From Savitreella phatthalungensis (lineage: Eukaryota), in contig AP039699.1 of assembly GCA_051599415.1 (NCBI GenBank), positions 62,001 through 126,000 of the forward strand: 64,000 nucleotides of DNA. The letters are read 5' to 3'. This document shows positions 1 to 64,000 of this stretch, piece by piece (the stretch's first letter is position 1; each line of letters opens with the position of its first letter). The notes under the pieces are model-generated. The model was not told the DNA's origin. It was given only the letters and a program-made list of their open reading frames with translations, and did not search any database. The position numbers and the translations under genes are program-made.

Positions 1-426
1 CTGATCTCCAATTTAGACGTGATAGGCGAGATGACAGAATTCTATCAGATTGCCCCAGGCGGCTTCAGCTTCGGGAGATCTGCAGCTAATCTGGCCACAG
101 TGTCAGTCTGCTATCTGACGAGTAGACCGTCTGGTGGAATCCTTGGCTACTTCATGGGCACCAGTTCATAGAATGGATAGCCGCCGCCAAGAGATGATGG
201 CGATTCTAAAAATGATAATTGGTCTAGCCGATACATGCATGATGCACCCTAGCTTCGACAACCTCTCATGGCCATCTGGACAGGCCGATCACTCAGTCCT
301 GTGGACTGACCCCGCATACCACTGTGCCACATAGAACAACTGGATGTGGTTGCTGACCCACTTAGTGGTGCTTGTTCGTTCGCCGGGTGACGTGTCGATC
401 GACTGTGATCATGTCAAACAAGCACA

Positions 427-434
427 TATATAAA
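427..434 (+). promoter_or_regulatory. TATA box upstream of the CipC-like gene
   Basis: TATATAAA starting 46 nt upstream of the ATG at 473. Confidence 0.55.
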
Positions 435-472
435 GTGCTTCCCACACTCTTTAGAACACAAACATCTTAAAC

Positions 473-853
473 ATGTTCGGCTTCGGAGAATCGCATGATG
501 CGTATCAGCAGGTCTACAACGGTGACGAACGTCACGAGGGCAAATTCTCCCACGAGCTGATTGCCGGTGCTGCTTCGTTTGAAGCCATGAAGGTATTCGA
601 GGACCGTCAACGTCGCGAGGGTAAGCCGGTGTCACACCAGTTTGCCAAGGAGCTGCTTGCTGGTATCGCCGGAGGTGAGGCCGACAAGCTTTTTGAGACC
701 AAGGGCCTGGACTACATTGACCAAGAGCGTGCCCGCAATGACGCACGCAAGAATGCAGAGCGCTTGTATGACGAACACTACGGAGGATACGACGAGTACA
801 ACCCGCAAGAGCAGCGTCCGCATGAGCACATCCAGCGCTACGGTGACTACTAG
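473..853 (+). CDS. cipC: CipC-like protein (DUF3759)
   Basis: 126 aa; motifs FSHELIAGAASFEAMKVFEDRQRREGKPVSH and AKELLAGIAGGEADKLFETKGLD are typical of the fungal CipC family. Confidence 0.9.
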   Translation: MFGFGESHDAYQQVYNGDERHEGKFSHELIAGAASFEAMKVFEDRQRREGKPVSHQFAKELLAGIAGGEADKLFETKGLDYIDQERARNDARKNAERLYDEHYGGYDEYNPQEQRPHEHIQRYGDY

Positions 854-969
854 GCTATGAGAATTCATTAGATTTATGAAGAGGTCATGTACTATCCGTG
901 ATGAAGGTGGAAATCGTGTAAGTCATGTCAAAAGATCGTCGAGGTCGTTGCGTTTGACGGAGATCTCCC

Positions 970-1767
970 TCACCCGGTCGAACTCCCTTGTCGGCGGAGA
1001 AGATCAGTCGCGCTCTGGAGATCGTCTGCCGAGCCTATCGCCTGCAAATCGGCCGCTTCGCGTTCATACGAGCCTTCTGGCACTGTCTCCAGCAGTACTT
1101 TCTCGATGTACTGGCTGCGTTCTGTTTGCTCGAGTCGATCCAAAATGAGCGTTTTGTTCGTGAGCTTTTTGACTTCAGACAGACCACCCTTCAGTGCGTG
1201 GACTTGCTCCTGAAGGAATTCGACGTTGTCTCGCACCGGAGCAACTTCTGCGGCCTTGGCTGCTGTCTCTAAAAATGTCAGCTCCGCAGAGTGTTTCATG
1301 AGCAGCTCCGACTGTCTCGCAATTGCGGCGTTCTCGCGCAACAATGCTTGTCGGACGCGCAGCTCCGCGGCATAGGTCCGGCGAGCGCGCGCAAGCTCTT
1401 CATCGATTTCTTCGTTGGCTCCTGATCCTGGAGCAGCCCCGACCACATCAATATCTTCTTGATGAGCAAGCTTGACGTGTCCCAGCAGATCTGCTGGTAT
1501 ATGGACAATGTTGCGGAGTACAAATAGTTCAAAAGCATCGAAATTACGATCCACGGCAGACTCCAGTAAGGTCTCGAACTTGTGTATGCCCGTCTCGAGC
1601 TCGTCGTCAGGCATGGCATCGGCTGGTAAGGTGCGGAAAAGGGTCTCTATCGCACTCACACTCTTGTACAGCAGAGCATTAGCAGTGTTGATGATGTCGT
1701 CTATCAGCGACAGTGGCGGAAACGTCAGATGTTCAGTGATGAGCACCTCTTGCGCCGGGAAGGCCAT
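970..1767 (-). CDS. MIS12: Kinetochore protein Mis12/Mtw1
   Basis: N-terminal Mis12 signature LITEHLTFPPLSLIDDIIN...GIHKFETLLESAVDRNFDAFELFVLRNI followed by a coiled coil. Confidence 0.92.
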   Translation of the reverse strand: MAFPAQEVLITEHLTFPPLSLIDDIINTANALLYKSVSAIETLFRTLPADAMPDDELETGIHKFETLLESAVDRNFDAFELFVLRNIVHIPADLLGHVKLAHQEDIDVVGAAPGSGANEEIDEELARARRTYAAELRVRQALLRENAAIARQSELLMKHSAELTFLETAAKAAEVAPVRDNVEFLQEQVHALKGGLSEVKKLTNKTLILDRLEQTERSQYIEKVLLETVPEGSYEREAADLQAIGSADDLQSATDLLRRQGSSTG

Positions 1768-2231
1768 GATTGAGTCTAGTCAGCAAAACGACTACTCTTC
1801 TTACTTACCCTCCAAGTTGCACTACTCGCGCACGTGCTTAGGAGAGATCAGTCGAGACGCTGACTCGAACGCAGCGCGCAAGTGCTGCTTGACCGTGCTA
1901 GTCTACCTGTCCTGCGGAAGGCACGAAAGGCAGTGTAGACTATCGCAACGAACGTCACGGCTCGACATCGGGTAAGACGCGAGGCTTCAATTGGCATTGT
2001 TTGGAAGTAAACAATAATCGGGGCCATAATCTCTCGGAGTGTTCGGCAATCATATTATTGTCATATATTATATAGTCTAGCAAGCCATATTTACAAAATT
2101 CTGACCAGCTCTAGATAGAAATATATTCGCGTCTTCGCCGAATTTCAGCTTTGTAGATAAGATGGAAATACAAATGAATACAAAAATTTAATGTTGATCA
2201 ATATTTTGGCTAAAACATTCGGCTGTGCTGA

Positions 2232-2633
<402 letters not shown>

Positions 2634-2754
2634 GCTGCCTGAAGGCTGCATGCGGAATAGCCCTTCATTGTACACCTGTAAATACATGGCTTCAACCCAT
2701 TCTATGACTTGTCCAGATATACGTATATGCGAGTGGAGATTGTGACATGAGGAC

Positions 2755-3164
2755 TCATCGTTGCTGAGGTCCAACAATACCTTCAATGTGAGATTTCGCG
2801 TTCTCAAAGGTGGTTTCGAGGTAGGCCAGCTTTTTACTCAGAGAGTTGACATCGTCTTCCAGGTTCTTGCGTTCGTCAAGCAGCCGCCGCCGCACGTCGA
2901 CTTCCGGGGTCAGCACGAAAGCTTTACCTATGCCCTCATACATAGGCGTCCCCACCTCTAGCAATGATAGCTCGTTTGTCGACAAATCGAGCATCCGAGA
3001 CTCTCTCTGCTTAGTCGCGATGGATTGCTTGACGAGCCCGATGTCGCGCTGCGAAGTGATTGCCTTTGCTTCGATCTCTACCTTCGTTAGCGATGACTCG
3101 TGTCAACCGTGCTCATGACTATACCTGACAGGACTTTTCGCAGCTGGTCCTCCGAATATGACAT
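2755..3164 (-). CDS. PFD1: Prefoldin subunit 1; exons 3164-3125 and 3077-2755
   Basis: Exon 1 MSYSEDQLRKVLS; 47-nt intron 3124-3078 (GTATAG...GCTAAC...TAG) restores the frame; beta-prefoldin motifs MYEGIGKAFV and KKLAYLETT. Confidence 0.88.
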
Positions 3165-3553
3165 ATTCAGCGTCCAGATCGTATATGAAGACCCTCTTTG
3201 CGAGGCTAGCCTACTGAGACCTTTTTGACCTTAAGAGCTGGAACTTTGCGCACGCGAAGAGCTCTGTTGCGCTCCAGTGACAACTCCACAATACAAATTA
3301 CATACACGGAGCTCCAGCTACACTCATGTCTCGAGCAGATATTAACTTGAAGTGATGTAGAAATTCGCTTTCAGCAGTTTTCGGCCAGCTGCATGCACGC
3401 AATTCATCCTGCTATGCAAGTCGTAATCACAAGTAAATTAATCGTCCACGACCTTGTAGCCAGGGCTTTATCTGGACGACCATCAGGATCGCGCCTAGCC
3501 ATCAGTGAATCGCTGGTGCAAGCTGCCCTACTCATTAGTGGAAGACGGCCTCC

Positions 3554-5995
3554 ATGGGTCGGCGTCATCACTCTCATTCGATGGACGGCTTGTTAGGAGG
3601 GCCTTTGCAAAAAGCAAGTCGACGACGGCCGCAGTCGCGTTCTGTTACTTGGCTTGTGAGGGCAGCTTTCCTGTATATCGTGTACATGTTCTGCATCGGC
3701 TGTCCTGCTGTTCTTCGTCAAAAGGATCCAGCTATATGCCACCGCTACTATGCTCTGAAGCGCATAGCAACCCAGCAAATCGCCCCGCATCTTGAGCCCT
3801 ATTACCATGAGTACGCCGCACCTGTGGTTGCCAAGGGGCTTCCGTATTATCAACAGGCGAATGCCGCATACGCCAAGGTCGAAGACGCTGCCCGGCCTGT
3901 TGTTCAGTCGTCCTATGATTTCTATACGGACAACATTCATCCGCACGTCGCACGCAGCTGGCAGAACTCGGTAGTCGTATTTGATGATAAGGTCGGGAGA
4001 CACGTCTATAAGATTTTCGAGGACAATAAGCTCAAGGCTCGGCAGATGTGGTACCAGAACGTGGGACGCCGCTTGGATCGAGCGGAGCTTTACTACAACC
4101 AGTACATAGCTCCGCATCAAGCCTCAGCTCAAAACAAAGTCAACTATCTGTGGTTCGAGGTCGTCATTCCAGGCTATCGGAAGGCTTGGCCACATGTGGT
4201 CTCTGCGGCAGACCTAAGCGTACAGCAGTACCGCAGATATATGCAGCCCGCCCTCAGAAGGGTTGTCGATTCTCTTCTCAGATGGCTGAAGATACAGGTC
4301 TTGCCAGTCATTCGCCGGTACTATTACCTTTACATTGATCCACAGGTCTCACGCATAACAGACAAGGTATTCCAATTTCAGGCGGAACGCGGTATGAGCA
4401 GTCAGACTACAATTGCACAAGAGTCGCTTACCGCATCGATCTCTTCCTCTCTCGTACACATCCTTTCGACGACGACTATGACGCCAATCACTACGGTGAT
4501 CGCCGAGCAAACGCTCGTTGCAGAAGCTGCTGATCCATCGGCAAGCGCCTCTCTACAGCGTCTCATACAGGAGACAGCTGCAGAACGACTTGCCGAGCAC
4601 GCGAAAGCAGGTATTCGAGCAGAAGCAGATGTCGCGCTACCAGCGCTCGAGGAGCAGCTCGATGACATTCTGCCTTCCCTAGTCCGGACTGAGCGAATGA
4701 TTTGCGAGGACTACTTGCTCCAACTAGAAGATCTCTCCGTGTCAGCGGTCGGCTCAGTTGAAAGGCGCATCATATCGCAGGCGTCCCATCTCACAAACAA
4801 GGGACGAGCATTGGACGAGATATCTGAAGAGCTTCGTCCATACTTCGTTCGCGCTGGCAAATCGATTCATCGAGAAGCTGTCGAACTACGATCGTACTTG
4901 CACACGGTTTTGGAGAAGCTCGATGCACGCATCCAGCGTTCGGTGTCTCCTGTGCACGATGGAATTCAACATACATCGTCGCGATTGAGACGTGCGGCTG
5001 AATCGGCGTTGCAATCACAAGGGCAAGAACAGCTCTCAGAACAACGAATCGCCGAATTCGAGCGCCTCACCCAGGATGTCGACCAGGAGCTGCAAAATCT
5101 GGTAAGAAGCAAGACGAAGCTTTACACGAAGCAGCTTCAGGAGCTCCTCAAGCACACAGAGCACAAGGTGGAGGCTCTGGCCGGCGACGCAGCTCGAAAG
5201 CTCCAGGCGCTGCACAGCGTTGCGCCACACAAGATCAACATGAATGATCGCTCTGAGGAATTTGGCTATGGATACAAGCCAGTCGCAGCCATGTTGAGCG
5301 CGCGAGCCCTGTACGAGCAAGCAAGCGCTAAAATCGTCGGGACAGAAGATGTGCCTGCAGCGTCAAAGCTGGTAGACTCCGCCGCTGACGCAATGCGTCA
5401 TGCTACAGATGCAGTTGCCGATGCGTTCGACTACGCGACGCCGACTTCCATCGCCTCCGCCGCTGTCAACAATGCTGCAAGTGGCGCCTCAGTCGCTGCG
5501 GCGGCGCTCGCGCAAACCTTGCGGGATATTGATTTGAAAAACGTCGCATCCTCTGCCTCTGCAACAGCCGCGGACCTATCAGCTCAGGCTGAATCTGCAT
5601 ACGCTGCCGTGTCGAGTGTTGCTGCCAAAATCGACGGAGCCGATGTCCAGAGTCACGCAACCGAGGCTGCGTCCGCCGTTGTAGCCGCATTGAGCGATGC
5701 CGCGGCGGCTGCCTCGCAGGTCCTTGTCGGCCACCCCTCTGGCATTGCAGACCGCGTCGTCGGGGTCTTCGCACCCACAGAGACAAAGATGACAGACAAG
5801 ATTGTCGACGTGGCCGGAAGTCTCTTGAATGAAGCAGCCGGAAGCGCAACAAAAGCAGTCGAGGACATCGCTAGCTATGCTGCGGATTTTCACGCGAATC
5901 ACGTCTTTGACCAGGGCAAACAAGCTGTCCACCAGCATGTGATCGTGCCCGCTCGCGATGCGGTGAGTTCTGCGAGCAGTGCTGTTGTAGGATAG
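3554..5995 (+). CDS. Conserved fungal membrane-anchored coiled-coil protein (She10/Osw7-like) with an Ala/Ser-rich C-terminus
   Basis: 813-aa ORF; N-terminal TM segment followed by C-P...A-I-C and PHLEPYY repeats, a helical middle region and an A/S-rich tail. Confidence 0.6.
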   Translation: MGRRHHSHSMDGLLGGPLQKASRRRPQSRSVTWLVRAAFLYIVYMFCIGCPAVLRQKDPAICHRYYALKRIATQQIAPHLEPYYHEYAAPVVAKGLPYYQQANAAYAKVEDAARPVVQSSYDFYTDNIHPHVARSWQNSVVVFDDKVGRHVYKIFEDNKLKARQMWYQNVGRRLDRAELYYNQYIAPHQASAQNKVNYLWFEVVIPGYRKAWPHVVSAADLSVQQYRRYMQPALRRVVDSLLRWLKIQVLPVIRRYYYLYIDPQVSRITDKVFQFQAERGMSSQTTIAQESLTASISSSLVHILSTTTMTPITTVIAEQTLVAEAADPSASASLQRLIQETAAERLAEHAKAGIRAEADVALPALEEQLDDILPSLVRTERMICEDYLLQLEDLSVSAVGSVERRIISQASHLTNKGRALDEISEELRPYFVRAGKSIHREAVELRSYLHTVLEKLDARIQRSVSPVHDGIQHTSSRLRRAAESALQSQGQEQLSEQRIAEFERLTQDVDQELQNLVRSKTKLYTKQLQELLKHTEHKVEALAGDAARKLQALHSVAPHKINMNDRSEEFGYGYKPVAAMLSARALYEQASAKIVGTEDVPAASKLVDSAADAMRHATDAVADAFDYATPTSIASAAVNNAASGASVAAAALAQTLRDIDLKNVASSASATAADLSAQAESAYAAVSSVAAKIDGADVQSHATEAASAVVAALSDAAAAASQVLVGHPSGIADRVVGVFAPTETKMTDKIVDVAGSLLNEAAGSATKAVEDIASYAADFHANHVFDQGKQAVHQHVIVPARDAVSSASSAVVG

Positions 5996-7179
5996 CGGCA
6001 GTCCGGCTCCGAACAAGTGCCGTCGCTCTCTGCGTCGTCGTTCTCACGGCGCAAGATCTCGACAACGATGGGTAATTCAAGATTTGCGGAGAACCGTCGG
6101 CAGTGAGGCTTGCTGTCGAAGGATCTGGCTTTTCCGCGTTGAAAGATTCTGTCTCCACGGCTTGCGTAGCCGTCCAGCTCACACAGCGTCCCCGCTCTAT
6201 GATACAGGTTGGTCTTGGGCAAATTGGCGGTGCCGTGACCTTGCCACTTTCGCAGAGAATATAGCAATCTAATCTCATATCGCGAAAGCCGAAGCGTGAT
6301 TGTGCGTCAGTGCAACGATCAAACGTGCCTGGTCCAAGGACTGGCGATAGCAGGTCAGGAGTTACTCAAGTTCAGGAGATGCGGGACGCGAGCGTAGCGG
6401 ATGAACAAGTTTCTGAGTCTGTTCCGCGGTCAGGGGAGCGGCTTTGCCCTTCAAGTTTTGGAATAGTGCTGCTCGACGATTCACTACAGTGCGGCCGTCC
6501 AGACATGCGCCATCCACTCTGCACGCTTGCGTCTCGGCACTGGTTGGCAAGCCAACTGACGACAACGTTTATCTGCCTCGCTTGCGCTACGATCAACGGT
6601 GACGTCTGGGAGCACATGAAAGCGCGGGTAGTCAGACACGATCGTCATAATACGGATATCCGGACCCTGTCGCGAGTGGCAACTCGGGTTTGAAGACGTT
6701 CTTGACAGCATGCATGATGAATTCTTTAGGCTGTCATATAGCCTTGGGACAACGTCCATATTGATCACGTGGTCTGGCGACCAACTGAATATCACATTGA
6801 CGTGAATATGATCTGACAGCACGGACGGCGCGCATCTCTCGACGTGAGACGACGGCTGTTTATCGACTCTGCTTAACACGACTTGCCAGGCAGCCTGGCC
6901 GATCGGCCGCTCAACTCATGCTTTGCTGCGCGCTCCCTTCGAACAGGATTGCTTCTCGCGGAGCGTCATTGCTTTAAAGCGGATTGCTGACTCAGCATCG
7001 AACAGGTCTTTGGAAGCAAATATACACTGATTCGACGCACAAGGGTCTTCATCATCACGCGCAGCATAGAAAGATTGCGCGCGACAGTGTCTAGGGTTCA
7101 TTCAGATGAACATGCTCAATCATTCTTTTGTTCTTCATCACATAAAGCTCTTCAAGAAATTGCGCTGAATGTCAACACT

Positions 7180-9087
7180 ATGAGACATCACACGTCTTTG
7201 TCTGGTAACATTGCCGTCTGGACTATCGGCAATTGCCAGGCTCGCAGTGATTGGCAGCGGGGAGCAATCGATATTCGCTGGCCTGCACTGGTCCGGTGCC
7301 AACGTTGCACTGATCACCCTGGAACATGGATCATCAGCTGCCGGCAGACTGGTATCGATGTCGTCAAGTATAGATCCGCGGATGGCATTGTGGCTCAGCC
7401 AGATGTTACGTCTCGATTAGAGGGCGATATAATGCTCTTGGACGGTTCGCTCGATGCGGAGTCTGCTCGACAGGACGCCTTGCAGGCAGGTCTCAGCCTT
7501 TCTGATGCGTTTGGCATTATGCTTAGCATCCGATCGCATCGTGCCGAGTCCACAGCAGATGATGCGCCAGCTGAATTGAAGCGGCAACGTGACCATTACC
7601 TGGGAATGCTCAGAAATCAGAATGAGGCACAGCTCGAAACCCTCAAGTTGCAGCTCGACCGAGAGTTCAAGGCCAAGGCTGAGCGGACGGAGCGGGAGCT
7701 CTCATCACTCTCATCCGTTGTGCATTTCCCAGTGGACTGCACGGTGAATCTACCTGCCGAAGATATACGACGGCCTTCTAGAAGCTCGTCCGGCTCTATT
7801 CTCGCCACAGTCGAAGCGGTGTCCACCAGGGAATCTTCGACTCAGCGCACGACGACATCATCAGTAACACGTCCACCGCAGCGATCCGCGACGAATCCTC
7901 CGGAAACTAGACCGACGTCGATTTCCACGCTGCGAAAGCTGAGCATGCCACCGCTTCGCACGGGGAACGAGAAGCCTGTGGCAGGCGCGCTACGCTCGCC
8001 GGGCACATCTATCAAGCGCAAGAGCGTTCGGATTTCTGCAGATGCGCCTACACGAATCGATTCGCCCGCTGTCCGGCCTGAAGAATCTGAAGCAAGCGAC
8101 GCGGATACCGATGGTCCGGAGGATGGTCTGTTTGACCTTGACGAGACCCTGCCGCGTGTCTACACCGGGTCTAGTGCTCAGTCTATGAAGCAACAGATCA
8201 CAGCGATAGACGATTCGCTATCAGCGCGACTGCGACCGCGTGTGCCCGATAAGTACAGGTCCAAAAATGGTGATGTGTATGAAGATCGCGAAGGTGAGCA
8301 GCGCAGTTCTGTTGGCTTGCAGAGCGCCTTTGGTTTCGATGCAGCTGTTGACGGCGAGCCAAACGGCACATTGTCAATTGATCTGCCCGCGCAGAGTCGT
8401 GAGCGAGATGCCGAAGATGTTCGCGATGTGTATGCAACTTCTCTGCCTATGCCAATACCTCCGCCAGTGTCTCCGTCCAATGTGCTGCAGGATTGGACGC
8501 AAAGCTCGGATGCCGATGGCAAAGACTCGAAAAGTGGCAATGCGGCAGAGCTAAGTGCTCAGCATGCTAGGCATCAAGCACGAAAGGCCGCTTTGTCATT
8601 GGCCACCATCCGTCAGGGATATCTCGGACCGGACGCTACGGTCGTGCGTTCCTTGACGCGCCCGCTCAGCTCGATCAAAGATGTCCCTCTGAAAGGCATT
8701 CCGGCATCGAACGATAGTCTAGACGCCACAGCGCGTGGCGCATTGCGCCTGTGGCATCCACGGATGGAGACGAATGCGCCGCGGGCGTTGGCAGCTTCGG
8801 ATGCCCCCGAGCAAGTCGCAGATGATGTCGCGCCTGGTCATTCGCGCGTGTCTGCGAGTCAAGATGCTCCCTACTCGGAGCGAGATAGGCGATCTGATCG
8901 GGAATTTACTCGCCGGCGAAAAGATTGGCATCGAGCCATTGAAGCGTCGCTGCGTATGTCGGGCTTGATCTTACCCGCCGACAACGCCACAGGGGGCAGT
9001 GAGGCAAATCAGGACGTTCCGCAAGTACAGGAGTCTCTTGGGACCGACCAAAGCTCGTCGTTAGAGATCTTATCTTCAACTGCCTAG
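7180..9087 (+). CDS. Hypothetical protein; candidate PRAS40/Lobe (AKT1S1)-like TORC1 regulator
   Basis: First ATG at 7180; CxxC-containing N-domain, FGIML motif, coiled coil, then a disordered region with GLFDLDE, YATSLPMPIP and IEASLRM. Confidence 0.6.
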   Translation: MRHHTSLSGNIAVWTIGNCQARSDWQRGAIDIRWPALVRCQRCTDHPGTWIISCRQTGIDVVKYRSADGIVAQPDVTSRLEGDIMLLDGSLDAESARQDALQAGLSLSDAFGIMLSIRSHRAESTADDAPAELKRQRDHYLGMLRNQNEAQLETLKLQLDREFKAKAERTERELSSLSSVVHFPVDCTVNLPAEDIRRPSRSSSGSILATVEAVSTRESSTQRTTTSSVTRPPQRSATNPPETRPTSISTLRKLSMPPLRTGNEKPVAGALRSPGTSIKRKSVRISADAPTRIDSPAVRPEESEASDADTDGPEDGLFDLDETLPRVYTGSSAQSMKQQITAIDDSLSARLRPRVPDKYRSKNGDVYEDREGEQRSSVGLQSAFGFDAAVDGEPNGTLSIDLPAQSRERDAEDVRDVYATSLPMPIPPPVSPSNVLQDWTQSSDADGKDSKSGNAAELSAQHARHQARKAALSLATIRQGYLGPDATVVRSLTRPLSSIKDVPLKGIPASNDSLDATARGALRLWHPRMETNAPRALAASDAPEQVADDVAPGHSRVSASQDAPYSERDRRSDREFTRRRKDWHRAIEASLRMSGLILPADNATGGSEANQDVPQVQESLGTDQSSSLEILSSTA

Positions 9088-9096
9088 TGCAAAAGC

Positions 9097-10677
9097 TCAG
9101 CTGTTGAGCAATTCTTGCATGTCAGGCAGTATTCTTCGTGCGCCAGGTCTAGATGCGAGCAGTCCGGGTTCTGTTGTTGTCACATCGCCTGCATTGCGCC
9201 AGTGTCGCGTAACAGTCGGCCTCCTGGAAGAGACGATTGACGAGGTCATTACGTTCTTCTCGAGTTTGGTGGTCGCAAGCTGGCTAACAGCCGCACTCTG
9301 TTTGCATTGACGGCGTGCGTAATCCCGGAAGGCGCTCTCGAGCTGTTCCCGTGTGATTTCTTTCTTCTCCTGCTTCAGCCATTGATCTAGGTTCTCGCCT
9401 GAACTGTTGGTCCAAGGCTTCAAGCTGAGTCTGTTCATCATACCGCACGATTCAGTATTCAGACAGGTCATATCTATGTCTCGGGTCCTGTCGGCACGCG
9501 GCGTACTTCTTGGTTTGGCCTCGTCGAGCAAGACAGTTTCGAGCGCCCATGTCGGATCGAAGTTGCCTATGACCTCCGGGACGAAAGGTGGCCGCGAGAG
9601 ACCCTGTCGCAATGCCTGCCAGTCCATCCCACTAAAGAAATCGTGAGTTTCGATGCGACGCGGACTGTTGCGATCGAGGGGACGTGAGATACGTGTGGTC
9701 ATGGACCCTTTCAGTCGGAATCGAGGCTCGCGCTCCAGGAGGGCTTCGATAGCTCCACGACACGCCTCCGACACCGGTGGATCGGTCTTTGGTTGCTTGA
9801 GCCACTTGTGCCCCGAGTCATTTGCCCCGACGATGACGTCGGCGAGTTCAGAGACGCTGCGCGCGCTGAACGGCTTTTGGCCGTAAATGCTCTCGTAGAG
9901 CACGACGCCCAATGACCACCAGTCGACTGCAAAGTCGTACTCGTTTCCAGCGTGAATCTCTGGCGCCATATAAATCGGGGATCCTGATCTCGTCCTTGGC
10001 AATAGCCATTCTCCCTGCGTCTCCGTGCTGGGGCTCTCGCGGCGGAGTCGTGCCGATATGTTAAAATCTGTGAGATGAGCGTGACCGTGGTTGTCGAGTA
10101 AGATATTCTCCGGCTTGACATCACGATGCACGATCGCATTGCAGTGGAGATATTCGAGAGCCGCTGCAGTCTCGGCTATCCAATGTTTCGCAGTCTGCTC
10201 TGTCACGGTCTTTCTCGCCAGGTGGTAACGCAGGTCGCCGCCGAGCATCAGATCTAATACCAGTAGCAGATGATCGCGTGTCTGAAAAGCATAGTGCATA
10301 TTGACGATGAGCGGATGGTCGAGCTTGCTCAAAAGCTTCCGCTCACGAATGACGTTAGCGGTTGCGCCACGAGCGATACACTGCATCTTGTCAACATATT
10401 TGATCGCCAGCGCTTTTCCACTCTCGCGATGGCTACACCGACGTACCTCTCCAAATGCGCCGCGTCCGATAACTTGGCCCAGCTTGAAGGCGTTCAGGTC
10501 TATATGTTGATTGCAGGATCTGGATATAGCAGATGATACAATAAGTTTTGACATGCGATGGCGATTGAGAACGCGGAACAGGAGTGAGATTGAAAGCCTC
10601 GGCGTCTTGACCTCGGGCTTGATCTCTAATGCTGACACCTCGACATACTTTCGGCTCGTGAGAACGTCCATCGACAT
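9097..10677 (-). CDS. AGC-group Ser/Thr kinase, YANK/STK32 (S. pombe Ppk33-like)
   Basis: GRGAFG, AIK, HRDVKPEN, DFNIS (DFN is typical of YANK), YMAPE, DWWSLG and AGC tail PPFVP...NFDPT. Confidence 0.9.
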   Translation of the reverse strand: MSMDVLTSRKYVEVSALEIKPEVKTPRLSISLLFRVLNRHRMSKLIVSSAISRSCNQHIDLNAFKLGQVIGRGAFGEVRRCSHRESGKALAIKYVDKMQCIARGATANVIRERKLLSKLDHPLIVNMHYAFQTRDHLLLVLDLMLGGDLRYHLARKTVTEQTAKHWIAETAAALEYLHCNAIVHRDVKPENILLDNHGHAHLTDFNISARLRRESPSTETQGEWLLPRTRSGSPIYMAPEIHAGNEYDFAVDWWSLGVVLYESIYGQKPFSARSVSELADVIVGANDSGHKWLKQPKTDPPVSEACRGAIEALLEREPRFRLKGSMTTRISRPLDRNSPRRIETHDFFSGMDWQALRQGLSRPPFVPEVIGNFDPTWALETVLLDEAKPRSTPRADRTRDIDMTCLNTESCGMMNRLSLKPWTNSSGENLDQWLKQEKKEITREQLESAFRDYARRQCKQSAAVSQLATTKLEKNVMTSSIVSSRRPTVTRHWRNAGDVTTTEPGLLASRPGARRILPDMQELLNS

Positions 10678-11998
10678 CCTGCACTTGAAGACACAGATCC
10701 TCAGGAGTACGAATATCCTGTCCCGAAGCGACTTTCACTTTTGTCTCGCCGTTGACTCGCTGGAAGATAGAACAAGCAACGAGGGTCCGTCTCGGCGACT
10801 CGCCCCTCGATGCCGTACGACAGTTCTGAGAGACAAGGACAGTGAGCCCGAACTGACATCGACAAGGTATAGACTAAGGGTCGCGATGTTCGACAGGTTG
10901 GCAGTCTTTTGATAGGTTGACTCCATTTAGCTTGCAGGTAAATATTTCTTTGTTGGCTCAGAGCGGAAATCTGAAAAAGGAACGCGTTTGAAGAAGCTGC
11001 CTGGTCTGCCAAAGGCGTTGGCTTTGTCCAGTGCATATGGATGAAGCTGCGCTGCACCATCCTGACCATGAAGAAGCGTCCAGCAGCATCGTGCTGTTGA
11101 CGCGTCAAGGACAGTCCCGAATATTCGATGGGATGATCTCAACAGCATCAGTGTTAGCGCTGCAATCGACGTGAGTTTAAATGGTGCGCCGGGCCTGCTG
11201 ATTATTCAGATTTTAGCATACACTCTTCACACACGACCAGCCAGTAGAGAGTCATGATAGAATCGGGTCTCCCGGGGACCCAGGACTAGTGTCGATGATC
11301 GCGGCGCGTGTTTCAGTGTATTCTGAGCTGTCGTAGGCCAGAAAAGGTTGAACGGCAGGCGTCGTCAGCGTAGACTTTTTCATGGACAGATGGTGTAAAG
11401 AAATGTTGTACGGGTGGCTACAAAGGAAATTGAATTCGGGAGTTTGCATTACAGTTGCTCGAACTTCATCGACCAAGACAGACTACCAGAGACGGTGAAA
11501 GTGGAGAAGCAGTCTTCTGGTTCAGTGGCACAAAAGCTGGACACGAAGCATGCGCGATGCTTGTCCCGGACTTCATCCCAAATGATTGCTGTTGTATCAA
11601 GGACCATGACCGTCTTCCATGGGAAGCGCTCCCATTCTCTGATCTGTTCGATTGACTTACTCTCGGAGCTCGACGTCCATGGAAGATACAACCCTACTAC
11701 TACACATGTCCGTGAGTGCCCGTACGTGCAGCTGAAGCATCAGCTGTGCAAATATGTACGTACTATATATAGTATACTATGTATAGCTAACTGCATGCAC
11801 TCGATTCAAATACTGTATACATATATTATCAAGTAAACGTACGAGGCCGGGTGTACAGCAGCAGTATATAGCCAGCTGCGCTTAATTACGACTTTGAAAT
11901 TTTATAAAAATTAAAGAGTCTACTGAAATCTCCAAGCGAAGCTCATTGCAACAGTTTAAATGATTAAGTCAGATTTGAGTAACGTTAGAATTTAATTC

Positions 11999-12032
11999 TA
12001 AAGTCGAAACACCTAATATTGATCACCTTTAA
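11999..12032 (+). repeat. Left terminal inverted repeat core
   Basis: taaagtcgAAacacctaATattgatcacctttaa versus the reverse complement of the right copy, taaagtcgCTacacctaGAattgatcacctttaa. Confidence 0.85.
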
Positions 12033-12109
12033 CTTCGCGCAGAAAATAAAGACGCGTCGAACACGTCACCACCTACCTTCAAGACAGCCTACTGCCTCTC
12101 CTAGCGCCT

Positions 12110-13876
12110 ATGGACGCGCTCTGCCGTGAGGCATGCCTCCAGGCAGCCTTGAACCACTACGCTGCTCGAAGAGACGGCAAAAAACCGTCTCTCCGTGATG
12201 CTGCAGCAGAATACAGCGTTTCACCCTCTACTTTGAGGCATTGGCTGCAGAATGGCAATAGGACTGCCTCAGAGGCCGCCAGAGAGCGCCAAAAGCTGAC
12301 AGAAACACAGGAGAAGGCCATAGTAGAGATGCTGCACAGAAGGGCTGCAGTAGGCTATCCTATGACTCCTATGGAGGTCACCAACCTAGCAGATAAGTTT
12401 TTCGAATCTCGCGGCAGCACAGTGCACCTCGGAATGCGCTGGTTTCCTTCCTTCAAATTACGCCATCCTGACATCCACACAGTGCGCAGCAATCGCATTG
12501 ACCACAGCCGCATGTACGCGGTGGATTCAGCCACTGTGGACGCCTATTTCAAGATCCTAGGCGCCTATCTTCGAGAGGAAGCGATCCTGCCTGAGGATAT
12601 CTGGAATGCTGACGAATCTGGCCTCATGATGGGCCGTTCCCAGTCCTCCCAGGTGGTGATTCCGCTGCAGCAGAAGGGTAAGAAGCGCGCTGTGGCAGCA
12701 GACAATGGAGATCGCGAAACAGTCAGCTGCATGGCCTGCATTTCTGCTGCAGGTGCTCATTTACAGCCAGTTCTGGTGTTCAGGCGGTCCGAGGCGAAGA
12801 GGCAGGCCTGTGGTAAGGCTGTGGAGGCAGGGCTGGCGCCTCCTGATGAGGCGAAGTACCTAGGCACGCCTGGAAACGCTGTACGCGTGTTTCACTCGAA
12901 AAACGGCTTCCTCACGTCCCAGTTAATCGTCCAGTGGCTACAGGAGGTCTTCCTGCCTGCCACAGCGCGAGATCCACCGAGGACGCGCGTCCTAGTGATC
13001 GATGGCGCCTGCGCCCACGCCACCCACGAGGTCATGTACGAATGCGCGAAAAATGGCGTCAAACTCGTCTACCTGCCTGCTCACAGCTCCCACCTCACAC
13101 AGCCGCTTGACCTAGCTGTATTCTCGCCTCTGAAGAACTACTATGGGCAGGCAGTAAGGGTTCTTAGCCACAGGCTAGCAGGCAGGCCCTGGGGACGCGA
13201 AGAATTCATCTCGATCTTTCTAGGCGCCTGGGGCAAGGCGCTGACGCGGCAGAACATCACCTCAGGCTTCAGGCAAGGCGGTATCTGGCCCTATGATCCA
13301 CAGGCAGTGCGCCGAAGCCTGCTCTCTTACAACAATTCAGTCGAATCTGCCTCGGAAGCTGCGAAAAGGCCAGAAAGGCCTGCCTTGGCCACCCTGACCA
13401 CCAATGCAGCCAATACACTGCCTAAATCGGTCAAAGCGACACGCGCAACACTGCAGGCAGCTGGAAAAGAGAGATACAAGGTGCTAGAGCTAGCACTTGC
13501 AGAGAATGCGCGAAAAGATCGCCTCATTGATGAACTGAAGACTGCTGCAGAACAGCTCCAGTTCATGATCGCCGATAGGGACGAGACTATAGCAGCCCTG
13601 CAGGCCAAGGCCTCGCGTCCTAGGGCAGCCTTCAAGGCACAGCAGCTGGCTAGAGGAGTGGACTGGCTAAAAGGACTGCTCGGCAAAGACTACACAGATA
13701 TGAGGTGGCACTGGATTGCAGCGAAAGCGAGGGCTGCTAAAATTGAGCCTAGAGCATGGATAGAGGCACAGGACCAAGCTACCTTACTTTCAGAGCTAGC
13801 GCTGGTGATTCCATCGAATAGCGAGCAATCTACGGAGAAGGTGCCTTCGAAGAGGCGACAAAAAAAACGTGTGTGA
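12110..13876 (+). CDS. Fot1/pogo-family transposase (HTH-psq, HTH_Tnp_Tc5/CENP-B, DDE_1)
   Basis: HTH SLRDAAAEYSVSPSTLR; catalytic residues in WNADESG, LVIDGACAH and QPLDLAVF with DD35D spacing; C-terminal basic NLS KRRQKKR. Confidence 0.95.
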   Translation: MDALCREACLQAALNHYAARRDGKKPSLRDAAAEYSVSPSTLRHWLQNGNRTASEAARERQKLTETQEKAIVEMLHRRAAVGYPMTPMEVTNLADKFFESRGSTVHLGMRWFPSFKLRHPDIHTVRSNRIDHSRMYAVDSATVDAYFKILGAYLREEAILPEDIWNADESGLMMGRSQSSQVVIPLQQKGKKRAVAADNGDRETVSCMACISAAGAHLQPVLVFRRSEAKRQACGKAVEAGLAPPDEAKYLGTPGNAVRVFHSKNGFLTSQLIVQWLQEVFLPATARDPPRTRVLVIDGACAHATHEVMYECAKNGVKLVYLPAHSSHLTQPLDLAVFSPLKNYYGQAVRVLSHRLAGRPWGREEFISIFLGAWGKALTRQNITSGFRQGGIWPYDPQAVRRSLLSYNNSVESASEAAKRPERPALATLTTNAANTLPKSVKATRATLQAAGKERYKVLELALAENARKDRLIDELKTAAEQLQFMIADRDETIAALQAKASRPRAAFKAQQLARGVDWLKGLLGKDYTDMRWHWIAAKARAAKIEPRAWIEAQDQATLLSELALVIPSNSEQSTEKVPSKRRQKKRV

Positions 13877-13888
13877 AATTGATTAATC

Positions 13889-13922
13889 TTAAAGGTGATC
13901 AATTCTAGGTGTAGCGACTTTA
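13889..13922 (-). repeat. Right terminal inverted repeat core
   Basis: Reverse complement matches 11999-12032 at 30/34 positions; starts 12 nt after the transposase stop. Confidence 0.85.
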
Positions 13923-14424
13923 TATAAATTACATGTATCTGCAACTAGGGCTGAGAAGAATTCTGACTGAAACACGAGCACGTGCTTATCGAGGATTTCA
14001 ACCTGTACGTCCATTGACCGTCCATCAACGCTCTCCTTCACTCTACTACAGTATACTCGCCAAGTCAGACATGCTCTAGCGTAGGGACTTTGTTACAATC
14101 TTAGCAGCAAACAAAACAATTATCTACGATCAACGTATCCTATTCTGCTATTATCCGCGACACAGCTGCCAGGCCTCGCAAGTTTCCTTTTGTTGTCAGG
14201 CAGAGTCCTGCCCTCTCGTCCGCCCCCCGGGAGCTAAGAGCTAAGCAGCTCGAACCACTCACGATCCCAAGCATCCCTTGCTTAATCCCGCCTGAATTTG
14301 AGAGAAGCCCCGACAGTGCTGTAGACAAAGTTCAGCATACAACGAATCTTTAGTCGAGGCTGAAGTGCGGCAGTACTCATCTGAAGCTCCTTCCACAGCA
14401 GCTTCATCTCTGGCCTCCAGCATC

Positions 14425-15951
14425 ATGTCTGATCTCAAGAGACCAGTTCGGCAAGACTATGTGCTTCGCATTCGCTACCAAAACACCTTACCTCCACCAC
14501 CATTCGACCCGAAGCTGCTCAAACTACCGGATTATACCACGAAATATCTTTCCGCGAGCTTCCTTTCTCAGCTCGTCCAAGAGCGTCCTCCAAATATGGA
14601 TGTCGACGTCGAGTTAGGCATGCCAATCGACCTCTCGCGCTATGCATCAGTGTTTGAGGGAGACGATTCTATGCTGTACGCGCCAGAAGTGCCGCAAGAG
14701 CTTGATCCACGCGACAAACGTCTGCTTGTGTCTGTCGACGGACCCTCCACGTCTCTTGCAGGGACATCGTCGCCAGCCTATGGCTCGTTGCATGCGCACA
14801 CCACAAATGGCGCAGCTCACCCCGCCGCTAACGGCAACAGTATAGGCTCAATCACTGCAAGTGGCCAAAAGGACTTCGCCTATCTGCGGCGCACACAATA
14901 TATCTCCTCCGAGATCGCGCTTACTGCCGGAAGTGCCCAGCAGCAGAAGCGCCAGCGGGATGAGCTCGCTCGGCAGAGACGATTAGCTGAAGAGCAGCGC
15001 AAACGCGACCTGGATCCCGAGCGCCAGATTCAGGCAGTTGACGCTATGTTCGCTGCCGCTAATACTCCTTTGTCCACTTTGAAGCATCCTGCCGCGGGAC
15101 GGGACCGTGCTCATCTGACTGCTGTCGAGGCGTTTCAGATCCTGCCAGACAGTCATTACTCGGCGCTCGAATTCGTTAACGTGAAGTACCAGAGTGACCC
15201 AGCACCACGCGATTTCACCGATGCAGTCCCGCGCCTGCAGTCAGCACTGATCGTGCCAAGAGTGCTCGAATCTGGCGATGAATACCTCAGCTACTTCTTG
15301 CCTGATGACGCTGACAATGCGCATCAACTGTGCACCGCGAACAACAAAGTTGCAGAGCGACAGACGCGCAAGCGAGCACACATTGAGGTCGATCCCAGTG
15401 ACGACGACGCAGCTGATGGCAGCGATGCTGTTGAATCTGTAAACGCGGACTTTGCTGCTGTGCGTGACTACGATGCAGTGCGCAATCAGAACGCTGACGA
15501 TTATGCCATCGTTCTCGATTCGCAAGCTCGAGAGGCGCGCTACGTACAGCTCGAGTCCCGCATGACGATGCGCTCTCGCCGTGCTGCAGCCGCAGGGAAA
15601 GCTGCCGGTGGCGGTCGTCCACGCGAGCTCTACAAGCTGACCCTCCGCAATCCTACTCAGGAGGAGATTGTCCAATTGGAGACACGAGCGTGGCGTTGGG
15701 GCACGCCCGAGCAGGCTGCGAAATGGCACGAGCAAGAACATCAGCGGCAGGTTGATGAGGCAACAGCCTTGGAGGCTGCAGAAAATGCCGGCGACGAGAA
15801 TGCCAACACGGAGACAAATACGGCGCGCTTGGATGATGTGCCTGGGAATGACGACGGAGATGACGACGACTTGGATGACGAGGATGCGCCTGTGCCCGGG
15901 AACGCCAGCGGCGATGGCGACGGCGATGAATCGTCCATAGACGAGGAATAA
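14425..15951 (+). CDS. PAF1: RNA polymerase II-associated factor Paf1
   Basis: RQDYVLRIRYQNTLPPPPFDPKLL, DVELGMPIDL, LDPRD, YLRRTQYIS and an acidic tail; first ATG at 14425. Confidence 0.95.
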   Translation: MSDLKRPVRQDYVLRIRYQNTLPPPPFDPKLLKLPDYTTKYLSASFLSQLVQERPPNMDVDVELGMPIDLSRYASVFEGDDSMLYAPEVPQELDPRDKRLLVSVDGPSTSLAGTSSPAYGSLHAHTTNGAAHPAANGNSIGSITASGQKDFAYLRRTQYISSEIALTAGSAQQQKRQRDELARQRRLAEEQRKRDLDPERQIQAVDAMFAAANTPLSTLKHPAAGRDRAHLTAVEAFQILPDSHYSALEFVNVKYQSDPAPRDFTDAVPRLQSALIVPRVLESGDEYLSYFLPDDADNAHQLCTANNKVAERQTRKRAHIEVDPSDDDAADGSDAVESVNADFAAVRDYDAVRNQNADDYAIVLDSQAREARYVQLESRMTMRSRRAAAAGKAAGGGRPRELYKLTLRNPTQEEIVQLETRAWRWGTPEQAAKWHEQEHQRQVDEATALEAAENAGDENANTETNTARLDDVPGNDDGDDDDLDDEDAPVPGNASGDGDGDESSIDEE

Positions 15952-15984
15952 GCGCGCATCAATGCATTGTTATTACTATCGGTA

Positions 15985-17466
15985 TCACGCTTTTAGCTTT
16001 GTTTCTTCAGTTTGCGCATTCTGTTGCACCTGAAAGCCTGCTGGGACCCACGCGGATGGCTGCCCTTCTCGATTGACGGTGATGGCCATGACCTTGTAAG
16101 CCTTGCCCATGCCCATCGATTCATTTGTCAAGCGCTCGTATGCCTTGGCGACGCGCTCCTTTGCTTCTGCGGTTCTCGCTGCACGGGCGAGTATCGTCGC
16201 TCTGGGGCCGATACCCATAGCATGTAGCCAGGCTGATTGTGTGACAGGACCATGCACAGTCACAGACTTTGCCGAGGATAGAGCTTCCCGCTTGATGCCT
16301 TCGAAATCAACATCGACAGACAAATCTGCCTGCCCGGGCTGATCGAACGGGGAAACGATCTTGTGCTTTCTAATTGCGCGCAGTGTATCAATCGGAATCG
16401 TGGTCGCTGGACCGTAGTCGATGATGAGTATGCTCCCACCCTGGTTCGGTTGATCGAGCATCTCTGTGAGCTGTCGCACGATCGACAAAGCTTCCGGACT
16501 TATCTCAACTCTGGCCGGCGGGCTCAACTTTGTGTAGCGTTCAGCCTGCAGAAGTGTTGTCGAGTGCGGCGTGGCACGATTTGCCCGCGTCAAATGAAAT
16601 GTTGGTGGAATGTTTCCACTGGAGACCACTTCAGAGCCTGACCTTGTATCGTGTATCGAAGGCGCAGGTAGGATGATTGAAGACTGCTTTGTATCGACCA
16701 GAAGTTCCCGCCAGCCATGCTTCGTCGCCTCAAACGCATGAATGGGCAATGCGTCAAAGAATTCATGCGCAACCACAAGTGCGCTGCTCCCATCGCCCCG
16801 TGGGACAGACTTTATGTCGTAGTGCCAGTAAATCGTGACATCGTCAAACTTGCTCTGTGCTCCTGTGACGGTGCGGGATCCGGAAGGAGAAGATTGCGGC
16901 AAATCTGCATCGAAGAACTTATTGTCCTGGCCGCATAGCTTCTGCCGCTGTATTTCTCTTAACCGGTCACTGGCCTCGATGAGATGAATTTCTTTAACGC
17001 AGGCAGCGAAGTCCGTGAATTGCATTGCGGCACGCAAGGCATCGTCAAGAAGCGTTCCTTTACCAGGCCCGAGTTCAACAAGGGACACCTGCTGAGGTTG
17101 CCCCATGTTGAGCCATTCCGTGATGAAGTGAATGCCGACGAGCTCACCAAACATCTGTGAGATCTCCGGGGAGGTGACAAAGTCGCCTTTCGCACCAAAC
17201 GGCTCCTGCCGGGAATAATATCCAGACTCTGGGTTTGTGAGACACTGTCGCATATAATTAGCTAAAGTCAATGGACCTGTTGTCTTGATGATCTCGGATA
17301 GGTCAAAAGCGAGTTGTTGAGACGAGTCCTTCGCTTTGATGGCTATGTGACGTCGATTGAGACGAAAGAGATTGCTTGAGACGAATGCTGGTTTCGAGCG
17401 TTGCAAGCACGCTTGGCATCCTAACGACCATATTCTGTGAAGCGGCTCACCGCGGCTATAGAGCAT
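15985..17466 (-). CDS. NDUFAF7: Mitochondrial protein arginine methyltransferase NDUFAF7/MidA
   Basis: YMRQCLTNP.SGYY, GDFVTSPEISQMFGEL, VELGPGKGTL, AHEFFDALP, DYG, PGQADLSVDVDF. Confidence 0.95.
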   Translation of the reverse strand: MLYSRGEPLHRIWSLGCQACLQRSKPAFVSSNLFRLNRRHIAIKAKDSSQQLAFDLSEIIKTTGPLTLANYMRQCLTNPESGYYSRQEPFGAKGDFVTSPEISQMFGELVGIHFITEWLNMGQPQQVSLVELGPGKGTLLDDALRAAMQFTDFAACVKEIHLIEASDRLREIQRQKLCGQDNKFFDADLPQSSPSGSRTVTGAQSKFDDVTIYWHYDIKSVPRGDGSSALVVAHEFFDALPIHAFEATKHGWRELLVDTKQSSIILPAPSIHDTRSGSEVVSSGNIPPTFHLTRANRATPHSTTLLQAERYTKLSPPARVEISPEALSIVRQLTEMLDQPNQGGSILIIDYGPATTIPIDTLRAIRKHKIVSPFDQPGQADLSVDVDFEGIKREALSSAKSVTVHGPVTQSAWLHAMGIGPRATILARAARTAEAKERVAKAYERLTNESMGMGKAYKVMAITVNREGQPSAWVPAGFQVQQNAQTEETKLKA

Positions 17467-18015
17467 TCCGAAAGATCTCCGGGCAATCAGTGCGTCCTCA
17501 AATCTCGCGTATTGATAGAACGTGGAGGCGTCCTAAGACTCGATGCGTTGGCCCTGAGCTCACCTACCAGGCGCTCTCGTAGCCGGTGACATGTGACATC
17601 GTGCGGTGATAAATCCTCATCGGCTCCGCAATATGCACGCGTACGAACGGTTTTCTTAGTGTGAGAAGAGCCAGGGAGCTATACGTCTGATTACACATCT
17701 CTCGGATAATCATTGTGACAAGTCGCAATAAGGACTATGCGGCAACACGCGGTCGCTCATAATCTTCGGTCCATCAGTCATCTTGTAACTTAGATTCAGG
17801 TCGCCAGAGCGCGTGCTCACGCTGGTGACTTGCACTCTCTGACAGTCGCCTGCACATCGCTTCGTGTTCATCTTTCGTCAGGGCCGCCACTGCAGCTCAA
17901 GAGCTCAATGGACCCACGTTGTCTATGGAAAAGTCGCATCGAAACGAACGTGGGCGGCCCAGTTTGCCAGCTGAAAAGTTGATTGAACGGTTGCCATGCC
18001 TCGTAGAAATGGCCT

Positions 18016-18388
18016 TCAACCGAAGGCCGGCGCGAGTGAGTACGACAGATTCAAAGTATCGTCTGATTCATAGCACTGCAGCGTGTCAGTCTGTATGCTA
18101 GACGTTGGTCTGGGCTGCACAAACCCTCCAGAGATTTCCGAGCGATTCGTCTGTAGCTGGTATGAAAGACATGTCAACATAGCAGAAGATGCTCTCCGGT
18201 TCGCCGCGTTTCAATAAATTGCGCAACAGGTCGACTGCCTCGCCGAAGCTCGCACCCGAATGAAGCTTGTAAATTTGTTGACGAAGGATTGGTGCTCTAG
18301 CAATCGGCCTGAAGCGAATAGTGACCTCTCGCGCTGTGGCCTCACCTCCTGCGTCCAAATAAGCTGCAACAGTGGCCGACCAAGTCAT
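18016..18388 (-). CDS. ATG12: Ubiquitin-like autophagy protein Atg12; exons 18388-18125 and 18075-18016
   Basis: VTIRFRPIARAPIL and FCYVDMSFIP; the 49-nt intron 18124-18076 (GTTTGT...CTGAC...CAG) gives the C-terminus CYESDDTLNLSYSLAPAFG*; start codon uncertain. Confidence 0.9.
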
Positions 18389-18696
18389 ACAGTAGCACTC
18401 AAGCGTCAGTTCACCCAGTCACACCGCTTCACACCATACGCGTCTGACTTGAGCATCAGCTCACGCATCTAAATTGACACACATTCGCGCGCATGCTGTC
18501 ACTCGATGCGATGACTCAATTGGCTCCCCCCCGAGATTGATCTGAATAATATCACACAGACGTACCAAGGTCAAGACATGTTAAGATGTGACAATGAAAA
18601 GGTCCATTGAGCATACGGGCACGACAAGTGTGGACTAGCTATCCACACTGCTGGTTGGATCTGCATATGGCTCACGAATAATACTCCGCTGAGAGC

Positions 18697-20415
18697 ATGG
18701 ACGACGCGTCAGCGGCGGCAGGGCTCGCTCGACAGAGTGTCGATGACCTCGATCTTGATATCGATGCTCTGGAGCAGGAAACGAAATTTCTCCTGGACCG
18801 GAGGCATACAGGGTATGTAGCCCCGTTTGCGGAGCTTGAGAGCTCGTGGCGCAAGCTGAATTGGGAGTTGATAGAGCTCATGCGCAGCCCTCGCCTGGGC
18901 ACGGACCAGTTGCAGAGTTGTATTGAGCGCGTCCGCGTCATCGTCCGCTACTGTATGCTTGCTTTTACCCAATCGCAGGCCGCTCGGAGCCATGGCGCCT
19001 CGAATAATCTGCAGATACCACTCATTTACTTCGGTAGGCAAGAAGAGAAGCTTTGCTACTCCGCGCTGGCTAACCTTGCGGAGCAGAATAGTGCATCTGC
19101 ACCTGCACTGCTTCGCGCGGTGCTTCGTGAGCGGGCGAATACTGAGTTTTACAACGGGGAGCTTACCCTACCAGTCGTTGCCTTCTATCGTAACTGTCTG
19201 GCCAATTTTCGTCGGGAACGAACGACTGATGGTCTTGATGACGAACACGACAATCCGCAGGATATGACCGACTGGGAAGTGTTACGAGACCTCATGCTAG
19301 CGAATATGTGCACCGGAAAAGAGCTGTTCTTTATGCTTCAGCAAAGTCATCGGCGCAACGACTCGAATGATCGCAGATTTGAATTACTGCTTGACATCAT
19401 CGCTGTTTATGAGGAACGCGGTAAATTTGGTCACGTCGTGACCAGACTGGCAGCGGCAGATAGCCACGATATGACAGAGGCCGTGATATGGGACCAGATG
19501 CATGTGAGATTCGAAGCCTTGCGCTACGTCGATGCTCTCTTGAGCAAGAGCACGCACGTCCATCGACACACCCTCGCAGTTCTGCCGGGCAAGATTCTAG
19601 ACGAATTTCTAAAGGTTGACAAGTGGGCGCTTGAATGTGGCCGTCAAAACGAGCACGTCTATCGGCTGCTATGGCAGTCGATTGCGCTGATACTTTCATC
19701 GCTAGCGGCAATTTGTCTCAACCCTGAATGTAAGCTTGACTGTCGCGGCAATCCCGACAGACAAGCATTTGAGGACTGGGACGATCGTGATCTTCGGGAA
19801 GTCGCGCTCGTCAACATTGTTGAGACGCTCGCAAGGACGGAGGGCTTGATGGGCACGAGTTTTGCGACACCGCGACATGGTTCGAGGACATATGTACGCA
19901 AGGCTGGCTCAGAGCCACGCGAGCCATTCGATTATCGCTTGGCAGAGAATCGTCAACGATATTTCCGAGAGAATGTTTGGAGCAGTCGCAGGCCTCACTC
20001 CAAGCCCGTCGAGCTCTTTGAGGATACGGCTGATCTGCTTGCGCTCAAGCGCGACTGCCTGGTAGTCATCACAAATCTTGTCGCTGGCAAGCCCGGCATG
20101 CAAGACGCTTTGCGTGAGGAAGGAGGCCTGCCTCTTATCATGACACAAGGGAAGCTGGCGGAGGATTTACCGACGCTTCAACAGCATGCCGTGTTCTGTC
20201 TCTACAATGCACTCGAATATAATGAGGCATCACAGCGAGAAATTGAGGGCATGAAGCCGGAAGCTGTCATGGACAACCCGATTTTGAGGCAAGCCGGATT
20301 CCAGGCATTCCTCGACTCGCAAGGAAGACCGCGGCTGCGACGAATTGATGGTCTGAACTTTCCAGACGGTAGCACTGTCTCCTCAGACTTTGGCCGCTTT
20401 TCAGAGCTGGCCTGA
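18697..20415 (+). CDS. CTR86: Ataxin-10 / Ctr86-like armadillo protein
   Basis: C-terminal Atx10 homology domain LKRDCLVVITNL...QDALREEGGLPLIM...QQHAVFCLYNALEYNEASQ. Confidence 0.8.
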   Translation: MDDASAAAGLARQSVDDLDLDIDALEQETKFLLDRRHTGYVAPFAELESSWRKLNWELIELMRSPRLGTDQLQSCIERVRVIVRYCMLAFTQSQAARSHGASNNLQIPLIYFGRQEEKLCYSALANLAEQNSASAPALLRAVLRERANTEFYNGELTLPVVAFYRNCLANFRRERTTDGLDDEHDNPQDMTDWEVLRDLMLANMCTGKELFFMLQQSHRRNDSNDRRFELLLDIIAVYEERGKFGHVVTRLAAADSHDMTEAVIWDQMHVRFEALRYVDALLSKSTHVHRHTLAVLPGKILDEFLKVDKWALECGRQNEHVYRLLWQSIALILSSLAAICLNPECKLDCRGNPDRQAFEDWDDRDLREVALVNIVETLARTEGLMGTSFATPRHGSRTYVRKAGSEPREPFDYRLAENRQRYFRENVWSSRRPHSKPVELFEDTADLLALKRDCLVVITNLVAGKPGMQDALREEGGLPLIMTQGKLAEDLPTLQQHAVFCLYNALEYNEASQREIEGMKPEAVMDNPILRQAGFQAFLDSQGRPRLRRIDGLNFPDGSTVSSDFGRFSELA

Positions 20416-20501
20416 TGAATGTTCGGATGGAGGTTAAGCATATTAGAATGGAAATACAGAAGGACATCTATGCATGCATGGTCAAGGGCAGTGCTTATTT
20501 C

Positions 20502-20915
20502 TCATCCTGCGGCTTGAGGGGCGTCGTACTCGATGCCAGCCTGGCCTGTATTTCTCACGACACCGGTGTCGAGCTCTGTCTCCTTGCTTTCCGTCTGGGG
20601 CTGCATTGCATCGACGCCGATGTGCTCTCGTATAGCGGAGCGCTCAAGCTGTCTGTACTCGCGCTGCTGCTCCTTTGTAGCCATCTGCTGTGGACTCATG
20701 TCGGCGACCTGGTCAGGCGAGATTCCACCAGACAGAACTGCATCATGGAATTCTTGATTTGACTTTAGATTGGCAACCTTTGACCGTATCTCATTCTTGT
20801 ATGCTGCGGTATTCCCTGCGGTGTGCTCATGAATCGCCTGCTCGACCTGTTGAGCGAGTTGTGTATCGTCATTGAGAGTCTTTGCAAGCACATTGACACA
20901 GTTCTCACGCGACAT
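20502..20915 (-). CDS. Small protein with only a TFIIS central (TFIIS_M) domain
   Basis: RENCVNVL...AQQVEQAI...YKNEIRSKVANLK.N...VLSGGISPDQVADMSPQQMA; no zinc ribbon; first ATG at 20915. Confidence 0.7.
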   Translation of the reverse strand: MSRENCVNVLAKTLNDDTQLAQQVEQAIHEHTAGNTAAYKNEIRSKVANLKSNQEFHDAVLSGGISPDQVADMSPQQMATKEQQREYRQLERSAIREHIGVDAMQPQTESKETELDTGVVRNTGQAGIEYDAPQAAG

Positions 20916-21377
20916 GACTTGCTGAACGTCGTGAGTCTTATACGCTGGCTGCCTGGGAAAACCGCACAAGTCTATCTACGGTTCTGGTGGCTGTCGACCA
21001 TCAGGCTCGAGGTATGACGTATGCACGTGTATTATCAGTTATGCGACCCATGGCATATGCTCTCCATCTGCAGCTAGGAATGAACACATATATTGAAGTC
21101 CAAGTCCATAGTACGTAGATATAATTTAATTACATATAAATTATACGATATTCAAAAGTATAAATTTATATATAAACATGCCTGTATACGTCTGAATGAA
21201 TTCTGCGTCAAAATGCCGTGTACACGTACGTATGTATTGATCAAATCTTGCTTTCAATTTGAATGCTTGGATAAATTGAGAATCTCTCATGATACATACA
21301 ATATTATTTATACGATTTAAACATATACCTAGCTACCTAGCTAGGTCCGTCTTTATATGCTGATTGATTGATGATTG

Positions 21378-21415
21378 ACGCGTAAATTGCATTTGGAACG
21401 CCAATTTTGACGCGC
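21378..21415. promoter_or_regulatory. MCB cell-cycle boxes upstream of POL1
   Basis: ACGCGT at 21378-21383 and ACGCGC at 21410-21415, about 210-245 nt upstream of the POL1 ATG; MBF control of replication genes is established in yeasts. Confidence 0.65.
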
Positions 21416-21621
21416 CAAATTTGTCTCCAACTGCAACTGCAACCACGGCCGTAACCCTCTTTACAAGTCTCTATACATACGTACGCTATTGAGCAGAAGC
21501 AGCTGTTGAGTCTTCCAAGTGCGTCCGAGCTTTTGAACTTGCTAGACCATCGATTGGAAGCCTGCATATGGCTCAGTCGATATCCGCTTAGCCCTACTGA
21601 AAGCCCCCTTCATCGGCAAGC

Positions 21622-24600
21622 ATGTCTGTGAGAGCTTCACGAGCAGCAGCTTCCAAAGATGTGTCGTCCAAGTTTGCCGAATTACGTGCGCTTCGAGCGT
21701 CAGGAAAGAAGCGAATAGAGACCTATAGACCGACAGAGGACAGCGACGTTTACGATACCGTGGATGAGGCACAGTATCGCGATCACGTCCGTCAGCGTCT
21801 CGATCAGGATGACTTTGTGGTCGACGACAATGGCCTAGGCTACGCTGACACAGGCGCCGACGATTGGCATCGGCAGGACGATGACAACGATGCAGATTCA
21901 GGCGATGATGCAAATCAAGCCTCAGTACGTGGTGCTCGATCGAGCCGCGCGCATGGCAAGCGCAGCAAGATGGTCGAGCCGGCACCCGAGGAAGAACGTA
22001 TCAGTCGATTTCTGACCAAACGTGTGGTCACCACGGCTCAATCAGGAAAGCCTAGTACAACGATTGAGGAGGACAACGATTTCATGGCTGGTATTCTCGG
22101 TTCCGTTAGCTCGAAAGATACTTCTCGTCGTCCTCGCGAGACTCGCTTGCCCGCTCCCAAGCGCGCAGCTTCTCCTGTCTCAATTAGCCGGCGCCACAAA
22201 CGTGTCGGCTCCATATTGACTGGTGACGCTGCCATCGTAAGCGGCGAGAATCCCAAATTCCTCGCGCCAGAGGAGGCTCCTGACATGGGTGGAGACGGTC
22301 ACTCCATCGACGATCTACCTATGGAAGACCCAGGCTCGTCCCCTACGCCCCATGGTCCACTGAACACTCCGCTCGTCAAACACGAGCACATAGATGATAT
22401 CAAGGAGGAGGACGATGACGAAGAAGAGGGATTTGCAATCAGGCGACCGACAGCCTTCGCAGGGCTACGTGCGGAGGTTAACATCGCCCCTGCCCGTGGA
22501 TCGATTGGGGATGCCGTTCGAGATGCACCGACCACACATCAGACACTTCCGAGCACGGACTCCGATCGGCTGGACTCGTCTTCCTGGATGGACCTCAACA
22601 AGACGCTCGTTGCATCGTCCCCGGGAGGACCACCATCAGGCGCCAAAGTGTCTCTGTCCCAGGTTACCTCGGACGAGAAGGTACACTTCTACTGGATGGA
22701 CTATGCTGAGCTCAATGGAGCGCTTGGTCTGGTCGGCAAGGTCAAGGAGCAGAACACCGGCAAATACATTTCAGCTTTCTGCCGTATCGACGGATTGATG
22801 CGTAATCTCTACTTCCTGCCCCGCGAGACGTTTCGCTCGCGGCCGGACGAAGAGGTAGGCATGGGCGATGTCCACGCCGAGGTATCGCAGCTGATGCGCA
22901 AATTCGGCGTTGGCGAATTCAGGGCAAAGAGCAGTTCCAGAAAGTACGCATTCGAGCTGTCCGATGTTCCCGACGAGTCCGACTACCTCAAGGTCCTCTA
23001 CAGCTACAAGTCTGGGCAGCTTCCGGTCGACTGCTCAGGAGATACTTTCAGTCGTGTGTTTGGTACCAATACAGCGATCTTTGAGCAATTCGTCCTGCAT
23101 CGACGGATCATGGGCCCTTGCTGGCTAGAGATCTCCCGACCAGACTCATCAATGGCACAGAACTCGACGTGGTGCAAAACAGAATTTGGCGTTGCTGATC
23201 CCGAACAGATTGTGACGATACCCGATCTTGCGGCGATAGGCCTGCCGGATGTGCCGCCCATGACCCTCGCTTCAATTGCTATCCGGACCGTGCTGAATAA
23301 GAAGGACAACAAGTCTGAAATTGCTGTGATCTCTGCTCGCATATATCAGGACATCAATATCGAAGACCCAACACCAGCTGATAAGCTGCCATGCCACTCG
23401 CTCACAGTCATGCGCCCTCTGAGGACCGTGTTCCCACATGGATTCGAGCAGATTGCGAAGAAGCAGGGTATTGTGCTCGAACGCAGCGAAGCCGCTATGC
23501 TAAATTATTTCATGGCGATGTGGCAACGTTTCGACCCGGATATTATCCTTGGCCACGATTGGGAGAGTCAGCATTACACGACTCTGCTTGCCAGACTACG
23601 CGAGCGCAAGGTCGCCAATTGGCACCGTATCGGCCGACTCAAGCGCACAGATTGGCCTCGCACAATGGGCCGCGCAGGTTTTTTCGCAGAACGCGCCTTG
23701 GCTTGCGGCCGACTCATGTGTGATTTGTCTAATGACTTGGGCAAGTCATTGATCCGGGCACAAGCCTGGTCTCTGACCGAGATCTGCAAGCTCGAGCTGG
23801 ATGTGACGCGATCAGAGATGGACGCAGAGCGAGCGATGCAAAGCTGGACCGAAACTTCACAAGGCATGCTTGACTACGTGATGCATGCAGTCACTGATAC
23901 TTTCTTTCAAGCCGCCATCGCTGTGCGAGTTCAAATCCTGCCTCTCTCCCGCCAATTGACTACGTTGGCAGGTAACTCCTGGGCGGCAACGCTTGGTGGC
24001 ACACGGGCTCAACGCAACGAGTTTATTCTTCTTCACGAGTTCTCCAAGAACAAGTACATCTGTCCTGACAAGCTCTGGAATAAGCCAAAAGACAACATTC
24101 CTGCTAGTGGTGAAGACGACGAGCTTGACCCCGAGACATCTCACAATAGTAAAAAGAAGGACAAGTACAAAGGCGGTCTCGTTTTTGAGCCGGAGCGCGG
24201 TCTCTACGATCGTTTCATTCTCGTCATGGACTTCAACTCGCTCTACCCCTCGATCATCCAGGAGTACAATATCTGCTTCACCACGGTCGAACGGATGCAG
24301 GGTGATGCTGCGCAGATCAGTCCTGCGAAGCCGGCCTCGGATGCAGTCGAGCTCGAGGAAGTCGTGCCAGAACTCCCAAGCCGGGACACCCCTCAAGGCA
24401 TCCTGCCTCGGATCATCGCGACCTTGGTCGGCAGACGTCGCCAGGTCAAACAGTTGATGAAAAACGAGTCTGCCTCTCCCATCCAGCTAGCTCAGTGGGA
24501 CATCCGGCAGCAGGCGCTCAAACTGACTGCCAACTCGATGTATGGTTGCCTGGGCTACACAAAATCTCGATTCTACGCCCGGCCACTTGCTATGCTGACG

Positions 24601-26061
24601 ACCTTCAAGGGACGCGAGGCTCTGACAAGCACGAAAGAGCTTGCGGACGAGCTTGGATTACGCGTCATCTATGGCGACACAGATTCTGTCATGATCAACA
24701 CTGGCGTAGACAACTACCTCGAGGCTATGAAGATCGGTCAAGACTTCAAGCGGCAGGTCAACGAGCGCTACCGACTGCTTGAGATCGATATTGACAACGT
24801 CTTCCAGCGGATGCTCCTACATGCGAAGAAGAAATATGCTGCGCTTGTGCTTACTCAAGGCGAAGGTGGCAAGCTCAATTCAAAAATGGAGGTCAAAGGT
24901 TTGGACATGAAGCGTCGTGAATACTGTGCTCTTGCCAAGGAAGCGTCGCAGTACTGCCTGGACGAGATCTTGTCCGGCGAGCACACGGATGCCGTGGTCG
25001 AACGCATTCATGAATACCTGAGGGGCTTGTCGGTAAAAGCACGGAGTGGCGAAATCCCGAAGCACAAGTTCATCATTCTCAATCGTTTGGGCAAAGAACC
25101 AGACTCATATCCGCAAGCGAAAACAATGCCACACGTCCAAGTGGCGTTGAAGCGGAGAGCGAAGGGCGAAGTTGTCCGAGTGGGCGATGTCATGCAATAC
25201 ATCATCACGGGCTCTGCAGCAGATTCGACGCACGTCGCTGATCGGGCGTACCCTGCGGCGGACGTCACACGGACCGATTCGAAGCTCGAGATTGACTTTG
25301 ATTACTATTTGGCGAATCAGATCCTGCCGCCGATCGAGCGACTGTGTGCACCGATAGAAGGGACTGACAGGATGCGGATCGCAGAGTGCCTTGGACTAGA
25401 TTCGAGCAAGTATCGGGTCCACTCGATCGGCAACCAGGCCGGTATGGGCAGCTCAGCCTTGTATGATATGCAGGCACTCGAAGCGACGATCCCGGACTCT
25501 GAGAGATTTGCTTCATGCCAGCCGCTCGTGCTGCGATGCCGTGCATGCACAAAGCACTCGCTGTACCGTGGGCCGACTGCATCATTGGCGATGTTGACCT
25601 CTGCGGGGATCCAATGCAGCCATTGTTCGTCGGTGATGCCTCAGCTGAGCGTGAATGCACAGTTGCACGCACAAGTACATGCGCTCATCGCCCAGTACTA
25701 CCAGTCATGGCTGGAATGTGATGATCCTGGGTGTCGAGCGCGTTCGCAAGCGTGCGGCGTGTACGGCCGAAGGTGCCCTCATCAGTCGGACAAAGGCTGC
25801 AGAGGACAGATGGGATACAGCTTCGATGACAAGGCACTATACACTCAGCTGCTGTACTTCGATCAACTGTTCGACCTGGTCAAAGCTCGGCAGCAAGCAC
25901 AAGGCAAAGCGCTAAGCGAGACGGATCTGGAGAAGCTGCGCGCTTTGGCTGATATGAACGCAATCAGATTTGATGCATCGCGCCAAGTGGTCAACGGATT
26001 TCTGCGACGTTGCGGTAGGCGATACGTCGATCTAGCCTCTGTCTTTGCATTCTGTGCATAA
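21622..26061 (+). CDS. POL1: DNA polymerase alpha catalytic subunit
   Basis: DDFVVDDNGLGY; family-B motifs MDFNSLYPSIIQEYNICF, KLTANSMYGCLG and YGDTDS; C-terminal zinc fingers. Confidence 0.99.
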   Translation: MSVRASRAAASKDVSSKFAELRALRASGKKRIETYRPTEDSDVYDTVDEAQYRDHVRQRLDQDDFVVDDNGLGYADTGADDWHRQDDDNDADSGDDANQASVRGARSSRAHGKRSKMVEPAPEEERISRFLTKRVVTTAQSGKPSTTIEEDNDFMAGILGSVSSKDTSRRPRETRLPAPKRAASPVSISRRHKRVGSILTGDAAIVSGENPKFLAPEEAPDMGGDGHSIDDLPMEDPGSSPTPHGPLNTPLVKHEHIDDIKEEDDDEEEGFAIRRPTAFAGLRAEVNIAPARGSIGDAVRDAPTTHQTLPSTDSDRLDSSSWMDLNKTLVASSPGGPPSGAKVSLSQVTSDEKVHFYWMDYAELNGALGLVGKVKEQNTGKYISAFCRIDGLMRNLYFLPRETFRSRPDEEVGMGDVHAEVSQLMRKFGVGEFRAKSSSRKYAFELSDVPDESDYLKVLYSYKSGQLPVDCSGDTFSRVFGTNTAIFEQFVLHRRIMGPCWLEISRPDSSMAQNSTWCKTEFGVADPEQIVTIPDLAAIGLPDVPPMTLASIAIRTVLNKKDNKSEIAVISARIYQDINIEDPTPADKLPCHSLTVMRPLRTVFPHGFEQIAKKQGIVLERSEAAMLNYFMAMWQRFDPDIILGHDWESQHYTTLLARLRERKVANWHRIGRLKRTDWPRTMGRAGFFAERALACGRLMCDLSNDLGKSLIRAQAWSLTEICKLELDVTRSEMDAERAMQSWTETSQGMLDYVMHAVTDTFFQAAIAVRVQILPLSRQLTTLAGNSWAATLGGTRAQRNEFILLHEFSKNKYICPDKLWNKPKDNIPASGEDDELDPETSHNSKKKDKYKGGLVFEPERGLYDRFILVMDFNSLYPSIIQEYNICFTTVERMQGDAAQISPAKPASDAVELEEVVPELPSRDTPQGILPRIIATLVGRRRQVKQLMKNESASPIQLAQWDIRQQALKLTANSMYGCLGYTKSRFYARPLAMLTTFKGREALTSTKELADELGLRVIYGDTDSVMINTGVDNYLEAMKIGQDFKRQVNERYRLLEIDIDNVFQRMLLHAKKKYAALVLTQGEGGKLNSKMEVKGLDMKRREYCALAKEASQYCLDEILSGEHTDAVVERIHEYLRGLSVKARSGEIPKHKFIILNRLGKEPDSYPQAKTMPHVQVALKRRAKGEVVRVGDVMQYIITGSAADSTHVADRAYPAADVTRTDSKLEIDFDYYLANQILPPIERLCAPIEGTDRMRIAECLGLDSSKYRVHSIGNQAGMGSSALYDMQALEATIPDSERFASCQPLVLRCRACTKHSLYRGPTASLAMLTSAGIQCSHCSSVMPQLSVNAQLHAQVHALIAQYYQSWLECDDPGCRARSQACGVYGRRCPHQSDKGCRGQMGYSFDDKALYTQLLYFDQLFDLVKARQQAQGKALSETDLEKLRALADMNAIRFDASRQVVNGFLRRCGRRYVDLASVFAFCA

Positions 26062-27842
26062 GGCAAAGGGCAATTGCTCGACGGCAGCGGCATCTGTATT
26101 GAGTATAGAGTGTCCGGCACAGGCTAGATGTCATGAGATGGCAATTCCGTAGGATTATGTTTCATGGGAGACCCTTCGCCCTCAAGTCCGATCGGGAGAC
26201 CAGCAACAACCGAAGTAGTCGGGGTCATGGTCATAGCATCTCTTTCGATGTGCGTGCGAGCGAGCATCGATCGATACCTATATATGTCCATGCATATGAT
26301 CCGTATTGATTGCCAATCACATTTTCACATGCCGGTGTTGACATTTCTCTAGAGGCGTTCGGGGTGAGAGCCTAGCGATTCAAGGCTCGAGCATTTCACT
26401 CTTGGCCAGCCAGATCATCCAAAGTGGAAGAATGTGGGGGATCTGATGCATTTGTGGCTCTGGAACCAGTACGGGTCGAAGTGTTTTAGAGTTCGGTTAA
26501 AAGACGTCATACCTGCATGTACCCGCCTAGCGTGGCATCTGTGCATCGGAGACTATTTTTAGAGATTCTTACTGCCAGACTGCAGACTCAATAAAATACT
26601 AGGAGTCATCTGACTCTTTGAGAGGAATCTTCTCGAATTCGGTGATTCAACCAAATTATGTCCTCTTCTGAAAGTGATTCAGCCTTACAGAGTGTTTTAA
26701 TGATCGCCAGTTGACGGTTTCCTGGTACAGGTTGTTGATTGGACGCCTTGAAGAGGGAAAATGAGAAAAATTTTCATTCAGAACCAAAACAGGTCAATCG
26801 TTCCAGAATTTGGATTTCTTCTTTCTTTCGATCCTATCTAAATACAGCCAAACAATATCGATTCCTAGTAAAATTTAACATTGACAGATTTTAGATTTCA
26901 GATTATCAATTCAGCCACCTGTCTGTGCATGTGAAAACGTTCAAACGTACAACCAACCGAGTTCGGTTACAGTTTGACGGGTTTGACTCCATTCAGCTTC
27001 ATATGTCTCTATCAACTCGAAACCTTGCATGCATCCTGAAGCTGATCCAGCACAGGACAAGTCAAGTCAAGTCAGGTCGTGACTTGACTTCGATTCAGGT
27101 TGCAGCACCGCCAGATTCTCATCTGCGCACTGTTCTGAGACTGAACTCGCCAAGAGGAAATTCAATCTGTGTTCTGTCAAAAAGGTTGCAGAGATCCGAA
27201 CGTCCGCTCGCCTAAATTGGTGACTCCGAACGGTTGGGAGAATTGAAACAGTTCAGAGGCAAAAGACAAACAGCTAGAAACCCAGGCTGAAAATTCGGTA
27301 GACTGCTTCTAGTCACAAACGTAAATGCGCACGTACCATCCTTCCAACCGCACGCTCCATTGTCTGCGGTTCCAAGACGTGAACGCGACGCGACAGAGCG
27401 AAGAAGCAATTCAAGACCTTCCCAACTTTCGACATTCATCACGGATCTTCAACGGGAAGACGCACTGACCCTCGCACATACTCGCGCGTGCGCACATACC
27501 CACACACTCTCTCTCTTCCTCTCATCCTTACACACGCGCCAGCTCAAGTCGACACGGAGGACATAGCACGCATTTTTTAAGAGTTTGCAAAACGAGAATC
27601 GCATTTGTGGTCAAGCTTGATTTCCGACATTCAGCTCCTGTCCAGGCTGCTCCCGGCTCCAAGTCTTGCCTCTGACAGATTGCTCGACTCTCCAACTGGT
27701 AGAATCTCCGGTCTTGACGACGCCAATCTACTCCACTCACAAGGGCCGAGAAGAAGCGCATCTATTGGCCTCTCGATTGCTGATACACGCTCATTACCAG
27801 CCTCACCCGAACCTTTCCACCGTTTCAATACCTGACATTGTC

Positions 27843-29204
27843 ATGCAGAGCGATCTGATGCGCGAGGTCAAGACACCGCCGCCTCCGAGCAGTCCCGTCC
27901 TGAGACAGAACCCAACACCCAAGACGCCAGAAGTCTTCAGACGGACCCTAGGTGCGGCAGCACCGATCGATGCACCAAGATCCAGGCAATTCATGTCTGT
28001 ACCATCTGCGGAGCCTGTGGAGGAAACATGGTCGCCCATAAGCGAGAGCGAAATCGATGCGCTGGCAGGTCCCGACGCTCGTGCCAAGCTCAAGCTCGTG
28101 CAGCGCAGTCTGCGTGCAGAGCGTGCACAAACAAGCTCGCAAGCTCGGCGCGCTGCTCACTGGAGGCTTCAGTACAACATGCTTTTCGCGGAACATACCT
28201 TTCAGCACGATCGATCGGCCGTACAAGCATCTCTGACGGACCAGGAGCGGTCGCTACTCGTCCAGCGGCACGATCGCGCGCTCTCGGAGCTCGATGATAT
28301 GCGACGTCGTCACCGCAAGGCCAAGCGAAAGTGTCTCGAGCTGGCAGGTGACGTCGAACGTTTGGCCACGTGTATCGACCACTTACAACGGCAGATCAAC
28401 GATCGCGCTGATACAACACCCCGCTCTACCTCTCGCACACTCGAGGAGGAAGAGACAGACGACGACGACTCGCTCGACCACAAATCTCGATCGCCACCTT
28501 TTAATTCAGCCACACTCGAGTCAAGGACAAGAGATCCAATTGATCCTGTCAGACCGGCCATTCCATACGGCAGGCTGCGTCGCCTGTCCGCTCTCGAGGC
28601 ATCCGCTCCGTCCTCCGGGCCACGCTCAGCTAGGTCGGAATCAGTCCTTCACTCGGGAGTATTCTCGCCACATTCGTCACCGCCACAATCTGTCCCACCT
28701 CTGAACATGCACAGCGGCGGACCACAGCACCAAACGAACGACCGCGGAGACGTCTTTGGAGGGCCGCTGCCATCAGCGAGCACGTCACATGCATGGCCGA
28801 CTTCTGCTACTGGGGCGATCGATGATGTGGACGGCGTGACAGGTCCAGGCAGGCGAGCGAGGCCAGCCGACCGACGGGCTCGTGCATCCGGAACGCTTGA
28901 CAATGGTGGCCTACTTGCACTTTCGGACGCTGCCGTTGCTGAACTCGCGGCCGCCAGCTCACGTGGATCAGTCACATCTTCTGACTCGTGTGCATCCCCA
29001 GACAGTAGCAGGGACATCTCGCTATCGCCACCTGTTTCACAGCCTATCGCCGTTGGATCCCATGAGCTCGCGAACGCTACCCATCACGAAGCGTCCGTGA
29101 AGCGACAGTCGCCAACGGAGGATGCAGCAGCTTCAGACATTAGCAATGATGACGTGCGACAAGCCAAACGGCCGCGTCCTAAAAGAATGGCAAACGCAAT
29201 CTAA
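27843..29204 (+). CDS. Hypothetical coiled-coil/disordered protein
   Basis: Long open frame (from 27666, first ATG at 27843); coiled coil with AAHWRLQYNML, Ser/Pro-rich tail and a C-terminal basic NLS-like KRPRPKR. Confidence 0.65.
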   Translation: MQSDLMREVKTPPPPSSPVLRQNPTPKTPEVFRRTLGAAAPIDAPRSRQFMSVPSAEPVEETWSPISESEIDALAGPDARAKLKLVQRSLRAERAQTSSQARRAAHWRLQYNMLFAEHTFQHDRSAVQASLTDQERSLLVQRHDRALSELDDMRRRHRKAKRKCLELAGDVERLATCIDHLQRQINDRADTTPRSTSRTLEEEETDDDDSLDHKSRSPPFNSATLESRTRDPIDPVRPAIPYGRLRRLSALEASAPSSGPRSARSESVLHSGVFSPHSSPPQSVPPLNMHSGGPQHQTNDRGDVFGGPLPSASTSHAWPTSATGAIDDVDGVTGPGRRARPADRRARASGTLDNGGLLALSDAAVAELAAASSRGSVTSSDSCASPDSSRDISLSPPVSQPIAVGSHELANATHHEASVKRQSPTEDAAASDISNDDVRQAKRPRPKRMANAI

Positions 29205-29328
29205 TGAATGTAATGATCTAGTGTGAATGCGTGGACATTGCTGACTCGTAATCCTGCTTCCGCACGGGACATTCCCCGAGTTAGTCGCGAACGAGTGCCA
29301 CTTCAGTAGCGATGGCGGAAGGTGCTCG

Positions 29329-32300
29329 TCATGTGGCATCCGCTGAGCATGGTGGTGCTTCATCAGCAGCATCATTCTCTTGAAAGAGTCGACGAGCCGT
29401 GCGATCGTTGAGTGATTGATCGAGCAACCAATTCTCACCTCCGCGCGCAAGGCGCTCAATGCTCGTACTCTCGCAAACCCGGCGTACACGTTCGACAATG
29501 ATCTCTGGAATGTAAATTCGGGTCGGCTCTTCGCCACCTATTTCATGCTCGCCGCTCGTTTCCTCGCGATGCAGCACTTCGAACTCGGTGGAATGAGCGT
29601 TCGTAAGCTCGTCGAGAGCGCCCTGCACTTGATGTTTGGCTTGTGGCACACGCTGATAGATTCTATCGAGCATGCCGAGCTGCAAATGCAACACATCGGT
29701 CGCTTCGGCAAAGGTGAGTTGTTCGGCATCCGTACGAACGCGTTTCTGTAGAGCTTCGTTGCTTGGGTGGTTGACTGCCGATCTTTTGCGCGATGTCAGA
29801 GGTGTGGCGAGACCGCCATTGAATGTTGCAGGATCAGAATTGGCGGTGCCATCGAAGCACGGAGTGCGTGGCGGCTCAGCATGATCCGCAGGGTCATCTG
29901 CACGCCTGAACGTTGCTGGTACAGGCTCATCATCTGCCACAGGTTGTCCGAGATCATGAATGTTGCTGTCGAGGCCCGAGTCTTCTTCCGGGTCCAATTC
30001 GCTTATGGCATTCGGACTCGTAGCCACTGTGCCCGTAGACGGTCGCAGATCCCTTGTTCCCGGAGGATCAAGCTCCGCTCTGTCATCAGACATCAATCTT
30101 GTTTGTGAATGCTTGCGCGCAGTCTGTGCTGCTTGAGAAGCATCTTGTGCGAGCCAGTGTACCGTTTCGTCCCTGTTCCTATCGTGCTCATCTCCTGGAC
30201 CCTGGTCATCAGGTGCGCGCGCGATCGGCACTGGCGCATCTGTGTCATCTGCATCACTGACTACATCGTCAACAAGATTTTCTTCCACGCCGAGCGGGTC
30301 GCCATCCTCTTGGGATATCAACATCTCATGCGCAATTTGCTCGTAATATTCGTCTGAAATGATTGTGGCGTTGAAGACTAGGCTGTACTCGACAGGCATC
30401 TTGACAATGCCATTCTGGTCGAGCCAGAAATCAACCTGATCGCGTGGCTGTTGCCATATTGCCCCCAGAAAGTTTTTGAATGTCTTGTCGACTTTTAGGA
30501 ACGTCGTGACCTCGTCAAAGAGCTTCTGCTTCTTGTCGATCTCGCGTACATCAGTACTGACTGCGTTGACAGCACAGGGCTCAGCTTGAATGAATAAAGA
30601 GAATGCTTCTCTTGCACTCAGCGTGTGCATAGCGTATGCATTGGGACACTCACGCTGGAGACTGACGCCAGTATCCAGGTTGATTGAAAGCGACTGGCTG
30701 ATTCGTTCCACCTGATAGACCTCCGCGCGGCTGAGCATACTCGCTAGACGCACGCTGACTTTGGCTGTATCGTTGACGTAGATCCAGCGACATATATCCT
30801 CGGCGTGACGCTGCAACGACTGCGTAAGCCTGACATTAGAGACTGGCTGGCCGCTGAAGGACTTAGTGCGCTGAACAACATCAGCGAGCGAGATGACAGG
30901 TTGTTCGGCCAATCGATAAAGGCTTTTGCGCAGCGGCAATTGAGACGGCTCTATTGCTAGCAATCGAAGGTCTTTGACGAAAACCTGCGCCGCTACGACG
31001 TCATCTGCAATGAAACAGCGCCCGTCGTTAGCTGTGCACATGTATTCTCCCGAGCTACCACGCAAAATATAGATCGGCAACTCGTCTAGCACAGCTTTAT
31101 AGCTCGCCGAGGTCTCGTCCGTAATCCTGCGAGACATCTCATCGAGAATCTCGTTGACCAGACAGACATCAGAGTCCTCAATGGGCTGAAGTCCAGGTAC
31201 AGGATTTGGCAGAATGCTCCGAAGTAGAGAATGGCAGTTGACAGGGCTGAGATTGTCGATCTCGAGCATGTTGGCGAAAAGGCGTCTACGATCGGGGTAG
31301 TGGTTCTTCAGAATCAGACCACAGCGCGACAAGAATCGCTGCTTTGTTTCGATATAGCGGAAGCATGGGAGCTGGAGGCTGCAATCCCAGAATACCGATT
31401 CTTCCGTATGTGCTAGGCGTTGCCAGCGACCGGAAGCTGGGTTGTAAATCAACTTGTTGTCGTGCATCTCCTGTCTGAGACGATTACAATCAAGTTCACT
31501 CGTGTAGGCCTCGAGCTTCTTATAGATGCGAGCGATTGCGGGCAGGTCCGTAGAAGCCGCTTCAGATAGCTTGCCTAATGTCTTGAGGTAATGGGACTGG
31601 TTTTGAGTGGTTGTCACGCCAAAGTGCTCAAGGAGACTGCGATATTGTCGCACGCGGCCTGCAGGGCAGACAACGTATGGTAGCTCGCAATCTCGAAGAT
31701 CCTCGGTCTGCAGATAAACTTGCTTCAGGGGTAAAAGCTGACCGTCGCTGCAAACGACGTGCAGCTCCTGCATGGCGTTGACGAAGCTGTGGTTGCTCAG
31801 CCAGTCTTTCACCAAATGTCGGCCGGCGTGGAGTTCCGCGGCCATGTAGGAGATGAATGCATCCGCTGTCGTTGTGTCGCGGGTCATGTGCTTAAGATCA
31901 GCAGGAAGGGTACCACCGACGATCGTCGGTCCGATCTTTGCACCATGCTTAAGAAGGAAATGTGTTGTTGTCTCAGATTCTAGATACGCCTTGTGAATGC
32001 AATGCGAACCACTCTTGCCAAGGGCTGGCTCAAGCATACCCGTCTGGTCGATGTATACGGCCGGCAAAGGAACAAGGGTATCTTTTGTAGTCATCACGCG
32101 ATAATCTTGTGGCCATGCTGGAATAGCGGATTCGTTGCCAGGTATAATGCGTTCAAGCCAGCACTGATGCCTGAGCAAATCAGTGATTTCTCGCGTGAAG
32201 CTTGGTCGGCGATGGATCGCTAGCAACACATCTGCGACCGTGATGCTTGTTGCTCGCCTCACTGCCAGTGTTGATGACAAGAACTTGTCTATGTCATCAG

Positions 32301-34041
32301 CGCGCTGATGCAGCTCCTTGGGAACGAAGAGAACATTTCTGTCGAGGTTTTCAAATTCCTTCTGCGCCGCGGCGTCCTGACTGGTCAATAGCAGTCTCGG
32401 GTGTCTGTACTGGCAAAGACGGAGAGATTTCTCATCTTTTGGGGTACATGACGGACCCGCTGGAATGCAGCAGAGATCCTTGAGCTGTTCAGCCTTGACT
32501 TTGACTGATAGAAAGGCTTTCAGAAGCACTTTGAACCATCCTAGGCCTGGCGACTGAAGCTTGCCTTCGAATTCCTCTCGACTCATTGCACCTAAGCCTT
32601 GAAGAAGTTGCGAAGGCTTAAGTGGCATACAGTCGAGACATCTCAGCGCATTGGTATCGACGTCTTTGTAGCTAGAGCTTGCAACATAAAGATGAGGAGT
32701 ACGAATGATCGGTTCATTCTGAAAGATGAATTCTCGGCGCAGGGATACGCAATCGCGGCCTCTCTGTAGGTCGCCGTCTGTGTCAATGACACAACGCATT
32801 TGGCGCATCAGCTCTACTAGCTTCTGGGCAACAGGTCGTAAGGTGTCGTCGAACCCAACAATGCGACGAGCAGCATTATCGCTTCCTGGTAGCCACCGAA
32901 GGCAAGAGAACCGCAACGGGCTGGAGGACTCGACTATCGCCATCAGACTCTCGGCAATGAGTCGCGGGAGCTGGTCAAGCAGAAGCTTGTTCCATGGCAG
33001 ATCCTTTTTGAAGTCTTCTCGATTAGTCGACGTGACGAAGTCGGCATGGATGACAAAGCGGAATCCACTGAACCTCATGGGCAGGAAAGCGAACAGGTAA
33101 TGGGAAGATCCCTTGAAAGCATCTTCTGGTTCAAGTCTCTTGCCCTCGCTGCGACAGGGAAACGCGATTTTGATGACCGTCGATGTCTGTCCGGGTCGCG
33201 CTTCTGTTTGTGCTTTACGCATGTCAAGCTGGTGCTCGAATAGCACGAAGGGCTGTTCGTGTTGAGTGGCATTGTTGCCGGGTTGAATATGCTTGCTGAC
33301 GAGTTTGAAAAAGCTCAAGTTCTCTTTTTGAACTGGATCGCACGAGAATCGCTTGCGTGTTCCCTGCTCGCCTATGACGTGTATGAGCTTGAGACGACGA
33401 AGGAAGAGCAGCATCTGAGGATGCAGATCCCAGGCCCAGTCAAGCATATTGGTTTTTTGATCGTCGTCGATGCGTTTCTCGTCAAACTCAAGGACCATGA
33501 CAGTCTTGGATTTGTCCGGCAAGTCAATGGGGAATGATTCGCTATGGGGTCAGTCCTCTCTGAGAATTCGAGGCGAGACCATGCCAAGCGTTCCAGGCTC
33601 ATCGTTGAGGGAGAAGCAATAATAGTCACTGAAGATGCTCACCGTCTTGAACACACTAAAACAGGCCTTGAAGCCAAGACCTTTCTCGCCGATCTGCTCC
33701 GCGTTTTGAGTCTTGGAGGACATGGCCACGTTGCAAATGGCACGGACATTAGCTTCTGTAAAGCCGAGCTGATTTCCTGAGAGGACGACGAAAAGTGGGT
33801 TGGAAATGTCGATGACGAGCTCAGCTTTTTCGAGAGAGTTTGTGTTATACTGTGCATCATCTGCATTCTGGATGAGTTCGAAGAGCAACTTGTGATTCTC
33901 TGTCGTTTGAGTAGCGATATGGTCAAGAGTCCTTGCAAGCGCTTGAGTGCGAGGATCGTCCTCATCGCCAGCCCATTGTGACTTGATGTCCTGCAGAACG
34001 GCTCTTCGCTGAGCTCTTATGACATCCAGAGGATCAGACAT
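29329..34041 (-). pseudogene. Sacsin/NO VEIN-like GHKL ATPase with one in-frame TGA at 33552-33550 (pseudogene, readthrough gene or sequencing error)
   Basis: ELIQNADDA, GFTEANVRAIC and IGEKGLGFKACF lie before the stop; LLFLRRL and FAFLP...FVIHADFVTSTNRE...WN lie after it; both ORFs share one frame (1570 codons, stop at codon 164). Confidence 0.75.
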
Positions 34042-35719
34042 TGCAGAGTCGTTTCGCAGATGTTTTACCAGCGCAGCCTCGGATATGCAATAGCTCCTGT
34101 CTAAAGTGCTCGTCTGAATAGAATGTTGACGTGTGCTTGGGGTATGTAGTCTCCTGGTAAACGATCGTTACCACAGGTGTGACCTTTTTCTCGCGTGCTT
34201 CGGATTTCAAATGTTGATGACTGTGACCAGCCACCGGAGTGACGCGTTGTGTGCTGAGCAAGTGAGTCAACACCAGCACCCCTTTTGACAGCACGGGGTT
34301 CGTGTACTCAGCCTGCCTTCGTTGCTTCGGGCTTCATGGAGCTCGGAGAGCACTGCCGTGCATGAGAACGGGAAGAGTTATGTATGGAATTCGGCTTTAC
34401 CTGACGCGTCAACGTGTAATGCGGTCACATGCGGAATATCATACGATGCACTCATGTTGACGATGAGCACTTGAACAAATCGGGCTGATGTAGACTGACA
34501 TGGACCTCGTCCAGGCTTGCGCAGACTAATTAGATCAGTTGTCACAGTGCTGTAGACATCAGTGACTGAACTCACCAAGTTCTGCGTGGATGGGAGCATG
34601 CATGGTTCAAAATCTAGCTCCTCGTGGTTGCCATACGTGACATACATCTGTTTGACGTGATCACCATACATGTGTGCTGTTCATGTGACGACTCAAACCA
34701 CCATGTGCTCACACATGATGAACCATGCAACTACACACATAAGGTCTCGGCAGCACTGTGCTTGGCCATATGCCCGCTCGCTTGCAGGATCGTATATATA
34801 TTCTAGCAGCTCAAAAGCGAGTTGAGCCCGCCCGGACATTCAGGCTCACACGTGACACGTACATTGGTTACCTCAACGACAACCGTCGATTGATCGATAT
34901 ATCCACAGCTGTCAGGTCAGGAGTCCTTGCGTTGAGCCAGAAATGACAAAGGACAATACATTCAAGAGGATTTTGGTCAACGTGAAGTCCGATTGTACCA
35001 GATGTCCGATTCATATCGATTCGCCCGACGTCTAAGCCGGTCGTCGAAAGTAACCAGTCCCTCGGATCCACAAATGTAAAACTACTCTCGTACTCTCGCG
35101 GTATTGCTACCCCGGAGTGTATTCGAGTTGAGTTGACTGTATGTAACTCAGATCACAATGGGTCTCTCGACAGAGTGTATCCCTGTCACCGCGAAGTGGC
35201 GCATGCTGCGGCACCCAAGCAATTGAAGGCACATTGGCAATTGAAGGCAATGGGAATCCAGTCTACAGCTATATATGGCCATTTACACACAGTTGACAAG
35301 TCTAATTACTAACAGATAAGATAAATGCAGCGAAGCTCGTCACACGATCAAAATTTGTACAGACGCAGACACGTGTTTTATCATTCGTCAATCTAAATTC
35401 GAGCATGCACGTGTACTTCCATGGTACTCAGCTCCAGAAACGTTGACTGAAATAAAACCGTGCTCGACATACGACAAGCGACTTCACCTTTTTGGCCCAG
35501 CAGCTACAAGGTCTTTCAACTCGATCAAACGACTGTTCGAGTATCGTCAGGTGGGTTGATCTCATTTCGAGTCAATTCTGTTGATTGGCTACGTAGAAGC
35601 GAAACCCTATCGAACAAGGATCGCCTTGCGCCGCGCATCGAAATATCCTTCATTCACGTCGTCATCCTCTTGCAAGGCTTCTAGAGCTTAGACTGGAACG
35701 ACTTTAAGGATATATCAAC

Positions 35720-38017
35720 ATGAGCGGCAACAATGGAGGAAACAATACCTGGGAGGATCAGGCTAATGATCTCGACAGGCAGACACAGCAGATGAATCTT
35801 GGCGGCAATGGCTCGAGCAATGGTAGAAATTTTCAGCCAGGGGCACAATCATTCCGCCCAGGTCAGAGCGGCTTTGCCCCAGCCTTTAATCCGTATGCAG
35901 CGCAGCAGCAGCAACAGCAGTATCCTCAGCAATATCAGCAGCAGGCACAAGCAGGTTACGGTGGCTATGGATATGACCAGCAACAGCAATACGGAGGTGG
36001 CTATCAGCAACAGGGATACGGAGGAACTTACCAACAAGGAGCTTACGGACAGCAATACAACGGCAATTATCAGAACTACAACCAGCAGTCACAGCCGCAA
36101 CAACAGCAGCAGTATGGTGGCTACCAGACTGGTTACGCCGAGCAGGAGACCCGTACATACGATCCGAGTGCACGAAAGAAGCCGTCTGTTGGTTTGCCTG
36201 CAGCAAAGGGTCCTGCCAAAGTGCTCTCCTTAGGTTCCGCCACGGGCCCGGCCAAGAGTATCTCCATCGGCGGCTCAGCACCTGCGAAGACGGTCTCAAT
36301 CGGTGGCGGCAGTGGTGCTGCGAAAACTATCTCGATCGGCGGCAGCGGTAGCGCAGCCAAAACTGTATCTCTTGGTGATGCCCCAGTGAAAACGGTTTCG
36401 ATCGGTGGCTCGTCGTCCCAGGCTTCCGCCGCAAAGCCAGCGACGCCTGCCGCAGTAGACTCACCAAAGCCAGCAGCTTCACCTGCTCCTGTCGCAGCTC
36501 CCGCTGTGGCCGACACTCCGTCGGCTGCACCGAGCGCAGCACAGTCTTCAGCTGATGCCATCGCTGCTGACCCGGCTCCACCAGCTGCTGCGACCGGTAG
36601 TGGAACATCTAGCAGCAAGGCTGAAAAAGCAGCAGAGAAGCGTCAGGAAGCTGCCGTCAAGGCACAGATTGCGGAAGCACAGGCACAGGCCGAGCAGCTC
36701 GACAGTGACCTGCTTGCCGATGTGTACGGAAAAGAGCACGTCTCTATTGTCTTCATTGGCCACGTCGATGCAGGTAAGAGCACGCTCGGCGGCCAGCTAC
36801 TCATTCTCACAGGCATGGTCGACCAGCGCACAGTCGACAAATTCCGCCGCGAGGCCGCTGAGATGGGCAGAGAATCTTGGGTCTACTCCTGGGCGCTCGA
36901 CTCCACGAAACAAGAACGGTCCAAGGGTATCACAGTCGAAGTCGGCCGTGCTCACTTCGAGACAGACAAACGTGCGTATTCCATCCTTGACGCCCCCGGC
37001 CACAAGTCTTTTGTGCCGAACATGATCGGAGGCGCGTCACAGGCTGATGTCGGCGTACTCGTCATCTCCGCTCGCAGTGGAGAGTATGAGGCCGGATTTG
37101 AGAAGGGAGGACAGACTCGAGAGCACGCTATCCTGGCAAAAACGCAAGGAGTCAACAAGCTCATTGTCGTCATCAACAAGATGGACGATCCGACTGTGAA
37201 CTGGAGCAAGGAGCGCTACGACGAGTGCACCAGCAAATTGGCACAATTCCTTCGGCGTGAAGCAGGATACAACCCAAAGACTGATGTCCACTTCATGCCA
37301 GTCTCCGCATTCACCGGTGCCGGTCTGAAGGATCGCATTCCGAAGGATCTGTGTCCGTGGTACGATGGTCCAGCGCTGATCGAGTACCTGGATGGCATGC
37401 AGTCGTTCGAGCGTAAGATCAATGCTCCGCTCATGATGCCCGTGTCGACAAAGTGGAAGGACCTCGGCACAATCATCGAGGGCAAGCTCGAGTCTGGCCA
37501 CGTCAAGAAGGGCCACAAAGCTCTGCTCATGCCGGGATCTACGCAAGTTGAGATCACGACAATTTACAACGAGACAGAAGAAGAAGTCGAGGGTGCATTG
37601 TGCGGTGAGCAGGTTCGGATGAAGATCAAGGGCGTCGAAGAGGAGGATATTCTCAACGGCTTTGTCCTGTGCTCTGCGGTGCGTCCTATCCACACAGTCA
37701 CTGCATTCGAGGCTCAGATCGCCATCATCGAACTACCGTCACTTCTGACGGCCGGATTCTCTTGCGTCATGCACGTCCACACAGCCATTGAGGAGATCAC
37801 TTTTGCCGCCTTGCTACACAAGCTCGACAAGACAAACCGCAAGTCGAAGGCCGCTCCAGCCTTCGCCAAGCAGGGCATGAAAATTGTCGCTCGTTTGGAG
37901 ACGCAGCAGCCTGTCTGTCTCGAGAAGTTTGCCGATTACGCCCAGCTAGGACGCTTCACCCTGCGTGACTCTGGTGTCACAATCGCTATCGGCAAGGTCA
38001 CCAAGCTGCTCTCCTGA
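35720..38017 (+). CDS. SUP35: Translation release factor eRF3 with a Q/N/G/Y-rich N-domain
   Basis: GHVDAGKS, DAPGH, NKMD and FEKGGQTREH; C-terminal GRFTLRD; Q/Y/G-rich N-terminus. Confidence 0.98.
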   Translation: MSGNNGGNNTWEDQANDLDRQTQQMNLGGNGSSNGRNFQPGAQSFRPGQSGFAPAFNPYAAQQQQQQYPQQYQQQAQAGYGGYGYDQQQQYGGGYQQQGYGGTYQQGAYGQQYNGNYQNYNQQSQPQQQQQYGGYQTGYAEQETRTYDPSARKKPSVGLPAAKGPAKVLSLGSATGPAKSISIGGSAPAKTVSIGGGSGAAKTISIGGSGSAAKTVSLGDAPVKTVSIGGSSSQASAAKPATPAAVDSPKPAASPAPVAAPAVADTPSAAPSAAQSSADAIAADPAPPAAATGSGTSSSKAEKAAEKRQEAAVKAQIAEAQAQAEQLDSDLLADVYGKEHVSIVFIGHVDAGKSTLGGQLLILTGMVDQRTVDKFRREAAEMGRESWVYSWALDSTKQERSKGITVEVGRAHFETDKRAYSILDAPGHKSFVPNMIGGASQADVGVLVISARSGEYEAGFEKGGQTREHAILAKTQGVNKLIVVINKMDDPTVNWSKERYDECTSKLAQFLRREAGYNPKTDVHFMPVSAFTGAGLKDRIPKDLCPWYDGPALIEYLDGMQSFERKINAPLMMPVSTKWKDLGTIIEGKLESGHVKKGHKALLMPGSTQVEITTIYNETEEEVEGALCGEQVRMKIKGVEEEDILNGFVLCSAVRPIHTVTAFEAQIAIIELPSLLTAGFSCVMHVHTAIEEITFAALLHKLDKTNRKSKAAPAFAKQGMKIVARLETQQPVCLEKFADYAQLGRFTLRDSGVTIAIGKVTKLLS

Positions 38018-38460
38018 TCGCTCGCTCCTGGGACAGTGGATTTACACAAATGGACGTCGTAGTTGATGACAATGAATTGCATAGAGTCTTCGCTTCTCCG
38101 TTGCACGACACGCGGCTCTGACTTGAACTGGGTGATACTTCCCTCTTGCGCGTTGTAAGTGCTGCAAACTTGGCCGTTTGAACCCAAACGCAATTTGATG
38201 AGTTTAGCTCCAAAATATATTGTATGAACAAAGCGCGGCGCGCACCAAAAGGACCGCGCACGACCCAACGGTTGAGCATCCTATAAGTGCTCAGAGGCTC
38301 GCGAAGCAAGCGCCGCACTTCTCGTTGAAGGCGTTGCCGAGCATAGCTCTTGCCTGCTCAACAAACACTCGAAGGAGCGCCTCTACACGGTGATCTCGGT
38401 TCTATCTGGAATAGAGGCGCCTGTCGCGCGACACCGTGGCATCCGGTGGCCTCGGGCACG

Positions 38461-39933
38461 ATGAGCGACCTCGATCACCATATTCGCCAGCTCAAGGACT
38501 GCAAGCTCATCAGCGAAGCCGCCATCAGGACTGTCTGCGCAAAAGCACGGGAGATCCTGATCGAAGAGGCCAACGTTCAGGTTGTCGACACTCCCGTCAC
38601 CATCTGCGGCGACATTCATGGCCAATTCCACGATCTGATGGAGCTGCTTCGCGTCGGCGGCGATTGTCCAACTACAAACTACCTCTTCATGGGCGACTTT
38701 GTCGATCGTGGCTTCTATTCACTCGAAACCTTCCTTCTACTGCTCTGCCTAAAGGTGCGCTATCCCGATCGAATCACACTAATCCGCGGCAACCACGAGT
38801 CGCGGCAGATCACCCAGGTCTACGGATTCTACGACGAATGTATGCGTAAATACGGCTCTGCATCCGTTTGGCGGTACTGTTGCGAAGTGTTTGACTACCT
38901 GGCTCTCGCGGCCATCACATCTGATGGAAAATGGTTCATGGTGCATGGCGGCTTGTCACCTTCAATAGCAACGATTGACCAGATCAGGCTCCTGGATCGC
39001 AAGCAGGAGGTCCCGCACGAAGGCGCGATGTGCGATCTGCTGTGGTCGGACCCGGAAGACGTGCCGACCTGGGGATTGTCACCCCGGGGTGCAGGCTACC
39101 TGTTCGGCGCAGATGTCACAAAACAATTCTGTCGAGCCAATGGCATCGAGATGATTGCTCGGGCTCACCAGCTAGTCATGGAAGGCTACAAAGAGATGTT
39201 CGAAATGCCACCTACGTGGGATCCGGACACCGCCTCTGGCGAGGAAGGTGGATCTGAGGGAGATGATGAAGACGATGACGATGAAGATTATGAAGACGAA
39301 GAGTTGTCCGGGCGACCTGGTGAGGGTTCCGGGGGAAGCAGTTCTCGCGTAACAGACATGCGCAGAGATGATGCGCAAAACGATGAAACTGACGAACATG
39401 ACGATGATGATGACGATACGACTTCTCCCGGTCTCGCGAACGGCAGGGGCTCCCGCAGATCAGGTTCACCACCGACATCAAATTCCATTCACAAGCGACA
39501 GCGGCGACATTCGCCCCCGGCCAACGACGCCAACGGCTCCATACATGCCGACCTCCCGCAGAGCGGGGACGAATCTGACGAGAACACTGCTCCCGAAGGC
39601 TCGACCACCATGTCGCCCATACTCCAGAGCCGTGCACTGACACGGGCAACACCACGAACAACGGCAAACAGACCTGGAAGCGGTGGGATGTCTGCTGGCG
39701 GACGGTCGATTGAGTCTCGGGAGGGTTATCCGACATTCGAGTACGGTCGCGGTACCGGCGGCGTCGTGACTGTGTGGAGTGCACCGAACTATTGCTACAG
39801 GTGTGGCAACGTTGCGGCCATCCTCGAACTCGATGACAACCTCAACAGAAACTACAAAATCTTCAACGAGGCCCGCACAGACCAAGCAGATCGTCTGCCG
39901 GCTAAGAAGGCCGTGGTAGAGTACTTCCTCTAG
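38461..39933 (+). CDS. PPH3: Protein phosphatase 4 catalytic subunit with a large acidic insertion
   Basis: [28 protein letters not shown] and C-terminal EYFL; the N-terminus MSDLD...[13 protein letters not shown] is PP4-like. Confidence 0.88.
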
Positions 39934-40012
39934 TCATGTACAGAACAGCTGGGAGGACCACGCCCCGGACATACAATTGAAACTTCGTGTATTCGTAATA
40001 CGGCACTGATAA

Positions 40013-42106
40013 TCATGGAGAGAGAGCTGACGCCGGTTCGGCTTCGCTTACGCCTTCGTCCCCTGGAAGATGCTGCTTAGCGCTGGCAACGCGCTGTGAA
40101 CGGCGAGGACGCGAATAGTCTTTCGGTTCTTGTTGCTGCCGCTGCTGATGTGAGCTTGAAGCCTCAGTCTGACCAGCGACTGATGCAGAAAGCTCCGCCC
40201 TCAGCCGCTTCTCTAGTAACACCGGCCGCAACGCTGCATTAGGGGTATTCGTTCTCTGGATCGCGCGAGGTATGGCATCCGTAGCAGAGCCCGTCCTGAA
40301 AGGGTTCAATTGGTCGATCTGCCATCGCCGCGAGCCAGGCGTGCCGATCATTGCGCCCGGCGCTCGTGGTTTGTGAGGCGTAGCTAAAGTCTCGACAAGT
40401 GAATCTCCCGGAGCCGTATCCGGGCTGCTCGACAGCGCGGTGATCCGAGGTCCAGTTTCGGTTGCTGGTACCGGAGTTTGCGCATCGACAGAGCCGAGTC
40501 GGCGCCACTGTCTGACCGAGTCTGGCATGGATGCTTTCGCTGAAGACCGAGATCTTTGCGCTCGCGTGCCCGGTATGAGGTCTTCAGGACCTGTCGAGGA
40601 TGCTGGTGTCTGGAACAAGCCGCTTCCGTACGCGCGTCTGCTCGCGGATGAGATTTCCGTATCATCAGCAGAATAGCCTGCAAAATTACGGCCGCGTCGA
40701 TGGTAGTTGTCGTCGCGCAGAAATAGCGCAATCCGCTCATCAGGTATAGCGAGACATGATTGCTGCTCACTCGTCTGCAATGCTGTCAGCCGGAGCAGAT
40801 ACTCGAGCAAGGAGAGAGTCGCGACGTCAGTATGCGCCAATCCAGTTGTGAAGGATACTGACTGAGTTTTTGCGACGTCCATCAGCTGAAGCTGTAGAGC
40901 GAGGGCGTCCACGTCGCTGTCTCCACTCGGTGGCCGGCTTGATGTGTCATCACTGGGTGCTCTCGTATCGTCTGCGGCTGCTGTACTGCTCTCAGCAGCT
41001 TTGTCATTCGTGGCTTTGTTCTCATCAGGCTTATCATAATCGTAATTACCATCATGCTCATGGTCGTCGTCATTGTCATCAGACTCATAGTCTTCCTGCT
41101 CCCACAGCTCGAGGGCAAGCCATTCTAGATCCTCCTGTGGCACCGATATTTCACCGGAATTTGTACGCGAATACTTGTGTGTCTGCTCATACAAGGCGTG
41201 ATTGACCTTGACGATGAGAACAGGGGTTCTAGCTTCCTCGATATTCAACAGACGACCAGATGCGCTGAAGAACAGGCGAGTGATCAGGCTGACGGGTATG
41301 TCTCTGTGCATACCGCGCAGATGACCCTCTGTGTCTCTAGTAGCAGCGTCCAGCTCTTCTTCGTCATGATAGCGACTGTCATCCAGATCCTCAGTTATAC
41401 GGAAATGATAGCTGTATTGATCTGTCGCGGCAGAGTCATCCTCTGCAACCCGGAACAGCTCAAACAGACACTTCGAGTACGTCTCTTGCCATGTAATGTC
41501 GCTCGCCTGAAGGTCTCTACTTTGCCTTGCGTGCCCCTCAAATATAGTGTACAGACGAACGACGAACGTTGGACCAATCTTGACTTCTTCTGAGGGGTCG
41601 AGGGAAAATCGGGCATCCCCAGCTTGTAAGAACGAAGACGCCTGGAGGAGACGAGACGGCGATATCGTGTCGGGAAGTGAGGCTGAGAGGTTTGCACCAG
41701 ATGTAGTCAGAGCGAGGCTGATCAAGGGTACGGCGTCCTCAATGCGTTTCAAGAGTGCACGCATTTCTGCAAGGACAGCTTGGCCGCTTGTCTTCCCTTC
41801 CATGCCGACCGCAAAGTCGTTGATGTCATTCCGCAGAGCGATAGTCAATTGGACTGTACTATTGAGAGTGGTGTTGCCTCGTGCTGCGATAATTTCAATC
41901 AGGTCGATGGCTGGTGTCACGATCTTAATACTCTGGTCGAGTTGACGAGAGACAGCCTCAAGCTCGATCTTATGAACGTCTTGCTTCGGAATCGAACGAA
42001 TATAGCTGGACACCTGTTTGATTGCAAAGCCACCGGCAATCGAGATGCCTGAGCGAATCGCTAATGTCGTGAATTGGTGTGTCGCCTGAGCGAGAAAGGC
42101 GTCCAT
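40013..42106 (-). CDS. YRB30: RanGTP-binding protein Yrb30
   Basis: MDAFLA...AIRSGISIAGGFAIKQ, IVTPAIDLIEIIAARGNT, ISPSRLLQAS, LSLLEYLLRLTALQ. Confidence 0.92.
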   Translation of the reverse strand: MDAFLAQATHQFTTLAIRSGISIAGGFAIKQVSSYIRSIPKQDVHKIELEAVSRQLDQSIKIVTPAIDLIEIIAARGNTTLNSTVQLTIALRNDINDFAVGMEGKTSGQAVLAEMRALLKRIEDAVPLISLALTTSGANLSASLPDTISPSRLLQASSFLQAGDARFSLDPSEEVKIGPTFVVRLYTIFEGHARQSRDLQASDITWQETYSKCLFELFRVAEDDSAATDQYSYHFRITEDLDDSRYHDEEELDAATRDTEGHLRGMHRDIPVSLITRLFFSASGRLLNIEEARTPVLIVKVNHALYEQTHKYSRTNSGEISVPQEDLEWLALELWEQEDYESDDNDDDHEHDGNYDYDKPDENKATNDKAAESSTAAADDTRAPSDDTSSRPPSGDSDVDALALQLQLMDVAKTQSVSFTTGLAHTDVATLSLLEYLLRLTALQTSEQQSCLAIPDERIALFLRDDNYHRRGRNFAGYSADDTEISSASRRAYGSGLFQTPASSTGPEDLIPGTRAQRSRSSAKASMPDSVRQWRRLGSVDAQTPVPATETGPRITALSSSPDTAPGDSLVETLATPHKPRAPGAMIGTPGSRRWQIDQLNPFRTGSATDAIPRAIQRTNTPNAALRPVLLEKRLRAELSASVAGQTEASSSHQQRQQQEPKDYSRPRRSQRVASAKQHLPGDEGVSEAEPASALSP

Positions 42107-45100
42107 GACGCGCTCAGGCGAATTCTTGGTCAATCAGACGATTTTAGACGATGTTTAGATAGGTCGAAGGTCCATTGTTGAAGCTGTTGCTCATACACAG
42201 AGGTGACAGTGTACACAACAGAAATTGATCCCTTCTTCCTCGAGTATACGATTGCCTTCTGCCTCGAGTAAGGGGTCTACGAATGTCCAGCGACGTTCGG
42301 ACCCTGGCTCAATCGAGATGACTACCAAACGCAGCGATGGTTCATTGGTGCCGATGATTTTCACCAGGACGCTGAAGTTTACAAGGAGTCCAATGAGTCG
42401 GACTCAATCAGGCCTTTCAGGACCAGACAGTCCTCCAGGTCAGTCTGTGAGATTTATCGAACTAAGCAACGTAAGATCAATGATTGCATCACGAGTGAAA
42501 TATGTACGCGCGCATGCATTTGTGTCAATTATTGATCGACGCGTTCAGTTGCGATTGCAAATATGTTTACATTCGAGCCACATGCACAAAGTCAATATAG
42601 ATGTCGCACGTGAAGCTCGGAAGAGAGTGGCGCAGGTCAAAATGCTTCGATGGCCGTCTGTAGGCGCGGCATTGTTCTCATTGTATGTTCAGAAAGTGTT
42701 CATGACAGGGGAGCCTCCTCAAGCGGAGGAGTGCACAGGTAAACTGGCGGCCTGTGCAATGAGGTGTGTTGCCGCAGGTCTCCACCGTATATTGATACTT
42801 GCGCACGTACGTGGCCCAAGCCATAGTGCAATCACGTGCACACATATCGACGAACAGGAGTTTTGCATTAGAGTTCGACAGTGATGCACCATGAGGACTG
42901 CCCTGAGGCCTCATTGCTCGTCTCCCAAAGTTCGTATTAGTCTTGTGTATTTGCTCCGTCTATACGCTCACTCGATTACCGCTTGCTTCTGAGTCACGTC
43001 ATTGTAATCTGCTGATCGATGGTCCAGCAATTGCGTGTGGTATGCTCTCTCGTAGTAATTCAATGCATTCCATCTGGAAAAGGACCAGACTATGTCAAGC
43101 AGCTAGCATGACAGGGGAAGACATGGAATCGGCCGATATGCGGATCTGCACCAGACACGAGGGATGCACGCGACGAATGATGCAAGCTTTAACGTGCACA
43201 AGAATAATTGCCATCGACCTTTGTCATAGGCGATACGGGATGTGCGTCTCTGCCTGGTCAGTCATCCATCAATCTTGGCGTTTCCCCGGATGCGTGAGTG
43301 CCTGAAGTCAGCAAGTCGTATGGATCGTGATGAATGACAATCATCCATATCTCGAGCAATGATTATACGTGCATTGAGCTCACGGACTATTCCTGATCAA
43401 GTCTCAGATGCGGATCTCTTCAGATTGATCTAGACGATTACCATATCCGGCACGGGCTTTGAGAATAGCAATGCTTGCAATATGGCATTTTTGAAAAACG
43501 TCTGGTCATGGCGATCACTACTGAAGTCGGAGAGCCATGGTCATATCTTTTTGCTGTGATTCAGCATGCAGTGAGCATGATGACCGCACTCAAAGCAGTT
43601 CTTCCTGAGACATATGATCGGGGCAATGGGTAAACTGAGTAGGAAGGCAAAAAAAAAAACAAGACAGATGAGCCGAGCATCTACGCATTCACCCAGGAGT
43701 CATTATCTCTTAATGTGTGTGCGAGGAATGTCGCATGTTTGAAAATCACCTCACACGATTCTGTTTGTCACTGGTCGAAGATTCGAGGCGATGACGCATG
43801 ACAGAATGGCGATAAGAGCGTAGATTGCATTCATCATTGCAGTCATCATGCGGCCTTCTGCAGATTGGGTTGCGTGTCCTGCATGTAGGTCATAGCCAGG
43901 GGTTTAGAACGGAGCACACGTTTCCGCGGATGAGTCTGAAGCATTTTGCAGATATGCTTGTCCGAGGGATGAATAAGCACCAATCTCACCAAAGTCTCTT
44001 TCGCAATTGCTCGATGAAGGAGGTCTACACAGGGTTTGATTGGATACCGGAAGCTCTCCTTGAAATGAACTGAGGAATTCTCCTTCCGGCCACACATCCT
44101 TTCGCAACTTCCTGTTCCAGGTAGTGATCGAGGGTCTCATTCGGTCATAGATTGGCGAGCACACCACATTCAAGTTTTTCTCTATTGTGGCTTGGCTTGG
44201 CATCAATTTCATGTTCCAGATGTTCAGTTTATGTTTTAATGGTTTGCAGGTCAATCATCCGGCTCAAAGAGTGTGGGAGTGAGCTCTAAGTGACTTGAGC
44301 AGAGCCAGAGCACCGAACATGTCCAGAACACGAAACACAAGCAAAAGACAGAGAGCGTGAGCAAGAGAGGGAGTGGTGGTGGTGGAGGACGTCGTGATGG
44401 CGGTACTGGCGGCAAAAAAAGAAGAAAGTCTGTGGATAGCTCTATTTGATAAATGCCGTTTTCAATGTTGTCATTCTGAGCCTACTGAGTTAATGATCAC
44501 GCTCAAGCACATTTTAGAACCCCCTTGGTCGATTCGAGGAAGAAATAATTTTGAGGCGGTGTGGATATTTTGATCTCACCGGAAGGAGAAATTGCACACA
44601 TTCCTGAAACAAATTTGGTCTTGAGCCTGATTAGGTTGATCTGGTAAACATCAATGAATCTGTTTGGAAGAAAATCAAAAATAGATTGATATTGACAGTC
44701 GTCAGATCCAAACATGTTCACAACCCTGACAAACGCCACAGCCGCTGAGAAAGTTTCAAGGAATGTGAAAGATCTTCATCATCAGCACTATCTCGATCGA
44801 ATCAACCAGAGTGTCCATGTGGGCTCTCAGATTTGTGATGCAATACTGAATCTGAGAGGAATGAGCCAACAATACGGGAAATAGACCCAGTTGGCTGGAT
44901 ACACAGATTTCCACACTGATTTCCGACCTGCTCGGGTCAGAAATCAGAATCAAAACATGTGTATCACTGAACAGGTGAGAAAAGCTCTGTAGCTTTCTAG
45001 AGTTTCAGTTGAGCTAGAACAGGTAGAAACAATTTCGGGCTCCTATACCCAAAGAATATTCCCCCTGCAGGTTGACTTGTTGCTTGTTGTGTTATGGTGA

Positions 45101-45575
45101 TGGTTGTTACGTCGATACGAAGTGACCGCAATGGCCATGAGATCGTCCCAGCTAGTCTATCGCTCTGGGCCATGTACACTCCAGTACCAGCAATGACCGG
45201 CAAGGACGGCGGCGATGGTGACGGTGGCCGCGGCATTGCTTGTGGTCAGGAATGAGCGGATACCGAAGCTGCTGATACCTCCAGCTTAGCCATACGATCC
45301 AATCTAATCCACCACGAGCACTCCACAGCGCACTACACCGTCGCCCACACGGTCACCATCCGGCTCGTCAGCTCTCGCGTTATAAGAATCCGGTCGGCCG
45401 CTTTCCTCCATTTTCTCTCCCTAGCCATCACTCTACAACCGTTCAGTCACCTCGTCGCTCGACAAGGTTCTGTCCTACCTGCTCGACACCTAGCGCTCGC
45501 TCGTCTCCAACTGACGACTCGTGTCAAGCCTACGATTTCAATTACACACTTGGTCTTCCCTCTTTGACAGCCAAG

Positions 45576-45906
45576 ATGTTCACCCACGGCATTGCTTCCG
45601 CCGTAATCGCCTTCGCCTCTGTGGCACAGGCTCAAATCTTCTCCAACAGCTCCAGTGCTTCAGTTTCTGCCTCGGCCTCTGGCAACGCTGGCGTCGGTGC
45701 TGGATCGATCGTGTCAGCGTCTGCATCCGCAAGCTCTTCTGCTAGCGTCAGCTCCGCTCTGTTCTCCAACTCAACCACGACCACCACAGCTCAGGTCACG
45801 TCGACGACCACCACACTCGTCAACGGAGGCACGATCCTTCCAGGATCCGGTGTCAGCTCTGGCTCTGGCTCTGCCAACTCTGGTTCTAACGCTGGCTCCA
45901 ACGCTG

Positions 45907-45937
<31 letters not shown>

Positions 45938-47360
45938 CTCCGGTGCTGGTGCAGGCGCTGGCTCCAACACTGCTGGATCTGGCGTCGGCGCCGGTTCCAC
46001 GAACGCTGGCTCTGGTGCTGCTCCGGTCGCCGCGGCAGCTGGCACCAACGGTGTCGTCACTGTGTACCGCTACGTGTCAGCTACTCAGACAGTCGTGGTC
46101 AACAACTGCGTCTGCCCATCTGGCCTTGCCTCCGGCCCGGGCACTGGCTCTGGCGTCGGTGCCGGCTCCAACAATGCTGGCTCGGGCGCAGGTGCAGGTG
46201 CACAGCCCGTCCAGACACTGACGCAGACCTTCACACAGTCTTTGACAACACAGACAATCACGCTTCCGAACGGCCAGGTCTCGACCACTATCATCCCTGT
46301 GCTCGGCACGATCACCCTGACACAGACAATCGCTACCACGCTCAGCCCGACCGGCAATGCTGGTATTGGTGCAGGTGCTGGAAACTCCGTCAGCCCTACC
46401 ACCACACCAACCGGTGGTGCTGGCATCAACCCGAACTCACAGCTCACTGCTACCTCCTCGGCTCCATTCACAAACAGCTCGACCACGACCACTCAGCCAT
46501 TGGTCTCAGCTTCATCCGTGCCAGTCAACGGCACTGGTGGCGTTCTGCCTGGATCGCAGACATCTGTGACTGCAGCACCTGGGGCAAGCAACAGCTCGTT
46601 CTCTATCCTGCCCATCGCCCAGCCCACACAGTCCGCATCCTCAGTGATGAACTCGACATCACCCGTCGCAAGCTCTAGCGCTAGTACTAACGGAACTGTT
46701 CCATCTCCTTCGACGCCGGCTTCATCCGTCGCACCGACACCGTCCGGATTCTATGTCTTTGGCTCAAGGAGCACGGATAACTCCTCGGTCGGTGCCTTGT
46801 TCGCGTTCGATCTCGGGACTGGAAATGGTGCGAATTTCGTTGTACCTCAGGGCGGTCCGTCAGATGTGTTTGAGCTCGTCTCGGACACGACCGGCTCCAA
46901 CTCGGCGTTCAAGAAGCGTGACATCTCCGTTACACAAGGAGATCTCACTGTGCGTCGAGGTACTAACTACAGCGCCGCTGGAGGCGACTCACCTTGCTCC
47001 CTCTCGTACGGAACGAACACTCCATCCGCGACAGACAACCTCGCGTTTGTGTCATTCTCCAGCAATTCAGCCAATTGGCTCACTCCAGTGTCTTTCAGTC
47101 TTGGAGCAGTTGATGCAGTGAGTGGCCTCGGTAGCGTGACAGTCACCAACGGCCTGCCCTATGGCTGCGAGACTTCGGTCGTCGACCCAACCATGCCGGG
47201 ACCGGCGGGTCTTGGTTATCAGTTCTGGACCTTTGATTCGGCAACGACGGCTCAGAGCAGCACAGCCTGCTCCACTGGATTCTTCCCGCTCAACCTGCAG
47301 TACGCACCTACAGTCGCAACTGACGCTCAGCTCCAGTGCCAGGCTGCCGGTCGCAATTAG
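45576..47360 (+). CDS. Secreted Ser/Thr/Gly-rich mucin-like protein with a Kex2 site and a Cys-containing C-terminal domain
   Basis: Signal peptide MFTHGIASAVIAFASVAQA; GS/GAG repeats; several N-x-S/T sequons; KKR site; strong codon bias; TATAAGAA at 45381. Confidence 0.85.
45906..45941 (+). repeat. Coding hexamer repeat (GGCTCT)5 GGCTCC, encoding (Gly-Ser)6
   Basis: Read directly from the sequence. Confidence 0.9.
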
Positions 47361-47683
47361 ATTCTACTGTAGAGCTTGTCACCGACCATTCGCTACGGCG
47401 TGGCCTCGTCTACGAAGAGCTATCACCGATTTTATTGATGTCCTCACCACCGCAATCACCACTATTACTTAGACCACGGTCCTGTCTGTTTACGGGAGCG
47501 CGTTGTCGTTGTCGACGGAGATCATCGTATCGCTGGCAAAGAGCTGGCTCTGTGCCGTACGATCTTCTACCTTCAGCACATCGCCATCATAGTCAATGTC
47601 CATTTTCTCTATACTCACGCTCGTGATCCATCGCTTGATCGTCATTACACCCAGTCCTGGTACGCCATAATCACAATCAAGTG

Positions 47684-49057
47684 TTAGACGAATTGGCCAC
47701 GTCGTCGCCAGGCTGCCCATGCCGACGCCCACAAGCCTGCGCCAATCAGAAGACTGCCGGCCATGATGGCGAAGGCGGTTGCGTAGCAAGCTCGCCCGCT
47801 ACAACTATCACTGCCGGCACTTGTCCTGTCGTAGAGCTCCGCATACAGCCATGCAAAGGCTGACGATCCGGCGAGTGGCGCATAGGAAAGCCAGCCCCAA
47901 TTGGCTCCAAACGTCCTCACCCCCCACACAGAGCGGGCGATCGTCGGTGCAGTTGTGTAGAGGGCGCCGTACGCCAGCCCATTGACGGCGACGATGGCGA
48001 GATACCTCGACGCTACGGCTGTGGAGGTGTTCTGGTAGCCCAGGTACCACGTGCTCGACAGAAGGGCAAAGTCACAGGTGAGCACGAGAGCGATGCTCAC
48101 AAACAGAAGTCCGCGGCCACGTGGGATCACGCCCATCACGGTCCGGTCGCCACCATCCCGCACGGCCAATTTGTCAGATGCGACGCCCGCCAGGAGGCGA
48201 GCAAACGTGCTCGCGGCTGAAAAGGTCGCTACAGCTGTCGCGCCACCAGCATCGATTGTATCGCTTCCGAAGTTGCCACCGGTGCTTATGGAAGACCAGA
48301 CAGAGCTCATATTGCCTGCGAGCGTTTCTGTCGTGCCAGCGACGATGATGTATCCCGCGAAAAAGAGCAATGCTGTCCAGTCCTGAAGCATGAATGGTTC
48401 TTGACCCTCAAATTCTTGTGGGAGTAATGTCTCTACCTCATCCGCGTCAGATGCAGGACCGCCCGTGCTCATGCCCCACACGCCGATGAGTGTTGCCACT
48501 GCGGTGAACCAGCCGATGGCTGTGAAGAAACCGGCTAGATCGTAGATTGGTTTTAGGGGATCTGCATGATCTGTGAAGAACTTTGCAAAGACTAGACTCA
48601 TCAGGAGAGCTGCCGTGCTATACGCGCACACCGGCACAGCGATCGCTAGACCAGCACTTGCCTTTGGAAGTGCCCTTGCGCAGAACGTGAGTGCGGCGAC
48701 ATATGCACAATTTCCTCCGACACCAGACAAAAAGAACGCTATAGCCATGGTAGTCCAGTGTGCTTGACGCGAGTACGCAGCAGCCATGGCAAACAGGGCG
48801 GGTGCTCCAATCACGATATCTGCGATGGCCACGCGCGAGGCCCCGCACTTGTCACAGAGGTAGCCTGCCACCGGGTAGAGCACGAATTGTCCAGCAACAT
48901 TGGCCATCCGAACAGCATTGACCTGGCCAGCGGTGTATCCGAGCTCTTGCTGAAGTACCGAATCGTACAGGGAGAAGGTCAAAGGGAAGCCTGCAGCGAA
49001 GATAGTGATGATAGCTGCCACGATTGACACCCACCTCGAGCTGCTGTAGGATGACAT
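47684..49057 (-). CDS. MFS transporter, Mch1/nodulin-like family
   Basis: About 12 hydrophobic segments; FSLY...LGYT, GYLCDK.G, RLLAGVASD, VWGVRTFGANWG and CSGRACY. Confidence 0.88.
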   Translation of the reverse strand: MSSYSSSRWVSIVAAIITIFAAGFPLTFSLYDSVLQQELGYTAGQVNAVRMANVAGQFVLYPVAGYLCDKCGASRVAIADIVIGAPALFAMAAAYSRQAHWTTMAIAFFLSGVGGNCAYVAALTFCARALPKASAGLAIAVPVCAYSTAALLMSLVFAKFFTDHADPLKPIYDLAGFFTAIGWFTAVATLIGVWGMSTGGPASDADEVETLLPQEFEGQEPFMLQDWTALLFFAGYIIVAGTTETLAGNMSSVWSSISTGGNFGSDTIDAGGATAVATFSAASTFARLLAGVASDKLAVRDGGDRTVMGVIPRGRGLLFVSIALVLTCDFALLSSTWYLGYQNTSTAVASRYLAIVAVNGLAYGALYTTAPTIARSVWGVRTFGANWGWLSYAPLAGSSAFAWLYAELYDRTSAGSDSCSGRACYATAFAIMAGSLLIGAGLWASAWAAWRRRGQFV

Positions 49058-49602
49058 GAAGAGCCCGAGAAACTAGTTCAACCGCCCGATCGACGCTAGC
49101 GCTATTCGAAGGTGATTTCTAACAGTCTCGTGTTGTGCATCGCGTCTTCGAACACGATTGCTGTGGTTGCTATTTTTAGGAATCGCTTTCCAATAGTCTA
49201 CACTTCCTGGGGTTTGTACATCTCGATAAGTGAAGCTCACAATCAGGTTAGAACAGACCAGGTCGAATCTTAGCTGCGTGGTCATGAACTGTACAAATAT
49301 TCTGACTTCAGAAATTAACATTACTTTATCCGCTGCACGTGCAGACTCTGCATCACATGAGCCATGTTCCAACACGTGCATATCTCTCAAGGAAAGGCCT
49401 CGATCAACAAACACGTGTGGGTGAGCCTTCCGACCTTAATCCGGTGTGTACGTGCATACAATCAGTATCGGTAATAAAAATATGGAATTCGATCAAGAAT
49501 TGTGATTCAGTTCCTTCTCTCAGCCATCTCATCGGCATTGCCGGCCTGCAACAACCATCACACTCACCGAAAACTTGATTCATTCATTCATCTGCATGAA
49601 TA

Positions 49603-49680
49603 AGTCAGTCAGTCAGTCAGTCAGTCAGTCAGTCAGTCAGTCAGTCAGTCAGTCAGTCGATCGATCAATCGATCAATCGA
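49603..49680. repeat. Microsatellite (AGTC)14 followed by degenerate GATC/AATC units
   Basis: Perfect AGTC x14 at 49603-49658, then gatcgatcaatcgatcaatcga. Confidence 0.95.
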
Positions 49681-49899
49681 GTATCAGGCAACTGAAAAAA
49701 GTCACTTCAACTGCATCAATATATACACACATACTCATTGAACATCACTAATCATCTCACAACCAATCTCCATACTGTCATCAGCAAGCTTGATCTAGGT
49801 ATTTACACTATCTCTTCTGCTCAACCTCATTGTCAGAAATCTCCAAGACTTCTATTCTTGTTCCTGATCAGGTATCATCATCATCAACATCATCGTACG

Positions 49900-50841
49900 A
49901 TGTCAGCTACACCACTTAGACTGCATTGTTGCAGGCGCATTCTCGAGCCACGGATATTTGCCCGGAGCTATTCAGCGCAGAACGCGGTCAGAAGAGGCAA
50001 AGTAACACGGACAACTCTCTCAAAACTGTATGCAGAGAGACAACCAATCTCAATGCTTACAGCTCATGACTACCCATCTGCACAGGCTGCAGATGACGCA
50101 GGTGTTGACGTCGTTCTCGTTGGGGATTCACTTGCCATGGTAGCATGTGGCTACGATGATACAACGTCACTTGGCATGGACGAAATGCTGTATCACTGCC
50201 AAGCAGTCAAGCGAGGCACCAAAAAGGCTTTCCTCGTCGGCGACATGGTCTTTGGTTCATATGAAGTCTCGAAGAAGGATGCACTGCGTAACGCATTCCG
50301 ATTCATCCAGGAAGGAGGTATGGAGGCTGTAAAGCTTGAAGGCGGCCGGTATCTCGCCGACACGGTAAAGAGAATCACGCGAGCAGGTATAAACGTGGTT
50401 GGACATGTCGGTTTATTGCCACAGAGACAAGCGTCAATCGGAGGGTTCAAGGTGCAAGGAAAGACCGCTGCTCAGGCAAACGATATACTACAGGATGCTC
50501 TTGCGCTACAAGAAGCTGGATGCATGATGATCGTCCTCGAAGCCATGCCTGCTGAGGTGGGTGGGATCATTACCTCCAAATTGGAAATTCCCACCATTGG
50601 TATCGGCGCTGGGCCTGGCTGTAGCGGTCAGGTGCTTGTGCAGAACGATCTGCTTGGCGTCTTTGACAAGTTCACTCCCAAATTTTGCAAGCAGTACGAG
50701 AATCTCGCAGGTCGTACCACCACCGCAATCCGGCAATATCACGATGAGGTGAGATCTGGCGTCTTTCCAAAACCTGGCCAGCATACATACCCTATGGACG
50801 AGGAGCAGCTCGAGCAATTCAAACGACTCGTAGGCTTGTAA
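49900..50841 (+). CDS. ECM31: Ketopantoate hydroxymethyltransferase (PanB), mitochondrial
   Basis: MLTAHDYPSA, LVGDSLAM, VKLEGG, GHVGLLPQ and PTIGIGAG; Arg-rich presequence from the ATG at 49900. Confidence 0.96.
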   Translation: MSATPLRLHCCRRILEPRIFARSYSAQNAVRRGKVTRTTLSKLYAERQPISMLTAHDYPSAQAADDAGVDVVLVGDSLAMVACGYDDTTSLGMDEMLYHCQAVKRGTKKAFLVGDMVFGSYEVSKKDALRNAFRFIQEGGMEAVKLEGGRYLADTVKRITRAGINVVGHVGLLPQRQASIGGFKVQGKTAAQANDILQDALALQEAGCMMIVLEAMPAEVGGIITSKLEIPTIGIGAGPGCSGQVLVQNDLLGVFDKFTPKFCKQYENLAGRTTTAIRQYHDEVRSGVFPKPGQHTYPMDEEQLEQFKRLVGL

Positions 50842-51164
50842 TTTAGGACCGCAATATAGCATGAGCATGCTACAATTAGAGATCGCTGGCCACCAGGCGC
50901 CTCCAGAGACTCTTCAATGTAGCTAATCGAGTGTCAATGTATGGAATAGCAGTGTCCGCCACAGACTAAATCTTATGGATCCTTCGTGCATTGATTCAAA
51001 GCTCGATTCGAAAGCACGTGCTCGTAATCAAGAAAAAAGTGACATCAAGAGGCACGTCAGCAGACATTCTTATATTCCTGCAGCTGTACTCAGGAAGTGA
51101 TAGACAATATCAAGTAACGCGACTGGTCGTCATAAGCAGACTCTAGATACATCGTCCTCAGCAC

Positions 51165-51968
51165 ATGGATCCTACTATGCTCGTACGGAGGAGCATGCCG
51201 CGTCTGGCTGTTAGCGGTGCACGCTCATTCAGAACAACCACATGCGCACGCAAAGTGAATGAAAAGCTCAAGCCAGCAGGCGCACCAGAGCCACTCAAAG
51301 TTCCAGGATCAGGCATTCAGCACTCTTCGGAACTCGATCAGACACACTCCTCGTTGGCAACGCGCCTTGCAGGTGCAGTGTCGTCACTGTTAGGACGCAA
51401 GCGAATCTACTATTCTGCCTACCAGCCAACGATGGACCTGTATGTGGCTGCTGCGGCTCAGGCAGCGCAGGATTCTGAGAAGATCATACACAAGATGGCG
51501 AACCAATTCTGGTACACGACATGCGGTCTGCCACCCACATTCCAGACCTGGTTCCAGGTGACGCAGCTGCATCTGTGGTTGCTGATGGTACGCATGAGGG
51601 CGCTCGAGCGCGGCGTCGGACACCACTACCAGCAGGAGCTCACCAACCATCTGTTCAACGACGCGGAGGCACGGCTGCGCGTCGTGTACCAGATCCGGGA
51701 CGGTCGAATCGTCAAGACGTATATGAAGGATCTACTCCTCCAGTGGAACGGTGCTACGGCAGCTTATGACGAGGCATTGAATCAGGACGACACAGTTCTT
51801 GCCGCTGCCATCTGGCGCAACGTCTTCTCCGCACAGGAGGATCCAGATCCTGCAGCGATCGCACTCGTCGTCAAACACGTCCGCAAGAACCTCTACATGC
51901 TCGAAAAGCTCACAGACGAACAGATGCTCAAGGCGCAGTATGAGTTCCAAGCACCAGAGAGCCCGTAG
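51165..51968 (+). CDS. CBP3: Ubiquinol-cytochrome c reductase assembly chaperone
   Basis: GLPPTFQTWFQVTQLHLWLLMVRMR and AYDEAL.QDDTVLAAAIWRNVF; mitochondrial presequence. Confidence 0.93.
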   Translation: MDPTMLVRRSMPRLAVSGARSFRTTTCARKVNEKLKPAGAPEPLKVPGSGIQHSSELDQTHSSLATRLAGAVSSLLGRKRIYYSAYQPTMDLYVAAAAQAAQDSEKIIHKMANQFWYTTCGLPPTFQTWFQVTQLHLWLLMVRMRALERGVGHHYQQELTNHLFNDAEARLRVVYQIRDGRIVKTYMKDLLLQWNGATAAYDEALNQDDTVLAAAIWRNVFSAQEDPDPAAIALVVKHVRKNLYMLEKLTDEQMLKAQYEFQAPESP

Positions 51969-52252
51969 AGCTCCGTCAGTCGGACACAGTAGACTCAGCG
52001 CTCAAGTGTCGCTCGATCCACGCTGATGACGCGCATAGGCAGGCAGCATTTACATACACAGGAGCCTTGTAATTAATAGAGGAATCAAGTCACCATTGAA
52101 GGACCATTGAAGCGGACGTACACAAAAGATGCTGGAGGAGAAATGTTCAATTTCCAATAACTACAGTATTAAAGCTGAACTCGGTTCTTAGATCGAAGTG
52201 GAGCTCTTATTGGCTTTTGGTTAGCGCAGTCCTAGCGGGAAAGACTCTGAAT

Positions 52253-53470
52253 CTAATTTCCTGGGGAGAGGACAGGCTGGCCGGAGGCCTTGGGGCATCC
52301 GGAGTAAGTTCCAGTGCCGGCGTACTGGCCGAAGAGGGTGGTGGAGAAGTCCTTGGCCTGCTGGGTCAGGGCCGGGACGCCGGAAAGCTGGGACGGGTAG
52401 TTGTCGGTGAGGAACTGGACGAGAGCGCACGAGATGTCAGCCTGGGAGGGCCTGCTGCTGCCGCCGAGGAACTCGACACCGTTGAGACCAGCGCCGACAA
52501 AGTTGCCCTGACCGACGTTGGCACCAAACTCGACGGGGCGAGCGAAGTACTGCTCACCGATGTAATCGGCGATTTCGGGAATCGTCATCGGGATGTTACG
52601 TGGGTACCATCCCTTGGGGATACGCTCGTTCACACCGGCTGCGTGGTCCTTCCATGGGCCGTCGACGGAGGTTCCAAAGAAGCTTGCAGCGTACTCCTTG
52701 GTGGTGACAGAGTTGTTGCCGTTAAAGGCGTCAGAGACGAAGGCCGATGCTCCGTACAAGAGCAGGGACTTGATGCCGAAGTAGAACTGGCCGTTCTCTG
52801 CGCGCGACTGGAGGTAACGCTGGTAGCGCCACTCGGTCATGCAGGCACGGTCGAAGTTGCCGCCGGAGGTCTGCTGGCAGGTCTGGTACATGCCCTTGTA
52901 CAGGGTACCGTTGAAGTCCTTGTTCTCGTAGTTCGGACCGAGGAAGACGTCGTTACGGGTGAGCGAGGTGTCAGCCTCGAACGTGTTGTGGACGATGAGA
53001 CCTCCCTCCTTGCCGAGGACGTTCTGGATGCCGCCAAGAGCAGCTGTGCGAGATGTGGCGTCACCACCGATGGACAGGCGGGTCGTGACGATGTCACCGT
53101 CAAGAGGCATGGCCACGGCCACAAGCAGGGCAGCGAGGTCAGGCGCGATGTTGTAGAGGTTCATCTGTGCCTGGATGAGCTCGACGGCGTTGGGGATACC
53201 GTTGCGAGGCATGTAGCCGTGGTTGGCGGCGGTGTTAAGTCCTGGGCAGGGACCACGCATGTCGGGCAGCGGGCCGGACAGGTTCGGGGCCTGGTAAGCG
53301 TAAGCTCCCTTGTCACCCTGGTAACCACGCTTCTCAGCGTTCCAGTCACGGGCAGCGAGAAGGTCGTCCACACGCTTCTGAAGCTCAGGCGAGCGCTTCT
53401 CGTTCATGAGAGCGGCCATGTTTGGGAAGGCGGAGGCCGAAGCGGCCAGGAGAATGGTCGAGAAGAGCAT
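52253..53470 (-). CDS. Secreted heme-thiolate peroxidase (long unspecific peroxygenase/chloroperoxidase family)
   Basis: Signal peptide and KR-containing propeptide; RGPCPGLNTAANHG (proximal Cys at 53248-53246); HNTFEADTSLTRND; ERIPKGWY; TATATAAGAA about 50 nt upstream. Confidence 0.92.
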   Translation of the reverse strand: MLFSTILLAASASAFPNMAALMNEKRSPELQKRVDDLLAARDWNAEKRGYQGDKGAYAYQAPNLSGPLPDMRGPCPGLNTAANHGYMPRNGIPNAVELIQAQMNLYNIAPDLAALLVAVAMPLDGDIVTTRLSIGGDATSRTAALGGIQNVLGKEGGLIVHNTFEADTSLTRNDVFLGPNYENKDFNGTLYKGMYQTCQQTSGGNFDRACMTEWRYQRYLQSRAENGQFYFGIKSLLLYGASAFVSDAFNGNNSVTTKEYAASFFGTSVDGPWKDHAAGVNERIPKGWYPRNIPMTIPEIADYIGEQYFARPVEFGANVGQGNFVGAGLNGVEFLGGSSRPSQADISCALVQFLTDNYPSQLSGVPALTQQAKDFSTTLFGQYAGTGTYSGCPKASGQPVLSPGN

Positions 53471-56193
53471 TGTGAAGGAGAGAACTTCTGGATGGCTTTC
53501 AATTGATTGTGGATACCGACTTCTTATATACGCAATCCTGACTTGGCCTCCGAGGACGGATCTGAAGGATGGGAAATGTCAAAGCTCACTGTATCATGTC
53601 CATCATCGGGAGCCGTCACAACCATTCATTCAATGGAAATTTGGCGCATTCTTCCAGTGAGGAATGTAGTTTTGTGATTGGCAGGTGTACTTGGCAAATG
53701 AGGAGAGCCGCCGCCTGTCAAGTGCCTGACGAACCTGTCAAGAACTTCTGTCGAAGGCGTCTAAGAGGATGGGATGGACGGAATAATTTTGAGCGGGACC
53801 AGGGCTGCCGCTGAGTTCCCGTCTCCAATGGTCTTCCGCTACCCCGGACTCGTCTTTCCACTTGGATTTGGTGGCGACTGGATCTGTGATAGGAGTGCGG
53901 TCATAGCTTTTGCCGCGGGCCAATCGTAATACAGTCATATAATCCGCCGAGCCAATCACAAAATAGTGATCGACATACTCTTTCCTTGACCTCCGCGCGG
54001 GCTTCTGACAGGTATTTCTGATTGTAATAGAATCTGACCAGAAGTCCACTGGAAATTTAGATCGGGCTCATTTGTGGGGGAATTTCTATGCTATGACCAA
54101 GCCAAATTCGTGCAGGCTGGGCTGGTAGCTATATGACGGCATCGTCATTCAACTCAGGCTGAATTACCTTTGCCATAGCTGAAGAGTGTGAAAACGTCTT
54201 CGATTCTGTCCTATCTAAAGTACGGATTTCTCTTCTGAATTCCCATTTTCGCAACGGATCCCCATTCACTGCGGTCAAGGCGGCTTGCGGGTCATGCTCG
54301 CGTGGTACTTTCATCTCCCCAACTTATTCTTTCCTTTCCACTGTCACCTGCCTGACGTTTCAGAGTTCTTATTCTTAGGAGATGGAACCGCCGGAAACTC
54401 CTGCAGCTTTGGTGGCTTCTAACGTCGATCCTTCCCACATCATACCTCCTTCTCCGAGCTTCCTAAACCTCTCCTCACTAAGGCAAGCTGTGACTTTGTA
54501 CGCTGCTTTCAAGCTGCCCAACGCGCACTATCCCAATGACTACTCCCCATGCTCTATTGGACCACACTGGCTCCTTGAAATTGGTTAAACGTCGGAAAGG
54601 CATTTCATCTCGCGAAGCGACAAGCCCCCCGAGCAATATTACAACCAATCAAGTAGACTGGACAGCATGACATTGAATACGTCGTCATTGGCTGCAGCAC
54701 TCATCCTGCATGCTAAGTTGTCAGAACATTTGAATACCTATCACCTTTGAATCCCTGTCTTGCTCTGGTGCTTGAGACCCGATGATTATTGTGCGTCATG
54801 CACGAAACGATTCGCAGCTGTTCAAGCCCTTGCATCCGAGGTCACGCGTTTCGCCAGCTTGTCACTTTGGCGAAATGACTTGTTACGTTTCCGAGGATAA
54901 TCAACATCCGAGAGTAAACCCACTGAACTTTGTTGAAAGGGGTCACAGTCGCGCTTGCTTCGTTCGAGAACCCATTCTTCCTTGCTCTGTCACCAGGAGT
55001 GACAGCCAAGTGTGACCTATCGCAGCACGTCTAACGGAACCAGTATCCCGGTTGAACAGACATTCACGATTCAAGGCTCGTTGACCAGAAACTCTGCCTA
55101 CGTGGGGTGGAACACGATCACTCCCTGAGCAGCGCCACAAAATGTCTCGAGCTTGGATATCGTATGCATTTCCTTTTCAATTATGCTCATTGGCACGCTG
55201 GCTGGTGGCAGCCGCTCAAAAAATCGCATTCAGCTGCAAAAACATCAATGAGTCCTGTGGTCCCGCACTTTACCCCATAGTTTGAGACAACGAACCAGTC
55301 ATTCCCGCGAAGACCCGTAGTTTTAAATAACGTGCCTAAGCTGCATGGGGCCAAACGCTGCTAGTGATTCCAGAGCCTGGCGGCAGAAGAGGAGACAACA
55401 CATCGACATTTTCGATTCGACCCGATATTCATATTCTATAGTCTTTGGTAGTGCGTCCGCACTGTCGACCACGCTTGAGGCCTGTTCCACCCCATTGCTA
55501 CGCTCTTTGAGCAATCATTCAATTGAGAAGGTCAGACTTTTCACTACTTCCCAGCATCCTACTGATTGACAGATCTGTTGCCGTGACACCGGCCCGTATG
55601 TCAATCGCCTGTAGATCGCTGGAAGATCTGGAGGATTGAAGCTTGGCTGTATCTGAAATTAGCAGCATTTTCTTTGTTTTGCTAGAAGCCATTGACAGCT
55701 GTAATCTATCACTTACGTTCATTACCTTTTCGCGTGAGGCAAATCCGTCGATCGATCTGCCCACGAGGTCCAAGGCGGTCCCGCTCGCTCCGCGGGTCCT
55801 GATCTACCGAACCGAAAAGCCAAGCACTCCAAATTTTATTCTACTTATTCCCAATTCAAACATGCACGCAGACGCAATTGGAAATTCAACGAGACTTCCT
55901 CGTACTCGTGTCGACCAAGGTAGTGTGCCGAAAACACGTGTACATGCCAAGGTTCATTTTAAACTCCGACTCAACGCTAGCTGCATGGTCGAACATCAGT
56001 CGAGTCTTCACGAAGCCTGAATTCTATGCCAATCCAGTACTCGAGTGGTGAACATGAGCAGAATTGACATAGAGTCGCATGATATGACAATGGTTTGCGT
56101 GACAGATTAGGGATAAGAGGCAATCTAAGTACAATTCTGAAATGCGCGGCTAGCCTCCGAGGTCTCCTGGGTCCGGAAGGCCCCGTGGCTGGT

Positions 56194-58548
56194 TTACCGC
56201 TTCTGCGCCTTGGCAGTGCCGATGACCGTGGCATTGACCTTTGTCGCGAAGCGCAGGGAGGATAGCGTCTCACCGACGTGCTCGCGCGACGGCGCGACGT
56301 TGACAAACATCAACGTCTTCGAGTTGCCACCGAGCGAGTACTGCAACAGGTAGGTCAGCTTCGAGTTGCGGTAGGGCACGTGTCCAGCATCAGACCCGAG
56401 CGCATGGATCACGTCCGCCAGGCACGACAACGACTTGTTGATGTGCTGAGTTTCCTTCAGTCGGTCGCCAGTCGCCTGACTGTGTGACAGGCGTTCGGAG
56501 CCTGCCAGATCGATCAGGTTCAAAACACCACGCGAGCGCTCTCCCGTGCCCTCGTTCCGGCCCTCTAGCGCGAGCATGAAGACCGAGTGGGAACGCGATG
56601 ATCGTTCGTTGGCCGCAGTTGCAGCGATGGTACGGTTCTTGCCCGCACGCTCGAGCATTTCATCCACCGTTGAAGCGCTGTCGAGTGGTACTGTCGTCAG
56701 ACCTTCCACGGTCGTCGTCTTGCGCTTGTCGTCGTGCCGAATCTCCAGCTTGCTGGCAGTCGCATTTGCAGAAGATGAGCTCCGGGCAAGCAGGTCCCGC
56801 ATATTCTCGCAGTAGATTTCGAGGAAGCTCCCCTCGATTGTGTATTCCCATCCCTTCGATCGGAGGTCATTTGCCGATTGATAAATCTGAGCGACCGCTC
56901 GTGGAATCATACCGTCTCCAGCAGACATCGTGTGTGTCTTGCCAGATCCAGTCTGACCGTAGGCGAAGATGGAGACGTTATAGCCATCAAGTGCAGACTG
57001 GACGAGCTGAGAAATCTCTCCGAAGACATCTTCGTTGCCGCTGCGAGGTGGGAAGACCTTGTCGAATTTGAAGCCATATGTCTTGTCTTGAGCACCCGTG
57101 ATGGACATCTCAGGCGTGCTTCCAACGACTTCGATCTCGTCTGGCGACTCGCTGTCGAAACGGAAGGCGGTCTCGTCTGCAGGCTCATGAGCGAGAGCCG
57201 GACGAACACGACAGAAGACGCGGATGTTGCCCTTGAGCTCCTGGATCTTGTTGTGAAGGATGCGACGTTGGGTTTCCTCTGTGATCAGATCAGCATGTAA
57301 CCGACGCCTTTCCTGCTCCGATACATCGAGCTGACTATCACGCTCGCGGATCGTCTGCGTCAGGTCTGCGTGCTCTGCTTCCATCACCTCGATCTTGTTC
57401 TTCAGGCTCTTGATGAATTCCTGCAGGGACATGCCGGCAGTCGTCTGCTCCGCGACTTGATCCTTGAGGGTTGAGACGACCTTGCGTTCACGAACCAGGT
57501 CGCCCTCCAGCTCCTGAATGATCGTTTGCAATTTCGCGCCTTCCCGCCTAGCTTCTTCAAGCTGCGATTCGACCTGGCGCTTCTGTGAATCGGCCTCTGC
57601 AAGGCGTTGCTCAAACTCACGCTCGCGGTTCTCAAAGTCGAGCTTGAGGGTCTGCTCGCGTCGTGTAGCCTGCAGGCGCTCGTCTTCAACAGCCATAGCA
57701 TGGCGATGGACCAGCTGTTCGCGCTCCATGGCCGCAATGTGTGCCTCACCCTGGAGTCTACCAATCTGCTCATTGCACTGCTCGAACTGACGCTGCAAAG
57801 TCTGCTTTTGTAGTTGGAGATCGCCTACTGCTTGTTTCTGCTCCTGTAGCTCACTTGAGATACCTTCCTTCTCGACCACAGCCGTGCTTTGTACTCCCTT
57901 GAGCTCCTCTTTCAGCTCTTTGTAGGCAGACTCCATATCTTCCAAACGACCCTTAGTGTCCCATGCTGCACGACGCACTTTCTTTGCGGGAGCGCCCGCA
58001 GCAGCGTCATCGCCAGCAGCCCGAGTGCCGGAAGCGCTCGTAGGCCTCGACGTGCTGGTCGAGCTCGTGGGACGATGTCCTGTGACTGACGCAGGTCTGC
58101 TTGTGAGGCTTCTCTGCCGTGTCAAACTTGCAGCCTGCGCTGGTGTAACTGTGTTGGTAACGGACTTGGTACGTTGGTGCAGGCCGGTAGCCGATCGTGA
58201 GCGTACAACGGGCACTGTGGAAGATGGTCTGGGTACACCATTGGTTCTAGCTGCTGAATTCATGCTCACTCGGTCCATCAGGCTGATGCGCTCTTTCGGC
58301 TTTTGTACCGGCGCTGGCATGCCTGTGGCCTTGCTGTTGCGCAAGCCAGCCGATTGTTCGGCCAAGGGCTCCGACATACTGCCGGTGGTCGAAGAAGAGA
58401 TGTGTCGTTGTGCTGGTACTGGTAGCGATCTACTCATGAAAATGACCTCTTCGTCAGATACTTCCTCTGTTGCGCGAGACGGCGTGTGCTTTGCTGTTTG
58501 TTTTGACTCTCTGTGAGGGATTCGTCCGTTGCTATCTCTAACTGGCAT
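56194..58548 (-). CDS. KAR3: Kinesin-14 (Kar3/KlpA/Klp2-type, C-terminal motor)
   Basis: AWDTKGRL, coiled coil, neck ELKGNIRVFCRVRP, GQTGSGKT, SSRSH, LIDLAGSE. Confidence 0.95.
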   Translation of the reverse strand: MPVRDSNGRIPHRESKQTAKHTPSRATEEVSDEEVIFMSRSLPVPAQRHISSSTTGSMSEPLAEQSAGLRNSKATGMPAPVQKPKERISLMDRVSMNSAARTNGVPRPSSTVPVVRSRSATGLHQRTKSVTNTVTPAQAASLTRQRSLTSRPASVTGHRPTSSTSTSRPTSASGTRAAGDDAAAGAPAKKVRRAAWDTKGRLEDMESAYKELKEELKGVQSTAVVEKEGISSELQEQKQAVGDLQLQKQTLQRQFEQCNEQIGRLQGEAHIAAMEREQLVHRHAMAVEDERLQATRREQTLKLDFENREREFEQRLAEADSQKRQVESQLEEARREGAKLQTIIQELEGDLVRERKVVSTLKDQVAEQTTAGMSLQEFIKSLKNKIEVMEAEHADLTQTIRERDSQLDVSEQERRRLHADLITEETQRRILHNKIQELKGNIRVFCRVRPALAHEPADETAFRFDSESPDEIEVVGSTPEMSITGAQDKTYGFKFDKVFPPRSGNEDVFGEISQLVQSALDGYNVSIFAYGQTGSGKTHTMSAGDGMIPRAVAQIYQSANDLRSKGWEYTIEGSFLEIYCENMRDLLARSSSSANATASKLEIRHDDKRKTTTVEGLTTVPLDSASTVDEMLERAGKNRTIAATAANERSSRSHSVFMLALEGRNEGTGERSRGVLNLIDLAGSERLSHSQATGDRLKETQHINKSLSCLADVIHALGSDAGHVPYRNSKLTYLLQYSLGGNSKTLMFVNVAPSREHVGETLSSLRFATKVNATVIGTAKAQKR

Positions 58549-58562
58549 AAAAATAAATGTGA

Positions 58563-59567
58563 TCAGTAAGTTTCATCATCAAGTGAGACAACCACAGGCT
58601 CATCTTCACCAGCGTCGTCCTCTTGACTCTCGTCGTCAGCTTCCCAGCCATGTTCACGAGCTAGGGTGTCGAAGAGAACATCAAGTGATACCTGCAGCTG
58701 TCCCATGTTCCCTGCATCTGCCCTCTGTGCTTGCTTAAGGTTGCTTTGGAGCTTCTGCAATCCAGCTGGCACAAGATCTGCGAGGATGTCCGAATACATT
58801 TCATGATTCATTTGCTGAAGAGCATTGTTCAGCAAAGCTAGGATCTCGTTGAAGAGCATGGTGTGAGACGCAAGACCTCCTTGAGAATGGCAAATGAGCT
58901 GCAGAAACGTTCGCCACTGCTCGAAGCATGCATAGCTCGCTACAAGCATGAGGCCAAGCGTGCAGGCCTCGTACTCTGCCAGGAAAGATTCCTCGCCACC
59001 TGCTCGGTGAAGAGCGTCGCATAGAAGCCATGTCTTGTCCAGTGACATGCGCGTGATATCCGCCCCGACGGCTCCCGGACGCCAGCTTCGTTTCAGATCG
59101 ATCGGGGTGAAATGGAAGGAGGTCTCTTCATCCTTGGCTTCCGGGTCCGCCGAACTCGGCGTCATGCTCGTGAACGTCCTATCGAGTGCTATGACAGACA
59201 GTTGACCGCGCTGCGCAGGTAGTTGCATGTGCTGCGTCATGACGGACCATGCTTTTACACTTTCAGGTGGAGCCTGCGAGACGTCTAATAGCAGGACAAG
59301 GTGTTCTTCATCTTCGCTGGTTTGCTCTTGCTTCTCCAAACGATTCTCTTCCCTGTTCCAAACAAAATTGACCTTTTCGGCTGATGTCTGTAGGCAGACC
59401 CAGACCCCGTGCTTGATAGATGGATCGTCCGCCGGCGTGATATGAATACAGTGCAAGCCCGGTGGAATGTCTCTGAATCCACGGAAGTTCTGACCTGTTT
59501 GCCAAGAGCACAGATCCACACCTGCCTGACTTCCAGGTGGGAGTCCTCGCACGAAGACACGGATCAT
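58563..59567 (-). CDS. AAR2: U5 snRNP assembly factor Aar2
   Basis: LPPGSQAGVDL, FRGFRDIPPGLH, FTPIDLKRSWRPGAVG.DIT..SLDKTW, C-terminal GEDEPVVV. Confidence 0.92.
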   Translation of the reverse strand: MIRVFVRGLPPGSQAGVDLCSWQTGQNFRGFRDIPPGLHCIHITPADDPSIKHGVWVCLQTSAEKVNFVWNREENRLEKQEQTSEDEEHLVLLLDVSQAPPESVKAWSVMTQHMQLPAQRGQLSVIALDRTFTSMTPSSADPEAKDEETSFHFTPIDLKRSWRPGAVGADITRMSLDKTWLLCDALHRAGGEESFLAEYEACTLGLMLVASYACFEQWRTFLQLICHSQGGLASHTMLFNEILALLNNALQQMNHEMYSDILADLVPAGLQKLQSNLKQAQRADAGNMGQLQVSLDVLFDTLAREHGWEADDESQEDDAGEDEPVVVSLDDETY

Positions 59568-59813
59568 GGGAGCTAATGCGCTGGGCAATGACTTTAACGC
59601 TCCATGGCTGCCAAGAGAGTGTCCTGCATTCTCTTGGCTTTGAAGGATGTCATCAGATCTTGTTGCATGGGCACGTGCTAGCGATGCTTTTCTTGAGCAT
59701 ATCCGATGCTATATGGAGATAGACTCAAACAGACTAGTCGACGTCACTTAAGTGTTTGACATGATTACCCCAGCTTGTGCAAAATGCATTTTCTACGATC
59801 TAGCAGCGATTGC

Positions 59814-61811
59814 TCAGAGCTCATCGTGGTCGTAGGCATCGCCGGAATCTGCGCCGGGCTCACCACCTGCGCCACCGTAGAGCTTTGAGGTGATTGGGTA
59901 AGCGACGGATGACAGCTTCTCGCGCTGCTCCTCAAACTCTTCCTTGGTACCCTCAGCGTTGTTCTCCTCGAGCCAGTCAAGGGCTTCCTTGACGGCATCC
60001 TGGATAGTCTTCTTGTCATCCTCGTCGATCTTGCCGCCAAGACCGTCCTTGTCGGATACTTGGTTCTTGAGCGAGAAGGCGTAGTTCTCCAACGCATTGC
60101 GAGCCTCGATACGCTCACGAGTTGTCTTGTCCTCATCGGCGAACTTCTCAGCGTCAGCAATCATGCGCTCGATCTCCTCCTTCGACAGACGACCCTTGTC
60201 ATTGGTGATGGTGATCGATTCAACCTTGCCACCGGCTCCCTTGTCCTGAGCAGACACCTTGAGCACACCGTTGGCATCAATCTCGAAAGTGACCTCGATC
60301 TGAGGAACACCACGCGGTGCGGGGGGAATGCCAGTGAGGTCAAATTTGCCGAGCAAATTGTTGTCCTTCGTGAGCGAGCGCTCACCCTCGTAAACCTGGA
60401 TCGACACAACCGGCTGGTTGTCGGCAGCCGTGGAGAAGATCTGCGACTTGCGAGTCGGAATGACAGTGTTGCGAGAGATGAGTTTGGTCATGACGCCACC
60501 AGTCGTCTCAATGCCGAGAGTGAGTGGGTTCACGTCGACAAGCACGACATCAACGTTCTCCTCACGTGACAGAATCGCTCCCTGAACGGCTGCGCCGTAA
60601 GCCACAGCCTCGTCCGGGTTGATATCGCGTGATGCCTTCTTGCCGTTGAAGAACTCCTCGAGCAAGGACTGCACTTTGGGAATACGAGTAGAGCCACCGA
60701 CAAGCACAATGTCGTCAACCTGGGCCTTCTTGACGCCGGAGTCCTTGAGCACTTGAGCGACGGGCTCCATGGTGCGCTTGAAAAGATCCATGTTGAGCTC
60801 TTCGAACTTGGCCCGGGAAAGTGTCTCGGAGAATTCCTCACCCTGGAAGAATGCCTCAATCTCGATACGGGCAGACATTTGGGAAGAAAGCGTTCGCTTG
60901 GCCTTTTCGACTTCACGCTTGAGCTTGCCCATGGACTTCTTGTCCTTCGAGCAGTCAACATCATTCTTCTTGTTGTAGAGCTTGGTGAAGTGCTGGATAA
61001 CCCGGTTATCGAAGTCCTCACCACCGAGATGCGTGTCACCGGCGGTTGCAAGCACTTCGAAGACGCCCTCCTCGATAGAAAGAAGGGAGACATCAAACGT
61101 ACCGCCTCCGAGATCGTAGACAACAATGCGACGCTCATCACCCTTCTTGTCGAGACCGTAAGCGATAGCAGCTGCGGTGGGCTCGTTGACGATACGCATG
61201 ACGTTGAGGCCAGCGATAGCACCGGCATCCTTTGTGGCCTGACGTTGAGCATCGTTGAAGTATGCCGGAACAGTGACGACAGCGTGGGTGACCTTCTTGC
61301 CAAGGTAAGACTCTGCGACTTCCTTCATCTTACCGAGCACCATCGCGGAGATCTCCTCGGGGGTGAACTGCTTCTTCTCACCCTTGACCTTGACCTCGAC
61401 GACAGGACGTCCACCCTTGTTGGCAACAGTGAAAGGGAGACCTTTCAGATCCTTCTGAAGGTCCTTGTCCTCCCAACGGCGACCGATGAAGCGCTTGACG
61501 TCGTAAATCGTGTTCTCGGGGTTAGAAGCTGCCTGATTTTTGGCACCATCGCCCACCAGACGCTCGTCGTCGGTGAAAGCGACCCAAGAAGGCGTGATAC
61601 GGTTACCCTGGTCGTTTGTAAGGATCTCAACCTTGCCAGCTTTCATGACGCCGACACATGAATATGTGGTTCCAAGATCGATACCGATGACGGTGCCGAC
61701 GTTCTCAGCATCATCATTAGCACCTGCACTAGCAGCTGATTGAGCTGCTGGCACGAATACTGCCGCCAGAAGGGCGAACAGTAGTGCGAGGAACGTTCCT
61801 CTTGGAAGCAT
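59814..61811 (-). CDS. KAR2: ER Hsp70 chaperone BiP
   Basis: Signal peptide, GIDLGTTYS and other Hsp70 motifs, C-terminal HDEL. Confidence 0.99.
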
Positions 61812-61878
61812 AACTTTGTTCTGATAAAGAAGTGGTCCTTGACGATGAAGTCCTTATATCAAGACGGTGGATAGAGAG

Positions 61879-62150
61879 GACACGTCTGTTGCCAGCGTGT
61901 CGATTGCAGAGCTGTTTCCGAGTGATCGTTCCAGAGTAGAGTGTAAGAGCGTAGGTGTCGGATGTGTCAGACCGCAAGTTGCCACGGTGTCGATTGCTAC
62001 AGTGTAGACGGTACCCAGAATGCCGATCCCTGAGGATGTGTGGGCCGTGTAGACGGGTTGAAGGGAGGAGGGGCGAATGTTGGACCCTGTGGTGATTGAT
62101 TCAGTGTAGGTTCAGAGTATACTGTAGTTCGCTGCTAACTGCCACGTAGC
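61879..62150. promoter_or_regulatory. Candidate UPR elements upstream of KAR2
   Basis: GACACGTC (61879), CAGCGTG (61893, yeast UPRE core) and GCCACGTA (62141); short motifs that can occur by chance. Confidence 0.35.
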
Positions 62151-62910
62151 GTAATTGACACTTGCTAGAGCGACGATAATAATTTTATTAAATCACGATT
62201 ATAACGCGTCTCAATGCACGTCTAATATCGCGCTCCTTTTGATCTCATGGAACTTTCCTGAGCAACGCTCGCAGGATCAAATGTCAGAGCGAAGCAGTTA
62301 ATTCCAGGTTTATAGATGTAGAGCTACAAGTATTCACGACGTGATCGAATTCAGAAGAATTGTGTCACTGCCATCAATGCACTGCATGGTGCATCGAGAA
62401 TCATTTAGCCACCGACGTGCGTGGCACGGGATGTGGCTTAGCCTTATGCGGCGGGCCAGGGGCTGGGCATCTTGGCAGCGGCCCATGGGCTCTTCTAGTC
62501 ACATGCAGTCCACTGGAATGAAATTGACTTGAATCCAGTATGGACTGTAGTCGGCAATTGTGGAATGGCACTGGACAACTCGGATACACGTTTCCAAATG
62601 GACGCAGGGAATTTGAAATTCAAATTTCCCTGATCGCTCAACCTCAACGTATTCGCAGGCTGAGAACTGATCACTTTTGAGCATTCTATTGTCTGTGGTC
62701 GAACTCGATACCTCGTGCATCCTCTACGCAGGTAGTGAGCCGTCTAGCGAGGCATCGAGCCAACCAGCAGTGCGTGCCAGGCCTGGCCTTGTGCTGCTCT
62801 CAGAGCTTGCTTCCTGCAGGCACATCCTACCACAGATTAGGTTACGCATACACGTCCGTCACATTTTATCGCTTGCTAGAGCACAGAGCCCCAGCGCGAC
62901 ACATATCAAC

Positions 62911-63449
62911 ATGGCAGAAGTTGTTCAGTGTAAGACTGCCCGCTCTGTAGTATCCGAGATGCAAGACGGCTGAGACTTTTTAATTATAGGCTTCGGCAAG
63001 AAGAAGACATCGACGGCAGTCGCTCACTGCCAGACCGGCAAGGGCCTGATCAAGATCAACGGCTCGCCCATCGACCTGCTCCAACCTGAGATCCTACGTC
63101 TCAAGGTCTACGAGCCAATCCTCATCATCGGCCTCGACAAGTTCGCCGGTGTTGACATCCGCTGCCGTGTCACTGGTGGTGGTCACGTCTCACAGGTCTA
63201 CGCCCTCCGCCAGGCTATCGCCAAGGCTATCGTCGCCTACTACCAGAAGTACGTTGACGAGCAGAGCAAGAACGAGCTCAAGAAGGCCTTGATCGCCTAC
63301 GACCGTTCCCTGCTCGTCGCCGACCCACGTCGTGCAGAGCCAAAGAAGCCCGGAGTAAGTTCAACGGACAGACGTTGTGATTGCGACAGTTTACTAACTC
63401 ACAACAGGGTAAGGGAGCTCGCTCTAAGCACCAGAAGTCGTACCGTTAA
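62911..63449 (+). CDS. RPS16: 40S ribosomal protein S16 (uS9); exons 62911-62929, 62990-63354 and 63408-63449
   Basis: VQCFGKKKT...[16 protein letters not shown]...[12 protein letters not shown]...QKSYR; introns GTAAGA...TAG and GTAAGT...TACTAAC...CAG. Confidence 0.96.
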
Positions 63450-64000
63450 AGACAAAACTTTCGGTCGACCTGGCTGTGGTCATTACATACGGCACTTTTC
63501 ATTCTCATCTGTCACGACCCCCCTTTCGTCTGTCTGGTATCTTGCTCATCCTTCTTTGACTTCGTCTTCTCCAGTGCTTCGTTCTACCGTGCCACCTTGG
63601 GCTTGTCTTAAACTGAACTGATTGATTTGACTTGAATCGGTCGGGAAATGAGGAAGCAACACAATTATTGGAGCTGTCTGAAGCGCTCGCGCACTGACTG
63701 AGAACCATTTTACGCATCTGATCCCAATGCAAAAGTCTTCAAATGGAGACCGTGTTCCTCAAAAGCCGGAGCTGAAATAGATTCTATGTATGGTACGTCG
63801 CTGCAGAACTGAAGTGTTGTAGAGTCTGTGCTGAGAACTGCTGCGTTGTTGTTGGTCGTGATAATGCTTGTGCCTTGCTCTTGCTGCACTCGGAAAGATG
63901 CGTCACCAGGCCCTATACCCTCACTGTCTTGGCACGTGAAGGTTTGAGATGGCAGCGCAAGCTGTTGCTGCTATCGGCGGTTCTTACATGGCGAACTTGT

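Follow-up and report, generated by a model that had tools for sequence, protein, structure and literature searches.

The window (the whole stretch of 64,000 nucleotides that was analyzed) contains a single-exon ORF at positions 7180..9087 of the forward strand, which in the standard code encodes a protein of 635 aa, here termed P0001. When 1.84 billion representative proteins were scanned in full with HMMER, a sole relative emerged, P0002 (801 aa; E value 1.2e-29), and this match indicated that P0001 is the product of a real gene and belongs to a family of two. The alignment ran from M1 of both proteins to about aa 604, and this shared beginning supported the start codon. The coordinates of the ORF and all of the motif positions given in an earlier sequence-only reading were reproduced. 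The same reading had called the ORF an orphan, and this was borne out by the single relative and by an hmmscan search of Pfam-A (PRAS family included), which returned 0 families at an E of ≤10 for P0001 and P0002, a null result that excludes a significant match only, as HMMER filters drop most matches above an E of about 0.1.

Further searches did not enlarge the family: across the roughly 15 billion proteins searched, it comprised two members. Word-index searches with P0001, with the P0001/P0002 alignment or with region 265-330 returned the query alone and missed even P0002, so that this method was insensitive here. An ESM Atlas search with P0001 gave no usable match, a metagenome scan with the P0001/P0002 alignment matched 325 patterns and yielded 0 relatives, and a search with degenerate DNA encoding the AIEAS[LM]RMSGLILP block returned 0 matches. 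Sequencing runs X3 to X6 contained pieces of 192 to 265 nt of the P0001 gene itself, at an identity of at least 99%, which were uninformative on motif conservation. As the family has just two members, all statements on motif conservation below derive from a single comparison.

The architecture of P0001 was examined in an AF2 model built on the two-sequence alignment of P0001 and P0002. A small beta-rich domain with seven predicted strands occupied the N terminus (aa 1-90; 7180..7449, forward strand; pLDDT 66-79) and was followed by a long, coiled-coil-like helix (aa 129-178; 7564..7713, forward strand; pLDDT 65-83) carrying a conserved LK..LDRE[FY] stretch; the coiled coil proposed from the sequence thus corresponded to this one helix. 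Disorder, which had likewise been proposed, was evident in the remainder: pLDDT was <50 at 450 of the 635 residues, and aa 179-453 had no secondary structure. Two further N-terminal features had been pointed out, a CxxC (CQRC, aa 40-43, nt 7297-7308, inside the N-terminal domain) and an FGIML motif (aa 111-115, nt 7510-7524). Both were present in P0001 but neither was kept in P0002, its only homologue; the CxxC count was one in P0001 and none in P0002.

Comparison of the full P0001 model with known structures yielded generic long-helix matches alone (Z ≤ 6.1). A model of the N-terminal domain (aa 2-98) matched beta-tent folds weakly, with 71 to 83 residues aligned at Z 4-5; the best of these weak matches were 3fac_H (Z 5.0, 83 residues), MsrB1 (Z 4.7) and the thalidomide-binding domain of cereblon (Z about 4), and Foldseek searches with this domain gave E values of ≥0.15 throughout. 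When the N-terminal 186 residues were folded alone, pLDDT was <50 across aa 1-91. Complex prediction with two copies of aa 1-185 gave scores of 0.36 to 0.41, compared to 0.45 for the control. In Mis18, a coiled coil comes after such a beta-tent domain. A Yippee/Mis18-type domain was not supported for P0001: of the two CxxC zinc knuckles of such domains it has one and P0002 none, and Pfam gave no Yippee-Mis18 match for P0001 or P0002. A related fold may still be present, with matches of just Z 4-5.

Identity between P0001 and P0002 was 32% and was concentrated in six short islands, which make up 16% of aa 179-635 and are all encoded on the forward strand. Island A (aa 269-300; 7984..8079) consists of G.LRSPG, a basic K[RK]K run and then VRISA..P.RI.SPAV.P, and both of its Ser-Pro sites (S273 and S295) are conserved. 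Island B (aa 314-325; 8119..8154) reads ED.[LM]FDLDET.P in an acidic context, with the core FDLDE at nt 8131-8145. Island C (aa 418-429; 8431..8466) is YATSLPM.IPPP, with 11 of 12 residues identical in P0002, and lies 100 residues downstream of FDLDE. A predicted helix (aa 454-478; 8539..8616; pLDDT 46-59) ends in island D, SLAT[IL]RQ (aa 473-479), and the alignment places island E, PLSS[IV]KDVP, at aa 495-503 (8662..8688). The last island covers part of a predicted amphipathic basic helix (aa 567-593; pLDDT 73-76) and the hydrophobic MSGLILP that follows it (8878..8976 for both); this island F (aa 576-599) reads F.RRR..W..AIEAS.RMSGLILP. Over 18-residue segments, no other part of the protein has a hydrophobic moment as high as that of the helix, 0.65. 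The sequence-only reading had singled out three motifs, in islands B, C and F, and compared them in order with the TOS motif, the S183 site and the FRB-binding helix of PRAS40; these were three of the six conserved islands, each being retained in P0002.

The first of these motifs, GLFDLDE (aa 316-322, nt 8125-8145, with F318 at nt 8131), lies in an acid-flanked segment with a pLDDT of <50 and an acidic stretch, SEASDADTDGPEDG, upstream, in line with the accessible and often acidic context of TOS motifs. By its sequence, FDLDE fits the TOS consensus, F-x-hydrophobic-D-hydrophobic/E; both this consensus and the FVMDE of PRAS40 are given in PMC6325617 and PMC8786283. The expression F.[ILMVF]D[ILMVFE] had one match each in P0001 and P0002, the two matches being mutually aligned and FDLDE invariant. 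Across the 22 large ORFs of the window, which total 13,492 residues, the expression had only 2 matches; it was present in 569 of 20,000 shuffles (2.8%), and the score of the TOS 5-mer was reached in about 7% of shuffles. A fungal Raptor ortholog recognizes TOS motifs, of which FDIDT and FSLDE are fungal examples (PMC8542387). A literature search for FDLDE itself found no relevant occurrence, judging by the matches listed.

Similarity to PRAS40 was scored against template strings quoted in the sequence-only reading, from which FVMDE and KSLP alone could be traced to papers. We took the TOS motif of PRAS40 (AKT1S1) to be GLFVMDED and its mTORC1 site S183 to lie in YAKSLPVSVP. The literature searched contained no occurrence of KSLPVSVP, the 8-letter core of the latter template. 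The similarity of the TOS 8-mer to the quoted string was reached by 261 of 100,000 shuffles. A stronger signal was obtained with YATSLPMPIP (aa 418-427, nt 8431-8460), which is identical to the quoted template at 6 of 10 positions, TSLP replacing KSLP. Its score against this template was 35 in P0001 and 36 in P0002; out of 100,000 whole-sequence shuffles, 6 scored as high in the first case and 1 in the second, and shuffling of local blocks reached these values 2 to 6 times in 50,000 for P0001 and 1 to 6 times in 50,000 across both proteins. The KSLP region of PRAS40 is described as a region that binds mTOR-Raptor (PMC5053690), and it is followed by a beta strand that pairs with mLST8 (PMC6325617). 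After SLP, P0001 has IPPPVSPS and P0002 has IPPPGFSS, which are proline rich and had no strand in the AF2 model; on our reading, IPPPVSPS is unlike a pairing beta strand.

The third motif, WHRAIEASLRM (aa 583-593, nt 8926-8958), had been likened to the FRB-binding helix of PRAS40. An amphipathic helix is predicted there, but the likeness was not upheld in sequence: the best ungapped match of the quoted 12-mer helix string in P0001 was at aa 90, not at aa 583, and its score was reached by 65,519 of 100,000 shuffles, a similarity at chance level.

Taken together, P0001 comprises a small N-terminal beta domain, one long helix of coiled-coil type and a tail of about 450 disordered residues, in which six short linear motifs are the only conserved parts. 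These motifs would dock onto conserved machinery, P0001 being either the scaffold or a substrate under regulation. Our preferred reading, given a probability of roughly three in ten, is that P0001 is a scaffold of linear motifs, restricted to its lineage, which docks on Raptor/Kog1 and is there a substrate or a competitor for TORC1. The TOS-like motif would bind the Raptor/Kog1 groove, docking would bring the Ser sites to the kinase and, at high occupancy, P0001 would compete with other TOS substrates in the fashion of PRAS40. TORC1 is the single most likely partner of P0001. Several observations weigh against TORC1 docking: neither Pfam nor the searches of solved structures linked P0001 to PRAS40, the helix similarity is at chance level, the residues after SLP are proline rich, an RxRxx[ST] site is absent, the 10-mer and 12-mer templates come from the sequence-only reading, and conservation could be judged in a single pair of proteins. 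Moreover, in a scan as large as the one that yielded this finding, two motifs with a p of about 1e-7 per protein may still arise by chance, and island B also fits the B56-type pattern L..[IL].E.

Coincidence involving other partners is at least as likely as TORC1 docking. Under such an explanation, to which we assign somewhat less than an even chance, P0001 would be a disordered scaffold specific to its lineage, with conserved motifs for partners that have nothing to do with TORC1, and a likeness to PRAS40 would be expected from a very large scan for motifs; the explanation pools many mechanisms, and no single one of them is likelier than TORC1 docking. The shuffle frequencies of the TOS expression (2.8%) and the 5-mer score (about 7%), the chance-level third motif and the loss of CxxC and FGIML in P0002 are consistent with coincidence, as are the lack of a profile or structural-database link to PRAS40 and the description of PRAS40 as animal specific. 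A family this small, with two members in about 15 billion proteins, also fits an ancient conserved regulator poorly. Coincidence accounts less well for the S183-like match, reached in both proteins by just 1 to 6 of 50,000 to 100,000 shuffles, for the order of the two motifs, in which the S183-like one comes after the TOS-like one just as it does in PRAS40, and for the location of both PRAS40-like matches inside the conserved 16% of the tail.

Island B could instead recruit a phosphatase. The [LM]FDLDE segment may be read as a motif of the LxxIxE type that has Leu in position 4 and would dock PP2A-B56 and bring it to the nearby Ser-Pro sites; the expression [LMFYWIC]..[IVLWC].E was aligned in P0001 and P0002, a conserved basic run lies about 35 residues upstream, and S273 and S295 are conserved. 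Position 4 is Leu and not Ile, however, and under what we take to be the stricter form of the motif P0002 fails, with Met at position 1. Moreover, the invariant F318 and D319 fall at free positions, so that the pattern leaves their conservation unexplained, and B56 docking appears unlikely. The LxxIxE motif of B56 ligands and the role of a basic stretch are covered in PMC8786283. Among the patterns of other docking motifs, those for PP1 RVxF docking and the Atg8 LIR were absent, and a clathrin box was found in each protein but was not aligned and hence not conserved.

An activation-domain type of function was judged distinctly improbable. The acid-flanked F-D-L-D core may resemble classic acidic activation domains and would bind a coactivator or other hydrophobic groove, with the basic run as a nuclear localization signal; the acidic context upstream of the core and a K[KR].[KR] match in P0001 are in keeping with this. 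P0001 has, however, no DNA-binding or known transcription domain, and the basic-run match was unaligned in P0002.

The sequence-only reading had favored a retained long-form PRAS40/Lobe homologue sharing common descent with the animal family. The PRAS family corresponds to PF15798 (accession from PMC11836306), and no PRAS40/Lobe profile match was found in Pfam at an E of ≤10 for either protein. Searches of solved structures with the whole of P0001 gave coiled-coil-type noise alone (E 0.53 to 0.68) and no PRAS40 chain; the TOS segment gave 0 matches, the helix segment gave one unrelated match (E 0.54) and a P0001/P0002 profile gave 0 matches at an E of ≤10. The Akt-type site R.R..[ST] occurred 0 times in P0001, in agreement with the earlier remark that this segment was not evident, and once, unaligned, in P0002. 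Within the 64-kb window, no Raptor/Kog1, Lst8 or TOR sequences were found. PRAS40 is described as animal specific in PMC3236823, and none is listed for yeast or filamentous Dikarya (PMC11836306); the one supplementary file of PMC11836306 that was examined contained no occurrence of PRAS40 or PF15798. The shared motif order (TOS-like, S183/KSLP-like, amphipathic helix), the retention of the motifs in P0002 and the significant 10-mer similarity notwithstanding, the absence of a profile match, of an Akt-type site, of a Pro-rich N terminus (in its place are a folded domain and a coiled coil) and of significant helix similarity, spacings 2 to 5 times longer, a single relative in all and the description of PRAS40 as animal specific leave retained homology unsupported and, in our estimate, highly improbable. 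The likeness to the PRAS family may be convergent, or P0001 may be too diverged to tell. The weaker idea of a TOS-bearing protein that would act on TORC1 in the manner of PRAS40 draws some support from the conservation of the motifs and from the S183/KSLP-like match.

A more ambitious form of the TORC1 proposal, which we consider rather unlikely, would make P0001 the first PRAS40-type regulator outside animals, a substrate-competitive inhibitor that contacts TORC1 at the TOS groove of Raptor/Kog1, through a KSLP-like site and through an amphipathic helix on the FRB. Such a fungal regulator could be an extremely diverged survivor from an opisthokont ancestor or an independent invention, and through its coiled coil it might engage the dimeric complex bivalently. 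Fungi are thought to be without PRAS40-type endogenous TORC1 inhibitors (PMC3236823 and PMC11836306), and TOS motifs were demonstrated in fungi only recently (PMC8542387). If true, TORC1 docking by P0001 through a TOS motif and a KSLP-like site would show that multisite control of TORC1 by substrate competition arose earlier, or is more readily reinvented, than assumed, and would offer a new handle on substrate recognition by Raptor/Kog1. If coincidental, the likeness would be a useful warning that homology does not follow from two or three matches to short motifs, even where these are conserved. P0001 is therefore a testable lead and not a demonstrated PRAS40 relative.

The beta-tent domains of Yippee/Mis18, cereblon CULT, MsrB and Gfa weakly resemble the N-terminal model in fold (Z 4-5), but their zinc-binding CxxC pairs are missing, with one CxxC in P0001 and none in P0002. 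P0001 resembles PP2A-B56 LxxIxE ligands in the relaxed pattern L..[IL].E, in the acidic residues around it and in the basic run that precedes it; it differs in having Leu for Ile at the key position, in the Met at position 1 of P0002 and in the conservation of motif-free positions. Like PRAS40, P0001 is mostly disordered and has a TOS-type motif ending in D-E (FDLDE versus FVMDE), a Ser-Leu-Pro site downstream and a predicted amphipathic helix further downstream. Unlike PRAS40, described as animal specific in PMC3236823, it is a fungal protein, 635 aa long, whose N terminus is a folded beta domain followed by a coiled coil in place of a proline-rich tail; its linkers between motifs are 100 and 155 residues long, its spacings being 2 to 5 times those of PRAS40, a proline-rich stretch seems to stand in place of the mLST8-pairing strand, the helix sequence is unrelated by score, and there is no RxRxx[ST] site or profile match. 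P0001 lacks a kinase or HORMA domain and has no sequence relation to the fungal TOS-motif TORC1 substrates Psk1 and Atg13 of S. pombe or the candidate Ypk3 of S. cerevisiae, but it likewise has a five-residue F-x-hydrophobic-D-x motif, in which the Phe and Asp are essential, and its FDLDE(T) is close to the FDIDT of Atg13 and the FSLDE of Ypk3 (PMC8542387).

The ORF at 7180 to 9087 (+ strand) ran without interruption under the standard code and encoded a protein of 635 amino acids (P0001), in which Ser, Ala, Arg, and Asp were abundant and Phe occurred only seven times. The elements from which the sequence-only reading had proposed a fungal PRAS40/Lobe-like TORC1 inhibitor were each found where claimed: GLFDLDE at aa 316 to 322 (nt 8125 to 8145, with F318 at nt 8131), YATSLPMPIP at aa 418 to 427 (nt 8431 to 8460), WHRAIEASLRM at aa 583 to 593 (nt 8926 to 8958), FGIML at aa 111 to 115 (nt 7510 to 7524), and CQRC at aa 40 to 43 (nt 7297 to 7308). 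No Pfam family was detected for P0001, even at E ≤ 10. A HMMER search of 1.84 billion representative proteins (E ≤ 0.001) recovered P0001 and an 801-aa protein (P0002; E 1.2e-29) from a 9,252-base assembly contig, and nothing else; each was a singleton cluster. Three word-index searches, the ESM Atlas, and two metagenome scans yielded no further relatives, the silence of the word-index searches being weak evidence because P0002 was also missed by this tool. The family as known has two members, and hence every statement of conservation rests on one pairwise comparison. Pieces of 192 to 265 nt with at least 99% identity to the P0001 locus (window positions 7000 to 9300) were present in four further sequencing runs (X3 to X6) from three studies, one run being labelled a phyllosphere metagenome. 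Their variants (K156R, A342V, and a synonymous change at A470) left the motifs untouched, and a fifth X6 piece (37 nt, <90% alike, with loose ends) was probably unrelated.

In BLASTP, P0001 and P0002 aligned over aa 49 to 604 with 29% identity. The MAFFT alignment began at Met1 in each protein, which supports the P0001 start codon. Overall identity was 32%, unevenly spread and concentrated in islands. Sliding identity against P0002 detected six of these in the disordered part of P0001, covering 16% of aa 179 to 635: aa 269 to 300 (LRSPG, a basic run, and then VRISA..P.RI.SPAV.P), 314 to 325 (ED.[LM]FDLDET.P), 418 to 429 (YATSLPM.IPPP), 470 to 479 (SLAT[IL]RQ), 495 to 503 (PLSS[IV]KDVP), and 576 to 599 (F.RRR..W..AIEAS.RMSGLILP). 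The three motifs originally singled out were exactly three of the six islands; this is the strongest point in favor of the sequence-only reading, which appears to have picked functional elements. Judged by this alignment, the motifs are real conserved elements. CQRC and FGIML were present in P0001 but not conserved in P0002.

The likeness to PRAS40 was examined by scoring three strings (the TOS 8-mer GLFVMDED, the S183/KSLP 10-mer YAKSLPVSVP, and an FRB-helix 12-mer) against both proteins with ungapped BLOSUM62 and a null of shuffles, including block shuffles in which residues were permuted inside blocks of 20 to 50, preserving local composition. The strings were those quoted by the original reader; only FVMDE (PMC6325617) and KSLP (PMC5053690) were confirmed from papers, and the 8-letter core of the 10-mer had no occurrence in the literature searched, so that the test depends on the strings as quoted. 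The 10-mer scored 35 at aa 418 of P0001, a value reached in 6 of 100,000 shuffles and 2 to 6 of 50,000 block shuffles, and 36 in P0002 (1 of 100,000 and 1 to 3 of 50,000, respectively). The TOS 8-mer scored 25 at aa 316 of P0001 (261 of 100,000 shuffles) and 16 in P0002 (22,633 of 100,000), the poorer match arising because the G-L preceding the Phe was not conserved. For the helix 12-mer, scores of 16 in P0001, with the top match at aa 90 and not aa 583, and 15 in P0002 were reached in 65,519 and 90,596 of 100,000 shuffles. The proposed likeness of WHRAIEASLRM to the PRAS40 FRB helix was thus at chance level, and the set of three motifs comes down to two, together with an amphipathic helix of a generic kind.

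The TOS and S183/KSLP matches both lay inside the conserved 16% of P0001, and the joint probability of two matches in the right order was near 1e-7 for one protein and one template. The bare TOS regular expression was present in 569 of 20,000 shuffles and matched twice across the window's 22 ORFs of at least 250 aa (13,492 residues in total), once within P0001. The finding was one pick out of about 250,000 scanned windows, made by a reader versed in many motif sets, and a handful of coincidences of equal quality is therefore expected over the scan as a whole. A coincidental likeness, with the motifs serving other partners, has, when all such readings are pooled, a considerable chance of being correct, if short of even. 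Docking of PP2A-B56 through the FDLDE island, which fits a relaxed B56 pattern and has a conserved basic run upstream (PMC8786283), is improbable. A pattern search of P0001 and P0002 detected no RVxF pattern, LIR, or aligned clathrin box. The FDLDE island presumably also resembles acidic activation-type motifs, and a function of that type is slightly less probable again.

An AF2 model of P0001 built from the two-sequence alignment (mean pLDDT, 44.5) predicted a seven-stranded beta domain at aa 1 to 90 (pLDDT 66 to 79), a single long helix at aa 129 to 178 (65 to 83), no structure at aa 179 to 453 (below 50), and helices at aa 454 to 478 (46 to 59) and 567 to 593 (73 to 76). Among 18-residue segments of the protein, the one with the strongest amphipathic character (hydrophobic moment, 0.65) lay within the last helix. 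Structural matches to the N-terminal domain (7180 to 7449) were weak: 3fac_H (Z 5.0, 83 residues), MsrB1 (Z 4.7), the cereblon thalidomide-binding domain (Z about 4), and, with Foldseek E values of ≥0.15 throughout, S. pombe Mis18 (E 0.84). These weak beta-tent-fold matches (RSP_2168, MsrB, Gfa, cereblon, and Mis18) were mutually consistent, but the zinc-binding CxxC pairs usual in such domains were not conserved between P0001 and P0002. A beta-tent fold for aa 1 to 90 is a lead only.

The proposed homology to PRAS40/Lobe found no support in Pfam: PF15798, the PRAS accession (PMC11836306), gave no hit to P0001 or P0002 at E ≤ 10, a search in which HMMER filters conceal most hits above about 0.1. 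A PRAS40 chain was absent from PDB sequence-search results for the whole protein, the TOS segment, the helix segment, and the family profile. The pattern R.R..[ST] occurred 0 times in P0001; an Akt-type switch is therefore absent, as had been conceded for the C-terminal site. Unlike that of PRAS40, the N terminus is predicted to be folded and is not proline rich. After Ser-Leu-Pro, P0001 is proline rich and predicted to be unstructured, whereas PRAS40 has a strand pairing with mLST8 (PMC6325617; PMC7464330). PRAS40 is termed "animal-specific" in PMC3236823, and in review tables neither S. cerevisiae nor filamentous Dikarya have a PRAS40 entry (PMC7464330; PMC11836306). On these grounds, PRAS family membership was not supported, and true common descent with PRAS40 is very unlikely.

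Judged by its genes, which include Mis12, Paf1, Pol alpha, a Yrb30-type RanGTP-binding protein, Hsp70, and a kinesin, the window is fungal. Its GC content is 48 to 58%, long intron-free ORFs are typical, and the 22 uninterrupted ORFs of at least 250 aa suggest a compact, intron-poor genome. No tRNA genes, no Rfam families at gathering score (1 to 64000), and no Raptor, Lst8, or TOR genes were detected within it. Convergent to the P0001 ORF, with 9 bases between the stop codons, lies an AGC-family protein kinase (526 aa; 9097 to 10677, - strand) whose top solved relative was STK32A/YANK1 (E 1.1e-60), ahead of SGK1 and Akt. Kinases of the AGC family are typically substrates of TOR, but in a eukaryote such proximity does not count as evidence that two genes are connected. 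A pogo/Tc5-type DNA transposon that appears to be intact (11999 to 13922) has 34-nt terminal inverted repeats (88% complementary) and a 588-aa ORF (12110 to 13876) with DDE_1 (E 3.1e-26) and a subthreshold HTH_Tnp_Tc5 match (E 0.0011; 19.3 bits, the cutoff being 22.2). Four long ORFs without a Pfam family at the thresholds used, at 3554 to 5995 (+, 813 aa; subthreshold Apolipoprotein match only), 27843 to 29204 (+, 453 aa), 29329 to 33498 (-, 1,389 aa), and 45576 to 47360 (+, 594 aa), may likewise encode proteins that are lineage restricted or disordered.

Taken one by one, the likeliest of the mechanisms is that P0001 acts on TORC1 via a TOS motif, PRAS40-like in logic, a tentative reading with a probability of roughly 0.3. 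The TOS-like FDLDE would recruit P0001 to Raptor/Kog1, S421 would then be phosphorylated, as perhaps would S273 and S295 in the conserved Ser-Pro sites, and P0001 might compete with other TORC1 substrates. As a sequence pattern, FDLDE fits both published consensus forms, F/acidic/hydrophobic/acidic/hydrophobic with a PRAS40 variant ending in E (PMC6325617) and F-x-hydrophobic-D-hydrophobic (PMC8786283). It lies in acidic surroundings, and the Raptor pocket favors an acidic context, according to PMC6325617, which also puts about 65 Å between the kinase active site and the TOS site held by Raptor; the 100-residue disordered linker of P0001 could span this distance. The KSLP region of PRAS40 is reported second-hand, in PMC5053690, as a second mTOR-Raptor contact. 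Recognition of TOS motifs is conserved among fungi: Psk1 and Atg13 are bound by S. pombe Mip1 through motifs of this type, and FDLDE of P0001 can be set beside FDIDT in S. pombe Atg13 and the candidate FSLDE in S. cerevisiae Ypk3 (PMC8542387).
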